Below, one piece after another: positions 1 through 64,000 of a DNA stretch of 64,000 nucleotides (positions are counted from its first letter, which is position 1; each line of letters begins with the position of its first letter). The position numbers and the translations under genes were made by a program. A model generated the notes under the pieces. That model worked only from the letters and a program-made list of their open reading frames with translations. It was not told the origin of the DNA and ran no database searches. The stretch is from Octopus vulgaris (taxonomy: Eukaryota): positions 53,568,001 to 53,632,000 of the forward strand of contig OX597815.1 of NCBI GenBank assembly GCA_951406725.2, written 5' to 3'.

Positions 1-269
1 ATCTCACTCCTCCTATTTCCACCCCCACCTTGGCGTTCGCTTATTCGTTTCAGTTATTTCCACCTTCCTCTTTTTGTGTCCTCCCACCATCACCATCTCT
101 GTCAGCATCACCCGTACAAGTCCCTCCCTCTCCTAATTTGGTGACGTTTGATTGGTGATGTTGATAGCTTAGTTCCTCAACTCAATCACTCCTAGAGTCA
201 AGGCAGAGAATCTAGGCATGATAATTATATGTAAATTGAATATAAATTGTATTGTCGTTTGTCTTTTAT

Positions 270-540
270 TTGTTTCAGTGATGGGAATGTGGCCATATTG
301 GGGCACCGCTTTGAAGGGTTTTAGGCTACCCCAGTAGTTGCTTGGTTATTCTAACCGTCGCTCTTTGTCGAACCATTAAGTACGGAGCCTTAATCAAACT
401 AACACTACACACACGAAATCCACTCACAAGATTTTTATCGGCCTAAGGCAATAATAGAAGACATTTGCCCAAAGTGCCACGCAGTGGATCTGAACTCATA
501 ATCGTGGTTGAGAAGCGAATTTCTTACCACACAGCCACAC
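270..540 (-). mobile_element. Degenerate copy of the tRNA-derived CORE-like SINE (family of 48161-48578)
   Basis: Colinear with 48161-48578: tail gtttcagt..gtggccatattggggcaccgc, aatccactcacaag, gccacgcagtgg, cttaccacacagccac. Confidence 0.8.
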
Positions 541-1789
541 AAGTGGTTTCAAATTTCATCAAAAGGGATGAAAAGCAAAGTCTACCTCAGTGGAATTTTA
601 ACTGAGAGCGTTAAGTCGGAAGAAATACTCCTAAGCATCTTGTCCGGCGTATTAACGATTCTGCCAGCTTGCCACTTTACCAGGGCCTACATATTATGAA
701 TTATTTATAAAAGTGGAGAAAATCTCTATCAGAAGAAAATGCACCAAAATCAGGGGAAAATGTTAGAAATGGTAGCATATTGGACTTGTCCTGAAATATT
801 AAATTTCGATTGCGTTTTGAGGCAGATAGCACCGAAGTCGATTTTGCTCCTATCCTTTCCCGGGTCGTCTATAAAATAAGATCCAGCAATACAATGCACT
901 GATTTTAACATTCTGTACCTTTGTAGCCTTCTGCCAAGTGTTATGAATATTCATTTCGTTTTAAGATCAAATCCCGCTGAGGTCAACTTTTAAGTTCATT
1001 CTTGGGAGGGTGAAATAAGAAACCTCCAGCTTCGTGGTGGGTAATAATAATAATGATATTTTTTCTTTTGTTCTTAATGTAGGCACAAAGCCAGTAGTTT
1101 TGGGGAGAGAAGCGAAGTCGATAACATCGACCCAAGTACTTGATTGGTACTTTATTTTATCGACTCCCCAGAGAGATGAAAGTTACTGTGGGATTTGAAC
1201 TCAGAACGTAAAAAGCCGACAGAAATACTGCGAAGCATCTATTCCAGTGCAGCCAAATATGTAACCATTGGGACAAGACCAGTAATTTTAAGTTGGTTGG
1301 GAGGTGGAGCACATTGGTATTTATTTTAGAGACCTCGAAAGAATGAAAGTCAAAGTCAGTCTCGGCGACATTTGAACTCAGAACGTAAAAAGCTGGAAAA
1401 AATGTCGCTAAGCATTTTGTACGACGCGCTTCAGATTTTGCCATCTGACCACTGTTTGTCGATTCACCTTAACCTCATGTTTCACTACAGCTGGGCTTCA
1501 TTTTGCAATAAGCAAATAACTTCTCGCCTTTGGTTTTTTTTTTTATGGAATATGAAAGAAAATATTTCAAGTGAAAGCTTTATTACTGACAAAACACTGT
1601 ACATTCATGTATAATACAAACCTTGATTTTCAGGCCTAAATTACCTTAATTATATATTGTACAACCAGCAGAGTTGCACAACTGTTACAAAAGAAGATGA
1701 CCTAATATAATTCCATACTTTTTAATTATTGAATATTCCGTTATTATATAACGACACTGCATAGTGCCAAAAGTCCCAGCAATGCCTAT

Positions 1790-2013
1790 TTCTTTATTAC
1801 CCACAAGGGGCTAAACATAGAAGGGACAAACAAGGACAGACATAGGTATTAAGTCGATTACATCTACCCCAGTGCGTAACTGGTACTTAATTTATCGACC
1901 CCGAAAGGATGAAAGGTAAAGTCGACCTCGGCGGAATTTGAACTCACAACGTAACGGCAGACGAAATACCGCTCGGCATTTCGCCCAGCGCGCTAACGTT
2001 TCTTCCAGCTCGC
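1790..2013 (-). mobile_element. tRNA-derived SINE, family of 46855-47080 (Meta-domain-like core)
   Basis: Near full-length reverse complement of 46855-47080, including B-box gagttcaaattcc and tail ccccttgtgggtaataaagaaatagg. Degenerate siblings at about 540-675(-), 1075-1255(-), 1300-1445(-), 2345-2510(+), 2575-2760(+), 4470-4600(-), 6100-6285(-). Confidence 0.9.
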
Positions 2014-2014
2014 A

Positions 2015-2320
2015 CGCTGCAGGACTAGTTATTGCAACAGCCTGGGTTCCAAAGGCCCACAGCTTTTTAATATTCTCCCAAAGAGTCTGAGGAACTTGCA
2101 TAAAGGAGATGTAGGAGTTTTAAAATCAAAGCTGGACCTCTTCCTGTCGAGAGTCCCTGATGAACCTACCTCACGACAAGAGGTGCAAATGAGGGTAGCT
2201 ATATCAAACTCCATGCTTCACCAAGTGCCACATATTAGAGGAGGCTCTTAGTAATAACAGTGTAGCAAAACGGCGGTGCAGCAGCATGGCCACAGCTCTG
2301 AGCTGAAACTAGAGAAAAAA
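2015..2320 (+). mobile_element. 3' end of a CR1/L2-group LINE (ORF2 C-terminus plus 3' UTR)
   Basis: Manual translation from 2030: YCNSLGSKGPQLFNILPKSLRNLHKGDVGVLKSKLDLFLSRVPDEPTSRQEVQMRVAISNSMLHQVPHIRGGS* (stop 2249-2251), the typical GPxLFNxLP...KxKLDxFL..VPDEP ORF2 tail; then a short UTR ending in a stem-loop and A-rich tail. Confidence 0.8.
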
Positions 2321-3109
2321 CATATATATTAGTAAATGCTAATGCGGCTACCTGGCAGGTCGTTAGCAAGTCGGACAAAATGGTTAGCAGCATTTCGTTC
2401 GTCTTTTACGTTCTGAGTTCAAATTCCTTACGAGGTCGACTTTGCTTTTCATTCTTCCGGGGTCGATGAAAAAGGTTCCAGTCGATGTACTCGATTAGCC
2501 CTTTCCCCACCAAATTGAAAGGATTATTATATATTAAATTTCATTACTTTTTAATTTTTATTTTTCTAGCAAGATGGCAAGATGGCGGAATCGTAATATG
2601 CCGGGTAAAATGCTTAGAGAGCATTTATTTTATCTGTCTTTGCGTTCTGTGTTCAAATTCCACCGAGCGGGGCGATGAAATAAGTACCAGCCGAGCACTG
2701 GGATTGATGTGATCGACTTAACACTTCGCTCGAAATTTTTGGCTTTGTGCCAAATTTAAAACCAATATTTAATTTTCAGTTAAAAATCTAAAATAAATTA
2801 TAAAGCTTAATTACATTATTGTATCTTTTCTTAATAAAAGCTTTTGAACAAATATTTGCAGCCTAATAGCATGTAATATAAGTACTCCTAATTGAACATT
2901 CATATTATGGAAAACATGCGTATGCATGAAGTTTTACGGCAAATATACTTTCTAGAACTCGGCGACACAATGCTGGTATCATTACTGTGAAAACAGATGA
3001 TAATGACATTTAAGTTCGATATGTGATGAAGAGTTATTTGATAGTCCAGAAAAAATGCTTTACTAGACCGAGTTCTGATTGCAGATAAATAATATCACAG
3101 CTAGGTGAC

Positions 3110-3720
3110 ATCATAATTGAGCATATAATTGTTTAGTAACATTTCAACTAATATCATATCTAACTATAACATCAGCTCTAATATCACCCCCATCAGCCAA
3201 TCTAATTAACATCGCGTCTAATTAACATCATATTCATCTAACATTATATCTAATTAGGATCAAACCTAACATCATATCTAAATAACATCGTATCTAACGT
3301 CACAGCTACCTAACATCAAATGAAACTGATATTACGTTACCTGAAAAACCACATCCAAGAAATATGAAATTCAACTAAAATCATTTATCTTAGATCACAT
3401 CCAACTAACATCATAACTAACTGATATTAAATCCTACTAAAATCATATCTAACTAATATTACATCCAACTAATAAAACATCTATCTGACTGTTATAACAT
3501 TCAACACCATATTTAACTAAGATCCGGTCCAAATAATATCAGATCCATTTTAATATCACCGGAAAGTAACATCACATCTAGATTCACGCCTAATATATAT
3601 CACAACACTTCCAATATCACATCCTGCTTACATCACAACAGAAAAATATCACATCTAGTATCACTTCTAAAATTACATCTGTTTAATATCAATCAACGTA
3701 ACGTAAGATCAAACAAATCA
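3110..3720. repeat. Highly degenerate minisatellite-like array of aacatcacatctaa-type units
   Basis: Dozens of variants of (t)aacatcatatctaa / aatatcacatcc in tandem; strongly G-poor on the + strand. Confidence 0.65.
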
Positions 3721-3782
3721 ACCAGAATACTATGCGCTTTTGATTTCAAACACCACTGCACAAAATGCTATGTAGTCATACA

Positions 3783-3829
3783 TATGTATGTGTGTGTGTG
3801 TATGTGTGTACACATATACATACATACAC

Positions 3830-3895
<66 letters not shown>

Positions 3896-3970
3896 GCATA
3901 TGTATATGTATATATATATTTATATGTATGTATGTATGTATTCATGTATGTATGTATGTATGTATGTATG

Positions 3971-4000
<30 letters not shown>
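3783..4000. repeat. Compound microsatellite (CA)n-(TA)n-(TATG)n, representative of dozens in the window
   Basis: Directly visible tandem di- and tetranucleotide runs. Confidence 0.97.
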
Positions 4001-4001
<1 letters not shown>

Positions 4002-4836
4002 GTAGGTGGGTAGTAGGTAGGTGTATGTGTGTGCATGCAGGTGTATGCTTGTGTGTATACCTATGTATATGCACACATACTTGCAAACATGCATAAATGG
4101 AAAAAGTTAGATCGTATATCTGCTCAGTTCGAGTCAGCTAACATCAGTTCTGACATAGACATTCCATAGCTTGTGTAGAATAAAAGGAAAGTCAGTGGGA
4201 AAGTAGAGGGAGCAGCGGAGTGAAGCTCATTCACCTCCCCCCACACACACACAGACACACTACGCACGCACACGCGCGCGCACACTCACACACACGCACA
4301 CACGCTCGAGCGCACACACGCACATGCGCGCGCGCACACACTTACATAAAGAGACAGAGAGCGTGAGAAAGAAACTGCTTCATATATAGATAGATGAATA
4401 ATAAATACTATGACGGAAACGGTAATATACAGTCCAATAAACAGGTGAAACAATTGTTTCTTCTGTAGGTACAAGGCCAGCAATTTCAGTGGAGGACCCT
4501 AATGCTCGGCTGGAACTATTTCATCGACCCTGAAAGGATGCAAGTCAAAGTTAAGGTCGGCAGAATTTGAACTCTGAACGTAAAGACGGAAGATATTCTT
4601 AGAAGATATTCTTCTAAGTATTTCCCATTACAATGGATAGGGACGCTTTCTACTGACGATATGGAAGAAGAAATATGTAGAAAAATTTTGTATGCACGTT
4701 TACCATAATATGAAGTCCATGTTTTGACTGTTGTCATTCCTCGAAGAGAGGAATGTACCCAAATATTTTATTGAAGTAGTAACAACAACAGCAGTAATAA
4801 TGGTGGTGGGTATAGTGGTATTATTATTATTATTAT

Positions 4837-5514
4837 TCAGTAGTTTTATTTTTATAGCGTGCTTTCACTTCACTACCGAGCGCAGCTCTGTGTGCCTTGG
4901 GTATGTGCTGTGATTTGTTGTGATGCTCTGATGGTTATTGTATGGAAAGTGTTCTGCGTAGGATGTGTGCAGTGCCTAGTAGTGCAATTTTCTGTATGTT
5001 ATATGTGTTTGTAAGTCCTGGTGTTTTTGTTATGTATTTGTCTGAATATTTTTTTATCATGCCTAATGCACCTACTATGATAGGAATTGTTTCTGTTTTC
5101 AGGTTCCACATTCTAGTTACCTCTATTTCCAGGTCTTTGTATTTTGAGAGTTTCTCCATTTCTTTTAGAGTCACGTTGTCATCTGCCGGTATTGATACAT
5201 CAATTAGAAAGCATTTTTTTCTTCATGATCTCTGACAACTATATCTGGTCTGTTGGCCTTAATTTCTCTATCTGTGTGTATCGGCATATCCCAGAGTATG
5301 GTTGCTTTCTCGTTTTCTGTGACCTTTTCTGGTGTGTGCCTATACCATCTTTTTTCTGTTGTTATTCCATAATGTTGGCATAGCTTCCAATGTATGTAGG
5401 TTCCAACTCTGTCATGTCTGTGAATATATTCCTTCTTAGCCAGGACTGGGCAGCTAGAGATAATATGATTTATTGTTTCTTGTCCATCTCCACATATTCT
5501 GCAGTTACTTGTAA
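4837..5514 (-). mobile_element. 5'-truncated R4/Dong-like non-LTR retrotransposon (CCHC knuckle + restriction-like endonuclease)
   Basis: Minus strand reads CRICGDGQETINHIISSCPVLAKKEYIHRHDRV...ILWDMPIHTDREIKANRPDIVV..CFLIDVSIP...EKLSKYKDL...IPIIVGALG (one -1 frameshift in the A-run at about 5214-5220); stop at 4935; AATAAA near the 3' end; flanked both sides by (TAA)n. Confidence 0.9.
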
Positions 5515-5607
<93 letters not shown>

Positions 5608-5677
5608 ATCAAAATTAAAAGAAGAGTGACATTGTTATCTAGTGAACGATATTTCGAACGATATTATTATTATTATT

Positions 5678-5856
5678 ATAGAGTGAGAGAGCAGTGCATG
5701 CCATCAAAGTGACACCGGGGTAAAATATACGAAGCCCAGTATACCCATCATGATTACCCGTCTGATAAGGGTACACCAGGCAAATGTATCACAACCATGT
5801 GTGCGCGACATGGTGATCTCATATCAAGATAAACAGCACATGACCTTGCAGGTGGT
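5678..5856. mobile_element. Short interspersed fragment embedded in (TAA)n, probably the end of a TAA-targeting retroelement
   Basis: Sharp-bounded, more GC-rich ~180 bp segment between two (TTA)n runs; no coding signal recognised. Confidence 0.4.
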
Positions 5857-6995
5857 ATTATTATTAGTATTATTATTATTAGTTATAGTATTAGTATTTG
5901 TGTGTTCCAAGATTAGTCCTGATACATTAAACCTTTCATCGAAAGCTTTCCAGTTGTACCAGACTATGTATTTTTACAATTTTTTTTTTTTGGACCCTAA
6001 GTCTCACGTGTTTGGTTACCCGGTTTCCATGGCGTGTAAGTAACCGAGATCACAACATTCCCTGACAGGAACGCTAGACAGTTGCAAAGTTCAGGTCAGC
6101 AATTTTTGAGTAGCGGAGACAAATCGATGACATCGACTCAGGTACTTGACTGATACTTCATGTGATCGACCAAGTAAGGATTTTAAACAAAGTTGAAATC
6201 AGCAAGATTTGAACTCAAAACTAAAGAACCGAAAGAAATGCCACAAAGAATTGAGTCCATCGTGCCAACGATTCTGCCAACTCGTCGTCCAGACTATATT
6301 TTAGAGGTATAACATCTAATGTATCATTCACTTTTAAAGTTTAATTGATAATTGAAAACTGACATAGCTGCAATTCCTAGCACACCAAATGATCGAATAC
6401 AGACTCTCTTAACTTGCAGTGGATGTTGTTACTGTAGTTATAAGTGTTGTTACTTGTCTTTTCATCTTTCTGGAGTTTAAAATGATCAACAGAGCGACCA
6501 CATCCGGGGATCTTGTAATGGAGCTAATGGAGCAGCCATATCCGGTAATCATAGAAAAAAATCATTGCTTTTGCAGGACTACTTGTTGAGATTGTCATTT
6601 CTGGATAAACTCTACAGGAATACGAAGGCGAACGATGTCACTTTTTATGCATTTAGTCAGTGTTTTAACATTATTGACATATAGAAATATGCTGGTTAGC
6701 TGCCGTTGAGTGTAATTTTATCAGGAATCTCATCAAGATCATTCTCATCGCCTTTTCAGTGGAGTAAGTTAGACAGTTGTTTTCTGACTAGTGATGATGA
6801 TGACAGAAGGAATGTGGGAATGTGGTAGACCTCTTAAACCCTCAACAATATCAAAAATCATACGAAAAAGAAAGCAGAGATGATGAGGTAGGCTCCGCAC
6901 TCCAGTACATTGTTGTTTACAAGATGAGTGAGAGTAACGAGTATGATCTGCCTGGACAGATCTACTCTCTCATTCTGGTAATATAGACTGTAGAC

Positions 6996-7267
6996 CAGTG
7001 GTTCCCAAACTGAACGGTACTGCCTCCTGGGAGAGATGAAAAGATCCAGGGGGCGTTGAAGAAAAGTAGGGTGATAATGGGGGTGAAAAAAAAGCAAAAT
7101 AATGGGCTAATTAGGTTAACATCTATTTGTGAAATACAGTTGTTTCGAATTTGCTGGAGAAAGTGGTCTGTGTTTGTGGTGATGATGAGTGGTGGTGGTG
7201 GTGGGGCTCTAAGATTGTGACCTGGTTGCCAAGGGGGCAGCAGCCCGTAAAAGTATAGGGACCACTG
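6996..7267. mobile_element. hAT-type MITE
   Basis: Terminal inverted repeats cagtggttcccaaac / gtatagggaccactg; 8-bp flanks ctgtagac and ctgaagag (6/8 identical), consistent with an aged 8-bp TSD. Confidence 0.8.
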
Positions 7268-7920
7268 CTGAAGAGTGTAACCTGGAAGAGAGCACTCTAT
7301 AATGAATGTAAAAACGATATTTTTGCTACAATTACTAAATTCAATTCTTCCATTGGATCAAAGGTAAGATTTAGGAAATTATTTCTGTATTTTCTTTCCA
7401 CAGGATTTTCAAATCCGTGGAATCCTAATTTGTATGAGTTCAATCTTTTGGTAATATACTCGGTGTCTTCTTGTGACCGATTACTTAGACGTAATAAGTG
7501 GTACAATTAACATCAGTAATGTTACCCATTGTAGCAGAATTTCCTGTCTATGGGTTTCGGGCTTCATGTAGTTTCCACTGATGTACGTGAAGGTTTGATT
7601 ATGTCTGCTGCACTTTTTCTTTATCTCCACAACTGCTCACTTTAGACCAAATTCTGCTATGCATATTATGCCACTTTTCAGTAACTGCTGTTCCCACACG
7701 AACAGCATCCACACACAAATCTCGTCTAGCCATGTGGCTGCAAGTACACGTAAATGACAAGGCGGGAGAAGGCCGAAATGCACTCAGGGTTCTTGCTTGT
7801 CGTTGCCGGGACGTTATTTTGTTTTACTCCGAGACTGCTCTATACGAGATATTTTAAATCTCAGACAAAGACAGCAGTATCTAACTTGTTAACAATGTAC
7901 AGACGCTAAATAGGACACAG

Positions 7921-8002
7921 CCAGCATGGGTAGTTCTCAGTCTCATCATTTAAAGTACGAAACTGAGTAATACCATCTGGTTGATAACTAATGGGGAATT
8001 AC
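7921..8002 (+). ncRNA. Permuted hammerhead-like motif, family 1 (degenerate core)
   Basis: ctcagt-C-tcatca ... gtac-GAA-actgag ... tgataa-CTAATGG: stem III 6/6, stem I 5/6, outer helix ccag(c)atgg(g)ta/taccatctgg; core differs from CTGATGA at two positions. Confidence 0.5.
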
Positions 8003-8259
8003 AGACCTTCTGTGTCCGTCTTCCGTCCGGTTGTACACTCAGTATACGTTGTACGTTTTTGTACCCTCTTGTTTATTTGCAATATGTGTGTGTGTACATA
8101 TATACATACACACACATATATATATGAATGTATATATATATATATATATACATTTTCTTTCGTGTTAGTCCGTTTTTCCATGTTTGCCATTCCTGACACT
8201 GATGCTTATTTCTTTTGCTAAGTAAATGATATTTCACACGATATATATAATTAAAAAAA

Positions 8260-8297
8260 CTGTCCGACGAACGGGAACGTGAAACTCTGAGTAACAG
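8260..8297 (+). ncRNA. Minimal type-I hammerhead ribozyme motif (U4C core variant)
   Basis: ctgt-CCGACGA-acg ggaa cgt-GAA-actc t gagt-A-acag: stems I, II and III all pair, GUA cleavage triplet; followed by aataaa and (TA)n. Confidence 0.7.
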
Positions 8298-8344
8298 CTT
8301 TTGTTATATTTCTGCTGCTTTTAAATAAAGTATATATATATATG

Positions 8345-8695
8345 GAATGCAAATGAATAACAAGGATGTCCAGGTATCAATGCACTACGGGCATTTCAAG
8401 TGGCTCCATTTATTCAATTAATGAAAACATTAAATCGATTTGAAATAAACCGCTTCCCTCAGTTGCAGATGACCATATAGATTTCCAATATAACCAATTT
8501 TATGTCAGTACTAGAAACCAAAATAATTACAGTGTTTACTTATGTTATATTCGTGGCAGAATGGATGGTCATCTATATTTGAGGAGAGCGGTTTCTTTGA
8601 AATTGATATAATGTTTTCATTGATGGCTTAAATGGAACCGCTTGAAACGGCCGTAATGCATTGATACCTAGACATCCCTGTTACTTATTTGCACT
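8345..8695. repeat. Diverged inverted repeat (arms about 8345-8476 and 8563-8695), Penelope pseudo-LTR-like
   Basis: tgcaaatgaataacaaggatgtccaggtatcaatgcactacgg... is the reverse complement of ...ccgtaatgcattgatacctagacatccctgttacttatttgca; contains gaaacggccgta (HHR GAA-stem III-GUA remnant). Confidence 0.7.
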
Positions 8696-8861
8696 TATAT
8701 AACTTCGAGTTATATATATTATAACTTAGGATACCTACGAGATACCGCCATGCTGAAATTAGCAGCCATGATCTGAGTTTAAAACAACCTTAAGTGTTCA
8801 TATAGCACACGGAGAGAAGACATAAAGACAAAAAGTAACACTAATAAAAAAATTACTGGAT

Positions 8862-8920
8862 AATTCCAGATCCCGGATTTCTGGCTTTGCATTTAGGAAT
8901 GCTTTGCCTCATGAGTGTAA
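8862..8920 (-). ncRNA. Degenerate type-I hammerhead motif
   Basis: Reverse strand ttaca-CTCATGA-ggc...gcc-a-GAA-atcc g ggat-C-tggaa; one core substitution and one stem I mismatch. Confidence 0.5.
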
Positions 8921-8941
8921 TATACGCTGAGAGAAACATAG

Positions 8942-8978
<37 letters not shown>

Positions 8979-9050
8979 TACAATATACAAATACTTACAT
9001 ATACGAACGTATACATACATATATATGCACGTATGCATCATGACTAAGTG

Positions 9051-9300
9051 TGGAGGCACATGGCCTAGTGGTTAGAGCAGCGGACTCGCGGTCGAGGGAT
9101 CGCGGGTTCGAATCTCAGACCGGACGATATGTGTGTTTATGAGCGAAACACCTAAGCTCCACGCGGCTCCGGCAGAAGGTAATGGCGAAACTTCTACTGA
9201 CTCTTTCGCCACAAATTTCCCTCGCTCTTTCCTCCTGCATCTTGCAGCTCACCTGCGATGAACCGGCGTCCCGTCCAGGTGGGAAACCTATACGCCAGGC
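9051..9300 (+). mobile_element. tRNA-derived SINE (tRNA-Arg-like head), V-domain-like body
   Basis: A-box tggcctagtgg, B-box gggttcgaatctc, cloverleaf-like head; same head at 32471 and 59817(-); body ends in cctgcgatgaaccggcgtcccgtccagg. Confidence 0.85.
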
Positions 9301-9344
9301 ATGGCTCGAGAAGGAACAAACAACGACAACAATCATAACTAATG

Positions 9345-9700
9345 CTTCTTTCTTTCTTACTTGCTAGCTTGTTCTTGCTTGACAAGGCTGCGGTTATCCC
9401 AAATTAGTCGTCCCAGAAACGTCATTATGCGTAGAACTGAACAGATCCACCAGTGCTTTCCCATGCCAGCCCTTCTGTATCCTCCAAGGTGACGTCGAAT
9501 CTGTGTAGGCCTTCCCCAATCCAATTCAGCTATATGGTGCGAGGCAAACCTCTTCCAGCGGGGAGCTTCTGCGTTGAATTAGAGTAAAGCCCTGGTAGGA
9601 CGATCTAGGGAGAGACGGAAGGCAGATACACACATTCATGCAGCAGAAACACGTGTCGCATTGGAATCTAAAGTGAATTTAATGAGAGTAAGTTTTGAAG
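9345..9700 (-). mobile_element. Degenerate RTE-type LINE 3' fragment
   Basis: Minus strand reads RGLPRTI*LNWIGEGLHRFDVTLED, matching the RGRPR..W...I.EDL RTE C-terminal pattern; (AAG/AAAG)-like tail. Confidence 0.5.
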
Positions 9701-9733
9701 ATGTATAGCTCTCCATTCTTCATTATGATATCT

Positions 9734-9781
<48 letters not shown>

Positions 9782-10265
9782 CATATGTGTGTGCGTGTGC
9801 GTGTGTGCATTTCTTTATGTATGTATGTATGAAGTAAATAGTTGTTGGGCGATTTCGTCAGTGACTGTTCCAGTTGGTCAAGTAACTGAATTATAATGCA
9901 AATCTAAAAAAAGATTGAAAACTAAAAAATCGAATTAAACAAAAGAAAATTAATTCATGTAAGAGAGATAAATGCGTTAATGTCAACTAATTGAAATATT
10001 TGAAATAAGACAAATTCAATTAGTACTCCTTTACTCTCACGTTTATTTCAGTTACTGGACTGGGGACAAGCTGGGGCACTGCCTTGGAGCATGGTTAGTT
10101 GAAAAAATTGAACCAAGTAATTATCATAAGTCTAGTACTTATTACATTGGTATCGTTTGTTGAACAGCTAAATTACAACGGCTTAAGGAAGCCAACACCC
10201 TGCGGTGACAATTATAGATAGAATAATACAGGCACAGATACCTATACATATATATGTACATATAC

Positions 10266-10328
<63 letters not shown>

Positions 10329-10392
10329 TGCACGCACGCACACACACACATACACACACACAGATGCACACACACGCACACACACACATATG

Positions 10393-11016
10393 CATATGCA
10401 TATAGATAAATCAATATAAACAGCAATTTGCAATGTATCATCAGAAAGGAGAATTACAAATGTCACCAAATGCGACTAAGGTGTTAGAAAACACCTACAT
10501 TGCTATAAATAAGAGCTAAAACGGTCTGATGCTATAGTTAATGCACATTAATGAAAACACAATCACTAGCAGGGACCATAATCACCCGAAAAGTGCCGAG
10601 CGATAATGTTTAATACTGACACGTCAGTTTCGGCAATTTCCGTCGCCTCATCAGTCAACCCAGCTCGGCCTTTGCATTTTCTGGAGTCGCTTCACCATTA
10701 GTATCTATGTTTTCGTCATCCAAAATGATTGGATGATTTAGTGATTCGCTAATGTGTATATATAAATTTAATATGAACAGCAGCTTGCAATGTTTCCAGA
10801 GAGTACCGAAGCCGAGCTGGCTTAACTGATGAAGGACGAAACTGACGCATCAGTTTAAAGCTTTCTCGATCGGCACTTTTCGGATGATTATGGTCCCTGT
10901 TAGTGTATATGTTTTTATTTATGTGCTTTAACTACAACATTGGAACGTTTTCGTTCTGATTTCTAGCAATGTAGGTGTTTTCTAACACTCTAGTCGCATT
11001 TAGTGACATTTGTAAT
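10393..11016. mobile_element. Non-coding HHR-bearing element: ~357 bp unit in partial tandem plus inverted arm (retrozyme-like or Penelope pLTR)
   Basis: Direct repeat 10393-10440 vs 10751-10797; 10797-11016 is the reverse complement of about 10454-10685. HHR on minus at 10608-10660 (gttga-CTGATGA-ggcgac..attgcc-GAA-actgac gt gtcagt-A-ttaa) and on plus at 10820-10861. Same family at 21121-21626. Confidence 0.8.
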
Positions 11017-11036
11017 ATACATAAATATACCTACAT

Positions 11037-11097
<61 letters not shown>

Positions 11098-11543
11098 AAT
11101 ATGCACACACACATATTTATATGTATATTTACACACACACATATACACACAAACACACAAATCTAGGCCCTTGCGTCACTCCATTATTTTTGCTAAATAT
11201 TAATAAAAATATCCACATACTCATATTCTGAGTTCTCTTTTTCCTGTTTGCATCACCATATCATATCATGTCCATACATTATGTTATGTTATATTCGAAA
11301 TTGCGATTGACTCTCTGACCGATAACTGAACAGGAGTTGGCGACCACTTGTGTCTGTTTCCTGTTTGTTTGTGCATTCATTAGTTTAACTCATGAGTTTT
11401 AACTATATACATATATATATACTGTGGACAAGGCTGCGTGGCGTCCAATTACAAAAACATAAAAATACACATTATGTACACACATATATATATATATATA
11501 TGTATATACATACATACACATATGCAGATATACATACATATAT

Positions 11544-11577
<34 letters not shown>

Positions 11578-11580
11578 CTT

Positions 11581-11668
<88 letters not shown>

Positions 11669-11697
11669 GGGAAAGAGAGAGAGAGTCACACAAAGAC

Positions 11698-11742
<45 letters not shown>

Positions 11743-12259
11743 CGGGATCTCCTAAATGGACGACCAATGATTCATAATGAATATACCAGCGTATGAATTT
11801 CCACAGTGGTTCATGAGTAAATAATATGCAAACGGCAATTGTCATACAGTACTGGCACCAAAACATAGCGACTTGTTCCATCCTTCATTCCCCTTGTTGG
11901 ATACATTTTCATAGCGCTGCACACACATACACACACACTCACGCGCACAAACACACAAGCAAACAAACAAGAAGACGACACACACGAGCATGCACACAAA
12001 ATTAGAAACACAACATACAAATCGCATACAAGCACATGCATGTATACGGATACATTTACTTAGAATCAGATAGAGCTGCGCACAAGGACATACCGAATAA
12101 TTCATACCGAGACATACAAAAATACACACGTGTCGTACACAGACAAATCCGGAAGCAGTCACAAACGTACGTACACTCATGCACGAACACAGAAACAAGC
12201 ACGTATGCATACACATGCATACATACATACATACATACATACATACATACATACATACA

Positions 12260-12291
<32 letters not shown>

Positions 12292-12971
12292 CACACACAC
12301 ACATACATACATACATTTTCCTATGCACCTGTATTTCAATGTCCAACTTACCACGTACCAAACGAGACACATTTAATAGTCTCGCACACACACATGTGCA
12401 CACACAAAAACAAACTACAGAAACCCAATCACGTACATATGACACATACATATTATACTGTACAAAATATCATACACACACAAAGATAAAGTTATAGGCA
12501 TACTCACACAATACACACACACACACACACGCACATTCACTCACAGAGCAGTGGATACACATATAAACAAATACACAACAACTTATGCACATATGCAAGT
12601 CTTCTTCACTCTGAATCTTCTGTTACTATCTTTCTTTCTCTTCCTTCCTCCCCCTATCTCTTTTTCCCTCTTTGCCTATCCGTCTGATACGCTTTCTCAC
12701 TACTTTTCTCTTTGTGTCTATGTCATTCTTTGTCTGTCTCTCTGTGTCTCTGTCTCAGTCTCTCTCTCTCTCTCTTTTACTCTCTCTCTCTCTGCAGCCG
12801 TGAGACCACTCCCACTATGAAATATATCGATGTTCAGTGGTTGCTGTCTGATTCCTATTGGATGCTTCTTCTTATTGCTGCTCTTCTCCTACTACGCACA
12901 ACGGTGACTTTGAACTTACCCATCTCATTCTGCTCATTATCCTCATCCCACCTCTCAATTCACATCGCTTT

Positions 12972-13165
12972 TCTTCTTCTTCTTCTTCTTCTTCTTCTTC
13001 TTCTTCTTCTTCTTCTTCTTCTTCTTCTTCTTCTTCTTCTTCTTCTTCTTCTTCTTCTTCTTCTTCTTCGTCTTCTTCTTCGTCTTCTTCTTCTTCTTCT
13101 TCTTCTTCTTCTTCTTCTTCTCCTTCTTCTTCTGCTTCTTCTTCTTCTTCTTCTTCTTCTTCTTG
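12972..13165. repeat. (CTT)n trinucleotide microsatellite followed by (CAT)n
   Basis: Directly visible; similar tracts at 37052-37485, 38605-38710 and 57166-57238. Confidence 0.97.
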
Positions 13166-13211
13166 ATCCTCCTCCTCCTCATCATCATCATCCTCATCCT
13201 CATCATCATCC

Positions 13212-13247
<36 letters not shown>

Positions 13248-14199
13248 CTATTATCTTCATAATTTTCTTTTTTATATTGTCGTTGTCCTTCATCATCCTC
13301 ATCATGATGATGGTGATAATAATAATAATGATAATGATGATGATGTATCTTTCTTCCTCTTCTTTATATTGTTCTTGTCCTTCTTCATCATCATCATCAT
13401 CTTCATCTTCCTCAGGGCATCATCGTCATCTTCCTTTTCTACTTTATAATTATTATCATCAGCGTCATCTTTTTTGTTTTCTCCGTGTTCTTCTACCATT
13501 CCCATCCTCCTGTTTTCATTTTTCGTTCCCCCACTCCAAGTCATACACACCGATTTGCATATCACTCACTTTTCTATCAGTTTTGACAGTGATCGCAATG
13601 ATGATGATGATAACGACGACGACGATGATGATAATGATGGACGAAGTGGGGCTGCTGGTGTAATGGCAGTGGCAATAACTACTTGTAGTGAAAGTTATAG
13701 CAATTCATTGCATTACTGTTCCTCATCATTTCCTTAATCATTAATTTTCCTTCCCTCTGTAACATTCCTACTATATTATATATCCCTGCATTCACTGCTA
13801 TACAGTATATCTGCTTTTATAGCTATCGTTACTACAATACTATTAGTCCTTCTAACGTATCTACAAAACTGTATGTATGTATGTATGTATGTATGTATGT
13901 ATGTATGTATGTATGTATGTATGTATGTATGAGCAAGTGCGTCACGATATATTTTCTACTGTACTCCCTACATTTAATCTTTCAAATATAAATCTTTATA
14001 TCTTTTATATTTCACTTGCTTCACTCATTAGATTGCGACCATGCTAATGCAACGCGTTCAAGGATTTACTCGAAAAAAATGGGCCCCAGTACATTTTTTT
14101 AATGCTGGTTTCATTTTGACGAATTACTAGCTTACAGGAGCGTTAATAAAACAAAAACAGTTGTCAAGTTTGTGAGGAACACAAATTCAAAGACGAGCG

Positions 14200-14390
14200 C
14201 GCCATGATAGATCGCTAGCCACTAAACCGTTTTTATTTTCTCTCCCTGTTTATTTCTGTTTTCCTTTCTGTCGAAGAGCGTAGGCTCGAAACCTAAAAGT
14301 CTTTCTCACTTCCCGAGCGTTAAACTAATACATCTGTTTGTAGTTCACACACCCGTCTTCGTCTTTTGTGTTCTTTGTAAATTTTCACTA
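14200..14390 (+). mobile_element. Solo 3' terminus (pseudo-LTR) of the Penelope-like family at 48675-50651
   Basis: gccatgatagatcgctagccact...gaagagcgtaggctcgaaac...gagcgttaaactaatacatctgtttg matches the reverse complement of 48680-48878; ends in (TA)n. Confidence 0.85.
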
Positions 14391-14479
14391 TATATATATA
14401 TATATATATATGATGATTGTTTCATCTTGATAGATGATAGCTGTCCCATCCACACACACATACACACACACATACACCA

Positions 14480-16905
14480 CACCCAATCACACAGCACAAT
14501 GCTTCCGCTGATGTGCCTTCAGATGACTTTTAAGACCAGTTACTGACTGACAGGGTTCAAAATACAAGTGACAGATATTATTCATGTTTCTTCTCTATCT
14601 TTGCCCTTTGGAATCTGATTCTGAAGGAATGTTTTTGTGAACTAGCATGTGTCTTTTAAGTCAAATTTTGTGATATAGGACACAAGTTGTAAGAGGCGGT
14701 TGGTGTTCAAGATTATTGCCTACCTGGGCATTTCGATTTTCATGTGACTTCGTGATTCACGTATCCTGCTTTTAACAACAGAACACGATCACACATAATA
14801 CATATCCAATGTTCACTGTTGATTTCACCTCCAATTTTTCCTTTGCGACAGGCTCTTTTGAGCTCAGAGCACTGAATCATCTTTTTCTCCCAGGCATTGC
14901 AATCAGTTCTAACAACCCTCTCCACTTGTTCAGATCCAGAACATCAATTTCCCAATCACTTTTGTTCATATCTAGTTTCTTCAGGTTTTCCTTCTCACAG
15001 TCTTTATACATTTTCCTTAGCTTATGTTGTGGTCGCTTACCAGAGTTGAGCTCACCATAAAAAAGACACTTTGGCAATTGCTCATCTTTCATACTAATAA
15101 TATGTCCAGCCCATCTTCTTTGAGCCAAGATAACATGGAGCTACAGCATTCCATGTGCAAAACTTCTGTATCTGGTTTGAAATATTCCCACTTGACTTCC
15201 AAGATACATCTGAGGCACTTTTGATGAAACCTCTCCAGAATTTTCATATGATGCCTGTAAGTGGTCCACGTCTCACTCGAATAAAGAAGTACTGTCAATA
15301 CACACGTTTTATACACACTGATTTTGTCTGCAGGAAAATACCTCTATCCGCCCACACTCTGTTTTTGAGCTTTCCAAATGCAAATATTCCCTTCCCTTAT
15401 TCTATAGTATATCTCGGCATCAAGATCACCGTCACTTCACAGTGTGCTTCCAAGGTAAACAAAGGTGTCAATGACTTCTAACCTTGTTCCATTCACAAAA
15501 ATGTTTGGTTCAGAATATGCTTTCCTGGCGTGGGAGTAAGCATTACTTTGGTTTTTTTCTAAGACCTTTTGTGAGTCCGAAATGTACACATACAGAAGTC
15601 AGCTTTCCGAGTTAATACAAAGTCAATCATTTGATCTTGCTTTGATCTTGGATGAACCCAGGTAACTTTATGCTTCAACTCATGATGAAAGAAAGTATTC
15701 CCAACAATCAACCCTTGCTCGGAGCACATTTGTAGCAAATGCAACCCATTATTGTTCACTTTTTCTATTCCGTAACGTTCAAGTATATTCCCAGCACCAT
15801 AGTCTCTACTAATACGTGCATTGAAGTCACCAAACACAACTAACTTCTCATTGAAAGGGACTGTCAGAATACTTCTTCTAAGCTCCTCATAAAATGCATG
15901 GATATTTTCCTCATTAGCTGAAAGCGTAGGAGCATAAATAGAGAAAACAGTTACAAAGTGTCCACAAAAAAGGGGTATCCGGAGTTTCATTATGCGTTTG
16001 TTTATGCTTTGTGGTTGTTCTAGGTCATTTAGCAAATCACTTCTGATTGCAAACCCAACACCATCTTCTCTTTTTCCTTCCTTCCGCTTCCCAACCTAGA
16101 ATAATGTAAAAGCGGCTGCTCTTTTGACAAGACGATCTTCATCTGAGTATCATGTTTCAGAGAGAGCTGCAATGTCAACATTAAGATGCCTTAGCTTCTT
16201 AGTTACAAGAGCTGCTCTTCTTTCAGACGTATCTGCTCGATCTAAAAGGCTTCTCACATTCCAACAGGCTAGGTTAGGAGAATCCTTATTCATTGCATAT
16301 TTGTTATCATTGTTTATATCAATTCTTTGTTAATTCCTGCTAAATTGGACCACCTTTAGCCGCAGTATACAAATCAGTAGAGAAAAGACAGACAATGTTT
16401 TGCGCACCTTTTCTAGCACCTTCACAGCATAACCAGGTGAGCAATGTTCTCATTAAAAGTGCTACTCAGACAAAGGATTCTCCACCGAAAATAGTTCCTG
16501 TCCATGAAAACATGCTAGCGATGTTAAGATAAGAATCCTGCCGCCTTATGTGCTGATTTGTATCTGTATGCTTCTAACCGGTCAAGTCAGTATATATCGC
16601 CACGCCTTTATCGCCATAGGACTTTTGAAAAGTGATGATTGTATGATGATGGTATTTTGTCGAGGACGTCTGTACTTCATTGGATTTCAGAGACAAACGC
16701 TTGTACAACAACACTTTTGCCACTTTCTGTAGAGAGTAGATTACAGTGATAAGCAAAGCAAGATGACTGGTACTAAATTGACTGCACGTTTTATGTCGGA
16801 GTACCTTCTAGGCTTTTCCTCAAAAGGGGAACTGCAAGCCAGCAGTGGTAAGTCAATTTGAATTCAGAATTTTATTCTCCTGTATTGGTTGTCCTAATCA
16901 CGGCT
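14480..16905 (-). mobile_element. RTE-clade LINE relic with both ends but internally deleted (endonuclease joined to RT C-terminus)
   Basis: APE motifs LACWNVRSL, DIAALSET, SIYAPT, GDFNARI, GNTFF..TWVHPRSK..IDFVL (about 16290-15590); then directly FGLT..KKTKVM..FVYLGS, YKTCVLTVLLYSSETW, RRWAGHI, LFYGEL; many stops/frameshifts; RTE-like 5' UTR 16300-16905. Confidence 0.9.
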
Positions 16906-17131
16906 TCGTTTCAAATCAGGAGCCCAATCTACCCCCATCAAACAGTCATGGTTTTGATAGGGCAGCCGATTAAGGGGACCGTCATTACCACATGTAGACA
17001 TCCACACACCCCCACACAAATACACACACAGAGAAACAATATATACAAATGTACACATAAAAAAAAGAAAAAAGATATAAAACATAAATTTTTTTACAAG
17101 CTAAAATTTTAAATATATATATATATATATT

Positions 17132-17517
17132 ATAGAAATATTAAAATTACTAAGTCTCTCTAAAAGAGATTACGGCAGCGTTACTGGACATTAATTGTTA
17201 TCGCCATATTAATATGGCAGCCTTATAGATATAAGACTAAAAGCTGTCACTGATTAGCTCCATGAGGCCATCGCCTTAAGATAGCTATTTGACACACAAA
17301 CTGTGTTCATTATAACCTTCGAACAAGGGAGGTCAGCCGCTTCACACTGCTAGTCAGACAGCTACAGACGTGTTTCAGGGTATTTGCCCTTTGTCAATGT
17401 AGCGTAGTCGACCCAGCAGGTGTCGCCACTGATAATCTCTGTTCGAAGGTTTTATTTACCTAGTTTCGGTGGAATACATCCACTTGTTTTCAATAATAGA
17501 AATATTAAAATTACTAA
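17132..17517 (-). mobile_element. ~364 bp HHR-bearing unit with terminal direct repeat
   Basis: atagaaatattaaaattactaa at 17132-17153 and 17496-17517; HHR at 17361-17403 on minus: gctaca-TTGACAA-aggg caaata ccct-GAAAC-ac-GTC-tgtagc (core decayed at two positions). Confidence 0.75.
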
Positions 17518-17802
17518 TCAATAATAATAAAGGGTAAAATTAATTAATTAATTAATAATTAATAATTTTACCGAGTAGTTCGGTATGTTAAAAGAACCAT
17601 TATCGGTAAACTTATACAAAAATTCTATAATTATGAGTATAATTATAATTAGGGTTCAGCAAAATTTGCTTCGCCACATACCGAAATTTCGAAATAGCAG
17701 TTAAACTACTATTCTACTACCATAAGATATCTCCCAGACAGCAATACTCAACGACTCACGCAGGTAAAGAGAAAAAATAACGAATCCACCCGGCTCTGAT
17801 TG

Positions 17803-17885
17803 ACTGTATACGCGTTTCGGATTTAGAGAAATGTGAGAAATATAAAATCATATCTCTACTCACCCATTCTCCTCATCAGTACAGT
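17803..17885 (-). ncRNA. Type-I hammerhead motif with intact core and extended stem II region
   Basis: actgta-CTGATGA-gga...(about 50 nt)...tcc-GAA-acgcgt-A-tacagt; 6-bp stem I, palindromic stem III as in Penelope-associated HHRs. Confidence 0.8.
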
Positions 17886-18094
17886 ATTTCAAGATTTTAA
17901 ATATGAGAGCACTGATAATTAACATACATATTTGACCAAGCATCATCAAACAGCATATATCCAAAGACCAGTACTTCCGAATTCAAACAGACGAATGAGA
18001 TCACGCATTCCTCTTCATTCACCTACGTGTGCTAACGAGTAAAAATTCCGCAGAAACTGCTGTTTACTACCAGGAAGAGAATTATATTATCAAT

Positions 18095-18350
18095 AATCGT
18101 GGTTTCAATTTCTAGACCGGGTGGTGCGTTGTGTTCTGGAGCAAAACACTTCATCTCATGTTACTCTGTGATCACTTCAACTCATGACATGTGGTACACT
18201 GTGCATCTGTCCAGGCAATGTTGATTTGATGGAGAGAGTGAACTAATGTACAGCACATACACTTGATCACTATAAACAAATCATTTGTGCAGGTTGTTCG
18301 GCAAAAGCTGAACACTCATACGTGTCGTCTTCGACGGGAGGGCCCATCAT
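18095..18350 (+). mobile_element. 5'-eroded tRNA-derived SINE with CORE-like segment
   Basis: B-box remnant ggtttcaatttctagacc followed by ttgtgttctggagcaaaacacttca. Confidence 0.55.
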
Positions 18351-18400
18351 GTCTATCTACCTAACTCTGTGTTTGTATGTGTATACATATATACATACAT

Positions 18401-19394
<994 letters not shown>

Positions 19395-19405
19395 TATATG
19401 CACAT

Positions 19406-19472
<67 letters not shown>

Positions 19473-19689
19473 TATACTGTATATTTTTATATACTTTTAC
19501 TTGTTTCAGGTATATTTGCCATGCTGGAGCACCACCTTCAACGGTTTTAGTCGAAGAAACCGACCCCAGGATTTATTCTTTGTAAACATAGTACCTAATC
19601 TATCTACTTAATATACAGGTCGTCAAGAGATATTAGTGGCGTGGGGGGGAGGACACAAACAGAGGCACACACACACACACACACAAATA

Positions 19690-20290
19690 TCTCTTGTTCT
19701 TCATCCTTTCTGGTTTCCTCTCCCACCCTTCCCTATTCTTTTCCTCTCCCCTTCACCGTTCCCTCTCTCTCACTCCTCCTCCTCGACTCTCTCGTCGCTA
19801 ACTCGTGATGAGAGAAAATCCATCTTTCCGACTACTACCTTCACAAAGACTAAACGGGCTTATCCAGTTTCTTCATAAGCTCGTCTACTTAAAAGTTCAG
19901 AATAATTTTTCCATCGTTTGTTTTTACTGTTTTGTTCTCATTGTTCTGTCTCATACTGTTTTTACTTTTTTGTGTGTTTACTGTTTTGTTCTCACTGTCC
20001 TGTTCTTGTTACCACTTTCACCCTCCGCAAAAAATCCCAAATATTATTTAATTTGCTTTGCGGGAAGGATTGTTTCAACGAAATTGCGTCTTGTCCTTAC
20101 GTTCGAACGCGGAGTAGATGAAACAGGGACAACTGAAGAAGGGGAATATTCTTTTTGTTGTATGTCTCATTTCTCTGTTTTTTTCGTTGCTTGAAAAAAA
20201 GTTCGTTTCTATGTTTTTGTCTTTATGTTTTCATTTCTCATTGTGTTCAACGTTTTTTTGATGTTCTGTACCCATATATGCATGTATATA
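19690..20290 (+). mobile_element. Retroelement 3' end (pyrimidine-rich leader then permuted HHR family 2 at 20067-20147)
   Basis: gcgt-C-ttgtcc ... gttc-GA(A)-acgc ... ggacaa-CTGAAGA; outer helix tgtttca/tgaaaca; architecture like the 3' UTR of the Penelope-like element. Confidence 0.6.
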
Positions 20291-20398
20291 TGCATATATA
20301 TGTGGGTATGTCCATATATGTATGTATATATGCATATATTTATATATTATTTATATTATTATATGATCGAACGCCACGCATCCTTTTCAAAGTAAGTT

Positions 20399-20478
<80 letters not shown>

Positions 20479-20654
20479 TTATCTATCTATCTGAGTCACT
20501 TCAACACAACCAAAGAATTCTATAGGCGATTAGTGGAGGGGAGGTACGACGACGAGCTCAGGGCGAACCTGGACGTCGACGAGGAATACCTCACCCGCCT
20601 GTTCAGGACGACTTTCGGGCCAGGGCCCATGACAACTTCCAGATATATATATAT

Positions 20655-20950
20655 ATGCAGATTTGTATGTTTTGCTTTACGTATGTATTCTCAGGCATAT
20701 ATTTGCATATATAGACATGCTCATATACATTTAAATGATAAATTTCTGGAAAGTGATGGATTGGATCTGTAGTCTTCGAATTTGCTTTCTCCTTTCTGAT
20801 TTTGAGAAGCCTAATTTCTTACGATTGGTATTTAGGCAGTGTGTTACCTATCTCAGAGCCCTAATAATTACAGGTATAAACCTGAACTTGTAATCTGGAT
20901 AGAGTAACTGCAGATTTCTCAAAAGTTAAGCGTTTTCTTTTTCACCGATC
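20655..20950 (-). mobile_element. 3' fragment of a second RLE-type (R4/Dong/NeSL-like) non-LTR retrotransposon
   Basis: Minus strand LLRNLQLLYPDYKFRFIPVIIRALR*VTHCLNTNRKKLGF, matching the IP(V/I)I(I/V)GALG C-terminal RLE motif also seen at 5050-5090. Confidence 0.65.
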
Positions 20951-21074
20951 TTCAGCTTTATGTTAAGAAATGTATGTATGTATGTATGTATGTATGTATG
21001 TATGTATGTATGTATGTATGTATGTATGTATGTATGTATGTACGTATGTATGTATGTATGTATGTATGTATGTA

Positions 21075-21120
<46 letters not shown>

Positions 21121-21123
<3 letters not shown>

Positions 21124-21626
21124 AATTTAAACAGCAGATTGCAATGTTTCACCTAAAAGGAGAATTATAATTATCACTAAATGTGACCAGGGTGTTAAGA
21201 AACACCTACATTGCTAGAAATACGAGCTAAAATGCTCTAATACTGTAGTTAATGTACATGAATGAAAGCATATATACTAACAGAGACCTGAATCGTTCGA
21301 AAAACCGATCGAGAATTCTTAATCATGACGTCAGTTTCGCCAATTTTCGTTGCCTCATCAGTTAAGCCCGCTCGATCTCAGCTTTCTTCGGCTTGCTTCT
21401 CTATTAGTATATATGTTTTCATCATCCACATTAATTGATAATTTAGTGATTTTCTAATGTGTATACATAAAATTAATGTAAACAGTAGGTTGCAATGTTT
21501 CACCAAAGAGGAGAATTATAATTGTTACTAAATGTGACTAGGGTATTAAGGAACACTTAACAACCTAGTCACATTTAGTGACAATTATAATTTTCTTTTT
21601 TGATGTTTATATTAACACCCTAGTCA
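21121..21626 (-). mobile_element. Second copy of the ~351 bp HHR-bearing unit (about 1.2 units plus short inverted arm)
   Basis: aacagcagattgcaatgtttcacc at 21130 recurs at 21481; inverted piece cctagtcacatttagtgacaattataatt at 21564-21592; HHR on minus 21318-21366 cttaa-CTGATGA-ggcaac..attggc-GAA-actgac...ttaag. Confidence 0.8.
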
Positions 21627-21669
21627 ACACACACGCACTCTCACACACATACACACACACACATATATT

Positions 21670-22045
21670 TTATTTGTTTGAATCATTGGACTGCGGCCAT
21701 GCTAGGTTACCGCCTTAGTCGAATAAATCGACCCTAGTACTTAGTATTTTGCTAAGCCTGGTACCTGGTACTTATGCTATCAGTTTCTTTTGCCGAGCCG
21801 CTAAGTTATCGGGACTTAAACATACCAGCACCGGTTGTCAAGCGGTGATAGTGGTGGACAAACACACACACGCACGTACATACACTCTCTCACACACACA
21901 CATATATATATATCGGGCTTCTTCCAGTTCTCGTTTACCAAATCCACTCATAAGGTTTTAGTCGGCCCGAGGCTAAAGTAGCACACACTTTGTCAAGGTA
22001 TCACGCAGTGGGGCTGAACCTAGAACCATGTTATTAGGAAGCAAA
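21670..22045 (-). mobile_element. CORE-like SINE copy (family of 48161-48578)
   Basis: Colinear match including ctgcggccatgct, internal (CA)/(TA) microsatellite, ccaaatccactca, cacgcagtggggctgaacc. Confidence 0.85.
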
Positions 22046-22049
22046 GCTG

Positions 22050-22650
22050 TCCCCTTTTACTTTGCTTTCATGTCTACCGCAGCCTTTTTGTTTGCCCTTC
22101 ACCTTTGTTTTCTCTCTCCTCTCTCCTCTCAGTGTCATGTGATCATCCTATGTCTCCATCTAACTTCCTTTTTTTAGCTTCACTGCGGACCTATTCTGTT
22201 ACTCTTCTTGTGGTTCTCGCTTTCTCCTTTTCCAACATTGAGTGTTTTATTTTTTCCCCACCTTCGTTCTATCTTTCTTTCTTTCTTTTCATCTCTCCAC
22301 TTGCCTTTCCAGTCCTATAGGACATGGTTTTCCATTACGTTACTTTTACATGTCTTGTCCTAAAGTTGTCTCACAACCGTACGACCTTTATTTTGTTTGT
22401 ATATTTATATTTGTATCAACTACCTGTATCGTGTTTGTTTTCATCACTGTCCTCTGCGTTCGCTCATTATCCCCGGCAGCTTTTGCTGTTAACAACACCA
22501 AAAGTAACAATATTATCGTTAAAGGCGCGAAATTTTTATGATTTTCAAACGATAACTGATGAGGGAAGTGCATATCCATGTCTTGTGTGTAAATTTCCCG
22601 TTTGTTCCTTTGGCGTTCTGTTCAGTTTTTTAATATTATTATATAGATAT
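22050..22650 (+). mobile_element. Retroelement 3' end carrying permuted HHR family 3 (22495-22571)
   Basis: taacaat-A-ttatcgtt ... gcgc-GAA-attttta ... aacgataa-CTGATGA; stem I 8/8, stem III 6/7. Confidence 0.6.
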
Positions 22651-23649
22651 AACTTTTGACATCCTTGTAATCCTCATCCTTCATCTCTTCTGTCTTTTAC
22701 ACCCATCTACCAACCTTATAACTTTCCTTATTCTTTATTATCTTTCATTCACCTTTTCTATTTCTTCTATTTCCTTGTATCAGTTACCATATAACTTTTA
22801 CACCTTTTTCTGAAACATGTTCCCTTTATTTTGTTGTTCTGTCTTTCACTTAACACTTTGACAATCACTTAATGCTTCTTCTTTTCTTTTCTTTCTTTCT
22901 TTCTTTTCTCTTTCTTTCTTTTTTCTTTCTTTCTTTATTTATTTCTGTCTTTCTCTCTCTCTCTTTTTCTCTCTTTTTCTCACTCACTACCTTTCTCATC
23001 GTCTCTCACTCACTCATTCTTTTCCTTTTTAATTCCTTTTTCTTTTTCTATCTGTTTTATATTTGCTTGTCTGTCTGTTTGTCTGTCTGTTTGACTGTCT
23101 GTCTGTCAGCCTGCCTGCCTGTCTGTCTGTCTAGCTAGCTCCAAGTTTAGCATTTTTTTAATAAAAGACAATAGGCTTTGATTTAAGAGATGTTTGCTAA
23201 TACTTTCTAACGACTCATTTATGGCCCATCTATACTGATGGATTTTATCCTAATCATGAATCTTTTGCCAAAACTGAGCAGAAAGACTCAAGCAGAAGAG
23301 AACATATAAAATAACATTTTTACACAAACAATATGTAAGGCATGAAAAGAGACGCAAAACAATCCTAAGCTTCTGAATTTTCATTACGATGAACGTTGAT
23401 ATCTGAACGTTTATAAGGAAAGAAAATATGAACCAGACAATAGCAAAAATAATTCAGAATTTAGAAGACTTCATGTGACTCTGTAACTAGATATATAATG
23501 ATGATAGTTGTGAAATAGTTTTCTAAACCTATAGCAAACGGACATTATTTTGTTAAATACGATAGAAAGGTGGCGTACTCTTGGTGATCAACTGTCATAG
23601 GAGAGACAATTTCTCTCTCTCACACATACACACGCGCGCACGCGCAAGT

Positions 23650-24000
23650 AAGAACAGAAATGGGTTGACATTCACTACAGCTGTTTCAGACACGTTTTTA
23701 TTGATAAACAAATCAGTTAAATCATTAAAAAAAACCGTTTCCATTAGGTGAAATAAAATTTAAATCTAAAATTTAACATTTAAGATTTGGTTAATAAAGA
23801 AAATATGCTGACTCCCATATTCCGGTGAGGATCAAGAGAGCGGATATACAAATTATAGCACAACCTTCTACACATGTATTTCTTGGGATACTGCTCGTAT
23901 GATATGACACGATTGGCACAGTTATTGTTAGAAAAGTTGATTCTGCCGTTTCAAACGCTTCATACCGACCAATAGTGTATTAAAGTGCATATTTGCTCGT
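23650..24000 (-). mobile_element. Heavily decayed Penelope-like 3' end with degenerate type-I HHR (23671-23752)
   Basis: Minus strand ttcac-CTAATGG-...-GAAAC-agct-GTA-gtgaa; upstream RRLCYNLYIRSLDPHRN resembles the GIY-YIG C-terminal E.LYI..L.P.LN motif. Confidence 0.45.
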
Positions 24001-24999
24001 TGTTGGTTATTGTTCATTCATATTGTGGATTGTCGTTAATGTAGAGTTTATTGACACACAGGTTAAGACGAGCCTTAAAGTACACTATTCGATCATTTGA
24101 ATAAAACACTGAAAACCTAGTGTAGGTTTCACAGTTCATTATGATATTAATCCAATTTCGGTTTATGAATAAGTAATCAATGTGAGCTATAACACATTTC
24201 TTTTTATTAGTTTACCATTCGTTTTCTGGAAATTTCAATTTAAATACGACAGTCTCATTCTGATACAAGCTCATACTGGCGTTGACCTATCAATTAATGT
24301 AAGTACATTTGTGAAATATATGGTTCAAATTTTCACTACATCCAGTTCGCGCATTCATATCTCTTCCTATGATCAGGACATTATACTTTGGTAATTTTCG
24401 ACACATATTATTTTGATCATAGCAGGAGATCACTAATGATTTCTATTAAAGTAGTAATTACTATTCTAGGGCCTTTTATAAACTGTTTAATGTCCTGTCT
24501 GCTTTTGGGTTGAAAAGTATACCTACTCCATGGTTATCGCAGTGATAGTTTTTCATGCAGAGGTAACGAAATATCACGATGTTTGAAGACTAATTTATTA
24601 TGAAGTCAGTGTCCTTGAATATATATGATATCGATATTGAAGGCAATTGCTCCAGCTACTAATTCAAGAAATCGATTGACTGAATTCCGAGTTCTTATCT
24701 GTAGCCTGTTGGATGTGATATCTATGATCGCTAGTTCTGTAGATGTTAGAAGTGGTTTACTTTTAAGAAGTATATAACTCTGATGAAGGTAATTAATACA
24801 GATTCATCTTCCAGGATCTTTTAAGTTTCATCGTTGACTGTTACTTGAGTGATTCCTTTGACAAAGCAAACATCGACCGTACTGTTTGCTATGCCTTCTT
24901 TGATGGCGCTTTCCATTTAGTCAAATTCCTCACTTCGTTTGATCCTGTCAGAAATAATATCCATCTGGTATATCTGTTTGGGGTATAGGGATATGCAAG

Positions 25000-26530
25000 A
25001 CCACAACTGTGGCAGGAATCAATGGGGAAATCTTCTAAGGAATACTCAAATCCTTACTGAAATACTCGTAGAAACTTACATTAACTACGAACCAAACATC
25101 AAAGCAGGTAACTTCACATTAGCAGTGGGTAACTATCAGAGTCTAAAATAGAAAATGATGTTCACGAAGCCTTGCACCTTCGGTTTGGGCAACAAGCCCA
25201 CTAAGGCAGGGAAAACCGGGCCATTTATTGATATACCTCTCCAGCTGCGCCTCTCTGTATACACGGAAACTAAATCGATAAATGCATTAAAGGATGAATC
25301 ACTGCATTTCCTTAAAAGTAGTGACTTAACCTTGGTACAGATTTACCGTAGTATCATATCAGCAATAGCTATGCAATTGTATCTAGTTGGAGCTCAAGAA
25401 AAATTTTCGTACCAACCAGAATGGATACAGAAAAAATAACTGAACAAATGTTAATCGTCAGACGATTTATTGAGACTGTTCAAAATAAAGAATCTTCCTG
25501 TCATTCTATTATTCGTGGATTTCTCAAAATTATTTAACTCAGTTCACGGAATAAAAAATAAAACAAATTCTGCTAGCCTATGGATTCACTCAACAAATAA
25601 TAGATGCAATAATGATGTGCTATACAACACTGAAGCTAAGGTACGTTCACCTGGCAGAGACAGAAATTTAGGTCATTGTAGTTGATGTCTTACCTAAATA
25701 CACATTTGCAACATTTAGTTATTCTTAATCTATCTCTAATGTATTTTTCAGTCGATCATAACAAGAAATATGGCAATCTCACAAAATCAAGAGGTTCCAA
25801 AAAGACCACCCCTACAATAACACATGTAGATGACTGGGCTTTAATGATGGTAAAATTGCAAGAGGTATTAATCTACTTCACAGTTTGGAAAATATGGTGG
25901 GAAGCATTGGTCACTATGGTAATGCTAGAGAAAATGGAATTCATCAAATACATTTTGGAAAGTGCTTTGATCTCGTTGACTGGAAGCTCGATAAAACTAG
26001 TAGATTCTTTCACTGGGAGCAAATGCTAAAAGGCGTATAAAACAAAGGTCTTTAACAAAATATTAAAAAAATATAAGCATAATACGGAAACCTAAACTCC
26101 CAAAGAATCTGAAAAGGAACTTCTTCCATGTAGTGATTGACTCTGTATAACTTTAGGATTTTCCAGTTCGACACTAACCAGAAAGCTTAAAACTATGCTA
26201 GAGAGCATCAAAAGCATACGTCATTACTTTTTTTTAAAAAATATATTCTGAAAAGAACAACCTTCAAAAATAAAGATTATATCATAATTTTCCTAAAGTA
26301 AAAGATACTACTCAAGAAAGAAAAGTTAATTTTATAAGACACTGCTGGAGTTGCAAGGAAGAACTCGTTAGTGACACAATGCGTTGGACATATTGAAATA
26401 GTTGTGATCGCTTTAGTCTCGTTGCGGAGGCATACGTTGACCAATTAATCAACTAGTGACATTGGATGTCCCTGATAAGATGTAGCATATGCCACGGAAG
26501 ATACAGATGGCTGAAGGATTCGGGTTATGA
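25000..26530 (+). mobile_element. Old RTE-like LINE reverse transcriptase relic
   Basis: KNLPVILLFVDFSKLFNSVH (FVDFSKAFDS motif), ITHVDDWAL (YADD-like), IKLVDSF; multiple frameshifts. An endonuclease-like GVGILFNPKA..ISCY remnant lies on the minus strand at about 24420-24535. Confidence 0.7.
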
Positions 26531-26991
26531 AAATTCGTGCAATGATGATGTTGATGATGAGGATAATGGTAATGATGATAAAGATGCATGTGTTATTTAT
26601 GTATGTATGTGTGTGTATGTATGTATGTATGTATGTATGTATGTATGTATGTATGTATGTATGTATGTATGTATGTATCTATATACGCGTGCGTGTATGT
26701 ATATATGTATATATGTATGTGTTTGTGTGTACATATATGGCGTGTGCGTATGCATATACATAAATACATGCACACACATACACACATTGTGTACATACGT
26801 AGATATATAAAGTCAGATGCATGGTAACACAAGAACTGGTATAAATAAATGCGTGTACGTGTGCGTGTATACTCATACACATACATACATATACACACAT
26901 ACACACACACATATAGTATGTGCACATGCGTGATTATGTGTATGTGTGCCTGTGCATAAGAGAAAGAAAGAAAGAAAGAAAGAAAGGAGGA

Positions 26992-27063
<72 letters not shown>

Positions 27064-27454
27064 AATATGTAGGCATGTAGACAGTTACAAACATACGTCA
27101 ATTTGAATGATAAATAACAGTTCGAAATATTGAGTTGTTGGCAGAAAAATTGAAGTGAATTTCTTGTTATTCCTTAAGAGGTTTATAATGTTTTGTACAG
27201 TAAAAGCCTACAAAACACTAACTTTAACTTTAACCAGTGATTCATATTTCTCGCTGCCCCTCTCTTTCTATCTGTGTATGCATTTCTTTCAAAACTGCTT
27301 GTGTTGTGATAGCATATTCATGTTTTTGCGTATGTGTATATATGCATACCTGTGCGGTATTTCATAGCTTTGTGTCATTGTAAATTTATATATGTGTGTG
27401 TGTGTATTGTATTTTTTAGATAAGTTTTAATGTTTCTGTGTGTGTGTGTATGTT

Positions 27455-27485
<31 letters not shown>

Positions 27486-29769
27486 CAGAGAGAGAGACAG
27501 AGAAAGAGAGAGTCTTTATATATTGGGTGTATATGTGCAATTTGTGCATGAGAGTGTCTACGCGTGTTTGCTTGAATAAATGTGTGCGTATATGTGTGAT
27601 TGCGTATCAGTGTGTCTATGTATTTATGTGTGCGTGTGATCATGTGTGTGTGTAAGTGTGTGAGTGTTGTTGTGCGTCGTAAATCAATGTTTTGGTTCTG
27701 AAATTGTGCGGGCGTATGTATGCCTGTGAAGTTTTGCATGTGTGTGTGTGTGGTGGTAGTGGTGGCGATGGTGGTGGTGTATGTGTGTGTGTATGTGGTT
27801 TTGTGTGTGTGTATGTTTATGTGAAATGTTGTATGTTTGTTTGTGTGTGTGCGTGCGTGTGAAGTTTCGTGTGTCTGCTTGTGTTTTTGTGTAAGTGCTG
27901 TTGTCAATGTTTGATCAAAGTGCACCGTAGCTATGACCATTCAGTACTTGTTCTATCATAACATATTCACGGCTATATTATGCAAGAGCCTTGTAAAACT
28001 GGCAGGGCGTGATTTGAGGGAGATTTGGGGCTATTTCTAACAGATCGAGAGACCACGTAGAGGCATCCAGAGTGGCTCGAAAATGATAGTGCATGAGGCA
28101 AAATGGCCGTGTACCATTTATTTTCGTTTCTTTACATTTTGAGTTCATATCTCTTCGAGGTCAACTTTGCTTTCCATCCTTCTGTGGGTCTATGAAATAA
28201 AGTTAAGAACAATAAAATCAGTAAATGGCTTGTATATAAAATTAAAGGTGGTATTACATCAAAATACTTAGAAATAGTGTAAGAATACTAGAATTTTGGA
28301 AATGGTCTAAATGCAGTGAAATTTAAATGTGTTTAAAAATTCTAAAGTTTTATTATAAGTGCTATTGTAAAGAGAATGATCAATTATTATTTATGCGGTT
28401 ATACAAGTCTGTATAGCGCATATTATATATAAACCATTCTATAGCTATGCTATTTGATTAATTTCCCACAGCATTGCCTTTGCGCTATCCTCAACATTCT
28501 TTTAAATATCACTGAAGTAGTGCTATAAGGGAGCATATCAAATGGTTGTGAGATTGTATCTGTATAACTGCATGTTGTTCTGTATGTATGTTATTCTGAA
28601 AGTAACGACTGAAAGTAATGGAAAGTAGCGTAAACGGAAAGTACTGAAACAATAACTGAAAGTAATGTAAACAGTTGGAGCAGTAAAGTATTGTTTACTT
28701 CTCCGCTTCAATTGTTGTAAATATACTACTGGGGATTATACTAGCGTCCATTATATTTAAGTTGTGTTGGAGACACTGTTGTAGCATTTTTGTAGCATTA
28801 GAGATAATGCATAATGCATGGTGTTGGTGAGAGAGTTTAGGAAGTCATTGTGATAATGTACTTAATACACTTTTGAATTGTTATGTGTTGGGGTGAATGA
28901 TGAGTTGAGAAAATGTCGATGGGCTCAGAAAAGATCACGATCAATTGGGTTGGAGTTACTGTTCGTCTGGAACTGCGATATGCCTAAAGTTCTGCAATTT
29001 AAAGGGCTTTCTGTGTAGACAAAGGGTAAGTGTTTATTCTTTTATATTAAGTTCATTTACTGTCAAGGTCATTATATTAAACATAGCCATTAAACATAGT
29101 TTCAACAGAGAAGCGAGATTACGTTGCTCAGTGTGCCGTTCCGTTTTAAGAAGGTAGGGTAAGATTTGAGAGCGATTGGTGAAACGACTTCTTCCTTGCT
29201 TTTATATATATATATCGAAATTTTTAGTGATGTCAGTAATTCACCTGAAAGACATTGAAAATGTTTGTTGTGAATGATCATTAGTAGGAATTCAATAGTT
29301 ATCACACTTTTTCGAAGAGAATTTTTGTGTCTGATGTACTCGAACCGCAGTAAAAATATTACACTAGATCTCTCACCATCCACTTTGCAACATACACGCG
29401 CGCGCGCAGAGAACACATGCTATGTGTATAATGAACTTAGCATTAGATTCGATCAGTCAAATGAACACAATTATCTGGTATATTGTGTAACAATGGTGTG
29501 ACAAACGAATCCTGCAGGATGAGACATCACTCGGCATCATCGTCTTTGCAATAATCTGCATCTTACAGTCCCACCCATTTATCATTATCTTCTCTCAACT
29601 ATTACTTTCGATGTCCTTATCATATATTCTATTATTATTCTCTCGTATTTTCCGTCTCGAATATGTCAAAACCATATTTCTGATTCTCATTAGACGGTTG
29701 TTACACTGTCCTGTCGGCACTCTTATTATTGTAACAATAATCTCAGCATTCAGTATTCCACGCAGCAGG

Positions 29770-30190
29770 ACTACCAGCACCAGCACCATCACCAGCACCA
29801 CTACCATCACCACTACCAGGACCACCACTAGCACCACCACTAGCACCACCACCACCACCACCACCACCACCACCACCACCACCACCACCACCACCACTAG
29901 CACCACCGCCACCACCACCACCACTACCACCACCATCACTACCACCACCATCACCACTAGCACCACCACCACCCGCACCCGTACCACCATCACCACCATC
30001 ACCACTAGAACTACCATCAACACTATCACGACAGCGATGACCACCACCACCATAACACCATCCCACGCCACCATCACTACCACCACGACCAGCACTAGAA
30101 CCAGCACCAGCACTATCACTACCACTTCCACTAGCACCACCACGACTACCACTAGAATCACCACAACTGCAACCACAACAAGCTATCACC
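29770..30190. repeat. Degenerate (ACC/ACT)n trinucleotide tract
   Basis: Directly visible; produces poly-Thr/Val/Gly pseudo-ORFs in several frames. Confidence 0.9.
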
Positions 30191-31024
30191 ATCATTACCA
30201 ACAACACTACGACCAGTATCCTGCAAGAATTAGCAACCAAGTATCCATCAGATTACTTGCCACTGTCTTAAATGATGTTCTTGGGTAGCCTAGTTAAGAG
30301 AAATGGTCGGCCAAGGTAGACTTGATCATCAGCATCAACAACAAAAACTACGATTCAAAATCTCCGTTTCTAAAACTATTGTTATCACCATAATTTTCGC
30401 CGGTTTCATTATTGTCCTTCTTCTTCTCTTCCTCCTCCTCATTACCCTCTCTATCATCGTCGTCCTCGTCGTTCTCCCCCTCTCCCCCTCTCCTCCTCAT
30501 CTTCCACTTCCTCATCTTCCTTCTCTACTTCATCTTCCTTCTCCTCCTCATCTTTCTCATCTGCCTTCTCTTATTTCTCCTCCTCCTCCTCTTCCTCCTC
30601 TTCCTCCTCTTCCTCCTCCTCCTCCTCATCATCATCATCATCGTCATCAGTCTAAACAGAATGAAGTAGTTGGGGTGAATTACGCTAATCGATCGTTTTT
30701 ACTACCAAGAATAATTGTTAATCACTAATTTACCGCTCTCTCCTTTCTTCTCATTTTTTTCTTGTCTTTATCCCTCTGTTTCCTTTTCTGCAACATCAGT
30801 CACTCCAAAATCATTTCCCTGAAATGCTTTCAAAAACAGCTATCTCTGATAAAACTTGACTATAATTTTGTTATGTATAAACATAATAGAAGAACCTGTA
30901 TATTTTATTCCTCAAGTAACATTATCATCTCTTCTGCCTTCCTACTCCTTTGTTTATTGTTGTTGGCTTTAGGCAGCGAGCTGGTAGAAGGCGGCAAGGT
31001 GGTAGAAGACAGCGAGATGATAGA

Positions 31025-31230
31025 AGGCGGCGAGCTGGTAGAATCGACAGCATGCGAGGCAAAATACTTAGCAGCATTTCGTCCGTCTTTACGTTCTGAG
31101 TTCAAATTCCGCCGAGGTCGACATTGCCTTTCATCTTTTCGGGGTCGATGAATTAAGTACCAGTGAAATACTGGGGTTCATGCAAATGACTAGTCCACTC
31201 CCACTAAATTTCAGGCCTTGTGTCTTTAGT
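31025..31230 (+). mobile_element. SINE copy (family of 46855-47080) preceded by three tandem head fragments
   Basis: ggcagcgagctggtagaa-type 19-mers repeat from 30972 before the full head ggcggcgagctggtagaatcg...gagttcaaattccgccgaggtcgac. Further copies at about 28080-28200, 33165-33330, 33345-33520, 43170-43290(-), 61125-61300(-). Confidence 0.85.
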
Positions 31231-31244
31231 AGAAAATATTATTA

Positions 31245-31332
<88 letters not shown>

Positions 31333-31449
31333 GGTGGTGGTGGTGGTTGTGGTGGTGGTGGTGGTAGTGGTGGTGGTATCATCAACACGTCGAAATTTTG
31401 TTTATTTCTTTATATGTTCCAAATTTGTTGTTGGAATTTTGTTATATAA

Positions 31450-32460
31450 CATTTAAGTCAACTTGACCACCTAGGAAAATTTTTCAACTTTTGTTTTGAA
31501 AAACACATTTTAAAACATAGCCTGCCTTCGACAACCAGCTAACTAAAAAGAGAAGTGACTCGCAAAGGAAGGTGCAGCACGTGAAAGGAGAGAAATATTT
31601 TCAATCGCTCAAACTTCAAAGTCCAAATACTTGCACTACTGCCACAGTGAGACAAAGATTGTAGAAGCAACAACAATAATAACAACACTATGAACAGCAA
31701 CAGCAAGAACTAGACTTCTGGTGGAAGTAAAATATGCAGTTTTGGAACATTTTATGCGAAATATAAAAAGATTCAGAAAAGCAAATTGGGTTGGAATGGG
31801 ATCGAAGATTCTTTTTCAGATGGAACCTGAGACGCTGCACAAAATCTCCGACCTAATAAATATTCCATGTTGTAACTGCAGGTGGTAGTTGAAGGAAGAG
31901 GGCCTCTACACTACAATTGTGGAAACTCTAATTACCTCAAAACTTTCTGTTCCTAACAACAAAAAAATGTGACGTCTGAAAGAAGACCTCCTCTACTGCC
32001 AACACCACAACATAAACAGCAACAACAGCAGCAGCCACAACAGAAACAGTTACAGAAATTACACCAGCAGTGTGAAACTGCATCAACTTCGATTGCAGCA
32101 CTGGACTAGAAGTATCACCTACAGAAACAACAGTAATAACAATACCAAAATTGTAAGCAACAACAAAATGAACAGAAGTTTCATCGCCATTAATGGCCAC
32201 CACATCACAGAAAGCAGCAACAAAAACCTTTGAAACAGCAACAAATATATCAAGAACAGAACAAGGCCAACCCTTTCCCCATAAAACAATACATACGCTT
32301 GCTGTGTAATGAAGTTGATGATGAGAAGCTTGAATAGTAAAAAGTCACTAATGAAAAAACAATAAAAATGAACACGTCCTAAAAAAAAAAAATGTTTGGG
32401 AGACATGAACGAATGGGAGAGATGTTTTGAGCGACGATATATCAACACAAACCCCCAACA
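31450..32460 (+). mobile_element. Decayed gag/ORF1-like sequence with zinc-knuckle remnant
   Basis: About 31877-31955 reads LQVVVEGRGPLHYNCGNSNYLKTFCS, resembling VEGR.P.C..CG...H....C knuckles of LINE ORF1; followed by a CAA/CAG-rich low-complexity tail. Confidence 0.4.
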
Positions 32461-32470
32461 ACAGCTACGT

Positions 32471-32655
32471 GGAGGCGCAATGGCCCAGTGGTTAGGGCAG
32501 CGGACTCGCGGTCGTAAGAACGCGGTTTCGATTCCCAGACCGGGTATTGTGAGAGTTTATTGAGCAAAAACACCTAAGCTCTACGAGGCTCCGGCGTGGG
32601 GGTTGGGTGAACCCTGCTGTACTCTTTCACCACAACTTTCTCTCACTCTTTCTTC
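32471..32655 (+). mobile_element. tRNA-Arg-like SINE head and body (family of 9051)
   Basis: ggaggcgcaatggcccagtggttagggcagcggactcgcggtcg...ggtttcgattcccagaccgg...cacctaagctc...ctctttcaccacaactttc. Confidence 0.88.
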
Positions 32656-34311
32656 TTACTTCTGCCACAAATCAGAGGGACCATGGTGTAACCCACTATG
32701 GTGTGGTAAACTTTCAGACCCTAGTCAAGATTGCGAATCCTCTGTACCCTATGATGGTTCAGCTCTCCACCTGTTAAAAGCCACCGTTTACGGAATTAGG
32801 ATAACAACGTAGCTTTCGCGTGATGGGTGGATCTTCAAGTTCCCACACGCATTCTTAGTAACTTAGAGTAGGCTCGAATTAGAAATTATTCTTTGTGGCT
32901 AACGGCCTGAGTCCTGATTGCAAGAAGAAGACAACAGCTACACCAGTACCATCAACACCCTAATCTCTATCAGCACCACTATTACAAACAATCTAATTTA
33001 CACACATATCAAATAGGAACACACAGCCCAACACACACACACACTAAAAGAAAAATAAGTTAACTATACGGCAATATGTACAAGCAATAAAGAAATTGCT
33101 AATCACATGCAGCAGCATACAAGTATCATGCACATTACATGCATGCATTACATGCACATTACATGCTTAGTGGCATTTATCCCGGCTCTTCACGGTCTGA
33201 GTTCAAATCCCACCGATGTCAACGTTGCATTTCGTCCTTTAGGGATCTATGAAGTAAAGTGCCAGTTAAATACTGGGTCGATGTAATTGAATAACACCCC
33301 TAAAATTGCTAGCCTTGTACCAAAATTTTAAATTCTTATAAAATCACGAGCTGGCAGAATCTTTAGTGCATCATACAAAATACTTAGTAGCATTTTTTTC
33401 CGCTCTGAGGCCGATTTTGTCTTTCATCCTTTTGGGGTCGATAAAACAAGTACGAGTTGATTACTGGATTCGATGTAGTCAACTGTCCCCACCCCTCAAA
33501 ATTGCTGGCCTTGTGCCAAAATGAGGAAGATTTATTATTAAAATTTCGGATTGGAAGCAGGCAGTGGATTAACAGAATTTTTAAAGCTTCAGAAAAAGAT
33601 GCGTTGGTTACTTTACCTCATGTCTATCACTTTACCCCTTGAAACAAATTAACGATCCTCTATGTGGCTGCTCGATTTGCTCAAATCAAGTTCTACCTCT
33701 TTATAAAGGGACGCAGCATATGGCGTCGGCTGTACACTCATGGCTTGGACCGAGCCTTTATCGCGGTTTGATCGGGACTAACAATAAAATAACGACAACA
33801 ATTATTAAAGTAGAGCCTTCAATGTAGTCTATATGTAGTCAATTGATATACTAGAAAAAAAGTGTTAAATTTTTATGAATCATACCAAGGATAAGAATTT
33901 GGTAAAGATTCATTGTGAGGTGACCTTGTTTCGAAGGGGCATTATATGCATTGTATAATATTCCACCAAAACAATTATTGCATATACAGCATCAGTTAAT
34001 CATCTGTTCTTAACTGAATGTTATAGAATATAAAAAAAAGAGAAAGCAAAGAAAACGACAGGAAAAAAATTTCCCGTCTAAAGCATCTTCAATATGTGAA
34101 GAGGCGGTTGCTAGTAACCTAAACACCCACGAACGACAACAGCTTGCCTATCTTTACCACCTACATGCATCATCACTTTAATCAGCTTGCGTCTTTGATC
34201 CGTAAATACCAAATGAATTTCAGGCTAAAGACTTTTAAATTACCTTCCATTACAACTTTTTATCTTTGTCGCAGTAAAAAATATGACAGGGAGAAATAAA
34301 GAGACAGACAA

Positions 34312-34424
<113 letters not shown>

Positions 34425-34515
34425 CCTCTCGCCCTCTCTCTCTGTCATATATATATCGTACTTTCACTCGCTTAAATTCTCTCACCCTGTCTGTCTGACT
34501 CTGTCGCTGTCTGTT

Positions 34516-34547
<32 letters not shown>

Positions 34548-35534
34548 ACACGCACGCGCGCACAAACACAAAGGTAGAAGAGACTGATTCAATCTTTCCA
34601 ATTTATCTTAAGCAGCTTCTAAGGTGTCTTTGATAGAGATTCTATCGTATTAAAAATGCCTGTTACTTTGTTCTTCGCATTTTTCCCCTTATGAGACAAA
34701 TCTCATAAAGAACAAGGATAACAACCAACAGAAAGCAAAAAGAATAACAATTAGCAAAAACTGAAGAAAATAAAAAGATGCAGATAATTGATTGGTACAA
34801 CAGCAACGTCAGCAACACGCTAGGTCGATTAAAGGTCTCTCTCGAATCACATTCAACCGTCCTACATAAATTATTTAATAAATAGTGGGATGGAAAGTAT
34901 TTTGATAACTGTGCTTGGCTAAAGCTGATCATCAGCAGCAATAAGAAACTTGGGCAAGTGGATGAACTAGTATCCTGCACTTGCTAGAAATAACAGCCAA
35001 AATATCTCATATTAGAGCCTACTGGCTAAGAGAAAATAAAGATGCATGGGACATTTTTGGCCTGGGTACCGAAAAGGACGGGACGGTTACGAATTGAACG
35101 CCTAACTGGGATAACATTGCAACAGCAGCAACAACAACTACAAATAGAATAAAAGAAGAGATTCAGGAAACTGGGCTTACCGGGCGAAGGTAAGGACGAA
35201 TCAATTACAATTACTGTATGGTGTGTCTCCAGGTTACCCAACCGAATGCGAACGCATACACATCGAGTCAAGAAGCTTAGCGAAGTCTCTCAACCATACT
35301 ACTATCTTTAAAATACAAGAACACAGCGGGTAATTATGATCCTAAATACTTTGAATTTAAAGCAATGAAGCAAGTTATCACCAGTTTATCGTATTTGTAC
35401 ATGGGACTTGGAGTTCAACAACAACAAATTTATCCTGTTGTCGATATACCATCTGTGAGTAATTTATATATATAATGAAGGAAAGCGTTGTATACAATGC
35501 TCAGGTACACTACAACTAAAAAAAAAAAAAAAGG

Positions 35535-35675
35535 CCATCAGGTGTACTGTCGGCGGATTTCAGGAAGAGTAGAAGTTTTGAAGGATGTAATGTCTCGACA
35601 GCTAACAACTGGTGCGGGTAGGTTATTCCATGCTTCAGCAATTCTGAGCGTGAAAAAATGTTTCAGAAAGTCATA
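35535..35675 (-). mobile_element. CR1-like LINE extreme 3' fragment
   Basis: HFFTLRIAEAWNNLPAPVVSCRDITSFK, the FF..R....WN.LP..VV CR1 ORF2 C-terminal motif. Confidence 0.75.
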
Positions 35676-36157
35676 CAATTTTAAATAGATAGCTGGAGAG
35701 CGGCTGACAAAGGAGGCCACTAGAATGATAGAATCAGCATCATGAAGAATCAGTGTAGTAGTTAATTACACGCATACATAGGTATTTTATCATTTTCGTT
35801 ATGACTGTTATTAAAATCTTTCGTCGCATACTAAAATTGTCACAGGTGTTCAGTAATCCTATCTCTGTATAGATATAGTACAAATCTATTCCATCTCAAT
35901 CACAGATTTTTTAATTATTTTTTTTAACTAAACAGTTTGAAACTTCGAATACTGGGAGAATTTCTCAAGTAGGATATGGTTTACTCTGAACGTTTTTGAG
36001 AAAATTTCGTATTTTAGAAGTTATTTCGTGTTAAAGTTGTCGTATTTGGGTAATTTCAACCAATCAACGATGTGTGTTCGGTTGAAGAAAGCTACTGCTA
36101 CTGCTGTTTGCGATGGTAATCGAAGAGAAACAACTTCCGGGTCATCTCTACTAAATG

Positions 36158-36383
36158 TTTTTCCGTCCTTGTTTCGTATACATTCAAAGCTTTTTTCCAA
36201 GGAAGCTAGTGCTCTTAGCTTAGTTTTTCCTTGGGGCTGGCCAGATTAGAGCAATCTCAAGATTAATCAGCCGAAATTGCGAGGATGATCCGGTTCTTGA
36301 CTGAAGATTGAAGGCTTCGAATGACCCGTTCGTGTTTTTTGTATCGTCTTCTGAATGTTTTGCGTTCTTGTCCCATTTTGTAT
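36158..36383 (+). mobile_element. Short repeat ending in (TA)n carrying permuted HHR family 4 (36235-36320)
   Basis: gcaat-C-tcaaga ... cagcc-GAA-attgc ... tcttga-CTGAAGA; homologous copies at 54330-54693, 54890-55098, 55170-55850 and a minus-strand end at 62332-62390. Confidence 0.8.
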
Positions 36384-36721
36384 TATATATATATATATAT
36401 ATATATATGCAATGTGAATGTATATGCGTGCAGGCATGTATGCATATAAATGCAGAGTTGTATACTATATAAATACTTATACGTGTGTGTACGTGTGTGT
36501 TTGTATACACACACACATACATACACAAATACATACGCAGGGACTGAGTAACCGTCAAATTATCTGAGAAACAAATGGGATATTCATTGTCGTAGAATGA
36601 TTAGGTAATACAACTAAAACATATATAGTCCAGACCGATGGCCAAACAATCCGTGGTGTGCGTGTGTGTGTGTGCGTGCATCCGTGTGCTTGTCTGCGTG
36701 TGCGCGTGCATGTTTGTATGC

Positions 36722-36756
<35 letters not shown>

Positions 36757-37171
36757 TGAATGCGTGTATGTGAGTTGTATACTTTAAAACTTACAACTCA
36801 ATGAAGATAGAGGAACAATAGCAACTGCGATAACAACAATTATAAGAAAGTGAACGTGAAGCAGGATAATACAGCTGATGAACATAATGATAAAGTAGGA
36901 GGTGGAGGAGGAGGAGGAAGAGGAGGAGGAGCGAAAATGCAGGAGGAGTAAAAGATGACAAAGGAGGAGGAGGAAGATGAAGAAATAGAATTAAGGAAGG
37001 CGAAGGGGGACATGAAGGAGAAAAGAAGACGAGGGGGTAGAAATAGAAAAGGAAGAAGAAGAAGAAGAAGAAGAAGAAGAAGAAGAAGAAGAAGAAGAAG
37101 AAGAAGAGAAAGAAGAAGAAGAAAAATTAGAGAAAGAAGAGAGAGAAGAAGAGAAATACTAAGACTAAGAC

Positions 37172-37202
<31 letters not shown>

Positions 37203-37455
37203 AAGAAGAAGAAGAAGAAGAAGAAGAAGAAGAAGAAGAAGAGAAAACCGAAGAAGAAAAATTAGAGAAAGAAGAAAGAGAAGAAGAAAAAGACTAAGAA
37301 GAAGAAGAAAAAGAAGAGAGAGAAAAGAAAGAAGAAGTAGAAGAATTACAGAAAGAAGAGAGAAGAAGAAGAAGTAGAAGAAGAAGAAGAAGAAGAAGAA
37401 GAAGAAGAAGAAGAAGAAGAAGAAGAAGAAGAAGAAGAAGAAGAAGAAGAAGAAG

Positions 37456-37486
<31 letters not shown>

Positions 37487-37562
37487 GCTACATAAATATC
37501 GTCAGCAAAAAGAGAATAAAAAAGAGAGAATAAAATGAATAAAAACAGGCAGATGTAGCAAA

Positions 37563-37603
<41 letters not shown>

Positions 37604-38289
37604 ATAATATAAAGACAAATTGAAAAGCAGCGAATCATTGTTAGAATGTTTGTGAATTTAAACGAGCATAACTGTAGCTGACAGTCATGAGTGCAATTTT
37701 CAGTTGAAGTGATTTCGCTGAGAGAACAACACATTAGATATGCATGGAAGTGAACGGTTGGTTGAGCAAGAAGTCAAGGAAGAAACAGTCGAAAAGAAGC
37801 TGGCAATATTAACCTCAAACTACGCGGGCCAATGCCGATGTTATACAAATACGTCACTGGCGTATTAGCATTCTTATTAAACATTAAAATCAGTTTTAAC
37901 ATACATGCTATTATATGTGCATTATTTGCTTGTGTCTTTGTGTTATTGTAGTACTTCTTTTTCTGTTTGTTGGTTCTGTTTATATTTCTTTTGTTTTGTT
38001 GTTTATTCTGTTGTTGTTATTGTTGTTGCTTTTGCTCGTAAAGTTGTTATGTTTTTGTTGTTATTGCTTTGCTGATATGTGTTTTGTGTTTCTGAGGACT
38101 TTCGTAAAATGTTTTCATGTTCGGAGCTGGAAACAACAACAACAACGACCACAATAACAAAACCACAACTGCAACAACAGTACAATAACACCACCACCAA
38201 CAACAATAGTAGAATAATACCACCACCACCAATAACAACAACAATAAGAACAGCAAACAATAGCGGCAGTAGTAACTCGAGCAAGTAAG

Positions 38290-38490
38290 GATGCATCTAC
38301 TCGATCGTCTGATCTGCTAAAAATAACGGCTAAATAACCCTCAAAACACACGTTTATTGTCTTAAACAAGGCAAGAACAAATGAGATAATATAGTCCCTA
38401 AATACCTATAAAAAACAGGGCGGTCATGGTGGAATTGTCTTTCATGATATGCCTGTTTTATCAAGGTAGGCCTGGGGCTAAATAACTTCA
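38290..38490 (+). mobile_element. Old interspersed repeat (unclassified SINE-like 3' module)
   Basis: gatctgctaaaaataacggctaaat...ggcggtcatggtggaat...tcaaggtaggcctggggctaaataac recurs in degenerate form at 33655-33790, 34960-35010, 28010-28075(-), 39900-40080(-). Confidence 0.55.
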
Positions 38491-39055
38491 TTTACAAGAA
38501 TAAAAGTAGGAGCAACAGCAACAACAACAATAGTATTGTACTGTAAAGTTAATTGAAAAGCAAAAGATACGAATAAGAAGAGGAAGAGGGAATGAGGAGT
38601 TGGAGAAGAAGAAGAAGAAGAAGAAGAAGAAGAAGAAGAAGAAGAAGAAGAAGAAGAAGAAGAAGAAGAAGAAGAAGAAGAAGAAGAAGAAGAAGAAGAA
38701 GAAGAAGAAGGGAGAAAAGGAGGCAGAGAAGAACAAGAAGGTGAAGGAGGAGCAAGAGAAGTAGAGTGATGGAAAGAAATGTGTTGGAAAGAAAATTATG
38801 AAAATAATAGTCAAGAATATGAAACAGAGTTTGATGTGAGAAAATGCTAAAAAGTGATGTGGAAGAAAGATATATAGGACTGATGGATTATGGCCGCCGG
38901 GTAAGAATTGAATAGCTTTCAGAAAATGTCGTACGTTAGACATATGTATGTGTCTCTCAGAAATATACATATGTATATACACACATAGATGTAGATGTAG
39001 ACACATATACACATAGAGAGATGCATACACACATATACACGTGTACATACATTAC

Positions 39056-39123
<68 letters not shown>

Positions 39124-40249
39124 GTATATATATATATATACATGCATGTGTGTTTATGTGTGTAATGTACGTGCACATATATATATGTGTGAGTGTGTGT
39201 CTGTGTGCGTGTGTCGGATGTAATTTATACAAGTCACTTTTTAAAGCCGTACCGCTTCTTTTTTGTGTTGGCCTATGTATTTAAGGCTAATGATGTTGGT
39301 AAAATTCTACCAGTGTAAGAAGATTCGCTTATCCGTGTAATTTGAGTAAGTTTCAATTTATATATGGGCAATAATATACATGCAACCATATACATACGAA
39401 AGATCTGGCAAGAATTCACGAATTGACTTCAGCAAGATTCTTTGTTGCAATATGACAGCTTAGTGGCTAAGGTCAAAACCGAAGTGGCAGAATTATTGAT
39501 GAATTGTTTCTTTGTTAGTCTGGGGAAGAACGGCAGTGTTTAGAATCTGTTTTAAAGATGTTTAGATAACTATATGAGGTCAGAATTGTTGATGAATTAG
39601 TATTGTTTAAAATCGAAGAAGATTGATGACAGTGAAACAAATGATTGCTGGAAGGAAGTTTTCTAACTGAGAAAGGAAAGAAGTAAGTATAGTATTCAGT
39701 ATGGGATCAATGTGGGAAAACACAGGGGTACTGAGAGAACAAGCAATTACACCAAGTTGTTTGTTGTTTACGGCCAAAGTATTCCAGCTGTGACTATCAA
39801 GTTTTAGAATTTTACTGTTTCTTTTCAATTTTGCTATGTCTAGTGTAACATTATTTATCGTGCCCAGTCTCTCTTATGCTTGATATAATTTTGTGAAATG
39901 TGTAGTTGCTATTTCTACTTGATCGAGCTTCCCACTGGTTCATGAATCAACGAATTGTTTTATAATTTATCATCAGATCAGCCATCATCGATCACACCTA
40001 TATTCAAAGGTACCCCAACTATGACCATCTCGTTCATTTATATATCATCATCCAGTGTACCTTTCTTTTCTTAAAAGGTAAGAGATTCATAGTAGTGCGA
40101 CCACGCACCACATACAGGCTCCGGCATTGGTTCATGGGTCAGTGGGTCAATGCTACCATTAGTGTAGAGTTCAGTTTTTCGGAGTAGCTGTTTCAGTAGT
40201 GGCAGCAAAAACAGCAATGGCAGGAGCAGTAGTAGCAACAACGGCAGTG

Positions 40250-40367
<118 letters not shown>

Positions 40368-41982
40368 AAGTAGTAGTAGTAGTAGTAGTAGCAGCAGTAG
40401 TAGTAGTAGTAGTAGACTGAGAAAGATAAACAAAGAAAGAAAGCGACGAACAAAGAAAAAGAATATAAAGAAACAAAAGCATCTATATAACAATGAACAG
40501 TTAAGTAATTTTAAAATATTTAATGCATAGCATTAAAAATCTGATTAGAAATGATAATGCGTTGGGAGTGGAGGACAATTAGCTCGGTCACTGGTGTTAT
40601 TTTAATCCCTTCAGCAAATACGGCAGACAATCTCGAACATGTTTTGGTCTTTTTCGACATCATCAGAGAAGCATTGCCTTCTCCACTCAGAGCACTGTTG
40701 CTTGCGCTGAATAATTTCGCTCCCTTTCAGCTGTTGATTTTCATGCAGATGGCCTGAGAGATATATATCTGTGTTGTTTTTCTTAAAAATACTAATTGGC
40801 TACATCAATGCAAGCTACAGTACTGTGATGTTACATTGTAAATTCTGGTATTACTACTTCGGAAACTATGGCAATGCATCTACTTCGTTGACATGGCCTA
40901 ATAATACCGAAATATCTACGAAGTTCTCTCCCTTGATTAAATGAATAAAAGATTGCTTATGAAACTGAAGTTCTCCCTGAAGTGCTTTGATATTTATTGG
41001 GTTTTTGCTTTTTCGCATTGGATGTATTCTGCTTAGCAAGAGAGGATATACTTAGGAGTATCCATAACAGTTCATAGAAAAAAATTAAATAACAGTAAGT
41101 TAATATGCCGTGGTGCGTAAAAGACCAACTTTTCGGATACTTTTCTGAAGAAGGTTGTATGTTCAAAATGTTAAACTACACACCTTGAAGCAAATCAACT
41201 CATTGGAATACTTTTTTCTAAATACTTTTATGGATACATTTTTACGTACGCAGAGCATCTCCTATTTCCTTGCATTATAGGAATAGTTTCGCGGAAGTTA
41301 GGGAAATATTTGGAGGAAATTGGTTCGAAATTGTTGGTCTTTACTTTTTTGGACCCTGTCAGGAATATGAGTATATGGCAATTGCTTCTGCGTTAAAAAT
41401 ACTTTAGCTTTGTAAGAGCACAATAAAAATGTTTGTTGTTGATGTCGTAAGAATTCTTTTTTATGGCATGGAGGATCTCGAAGCAAATAAAGCTATAAAT
41501 AACATTGTCTAAATATTGGATTAAAAACTCTGTGGTTAAAGAAAAGCCGAACCCCCATCTCCTGTAAACACTGACATGCTGTTTACCACTGAACCAAAGC
41601 AATCCTTTCAATTTCTTTAATCATTTTAAAAACTTTAATCTTAATTACGAGAAGTGCCCGTTGTTGAAGTTATACGAACTTTAGTTTTATAAATTTCTAA
41701 AGAAAATGAATAAACTTTATTTTGGGGACTGGATCTCAAAGCAAATAAAGCTATAGATAATAACATATAAAAGTTTGCCTAACGTCAGCAACATTCAATT
41801 CACGCTAGGTAACAATGAAGTTTCTAAAATGATTGCTTTGGTCCAGTGGTAGCACGACTGTCATGTTTAGAGATGTAGTCGAGTACTACAGGCCGCCTTC
41901 GACTTGTTCTATCCAAAGAGTTTATAACTTTATTTTTTCGAGATCCACTAAAAATGTTTGTCGTTTATTCATTTATATATTA

Positions 41983-42897
41983 CTAGCAGTATTGCCCGGC
42001 TTTCTGTGACTATTAATCGCACTGAGGAAAATCGATTAATCTGCGAGTGCAAAATCAATAGTTTCTTACACAATGCACGTACGTGCGCTCGTGCGTTCTA
42101 TGCATGCACGAATTAAGCTAAACTTGGATGAAGTTCAATCAAAATTCAATTATTTTGGTTTTAAAATCAAGCATTTAATGCCTTCTATTTTTGCGCTTAT
42201 GTGTTCTATTTCCTCAATAGGAAGTATGTAGAAGCGTTTCATAAATTTTTGTTGATCAAATAATTGCATTGTTGATCAAATAATTGCATTGTTGAATTAT
42301 TCTTTTAGGTCAGTATTTTTCAACGGGGATTTCAGGGGAGAGTTTCAGGGAATCGCTGGCGATGCATCGTGATGATCAAAAATCCGGCCTGCTAAAATTT
42401 GGTTAAAGTGATTCAAACTGCAGACTCAACGCAAAATGGCCACATTTAATTCAAAGCGTTAAAAATGTTATGAAAACAATTGGTATGTGTTCACAAAGTC
42501 CAAACGATTAATACGAAAAAACCCTCCAGACTACACCCCGAAAATTAATTTCTTTACCGAATTTCTACAATGTTTACGGCGATTCGTTTTTATATCTTGA
42601 TTTTTTATTTTTCATGCAATTTACGCATGCTTGCACAGTTCACGTCAAACAGCTGACTGAGTAAAGTTCACTATTCAATGCATGGGATAAGGCCTAAACA
42701 AACACATTATCGATTTTTGCACTTGCGAGATGAATTTCGGAACAGAAATAGCGCAGTTCAATTTTCATTCGCCTAAACTTTAAGTGACCCAATTTTGGTG
42801 GTTCTACAATTTGATGGCTAGGAGGAGATGTGCCGGGAAGTTAAACACACAGACACACACACAGATACACACACAGACACACAAGTTGAGTTATAGA
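41983..42897 (-). mobile_element. Non-autonomous Helitron-like element
   Basis: Minus strand begins A|TCTATA and ends gccgggcaatactgCTAG|T (insertion between A and T, no TSD); subterminal (CA/CAGA) microsatellite; GC-rich hairpin remnant near the 3' end; internal 20-bp tandem duplication at 42251-42295. Confidence 0.7.
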
Positions 42898-43849
42898 TTA
42901 GTGAGGAGGAATGGTGCTAAACATGATCTTTTTTTATAGGGCCTCCTAGACAAGTGGAAGACAAGGTCAGAGACATGTCCCGACTACTTGAAAAGTAGAT
43001 TCCACTAAAGGTATCGAAAGTTAAGGTGGTTGTGTTAAACTGAGCAGCAGATCAAGTCTGTTTGACAAGTCTGTCGCGGTAGGGTTTGATTTCAGAGCGT
43101 GTAGCACTAGAGCAAGTATTACAAAGCATCCGGTTCATTGTTTTACAGTTTTGCCAGTTCGTTAATCTAAAGTGGAACATTATTTATTGACTCCAGAAGG
43201 ATGGGAAAATGCTGATTTCTGCGGTATTTGAACCCAGAAGCTAGAATATATCCTGAACAAATTTTGTCTCAATAACTCAGGCGAATCGTCGCCTGTATGT
43301 GAAAGCGCACGGATGTATAGCCTTAGCAACTATTCAGAATTTAGTTTCTCTTTCATTCTTCTACTGTAATAACAACAATTATATTTATTTTAATCATATT
43401 GTTTTTTATTGCTTTGAAGGTTTTTAAAATTTATTTCCATTACAACAACATTTGCATCATAACATTATGCTATTCATAGATATGATCTGAGAAAAAGTAC
43501 TGCTTTACTTAACTTTAAGTCAATTAGAGGTCACATTAATATCATTTTAAATAAATACATTTATATTACTTAGTGGCTGGCTATTCAGTCGCGTCTCTGT
43601 GAGAAATTGGTAAAGATTATTTGCATATAGCAGTAGTTGTTATCAATGGGTAAATTTACTTCCTGGAGCTATATATATATATATATATATATTTATTTGG
43701 AAAATTAAACATCATTTAACTGCAACGGTAGAGAGAATATAAAAAAATCATGACAAATTGGCATACTTACACTCACTATCTCCTTCTCTCTCCACTCTCT
43801 GTGTAAGTGCGTGTGTATGTGTAAGCGTGTTATTCAGTCTCTCTCTCTC

Positions 43850-43997
<148 letters not shown>

Positions 43998-44332
43998 TGT
44001 GTTCATTCCACATCACCGCTCGACAATCGGCATTGGTGTTTTTACATACCTGTAACTTAGCATTAGCGGTTCGGTAAAATAGATCAATAGAATAAGTACC
44101 AGGCTTTAAAAAAAAATACTGGGTTCGATCTATTTGACTAAAACCCTACAAGGTGGTACTCAACCATAGCCATAGTCCAATAACTGAAAGAAGAAAAGAG
44201 ATGTGACTGTATTGTAAGAAGCTTGCTTCCCAACCACATAGTTCAGTGGCATCTTGTGCGTCTTCTACTATAGTCTCGGGCCAACTAAAGCCTTGTGAGT
44301 AGATTCAGTAGACGGATACTGAAAGATGCCCG

Positions 44333-44388
<56 letters not shown>

Positions 44389-44392
<4 letters not shown>

Positions 44393-44574
44393 CCCTTATA
44401 ACTTAATTTCTGCATATCCTTGTATGTGTGCGTTCGACCATCAGTAAGTGTGTATAAATATTGACATCTATTAACGCGTACGATTTATATGTATGTATAC
44501 GAATATATGTGTGTGTATGTATGTACAAAGGAAAGAAAATGTACTCCATGCATATAAGTATATATATATATATA

Positions 44575-44630
<56 letters not shown>

Positions 44631-44987
44631 CGTGTGTGTGTGTGCGTGTGTGTTCATTCCACATCACCGCTCGACAATCGGCATTGGTGTTTTTACATAC
44701 CTGTAACTTAGCATTAGCGGTTCGGTAAAATAGATCAATAGAATAAGTACCAGGCTCTAAAAAAAAAAATACTGGGTTCGGTTCATTCGACTAAAAATTC
44801 TTCAAAGATAACGATAAATAAAATAAAACATTGCGGGAAGCAAGCAATGAATAGATATTGTTCAAAGAGGTTTAATAAGCGACCAGTGACCTGAAATATT
44901 TCATTTTTATGTCTTTTATCATTTCTACTCTCTCAGCCTCTGATAGACAATAATTCACGCACACATACAGAGACACATGCATAACAC

Positions 44988-45065
<78 letters not shown>

Positions 45066-45572
45066 TCATATATATATGTATAAGTGTGTGTGTATGTATG
45101 TATCTATCTACATATATCTATATATATATACCATCTATTTCTTCCTTTTAGTGGTTAGATTGCGGCCATGCTGGGGCACGGTCTTAAAAAGCTTTTATCC
45201 GTATACATATGTATGCATGTATGTAAGTGTTTCGATTTAATATCTAAGAATCAATCTGTTGATTTGTCGGCACTGTTATGCTTATGAGATAAAATACACC
45301 AAACTGTATGTCCGTAGATGTATCTTGCCTGCAATCAAATGCCAGACGAAGAATTCCTTAATAGTTACGAGTAACTTGAACTTTTTATCAAATTTGGTTG
45401 AGACTCGCTAAAAATTGTCGAAATTTTCCTGTTGTGTAACAGCCACACACATATACTCGTATACATACATATAAATCGTATGCATTAATAGATGTCAATA
45501 TTTATGCACACTTACTGATGGTCGAACGCACACATACAAGGATATGCAGAAATTAAGTGATAAGGGAATTAT
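44389..45572. repeat. ~125 bp near-perfect inverted repeat pair (44389-44515 and 45445-45572)
   Basis: aattcccttataacttaatttctgcatatccttgtatgtgtgcgttcgaccatcagtaagtgtg... versus ...cacacttactgatggtcgaacgcacacatacaaggatatgcagaaattaagtgataagggaatt. Confidence 0.92.
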
Positions 45573-46055
45573 ATAAAACAGAGAATAAATATGGGGAGAA
45601 AGACACAATACAAGAAGTTCAAGATTTTAACTGAAAACTATAGCAAACTTACTTTGTGATGTGTAATTCAAGAAAGGCTGTAAGTTTTGAAAAAGTGCAT
45701 CGTGAAATGATGTGACTGTCAATTTTTTTCTACAATTAAATGAAGCTAGATCTTTCTCGGCTCTGATCTGAATAAATCACGGTAGAGAGGAACAATAATA
45801 ATATACAATTGGAGACGTCAGAGCAGCAAGCAAATAATGTGTAGAGAGATTACTGAGACGAGAGAAAAACGGAATGTAGACGACATTTTTAAATGAAAAG
45901 ATAATGCAGTTAACGTTATTGTTGGCAAAACAGGAAGGATTTAAAGGCATAGAAAATATGCTATTTTATGTGATTGTATTGATTTCAAGCTTTGACAAAA
46001 TAGCATACAATGAAATGCTGTACGATAAATTTATCAAATACACACACACACACAT

Positions 46056-46147
<92 letters not shown>

Positions 46148-46854
46148 ACACAGAGAAGATTTGGGAAGAAGGATGATTGAAATTTAACAGCGTAACAAAA
46201 ACAAATGTGAAATAATACGTTAATGAATAAATCATTTGATAAATAGAATTCATTCGATTAGAAGAACATTTTTGTATTTTCCTCTGCAGAATATCTTGCA
46301 AGAACAGCCAATTTTAGACGGAATAGCAAAGGGAGAAGATAATTCGAAGTTTCGAACACAATACGAAACATAATAACCTTACTCAACTGTAAATATTATT
46401 GAGTCTAAAAAGGGTCTGAAAAGTTACGGGTTCTGAATGATTTCTTCACATTAAATTGTAAAAGAAGGAAGAAGAATGAGTAAAATAGACTGATGCCATT
46501 ATTTCTCTTCGTGACTTTCTATTGATGGATTGTAAAATATGTTCAAATCGGAAGATTTATAGGGAGACGATGAAGACAGACGATAGAGACTTCTTGCTTT
46601 AACAGAGAGGAGAAATGTATATGTTATTGTTCAGTTTTATTTCACAATTTCATGCCAATAGAGAAAGATCCGGTTCCAAATGTACGTACGTACGTATGTA
46701 TGTATGTATGTATGTATGTATGTATGTATGTATGTATGTATGTATGTATGTATGTATGTATGTATGTATGTATGTATGTATGTATGTATGTATGCATGTA
46801 TGTATGTATGTATGTATGTATGTATGTATGTATGTATGTATGTATATATATATG

Positions 46855-47080
46855 TGGCAGGAACGTTAGCACGCCGGGCGAAATGCGTAGCCGTATTTCG
46901 TCTGCCGCTACGTTCCGAGTTAAAAATTCCGCCGAGGTCGACTTTGCCTTTCATCCTTTCGGGGTCGATAAAACTAAGTACCAGTTACTCACTGGGGTCG
47001 ATGTAATCGACTTAATACCTATGTCTGTCCTTGTTTGTCCCCTCTATGTTTATCCCCTTGTGGGTACTAAAGAAATAGGT
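46855..47080 (+). mobile_element. Well-preserved tRNA-derived SINE with Meta-domain-like core
   Basis: A-box-like tggcaggaacgttagc, B-box gagttaaaaattcc, core ggtcgactttgcctttcatcctttcggggtcgataaaactaagtaccag; inserted in (TATG)n. Meta-domain assignment is from recollection and needs alignment. Confidence 0.88.
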
Positions 47081-47113
47081 ATGTATATATGTATGTGTGT
47101 GCGTGCATGTATG

Positions 47114-47145
<32 letters not shown>

Positions 47146-47183
47146 TGTATGTATAGATAGATAGATAGATAGGTAGATAGATT

Positions 47184-47289
<106 letters not shown>

Positions 47290-48054
47290 CGAGGACGTGA
47301 GATAGAGATAGAAGGAAAGGATTAATGAAATGAAAACTCGGAGCAAATATCAAACTCGCAAATGACGAAACAAACGTTGGCGCATTAAGAAAAGACTTTG
47401 AAATAGAGATTCGTCAAGTGGTGAAGTGAACTATTATTTTTATGAACGGAATGAGACAACTTATTGCAGCTGTTCAAATGTTGACAATTGAGCTCAGCTA
47501 ACTGGGTATTCAACCTGTTTTGGTGACAGTACTTTTTGGTTCTGCAGGCAAACCTCCGTGTGTGCAGAAATATACTTATACAGATGGGGGACAGTGAGAG
47601 AGAAAGGGCGGGGGTGGGGGAAGCGAAAGAACGAGGGAAACATTAAAACGTCTGATGTCACATAATTTAGAGTCCAATCAGCGATGCTACGTAAGTGGTG
47701 CCAAACGGTTCTAGCAAAACGTTTCGTATCCTTTCATATATACTGGAATAGAATTACATGATCTCACTCTAGCATTATGGTATAAGGTTACTTGTTAAAG
47801 AATAAGAATTGTCGAGGGCCTTGTAGAACTGGTTACAAAAAATAGGTCTTCAAAACGATTAGATTGTACTTACTTAAAAATTGTGTTTAGGTTTTCAAGA
47901 CAACAAAATAAATCAATGAATCGTATATGATCCTTGAGCAAAACTGAAGTAAGAAATAACCATGAGCTTTAGTTATTGTTGGTTTATAAAGAAACATAAA
48001 AGCAAATACCAAATGCAGTGTCGAATAACATGTACCGACAATAAATTGAAGATG

Positions 48055-50651
<2,597 letters not shown>

Positions 50652-50659
50652 AACACACA

Positions 50660-50734
<75 letters not shown>

Positions 50735-51567
50735 GACAGTATATCGATGATAAATTTCACGCGCAAAAACTATGAAAATGTATCGATGATTGTTGAACAC
50801 CGAACAGAGACCAGTAATTATTTCGTACACATTAAGGAGTGTATCTAAGGATTCTTATATATTTAATGCTGGAGTAATCTAATCTACAATACAAAAATGG
50901 AATGAAAACAGTAAAAACAATTTAGAAGGTAAAGGAGACAGCTGCGGATATGTTTCTGTTCCATTAAACGATATCAACTGACTGTAAGCCCATTATAATC
51001 GCATTGTTATGGATGGAATCGCAAAAGAAATATGCACTAATGAATAGTAGTAGCAGTACTAGTGGAAATTCTACAGTTAAACCGAAAACTATAAAATTAC
51101 CAGAAGTTTCATGAGAGCCATAAAATATCCAATTCTTTTTGAAATCACATACTTTTGGAAATGTTTTGGTTGGTCATTGAAATATTGCAAAGTTCACACA
51201 GGTCATATTAAAAGTGTAGCTTAGAAAATTATATTCTTTCTTATGCACTTGACCACACTTCTACATCTAGAGTTACGTGTTTATTTTTATCTTTATTGCA
51301 AGAAATAAACAATCTGAACTTTGAAACGAAACCGAACATGAGCGCATAAAATGAAAGTGCTGCTCAAAAGTTAGAGAGGTGATCTACTCATTACTCTGTT
51401 GTACACAAATCTTATCACAGCCAGTCTAAAATATTAAGATTGTAAGCCATTATCATTGTTGTCTGACACTACATATTTGATTCAACTTACGCTTTGAAAA
51501 AAAACAACACAAACTCAAATGTGTTTGCAGAGACCGAAGTATATATCTTTGATTATGTGCACGCGCG

Positions 51568-51606
<39 letters not shown>

Positions 51607-51902
51607 GCGATGGATTTTGGTAAGCAGTGTCGATTTTTATAATTCTGTAAATAATAATAATAATAATAATAATCATAATAATAATATTTTAGAAGCTTAG
51701 AACTTATAAACGTTCACCGTGTAATACCCCAATATTATACTGTTTTCTTTAGTCATTACACGGTGATGGCTAATAAGCATTGAACTTATAAGATATACAT
51801 GTATGTACCTACATATACATGTATATTTTCATTCATACGTGTGCCTATGCGCATGTATTTAGTTGTATGTATGTGCTCATATACTTGGATGTGTGTGTGG
51901 GC

Positions 51903-51943
<41 letters not shown>

Positions 51944-52218
51944 TATCTGTGTATGTATATATGCGTCTAAGTACGAACACAAAACATTTTCGTCTAAGTA
52001 TTATCTTCCTTTCAACTTCTACTTCCTTTCTTTCTCTTAAAAGTTACAACAGCTTAAGGTATGTCATTTTTTCTAAACTAGAATGTGTACTTTCCACGTT
52101 CATATTTGAATTTTTTGCATTTCAATAATTTTTCTGTTTTTACACATTCTCGAATTTGATGGACATATAGCGGTATGTAAACCGGCTCAAGAAATCTCTA
52201 GTGATTCCTTTTATTGAT

Positions 52219-52260
52219 GTACCTGAAGAGACCTAGAACGGGTCAAAATATGTGTTGTAC
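52219..52260 (+). ncRNA. Degenerate minimal type-I hammerhead motif
   Basis: gtac-CTGAAGA-gacc tagaacg ggtc-AAA-atat gtgt-T-gtac (G12 to A), followed by aataaa. Confidence 0.55.
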
Positions 52261-52966
52261 CCAATAAAGCCTAATACAAATTCCATCTCCTAAATTGTTA
52301 CCTCAAACTATATAAATGAGGAAGCTATTCTTTGTCATGCTTTACATCTTAGCTTCGTAGTTAGATCTAAAATATTTTTCTGGCTCTGAAGAGAAAAGCC
52401 ACTTTCAGTTTTCCTCAGTTTTCCTTCGCTAAGTTTAGACTGTGGATGTGTTAACCCAGAGAGGTCGACAATGACAACGAAACCTAGCATTGAAAGAAGA
52501 GAGCAAGAAAACAACAAAGCAATGAACCACGTCTTAGTAATATTCCGTAAAGTGAACATTTAAATATCTACAAATGGAAATTTCCATATATTTCTCCTTT
52601 ACAAAATAAATAAATAACAGAAATAATTCCGAAAAATAGAAAACTAATATTTTTTTTTAAATTTCAATCCAAAACTAAAGAGGAAACACTGACAATCGTT
52701 ATCGAAAAACAATACTATGACGACAAAAACCAAGGAAACTGTTTCATCTGCAGAACATATGATGGCTGAAAGCGCTTATACAAAAAGCATTTTTCTAGTT
52801 TCCAACAGGTCAATGTTAATTAGTTGCCTTAAAAGATTTTTGAACTTTTATAAGATGTTTCAATGAAATATTTCATACATAGTGTCTTCATGAAGAACTT
52901 TCCCTCAAATTTATATATATACATACATACACACATACTCACAATACAAACACACACACACACATA

Positions 52967-52998
<32 letters not shown>

Positions 52999-53019
52999 CA
53001 TGTTATATATGTGTATATA

Positions 53020-53089
<70 letters not shown>

Positions 53090-53092
53090 ATA

Positions 53093-54037
53093 TTATAATT
53101 GAGGGCTAAAGAGGGTTATTCTAAAGCCAATACACTGATTTATCCACTTATAATCCACTTGTTACAGGAAAATTGAACTGAAAGCGGGCAACTAACCTTT
53201 AGAAAATTTAAATTTCGTTATCTCTATATTGAATCAATTTCGGAATTAATCCTATAAAGGGATACATTCTTCTTCAGTAGAGCTTACGAGAGAATATAAA
53301 TAAAATACTCACATGTGATCATGGAAAAAGCAGAAGCTAAAAACATAACTACATTTAAGTACATCATTTATATCTAAAAATAAAAATTCCCTGGTCAGTT
53401 TCAGAACAACGTGTTGACCTTTCGCCGCTACATATTGTAACAAGTGGATTATAAGTGGATAAATCAGTGTATTGGCTTTAGAATAACCCTCTTTAGCCCT
53501 TAATTATAAGATGTTTATACTTCAACCGTAAAGGATTTTTTTAATATACTGCCACGCTTTTTGATGGAATCCTTTTCTGTAGAGAAAGGGACTTCATCCT
53601 ATATTGTTAGTAGTAAACTTACTGCTTGTTACAAGGGGACCGGTAACCATTACAATATGTAGCGGCGAAAGGTCAACACGTTGTTCTGAAACTGACCAAG
53701 GAATTTTTATTTCTAGATATAAATGATGTACTTAAATGTAGTTATGTTTTTAGCTTCTGCTTTTTCCATGATCACATGTGAGTATTTTATTTAAGCTCTA
53801 CTGAAGAAGAATGTATCCTTTATAGGATTAATTCCGAAATTGATTCAATATAGAGATAACGAAATTTAAATTTTCTGAAGGTTAGTTGCCCGCTTTCAGT
53901 TCAATTTTCCTGTAACATGTGGATTATAAGTGGATAAATCAGTGTATTGGCTTTAGAATAACCCTCTTTAGCCCTTAATTATAAGATGTTTATACTTCAA
54001 CCGTAAAGGTTTTTTTAATATACTGCCACGCTTTTTG
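53093..54037. mobile_element. Young HHR-bearing element: 475 bp unit in 1.25 tandem copies plus inverted arm
   Basis: 53444-53562 repeats at 53919-54037; 53093-53440 is the near-identical reverse complement of about 53649-53983; HHR on plus 53796-53855 ctcta-CTGAAGA-agaat..attcc-GAA-attga t tcaat-A-tagag and mirror copy at 53222-53282. Confidence 0.9.
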
Positions 54038-54051
54038 TTAGTTATATATAT

Positions 54052-54237
54052 AGGCTCCGGTAGTGTGTGGTGGCGATCCCGGCTATACTCTTTCGCCACA
54101 ACTTTCTCACATTCTTTTTTCTGTTGGCCTGCTCCCTTAGCCAGCGGGGTAGCGTCATTTGAAGGCTAAAACAATGCGAAGCGCATTGTGGCCAGCGATG
54201 TGTAGAAACATCAGATAGCCTGGTCGGTCACGGTGAT
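54052..54237 (+). mobile_element. 5'-truncated SINE of the tRNA-Arg-like family (second body type)
   Basis: ggctccgg...ctctttcgccacaactttc then gttggcctgctcccttagccagcgggg...ggtcacggtgat, matching the reverse complement of 59531-59710. Confidence 0.85.
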
Positions 54238-54246
54238 ATATACATC

Positions 54247-54302
<56 letters not shown>

Positions 54303-54857
54303 CTATATATATATGTTGCTTGTTTTGATTATAATCACCCCACGAATTTATTTGGATAACACCATACAGAATTCTGGTGCAGCTAAATTAAGTACCTTAT
54401 TCATTTGTACGTATTTTTGTACACTTATTCGTGTTATCATTATTGTTTTTACGTATTTTTGTATTTTTATTTGTGTAACATCGTCCGGTTTTCCGTCCTT
54501 GTTTGTATACATTCGAGGCTTTCTTCCAAGGAATCTAATGCGCTTGGCTTAGATTTTCCTTTGGGGCTGGCCAGATCGGAGCAATCTCAAGATTAATCAG
54601 CCGAAATTGCGAGGATGATCCGGTTCTTGACTGAAGATAGACGATACAAAAAAGTCAGACGATACAAAAAAGGACAGGGAAAAACAATGAGTGAGGAACC
54701 GTTTTAGAAAGTCGAAAGGCACTAACCTTTGGTAAGAGATTTCACAAAATGTGTGTGGCTTTTGCTTTTATAGAAGTGCAAGCAGGTGTTATTACACACC
54801 GACACCTACACCCCCCACACACATATATATATGTACCAATATATATATGTGTGTGTT

Positions 54858-54888
<31 letters not shown>

Positions 54889-55137
54889 ATGGGTTAGATT
54901 TTATTGTTACCGTCCAGATAAGAGCAGTCTCGAGAGTAACAGGCCGAAACTGCAAAGACGATCTGGTACTCAACTGAAGATTGAAAGCTCCGAAATTACC
55001 CGTCATTGTTTTTCCCTGTCCTTTTTTGTATCGTCTAACTGTCCGAATGTTTTGTTGTCGCCTGTTACGTTCTTGTTCAATTTTTTTATATACTTATAGC
55101 GGCGTACGTACACTTTTGGTCTCCTGTATGTAAGTAC

Positions 55138-55168
<31 letters not shown>

Positions 55169-55845
55169 ATCTGTGCGACTCTTCTACTCTTTCTTTCAGC
55201 CCCTTTCACACTCTTCGTTTCTTTCACTTCTACTTTTCTCGCTCGTACCCTCTCTCAAATTTCTTGACCTTTCCTTCACTCTCAGCACTTTCCTTCCTCC
55301 TTTGAATCATTCTGTCCCTTTCCTTTTTTCTCTATTTCTCGTCCTTCCCTAATTCTTCAATCCCTCTACCACTACCTCTCTCCTCTCCTTCCACGTGATC
55401 GGTGTTCGTTCAAGCCTGACCTTTCTTTCTTGGTTCGACTACCATTCGTGTAGCGCCTCTTATATTCCTTCCTATGACTTTTATCTTGTATATTCCTGCC
55501 GTAAGGTTTCACTTCCATACACGCCAGCTTAATCCAATTTATCCTTAGTCGAAAGACACCTGTTGTTAATGTCCTGTTGTTTGTATTTGTAACTGTGTAC
55601 AATTTCACCGTCTTTCTTTCGTCCTTATTTTCGCATACATTCGCTTGCTTAGATTTTCTTGGGGTCGGCGAGATTAGAGCAGTCACGAGAGTAACTGGCC
55701 AAAACTGCAAAGACGATCTGGTATTCGGCTGAAAAGTGAAAGCACCGAATGACCCGCTCTTGTTTTTCCCTGTCCTTTTTTGTATCGTCTAACTGTCTGA
55801 ATGTTTTGTTGTCGCTTGTTATGTTCTTGTTCCATTTTTTGTTTT

Positions 55846-55881
<36 letters not shown>

Positions 55882-55934
55882 GCATACATACATACATGCA
55901 TACACACATACATATATCTATAAACACACACACA

Positions 55935-56039
<105 letters not shown>

Positions 56040-56437
56040 ACAAAGTTATTTTATTCCACACGGGTGATTTTCAAAAAGTTCAGACAGAAAGACGTGGCTT
56101 ACGTCGCAGCTGCCTTACTTTTGACTAGCGATTGAGGCTTGCCCTATTCTTATGGGCTCAATTTAGTATATGTTTTGAATAGGATTAGATTGGTAGAGGA
56201 TAGTTATACGACTTCTTAGAAATTTTAAAATTCATGATTAAGTTTATAACCATATATAACCCGAAACTATATGGTTCGGAACCAAACTTTTTAACACACA
56301 GCAATGCGTACATAATACCTACCTACCTACCTACCTACCTACCTACCTACCTACCTACCTACCTACCTACCTACCTACCTACCTACCTATCTACCTACCT
56401 ACCTGCATACATACATACATACATACATACATAAATA

Positions 56438-56952
56438 CCGTAAATCCTCGAGTATAATCCGCATTTTTTCCCAAAATTTAATGTTCAAAATCCATAGTGC
56501 GTACTATATACGAAGTTAAAAATGAAAAATATTTTCTAAGCAATGTCCGATTCTCTATTTGCTCTCTAGCAATATTTATTCAGACGCATTTTGTGATGTC
56601 GGGCACGAAAATACCTTAAGCTAAGCCTGAAAGCAATGAAGTCATAAAACAATTATCCATAACTTGCAGTAAGCAACATTTATTAAAATAGAAGTATTCA
56701 GAACACAGAATAACATGTAACAAAAACAATTGGCAAACATATCTACATTCCCATATAACAGTTAAGAACATCACCATTATTGTATTACGCATGCGTGCAA
56801 GTGTTTGTTCGTGTTGCTGGGTTAATTACGCACAACTCAAGTTAGAGAAGGGGTGCGTACTATACACAAGGTTTTGATTTTCCAGAGGTACAGCCCCCTA
56901 AAAATCCCCTGCGTATTATACTCAAGGGCGGACTATACTCGAGGATTTACGG
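56438..56952. mobile_element. pogo/Tigger-like MITE (Tc1/mariner superfamily)
   Basis: TIRs ccgtaaatcctcgagtataatccgc / gcggactatactcgaggatttacgg, TA duplication both sides, subterminal gcgtactata repeats. Confidence 0.92.
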
Positions 56953-57493
56953 TACATACATATATGTACTTTTAACCATACCAAATTTTCAGTGACAATG
57001 TGTAGGCTATCTAAACTCTGTGTTATAATATATTTTCCCAAAGAGCCCAGCTATCGAATCAAACGTGGAGCCAGATGACACTGAAGCGAATTTCTGCAGC
57101 AGACTGTAAATACTGCTCGCCTCCTCCTCTTCCTCCTCCTCCTCCTCCTCCTCATCATCATCCGTCTTCTTCTTCTTCTTCTTCTTCTTCTTCTTCTTCT
57201 TCTTCTTCTTCTTCTTCTTCTTCTTCTTCTTCTTCTTTCTCTTCCTTCATCATCTTCTTGAAACAAGACTTCAGTTACAGCAAGCATACTTTTAGCCATC
57301 GGTAGCAAAATATGGTCTTCTCAATACTGATTAGGCAGAGAAAAGTGTTGTTTATGAGTAGAAAAAGTAAAAAACATGCATCATAGCAAAATTAATGAAA
57401 AAATCGTGAGCTAAGATAAATAGCTCTTATAGATTATCGGTACCCTTCAGGCAAGTGGTAATTTACTGAATTTTTCATACAAACAATTCTAAA

Positions 57494-57529
<36 letters not shown>

Positions 57530-58640
57530 AGAAAGAAGAAAGAAGGAAAGAAAGAAAGAAAGAAAGAAAGAAGGAAGGAAGAAAGGAAGGAAGGAAGGAA
57601 GGAAGGAAGGAAGGAAGGAAAGAAAGAAAATTATGAATTGTGACTTGGGATTAAAATCTTCGTAACTCACTCGGCGCATTGGTATAAGGGATACAGGATG
57701 CCAGTGCTATGATATGTGTCTAGTCAGCCAGAAGTAAACAGACCTTTGAGCATTAACTTTGTTTATAGTTTCAGTGAACAAACTTCTGATTAGCGTTTAT
57801 ACCTGCCAATCGATAAAAAAGAAATTATTTTTATTGTGTACTGCGAGATCTGAAACGATGATTTGCATATATATCCCAGCAGATTCAAACGTAAATATGC
57901 TAGTCGCTGTTATGTGCAACACATTTTCAGCTCATAGGCACAAGGGATTCAGAGACACCATTGTCTATCGTCAGCCAGAATTACGGGACCTTTTGAGTCT
58001 AAACAAATTTGTGACGTTGTTTATAGTTTTACCGAACAAAACTGTTTTCTAATCAGTGTATATATCTGCCAACTACAAAAAGTAATGATTATTTGCATTA
58101 TGTGCAGCTAGATCTTAAACTATGTTTTGCACATAATAGGTTGCGGCAGATTTAAATGCAAAATATGTCTTTATAAAATACTTGTATCTATTATCAAAAC
58201 AAGATTAAGAGTAGTCCCTTGTTAGCTAACAAAGATTAGACTCATCCTCGCGCTATCAGCTTACCTATTTAATTCTGTGTGTAACTAGTTTTCGATTTTT
58301 TGAACTTATCACTACCTTTATTTGAGAGATTGCTAATAATTAATGGTGTTTTTTGCAAATCTTCACTAAATATATAGCGAATTTCAGTTAATTGTAAATT
58401 TTTATGCACGTCATCCAACCCCTCAGTTACCTGAATTTTCTCAATTTTGCCACAGACGTTATTTTCCTTAGAACACTTTTCTACATATGTTTCTATGATT
58501 GCGCACGTGCACGTGTATTTGTGTGTGTATGAGTGTAAGCATGTGGGTTATGCATATGCGCACACAACATTTATTTGTCTCCGAAAAAGGACCCTTATGT
58601 CGGTCTATCAAACAATTCATGATAATGCATATACATGCAC

Positions 58641-58731
<91 letters not shown>

Positions 58732-58760
58732 CCTACCTATCTATCTACCTACCTATCTAC

Positions 58761-58799
<39 letters not shown>

Positions 58800-58800
58800 C

Positions 58801-58888
<88 letters not shown>

Positions 58889-59530
58889 ATCTATCTATCT
58901 ATATATATATATATATGTGCGTACGTGTATGTGAGTATATGAGACAGTAAAATCCTTTCTAATCAATATCGGGAGAGTGTATCAGAGAGACAGAGCGCAC
59001 CAAACCTACACCTACACACATACATACACGCACACACAAAACACGTACAATAACACACAGACACACACACACACAGACACAGACACACACTATCTTCATC
59101 ATTAGTTGGCTAGTTAGTGTTCATGTTCAGCTCTGCAGAAGCCAGTCGCAAAAGCAGTCAAAATGAAGAAATTACTTGTCCGTTATCTAGACATTGGTTG
59201 GACAGAAACCTAAATTGAGCATCTCTCTCTGTCTGTGTGTCTACTGGACATGCTAGTGAAATATGTGGTGTGGTGTAGAAGTGTGTTGAAGTCCAACACG
59301 CAAATGGGATGAGGAAGAAGAGAGGAAGGTATGCTATATATGTGTGTGTGTGTGTGTGTGCATGTGTGTGTATGTATATATATATGTATATATAAAGGCA
59401 AACACAGACACGCTGACAAATACAGACACATACATATTACTATCCAAATATGAACACATACAAACACGCACATACATATCTATCTATCTGTCTGTCTATC
59501 TATCCATCTATATATATATATTATATATAT

Positions 59531-59818
59531 ATCACCGTGATCACCGTGGCCGACCAGAGTATCAGATGTTGCTATACATCGCTGGTCACAATGCACTTCG
59601 CATTGTTTTCGTCTTCAAATGACGCCACCCCGCTGGCTAAGCGAGCAGGCCAACACAAGAAAGAGTTTCAAAAAGTTTTGGCGAAAGAGTACAGCAGGGA
59701 TCGCCACCATCCCCTGTTTTCGCTCGATATACACTCACAACGCCAGGTCTGGGAATCGAAACCGCGATCCTATGACCGCGAGTCCGCTGCCCTAACCACT
59801 GGGCCATTTCACCTCCAC
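59531..59818 (-). mobile_element. tRNA-Arg-like SINE, internally shortened, second body type
   Basis: Minus strand tggcccagtggttagggcagcggactcgcggtcataggatcgcggtttcgattcccagacc; tail ends in repeated cacggtgat; inserted in (TA)n. Confidence 0.9.
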
Positions 59819-59819
59819 A

Positions 59820-59916
<97 letters not shown>

Positions 59917-59921
59917 ACGCC

Positions 59922-59962
<41 letters not shown>

Positions 59963-59993
59963 CATATATATATGTATATGTATACATATGTAA

Positions 59994-60024
<31 letters not shown>

Positions 60025-60091
60025 TATATATATAATATATATATATATATTGTGTGTGTTTGCATGTACTACTGGGCCATTGCGCCTCCAC

Positions 60092-60148
<57 letters not shown>

Positions 60149-60980
60149 TTACATATGTATATATATATTTATGAACACACACACATACATATATATGTAT
60201 AAATATACCCATGACTAAACATATGAATTGATATGTGAGTGCTTGCATACATTCATATCTGTCCATGTACATGTACATGTATTTCTACGTTTTGTTAGGT
60301 GTATGCAATAACGTCAGCTTCCCATGTCAGTCAAAATTCTTCTGGTCAGTGATAATTATTTTTCCTCACACCAAAAACTTCACAGGCACCGCCCCACATA
60401 AACCCACATGTACAGTCTCTCACCTTAACCCATATAACCCTCCCCACACACACACTCATAGCTCTCCTCACATATATACCAACAGCCCCACACTGATACA
60501 GACGCGATTCACGATATCTTAATAGCTACTACCGCCGGCAGAAGATTCTTCTATAGCTGTGATGTCCTCTAAAGTCTATATGTCGAGCAAAAGTTAGTTT
60601 GCTTGTGTATATATATTTCATATTTAGATACGCACGCATACAAACACACAAACAGGTACACACACATACATGTGGTCACATAAACATGCATGCACATACA
60701 CACATATGAATACATCCGTACATGTCAGTTGACATATCTCCATACTCAAATACCTTCATACATACATATAAGCAAACATGCACGTAAATGTGCAACTCGC
60801 GCGTGCGCGCGCGCACACACAAACACACACACAGGCACACCACATACAAATATATTTGTATAAGTTCGTGAAATCTGTAATATAGGTAAGTAAACTGCGT
60901 TTTATTAGCATGGTTCACCTTGATATCCCTCGATCCTTTATGGATACCCTCTTCCGAAAGATATTCTTGCTAATACATAC

Positions 60981-61056
<76 letters not shown>

Positions 61057-62292
61057 GTACATACATACGCACATGCAATTTCTGTATCGTGTGAGTATAT
61101 TAACATAAATACGTAGATTCGATTCAAATTTTCCCCAAGACCAGCAGTTTCAAAGGAGGCATAAGTCGCTTACCTGGTACGGACTTTACATTCTCCAAAA
61201 GGCAAAGTCGAGATCGGCGGACTTTTATCTAGTACATAAAGATGGACGAAATACCGCTAAGCACTCTGCCCCGCGTGCTAACGATTCTGCTAGCTCGCTG
61301 CATTGCATAAATACTTATATTGTTGAGCACCGGACTCACCTTAACCACCAAAAATGATTATACTGAATTTTTCTGTGAAACGTTAAGGGAGTTAAGAATT
61401 ATTCATGCAAATAAAAGTTTAAATAGATGTCATACACTTTTCTCTTTCGTGTTAAATATATGTGCAGTACAGTGTGTAGTTTTACATCTACTGTAATAAA
61501 TGTGTATATATTTACGGTAATGTAAGGTGCGACAATTAAAATTTTTTAGTGCTTGAATTTTTTACAATTATGTAGCATGTAAACACTGTTGTCGATGTTT
61601 GTTCATAAAAGAAAAGAAGAAAAAGAACCGCTCCATCTTACAACGATGAGATTTAAATTGACGACAATATAATCAAGATTGAAGATAATGAAATTGAGGC
61701 TGACAATGACAAGTGTGAGGTTGACTTTGACGTGATTGAAGTTGATAATGACCAAATTCAGTGGAGGAAAACTTGTATATATAACTGTATCAATTGGTAC
61801 TATTGATCAACTTGTAATAAACAAACAACGTTTATTGATGGTGTTTCACCTTTAACATGGCGAACAAATTTTTTTCCAGGATCTATTTTTATGATATATT
61901 TATTACTTTAAGAGTTGTAATGTATTTTGTCTTTAAAGTTACCGTTAGCTAGGGTATTGTTATAGTTGGGGGCTGTCTTATCAAATATATCTTCAGATGA
62001 AGAGAAATTAGATAGCCTATTACTAATGTTAGCTATAAGGTTTTTAAACACTGTAGGGGTTATATACGTAGGAGAGTTTCTCGTTTCGCTTATAGTACGG
62101 TTTACAAGAGCACAAGTTTAGATCTTGGGAAATATGTAAAAAAAAATCGACTTTTGACAGGTCAGTAGTAACAGTGATTTTGAGGCCTAATTGATTTAAT
62201 TGAAACTATCGATGAGTTATATATATATATATATATATATATATCCATTTTAATTCTCATTTAAGTGCCAAATTCTCCTGAACATTAATATT

Positions 62293-62327
<35 letters not shown>

Positions 62328-63799
62328 ATGAAATACAAAATGGGACATGAACGCAAAACAACTGGACAACTAAGTAATACAAAAGGGAACATATATATAT
62401 ATACAAGCATACATATGCTCAAACATGCTCTTATTATCCTCTCTTAATAAAATACTATATTTCGATGCAGGGGTGTAGGGCATTAAGCGGAATTTGAACG
62501 CAAAGAGACAGAACTGAACTACGCGAGGATATTTTTCTTGTGATTTTTTTGTTTCATCTGTTCTGTATGTTTATAATATATAACATAAGTAGAAAACTAA
62601 TAGAACGGAGGAATGGAACTGTAAATGAAACCCTTAAGTCGACCTCAGTGTTTTACAAGTACAAAAAAAGGACAATGAGTTCATTGGAACGATCCCCTCA
62701 CACACAGTGTTTCTGCGTGCGTGTGTGGGCATACAGAAACACATAATATTTCTGCATGCCTGTGTGAGTATGTGTGTGTGTGCGTGCACATACGCACACA
62801 CACACACGCACATATGTCCACGTGCGTATGTATGTGTGAACTTGCGTGTGTCTGTATATACAGTAGGAAGAAAAGAAACTTATAGTGCGAAAGAATGACA
62901 AGGTGGTCGTTTGAATTGATGAAACGATCAAACAAATCTACTTGTGGAAGGAATGTAAAGAAGGAAAGAAAGAAACCAAGAGAAAGTTAGTCGACGGAAT
63001 GGTAGCGAATTTTCACCAAACAATTACTTCTTAAGAATATTATTGGATATCGAGAAAAATGTGAAAGGGAAAGAAAACAAGGACGTAAAAGAAATAAGCA
63101 TAGAAATTATTGAAGAAAAATCTTTTTCCTTCGATAAGAATAGATCTTGACGGAAAATTAATTAGTAATGTAATGCATTGAGTCCGGAATATAGTTAAAT
63201 GGATCTGGTGCCGCAGTTGGTGCAACCAGGCCTATCATTTCAACTTTTACAACTAACAAAAATAGCGAAGCTACAAGAGACTCCGTTTCTTTTCCTGTCC
63301 ATTCTATTTTCACTGGCAACGGACCAACTACCATGGATATAGCAACTTGTTTCAAGAAATACAACGAAGAAATGACGCTTATTGAAGTGTCTTTTCAGCT
63401 GACCGTCAGCGCTGAGATTCCTGCCATTATTGCCTTCAAACCGATATGTTTAGCGCTCTTTATCTCTCTAACCTTCCGCCTTTTTCTGTATTCCCCATTT
63501 CTCAACTTTCTTTATGCTGCCCCTTATACACACTTCCTTTCTTTTCTTTATTGCTTCATTGCATTCGAGCGCATCAGTTTAGATGAGATCATTATTCGGA
63601 AAAGTTATTTTCGTTTCCAGGTTTCCGCCGGGTACCCAGGCATAGAAAAACATATCAAAGCTTTGTCATCTCCGAGGTCGAATATCTTCCTCTTTTTCGA
63701 AACTGTTTGTTTGAGTAGACAGGTTTAATAAATAGAGTAAAATGAAATATGCACAACAGAAGAGTGTTCATCAGTGGAAAGTTTACGGAGAGTCAGAAG

Positions 63800-64000
63800 A
63801 CACTGATCTTGTTTCAAATCCCAGTGTGATTTATATTATTTGTAGATTTGAGTTTCACTTACACAACTGCGTTCCTCATAGTTGGGAAAATAAATTTTCT
63901 ACTTTGTACGACAGAATAAGCGATAACATATGCAGCAAAAATCATAATCTATTTCGAAAAGGACTGATAGAATAAGTACTAAGCTTACAAGAAAATAAGT
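63800..64000 (+). mobile_element. Degenerate CORE-like SINE running off the window end
   Basis: cgaaaaggactgatagaataagtactaagcttacaagaaaataagt matches the SINE body at 48255-48300 (reverse complement). Confidence 0.55.

What the first reader, a model, noticed from the sequence alone, without database searches (positions are those of the whole stretch)
54330..55850. Cluster of three permuted-HHR repeats showing compensatory changes within one family
Seen: the 54565 copy (almost identical to 36235) has gcaat/attgc and tcaag/cttga; the 54915 and 55663 copies have gcagt/actgc and a cgag strand opposite ctcaa or ttcgg. Both partners of stem III change together, and ggctg/cagcc becomes ggtcg/tggcc. 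The first copy is followed by an inverted piece of the family's own 3' end (54639-54693). Inference: selection on the RNA structure while subfamilies diverged, and Penelope-style inverted termini point to a Penelope-like parent.
Basis: partly seen in the sequence, partly recalled or inferred. Interest (0 to 1): 0.7.

Follow-up and report, generated by a model that had tools for sequence, protein, structure and literature searches.

The report
Four-strand hammerhead of Naiad-type repeats
Thousands of copies of a short non-coding jumping repeat in this animal genome carry all the catalytic letters of a hammerhead RNA in a rearranged, four-strand layout that also ends many Naiad retrotransposons reported to lack one, and truncated copies pile up right at the predicted cut site, so the RNA likely cuts itself in cells, though cutting is untested.

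Summary
The observation mostly holds. The motif has every hammerhead core base in the non-circular order S-G-C, with one difference from published type SGC: the 5' strand of stem II lies upstream of the whole motif instead of after CUGANGA. Across five subfamilies (184 copies) stems I, II and III each swap both partners, the core is invariant and N7 varies. The two B copies are one partial-tandem insertion, and the inverted piece derives from it. The repeat is a non-coding 650-750 nt Penelope-like element; no coding parent was found. The same fold, in unrelated sequence, ends Naiad elements in this genome and 10 of 53 published Naiad consensus ends (four phyla, read by eye). 5' ends of copies pile up just 3' of the predicted cut (33 events versus 2 upstream); in Naiad copies this test was inconclusive. 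No cleavage assay exists. The scan noted this fold before in other genomes; I found no paper describing it.

The parts
54405..54638 (+). Subfamily A copy, 5'-truncated (start approximate) and cut off just after the CUGAAGA core
54565..54570 (+). Stem II 5' strand (GGCTGG), upstream of the motif, pairs with 54597-54602
54571..54577 (+). Fourth helix P4 5' strand, pairs with 54617-54623; predicted stem I-II interaction helix
54581..54591 (+). Block S: stem III 3' strand, AUC triplet (predicted cut after 54586), stem I 5' strand
54597..54610 (+). Block G: stem II 3' strand, GAAA (G12 at 54603), stem III 5' strand
54626..54637 (+). Stem I 3' strand and CUGAAGA core (54631-54637), not followed by a conserved stem II strand
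54639..54690 (-). Inverted, partly duplicated piece of the B-subfamily 3' region; shares a private variant with the 54915 copy
54894..55088 (+). Subfamily B, 5'-truncated upstream copy (pseudo-LTR) of a partial tandem; predicted cut after 54929; upstream stem II strand decayed
55097..55136 (+). About 40-nt tail seen at tandem junctions in many copies, ending in a GTAAGT splice-donor-like word (splicing not shown)
55169..55849 (+). Full B monomer: non-coding pyrimidine-rich body, motif at 55663-55735 (core broken at G12 and G8), 3' end followed by (TA)n
36157..36384 (+). Intact subfamily A copy; motif 36235-36307, predicted cut after 36256; best window copy for an assay

Best explanation
The repeats are copies of a non-coding Penelope-like retroelement whose 3' end holds all hammerhead core bases in a four-strand, pseudoknotted layout, and this RNA likely cuts itself after the UC/UA triplet. 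Shown by sequence and covariation: strand order II-5', P4-5', [III-3', cut site, I-5'], [II-3', GAAA, III-5'], P4-3', [I-3', CUGANGA]. This equals type SGC with its two ends joined and the chain reopened between A9 and position 10.1. Inferred: stem II stacks on the core without a backbone link to A9, helped by P4 and probably by a closing helix P0 between the bases after CUGANGA and a strand upstream of stem II (register unresolved in this family). Inferred: cutting sets the 5' end of the element RNA in read-through or tandem transcripts, so reverse transcription from the fixed 3' end often runs off at or just short of the cut. Inferred: uncut or re-ligated RNA gives the longer copies and partial tandems, and a Naiad-type RT/endonuclease acting in trans inserts them at (TA)n.
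For: Core invariant and N7 variable in 5 of 5 subfamily consensuses from 184 copies; double swaps in stems I, II and III, three one-sided changes that keep pairing. With family C, 9 of 24 pairs show double changes, 92.6% of cells pair, slid controls 14-43%. A Naiad element of unrelated sequence has the same helices; its motif has 202 exact pattern matches, control 0, lies downstream of Naiad RT on the same strand in 11 of 30 RT loci, and one natural copy runs endonuclease piece, RT pieces, motif. By eye, 10 of 53 published Naiad consensus ends (7 distinct sequences; ctenophore, cnidarians, crustacean, cephalopods) have the same layout. 5' ends: 33 events in -16..0 versus 2 in -34..-17 among 92 copies, p about 7e-9; 17 versus 1 in the 11 nt either side of the cut where no helix remains to block RT. 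In an independent 3'-anchored sample of 92 the rate is 0.013 per nt against 0.004 downstream (p = 0.003) and 0.0016 upstream.
Against: No cleavage assay. Published alignments allow at most 1-2 inserted bases between CUGANGA and the adjacent stems (PMC10085705), so a detached stem II may not be catalytic. Two pairs break at subfamily level: an A.C in P4 of subfamily A and a C.A in one P0 register. About 60% of sampled A copies run through the site. Only 2-3 starts fall exactly at -16; most are 2-16 nt downstream and many join by TA microhomology. In 75 Naiad copies the pile-up was not seen (3 in -13..-6 plus 2 ambiguous at -15). No autonomous element sharing this family's sequence was found. 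Pfam support for the decayed Naiad pieces is below cut-off. Shuffle controls ignore relatedness, and much of the P4 signal comes from one family-C sequence.
Confidence: 0.72

Rival explanations
1. It is an ordinary type-SGC hammerhead with a 4-5 nt insertion after A9: stem II forms with the downstream GGCU, and the upstream strand is an alternative, perhaps inhibitory, pairing.
For: GGCU five bases after the core can make 4 pairs with AGCC in families A and C, and a weak 5-pair register exists in the Naiad copy tested.
Against: That register is broken at the first pair in 4 of 5 subfamily consensuses (AGCU or AACU), did not co-change, and is absent by eye in the coral, ctenophore, box jelly, hydrozoan, clam shrimp and squid Naiad ends. 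The upstream register is 6 of 6 in all five subfamilies with a double swap.
Confidence: 0.08
2. The fold is conserved as a non-catalytic RNA signal (RT binding, 3'-end formation or stability), derived from a hammerhead; the 5'-end pile-up reflects RT stalling at the pseudoknot plus TA microhomology.
For: Most copies pass through the site; many junctions use TA or AT microhomology; no pile-up in Naiad copies; the backbone break at A9 has no tested precedent that I found.
Against: All catalytic bases and the UH site are kept across four phyla while stems change freely. Stalling predicts excess within the 3' helix strands (+2..+55), where the rate is background, and cannot explain the sharp left edge at -16; AT dinucleotides exist upstream of the site too.
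Confidence: 0.15
3. The compensations are chance co-inheritance between two subfamilies of a neutral repeat (or a DNA transposon), with no RNA structure.
For: A versus B alone: 3 doubly changed pairs among 17 differences, permutation p = 0.047. Rfam has no match.
Against: Independent stem I swap, family C swaps, unrelated Naiad sequences with the same helices; fixed 3' and ragged 5' ends, tails and (TA)n targets fit retrotransposition, not a TIR element.
Confidence: 0.02

Closest known systems
Type-SGC hammerhead ribozymes (HRIMA-1 and SGC variants; Eckert et al. 2023, PMC10085705; read parts 2-6 of 8, supplement searched by terms)
   Same: Order S, G, C; short linker joining stem I 5' strand to stem II 3' strand; an extra helix joining the far sides of stems I and II; all core bases.
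   Different: Block C is split: the stem II 5' strand and interaction strand lie upstream. The paper assumes block C cannot be interrupted, and found SGC only in metatranscriptomes, none in genomes of known organisms. Here the motif sits in an animal retroelement.
Naiad Penelope-like elements (Craig et al. 2021, PMC8557442; read passages, section 6, supplement S1 sheet and 53 of 54 consensus ends)
   Same: 5' truncation, partial tandems, inverted 5' pieces, 30-40 bp tail, (TA)n targets; the same RNA fold at the 3' end of 10 consensus ends, five of which the authors flagged HHR_core or HHR_half_core.
   Different: This family has no ORF and no sequence similarity to the Naiad 3' end in this genome (0 of 180 windows). 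The paper reports that Naiads lack canonical hammerheads and does not describe this fold.
Animal non-LTR retrozymes as non-autonomous PLE derivatives (bioRxiv 10.64898/2026.07.22.740005; read abstract and passages)
   Same: Non-coding, hammerhead-bearing, PLE-dependent repeats related to pLTRs.
   Different: Retrozyme hammerheads are type I (recalled); here the monomer is 650-750 nt, mostly dispersed or in partial tandems, and circular RNA was not tested.
Hammerhead variants with an extra stem in the core (Weinberg et al. 2015, PMC4509812; not held, nothing read; cited in PMC13725137 for 'additional helices')
   Same: Possibly an extra helix entering the catalytic core.
   Different: Could not compare the position of the helix; as recalled, those variants keep a circular strand order.

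Membership tests
Hammerhead ribozyme | CUGANGA, GAAA and UH cleavage triplet | tested here: met
   Invariant in 5 of 5 subfamily consensuses, N7 varies; present in family C and Naiad copies. Broken in the 55663 copy.
Hammerhead ribozyme | Stems I, II and III abutting the core | tested here: met
   Double swaps in each stem.
Hammerhead ribozyme | Stem II 5' strand directly follows A9 | tested here: not met
   No pair between A9+1 and G12-1 in 4 of 4 copies tested; conserved partner is upstream.
Hammerhead ribozyme | Site-specific self-cleavage | not testable with these tools
   Indirect only: 5'-end pile-up with its left edge at the site in family A; inconclusive in Naiad copies.
Type-SGC hammerhead | 5'-to-3' order S, G, C with a short I-II linker | tested here: met
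   linker 5 nt in A and B against typically 3.
Type-SGC hammerhead | Helix joining the far sides of stems I and II | tested here: met
   P4, 7 pairs, 4 with double changes; one A.C in subfamily A.
Type-SGC hammerhead | Uninterrupted block C | tested here: not met
   As above; so it resembles SGC but is not filed as SGC.
Penelope-like element (non-autonomous) | 5' truncation, partial tandems, inverted 5' copies, 30-40 bp tail | tested here: met
   inverted pieces 12 of 92 versus 0 of 180; tail-like sequence 12 of 92; 8 of 10 neighbouring same-strand pairs are of one subfamily.
Penelope-like element (autonomous) | ORF with RT and GIY-YIG endonuclease | tested here: not met
   No such ORF in A, B or C monomers; no copy of the repeat in the 30 best GIY-YIG loci.
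Naiad clade | N-terminal GIY-YIG before RT | tested here: inconclusive
   Absent from this non-coding family; seen as decayed pieces in a sister element carrying the same fold, Pfam scores below cut-off.
Naiad clade | (TA)n insertion bias (frequent, not exclusive) | tested here: met
   83 of 92 copies; Neptune PLEs share this bias.
Naiad clade | Shared 3' sequence with an autonomous Naiad | tested here: not met
   0 of 180 windows from Naiad and GIY-YIG loci match; 2 of 30 Naiad RT loci hold a family copy, both upstream of RT.
Non-LTR retrozyme | Abundant circular RNA monomers from tandem copies | not testable with these tools
   Only contig-level runs were available.

The most novel reading that the evidence does not exclude
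A seventh natural hammerhead topology, in which the catalytic CUGANGA strand is disconnected from stem II, is the ribozyme of a branch of Naiad retroelements from ctenophores to cephalopods and of their non-coding parasites; it cuts element RNA in vivo and so fixes where many new insertions begin.
Probability: 0.62. Interest if true: 0.88.

Novelty: new variant of a known kind. Interest (0 to 1): 0.78.

Why it matters
It would break the stated rule that the CUGANGA block of a hammerhead cannot be interrupted, put non-circularly permuted hammerheads into animal genomes in thousands of copies, and explain part of the reported absence of hammerheads from Naiads. The 5'-end pile-up offers a genomic read-out of ribozyme cutting during Penelope-like retrotransposition, where the ribozyme's role is described as unclear (PMC8557442). 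A young family (copies 98-99% alike) gives ready substrates for an assay.

Tried and rejected
Rfam: no match at gathering score in the window and no hammerhead match at E up to 5 in four loci. C-terminal GIY-YIG PLEs with 781-aa frames as parent: no copy of the repeat in 30 loci; the ends I could read look like minimal type I motifs, by eye. Naiad RT loci as parent: the repeat occurs in 2 of 30, upstream of RT, read as separate insertions. ORF in the monomer: none credible. Nested MFE folding is uninformative for a multi-pseudoknot. Alternative pairing TTGGAGC with GCTYCGA: has an A.C in subfamily B1, no double swap. P0 register: AGCTT/AARCT breaks in 2 of 5 subfamilies; YTTTC/GAARR fits all five and C by eye but needs wobbles and a register shift; unresolved. 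Sequencing runs: no RNA holder listed, contigs only, no GT..AG joint at the tail among the 15 of 35 joints shown. 5'-end pile-up in Naiad copies: inconclusive. The automatic counts were discarded (truncated references; stops at internal mismatches); counts are and hand curation of the printouts. The family C array on C27 (period about 1325) repeats a whole partial-tandem insertion with its microsatellite, so it was not taken as a retrozyme array. Literature searches with no description of this fold; passages.

Full report
Observation. The 54565 and 36235 copies differ at 3 of 75 positions. The stem III change GCAAT/ATTGC to GCAGT/ACTGC is real. Other cited changes are decay in old copies: subfamily B has GGCCG/CGGCC and TCGAG/CTCGA, the 55663 copy has lost G12 and G8, and the 54915 copy has lost its upstream stem II strand. 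The two B copies form one partial tandem: truncated copy, 40-nt tail, (TA)n, full monomer. The inverted piece at 54639-54690 is B-type and shares a variant found in only 1 of 55 B copies, the 54915 copy, so it came from that insertion or a later local duplication.

The element. The genome is 2.8 Gb in about 30 large contigs and looks octopus-like by inference (Naiad_Ovul-like elements). A 35-letter core word has 1,890 exact matches and a 28-letter 3' word 2,311, controls 0. Copies share a fixed 3' end and ragged 5' ends. (TA)n follows the 3' end in 83 of 92 and a tail-like sequence in 12 of 92. Inverted family pieces lie within 600 nt upstream in 12 of 92 copies, against 0 of 180 control windows. 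These are the PLE hallmarks listed by Craig et al. (PMC8557442 section 6). Monomers of A, B and a young sister family C are 650-750 nt and non-coding. No coding parent was found in the 30 best GIY-YIG loci or 30 Naiad RT loci.

The fold. Blocks run S, G, C, the non-circular order of Eckert et al. (PMC10085705). But the base after A9 does not pair with the base before G12 in any of four copies tested; the conserved partner of that strand lies 33-39 nt upstream, followed by a strand that pairs just 5' of stem I (P4). This is type SGC with its ends joined and the chain reopened between A9 and 10.1, which that paper assumed could not happen. In 184 copies sorted into five subfamilies, the 10 core positions never change, N7 does, and stems I, II and III each show a double swap; the stem I swap separates from the other two in subfamily 4; three further changes keep pairing and two break it. 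A versus B alone is weak (p = 0.047). On ten natural sequences including family C and the four window copies, 9 of 24 pairs change on both sides, 0 of 500 shuffles reach this, and slid controls pair 14-43% against 92.6%; the shuffles ignore relatedness and family C is one row. A closing helix after CUGANGA is likely but has two candidate registers here.

Link to Naiads. While checking the Craig supplement I saw the same layout, in unrelated sequence, at the end of Naiad_Obim (noted, before consulting earlier findings). Reading the last 330-450 letters of 53 of 54 consensuses by eye, 10 fit: Bfor (stem I only 2 pairs), 3_Chem, Amil, Aacu, Anas, 2_Movir, EuTe, Obim, Ovul and Esco (stem II imperfect). 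That is 7 distinct sequences in four phyla; five were flagged HHR_core or HHR_half_core by the authors, who report that Naiads lack canonical hammerheads. The other 43 showed other motifs, none, or ends too long to see. In this genome the Naiad motif has 202 exact matches, lies downstream of Naiad RT in 11 of 30 loci, and one copy shows endonuclease piece, RT pieces and motif in order, though Pfam scores for the pieces are below cut-off. The window's family shares no detectable sequence with it, so descent from a Naiad is inferred from fold and anatomy.

Evidence on cutting. Following a lead from e1-8669002, I mapped 5' ends. In 92 copies from the first 90 listed places of 1,890, 34 copies (33 events; two are arms of one insertion) start in -16..0, where -16 is the first base after the predicted cut, 2 start in -34..-17 and none in -50..-35 (p about 7e-9). 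In -16..-6, where all helices are already unwound for an RT coming from the 3' end, there are 17 against 1 in the 11 nt upstream. Because that sample was anchored at G12, I drew a second of 92 copies anchored at the 3' end (first 90 places of 2,311; a few loci overlap the first sample): 13 starts in -16..+1 after dropping one copy with an internal insertion, a rate of 0.013 per nt against 0.004 in +2..+55 and 0.0016 in -70..-17. Against: about 60% of copies pass the site, few start exactly at -16, TA microhomology blurs junctions, and 75 Naiad copies show no pile-up in the short window available. Public runs were contigs only and say nothing on RNA ends.

Mechanism and verdict. Most likely (0.72) a self-cleaving four-strand hammerhead that defines the 5' end of element RNA, with uncut or re-ligated RNA giving longer copies and partial tandems, mobilised in trans by a Naiad-type protein. 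The fold is shown by covariation; cutting is supported only by insertion ends; the helper and any circular RNA are inferred. Rivals are an SGC form with a 5-nt insertion (0.08), a non-catalytic signal with RT stalling (0.15), and chance (0.02). It works like a hammerhead but fails the intact-block-C feature, so I do not file it as type SGC.

Novelty. Seven searches found no description. Passages of PMC3088659 show only 1-2 nt core insertions; the 2026 retrozyme preprint mentions Naiads only as a clade; PMC13725137 mentions variants with additional helices, citing Weinberg 2015, which was not held and could bear on the P0 claim. bioRxiv supplements were not available. The scan has noted this fold in other genomes (eight notes) and not in this one; those notes are not independent support. 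New variant of a known kind; interest 0.78.

Noticed in passing
L354-L383, e.g. L356:1490-1690; G000:C27:25601593-25613768: Family C: a young (98-99% identical top hits) non-coding sister of about 660 nt with the same fold and a homologous tail; a partial-tandem insertion of it is itself repeated in an array with period about 1325 nt.
   Followed up: partly
PMC8557442 supplement, Naiad consensus ends: By eye, other Naiads end in other ribozyme-like motifs: twister-like in several bivalves and cnidarians, and type I hammerheads with a long stem II in nematodes. Naiads may swap ribozymes rather than lack them. Not tested.
   Followed up: no
window 55407-55438 and 55522-55566: Two short blocks in the monomer body are far better conserved across copies than their flanks; the second holds a GTC-GAAA-GAC hairpin and is shared by A and B. 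Possibly a promoter or RT-binding signal.
   Followed up: no
L112, L117 and other places: A young PLE family with C-terminal GIY-YIG and many intact 781-aa frames; related ends show a minimal hammerhead with a U in place of C3 (by eye).
   Followed up: no
window 62332-62390, minus strand: A further short 3'-end fragment of the A-type family between microsatellites.
   Followed up: partly
window 53500-53560 and 53975-54035: A direct repeat of about 60 nt, roughly 475 nt apart, just upstream of the cluster.
   Followed up: no
window 55130-55135: GTAAGT at the end of the tail, where Penelope and Chlamys-3 have an intron spanning the pLTR-body boundary; no spliced joint seen in contig data.
   Followed up: partly
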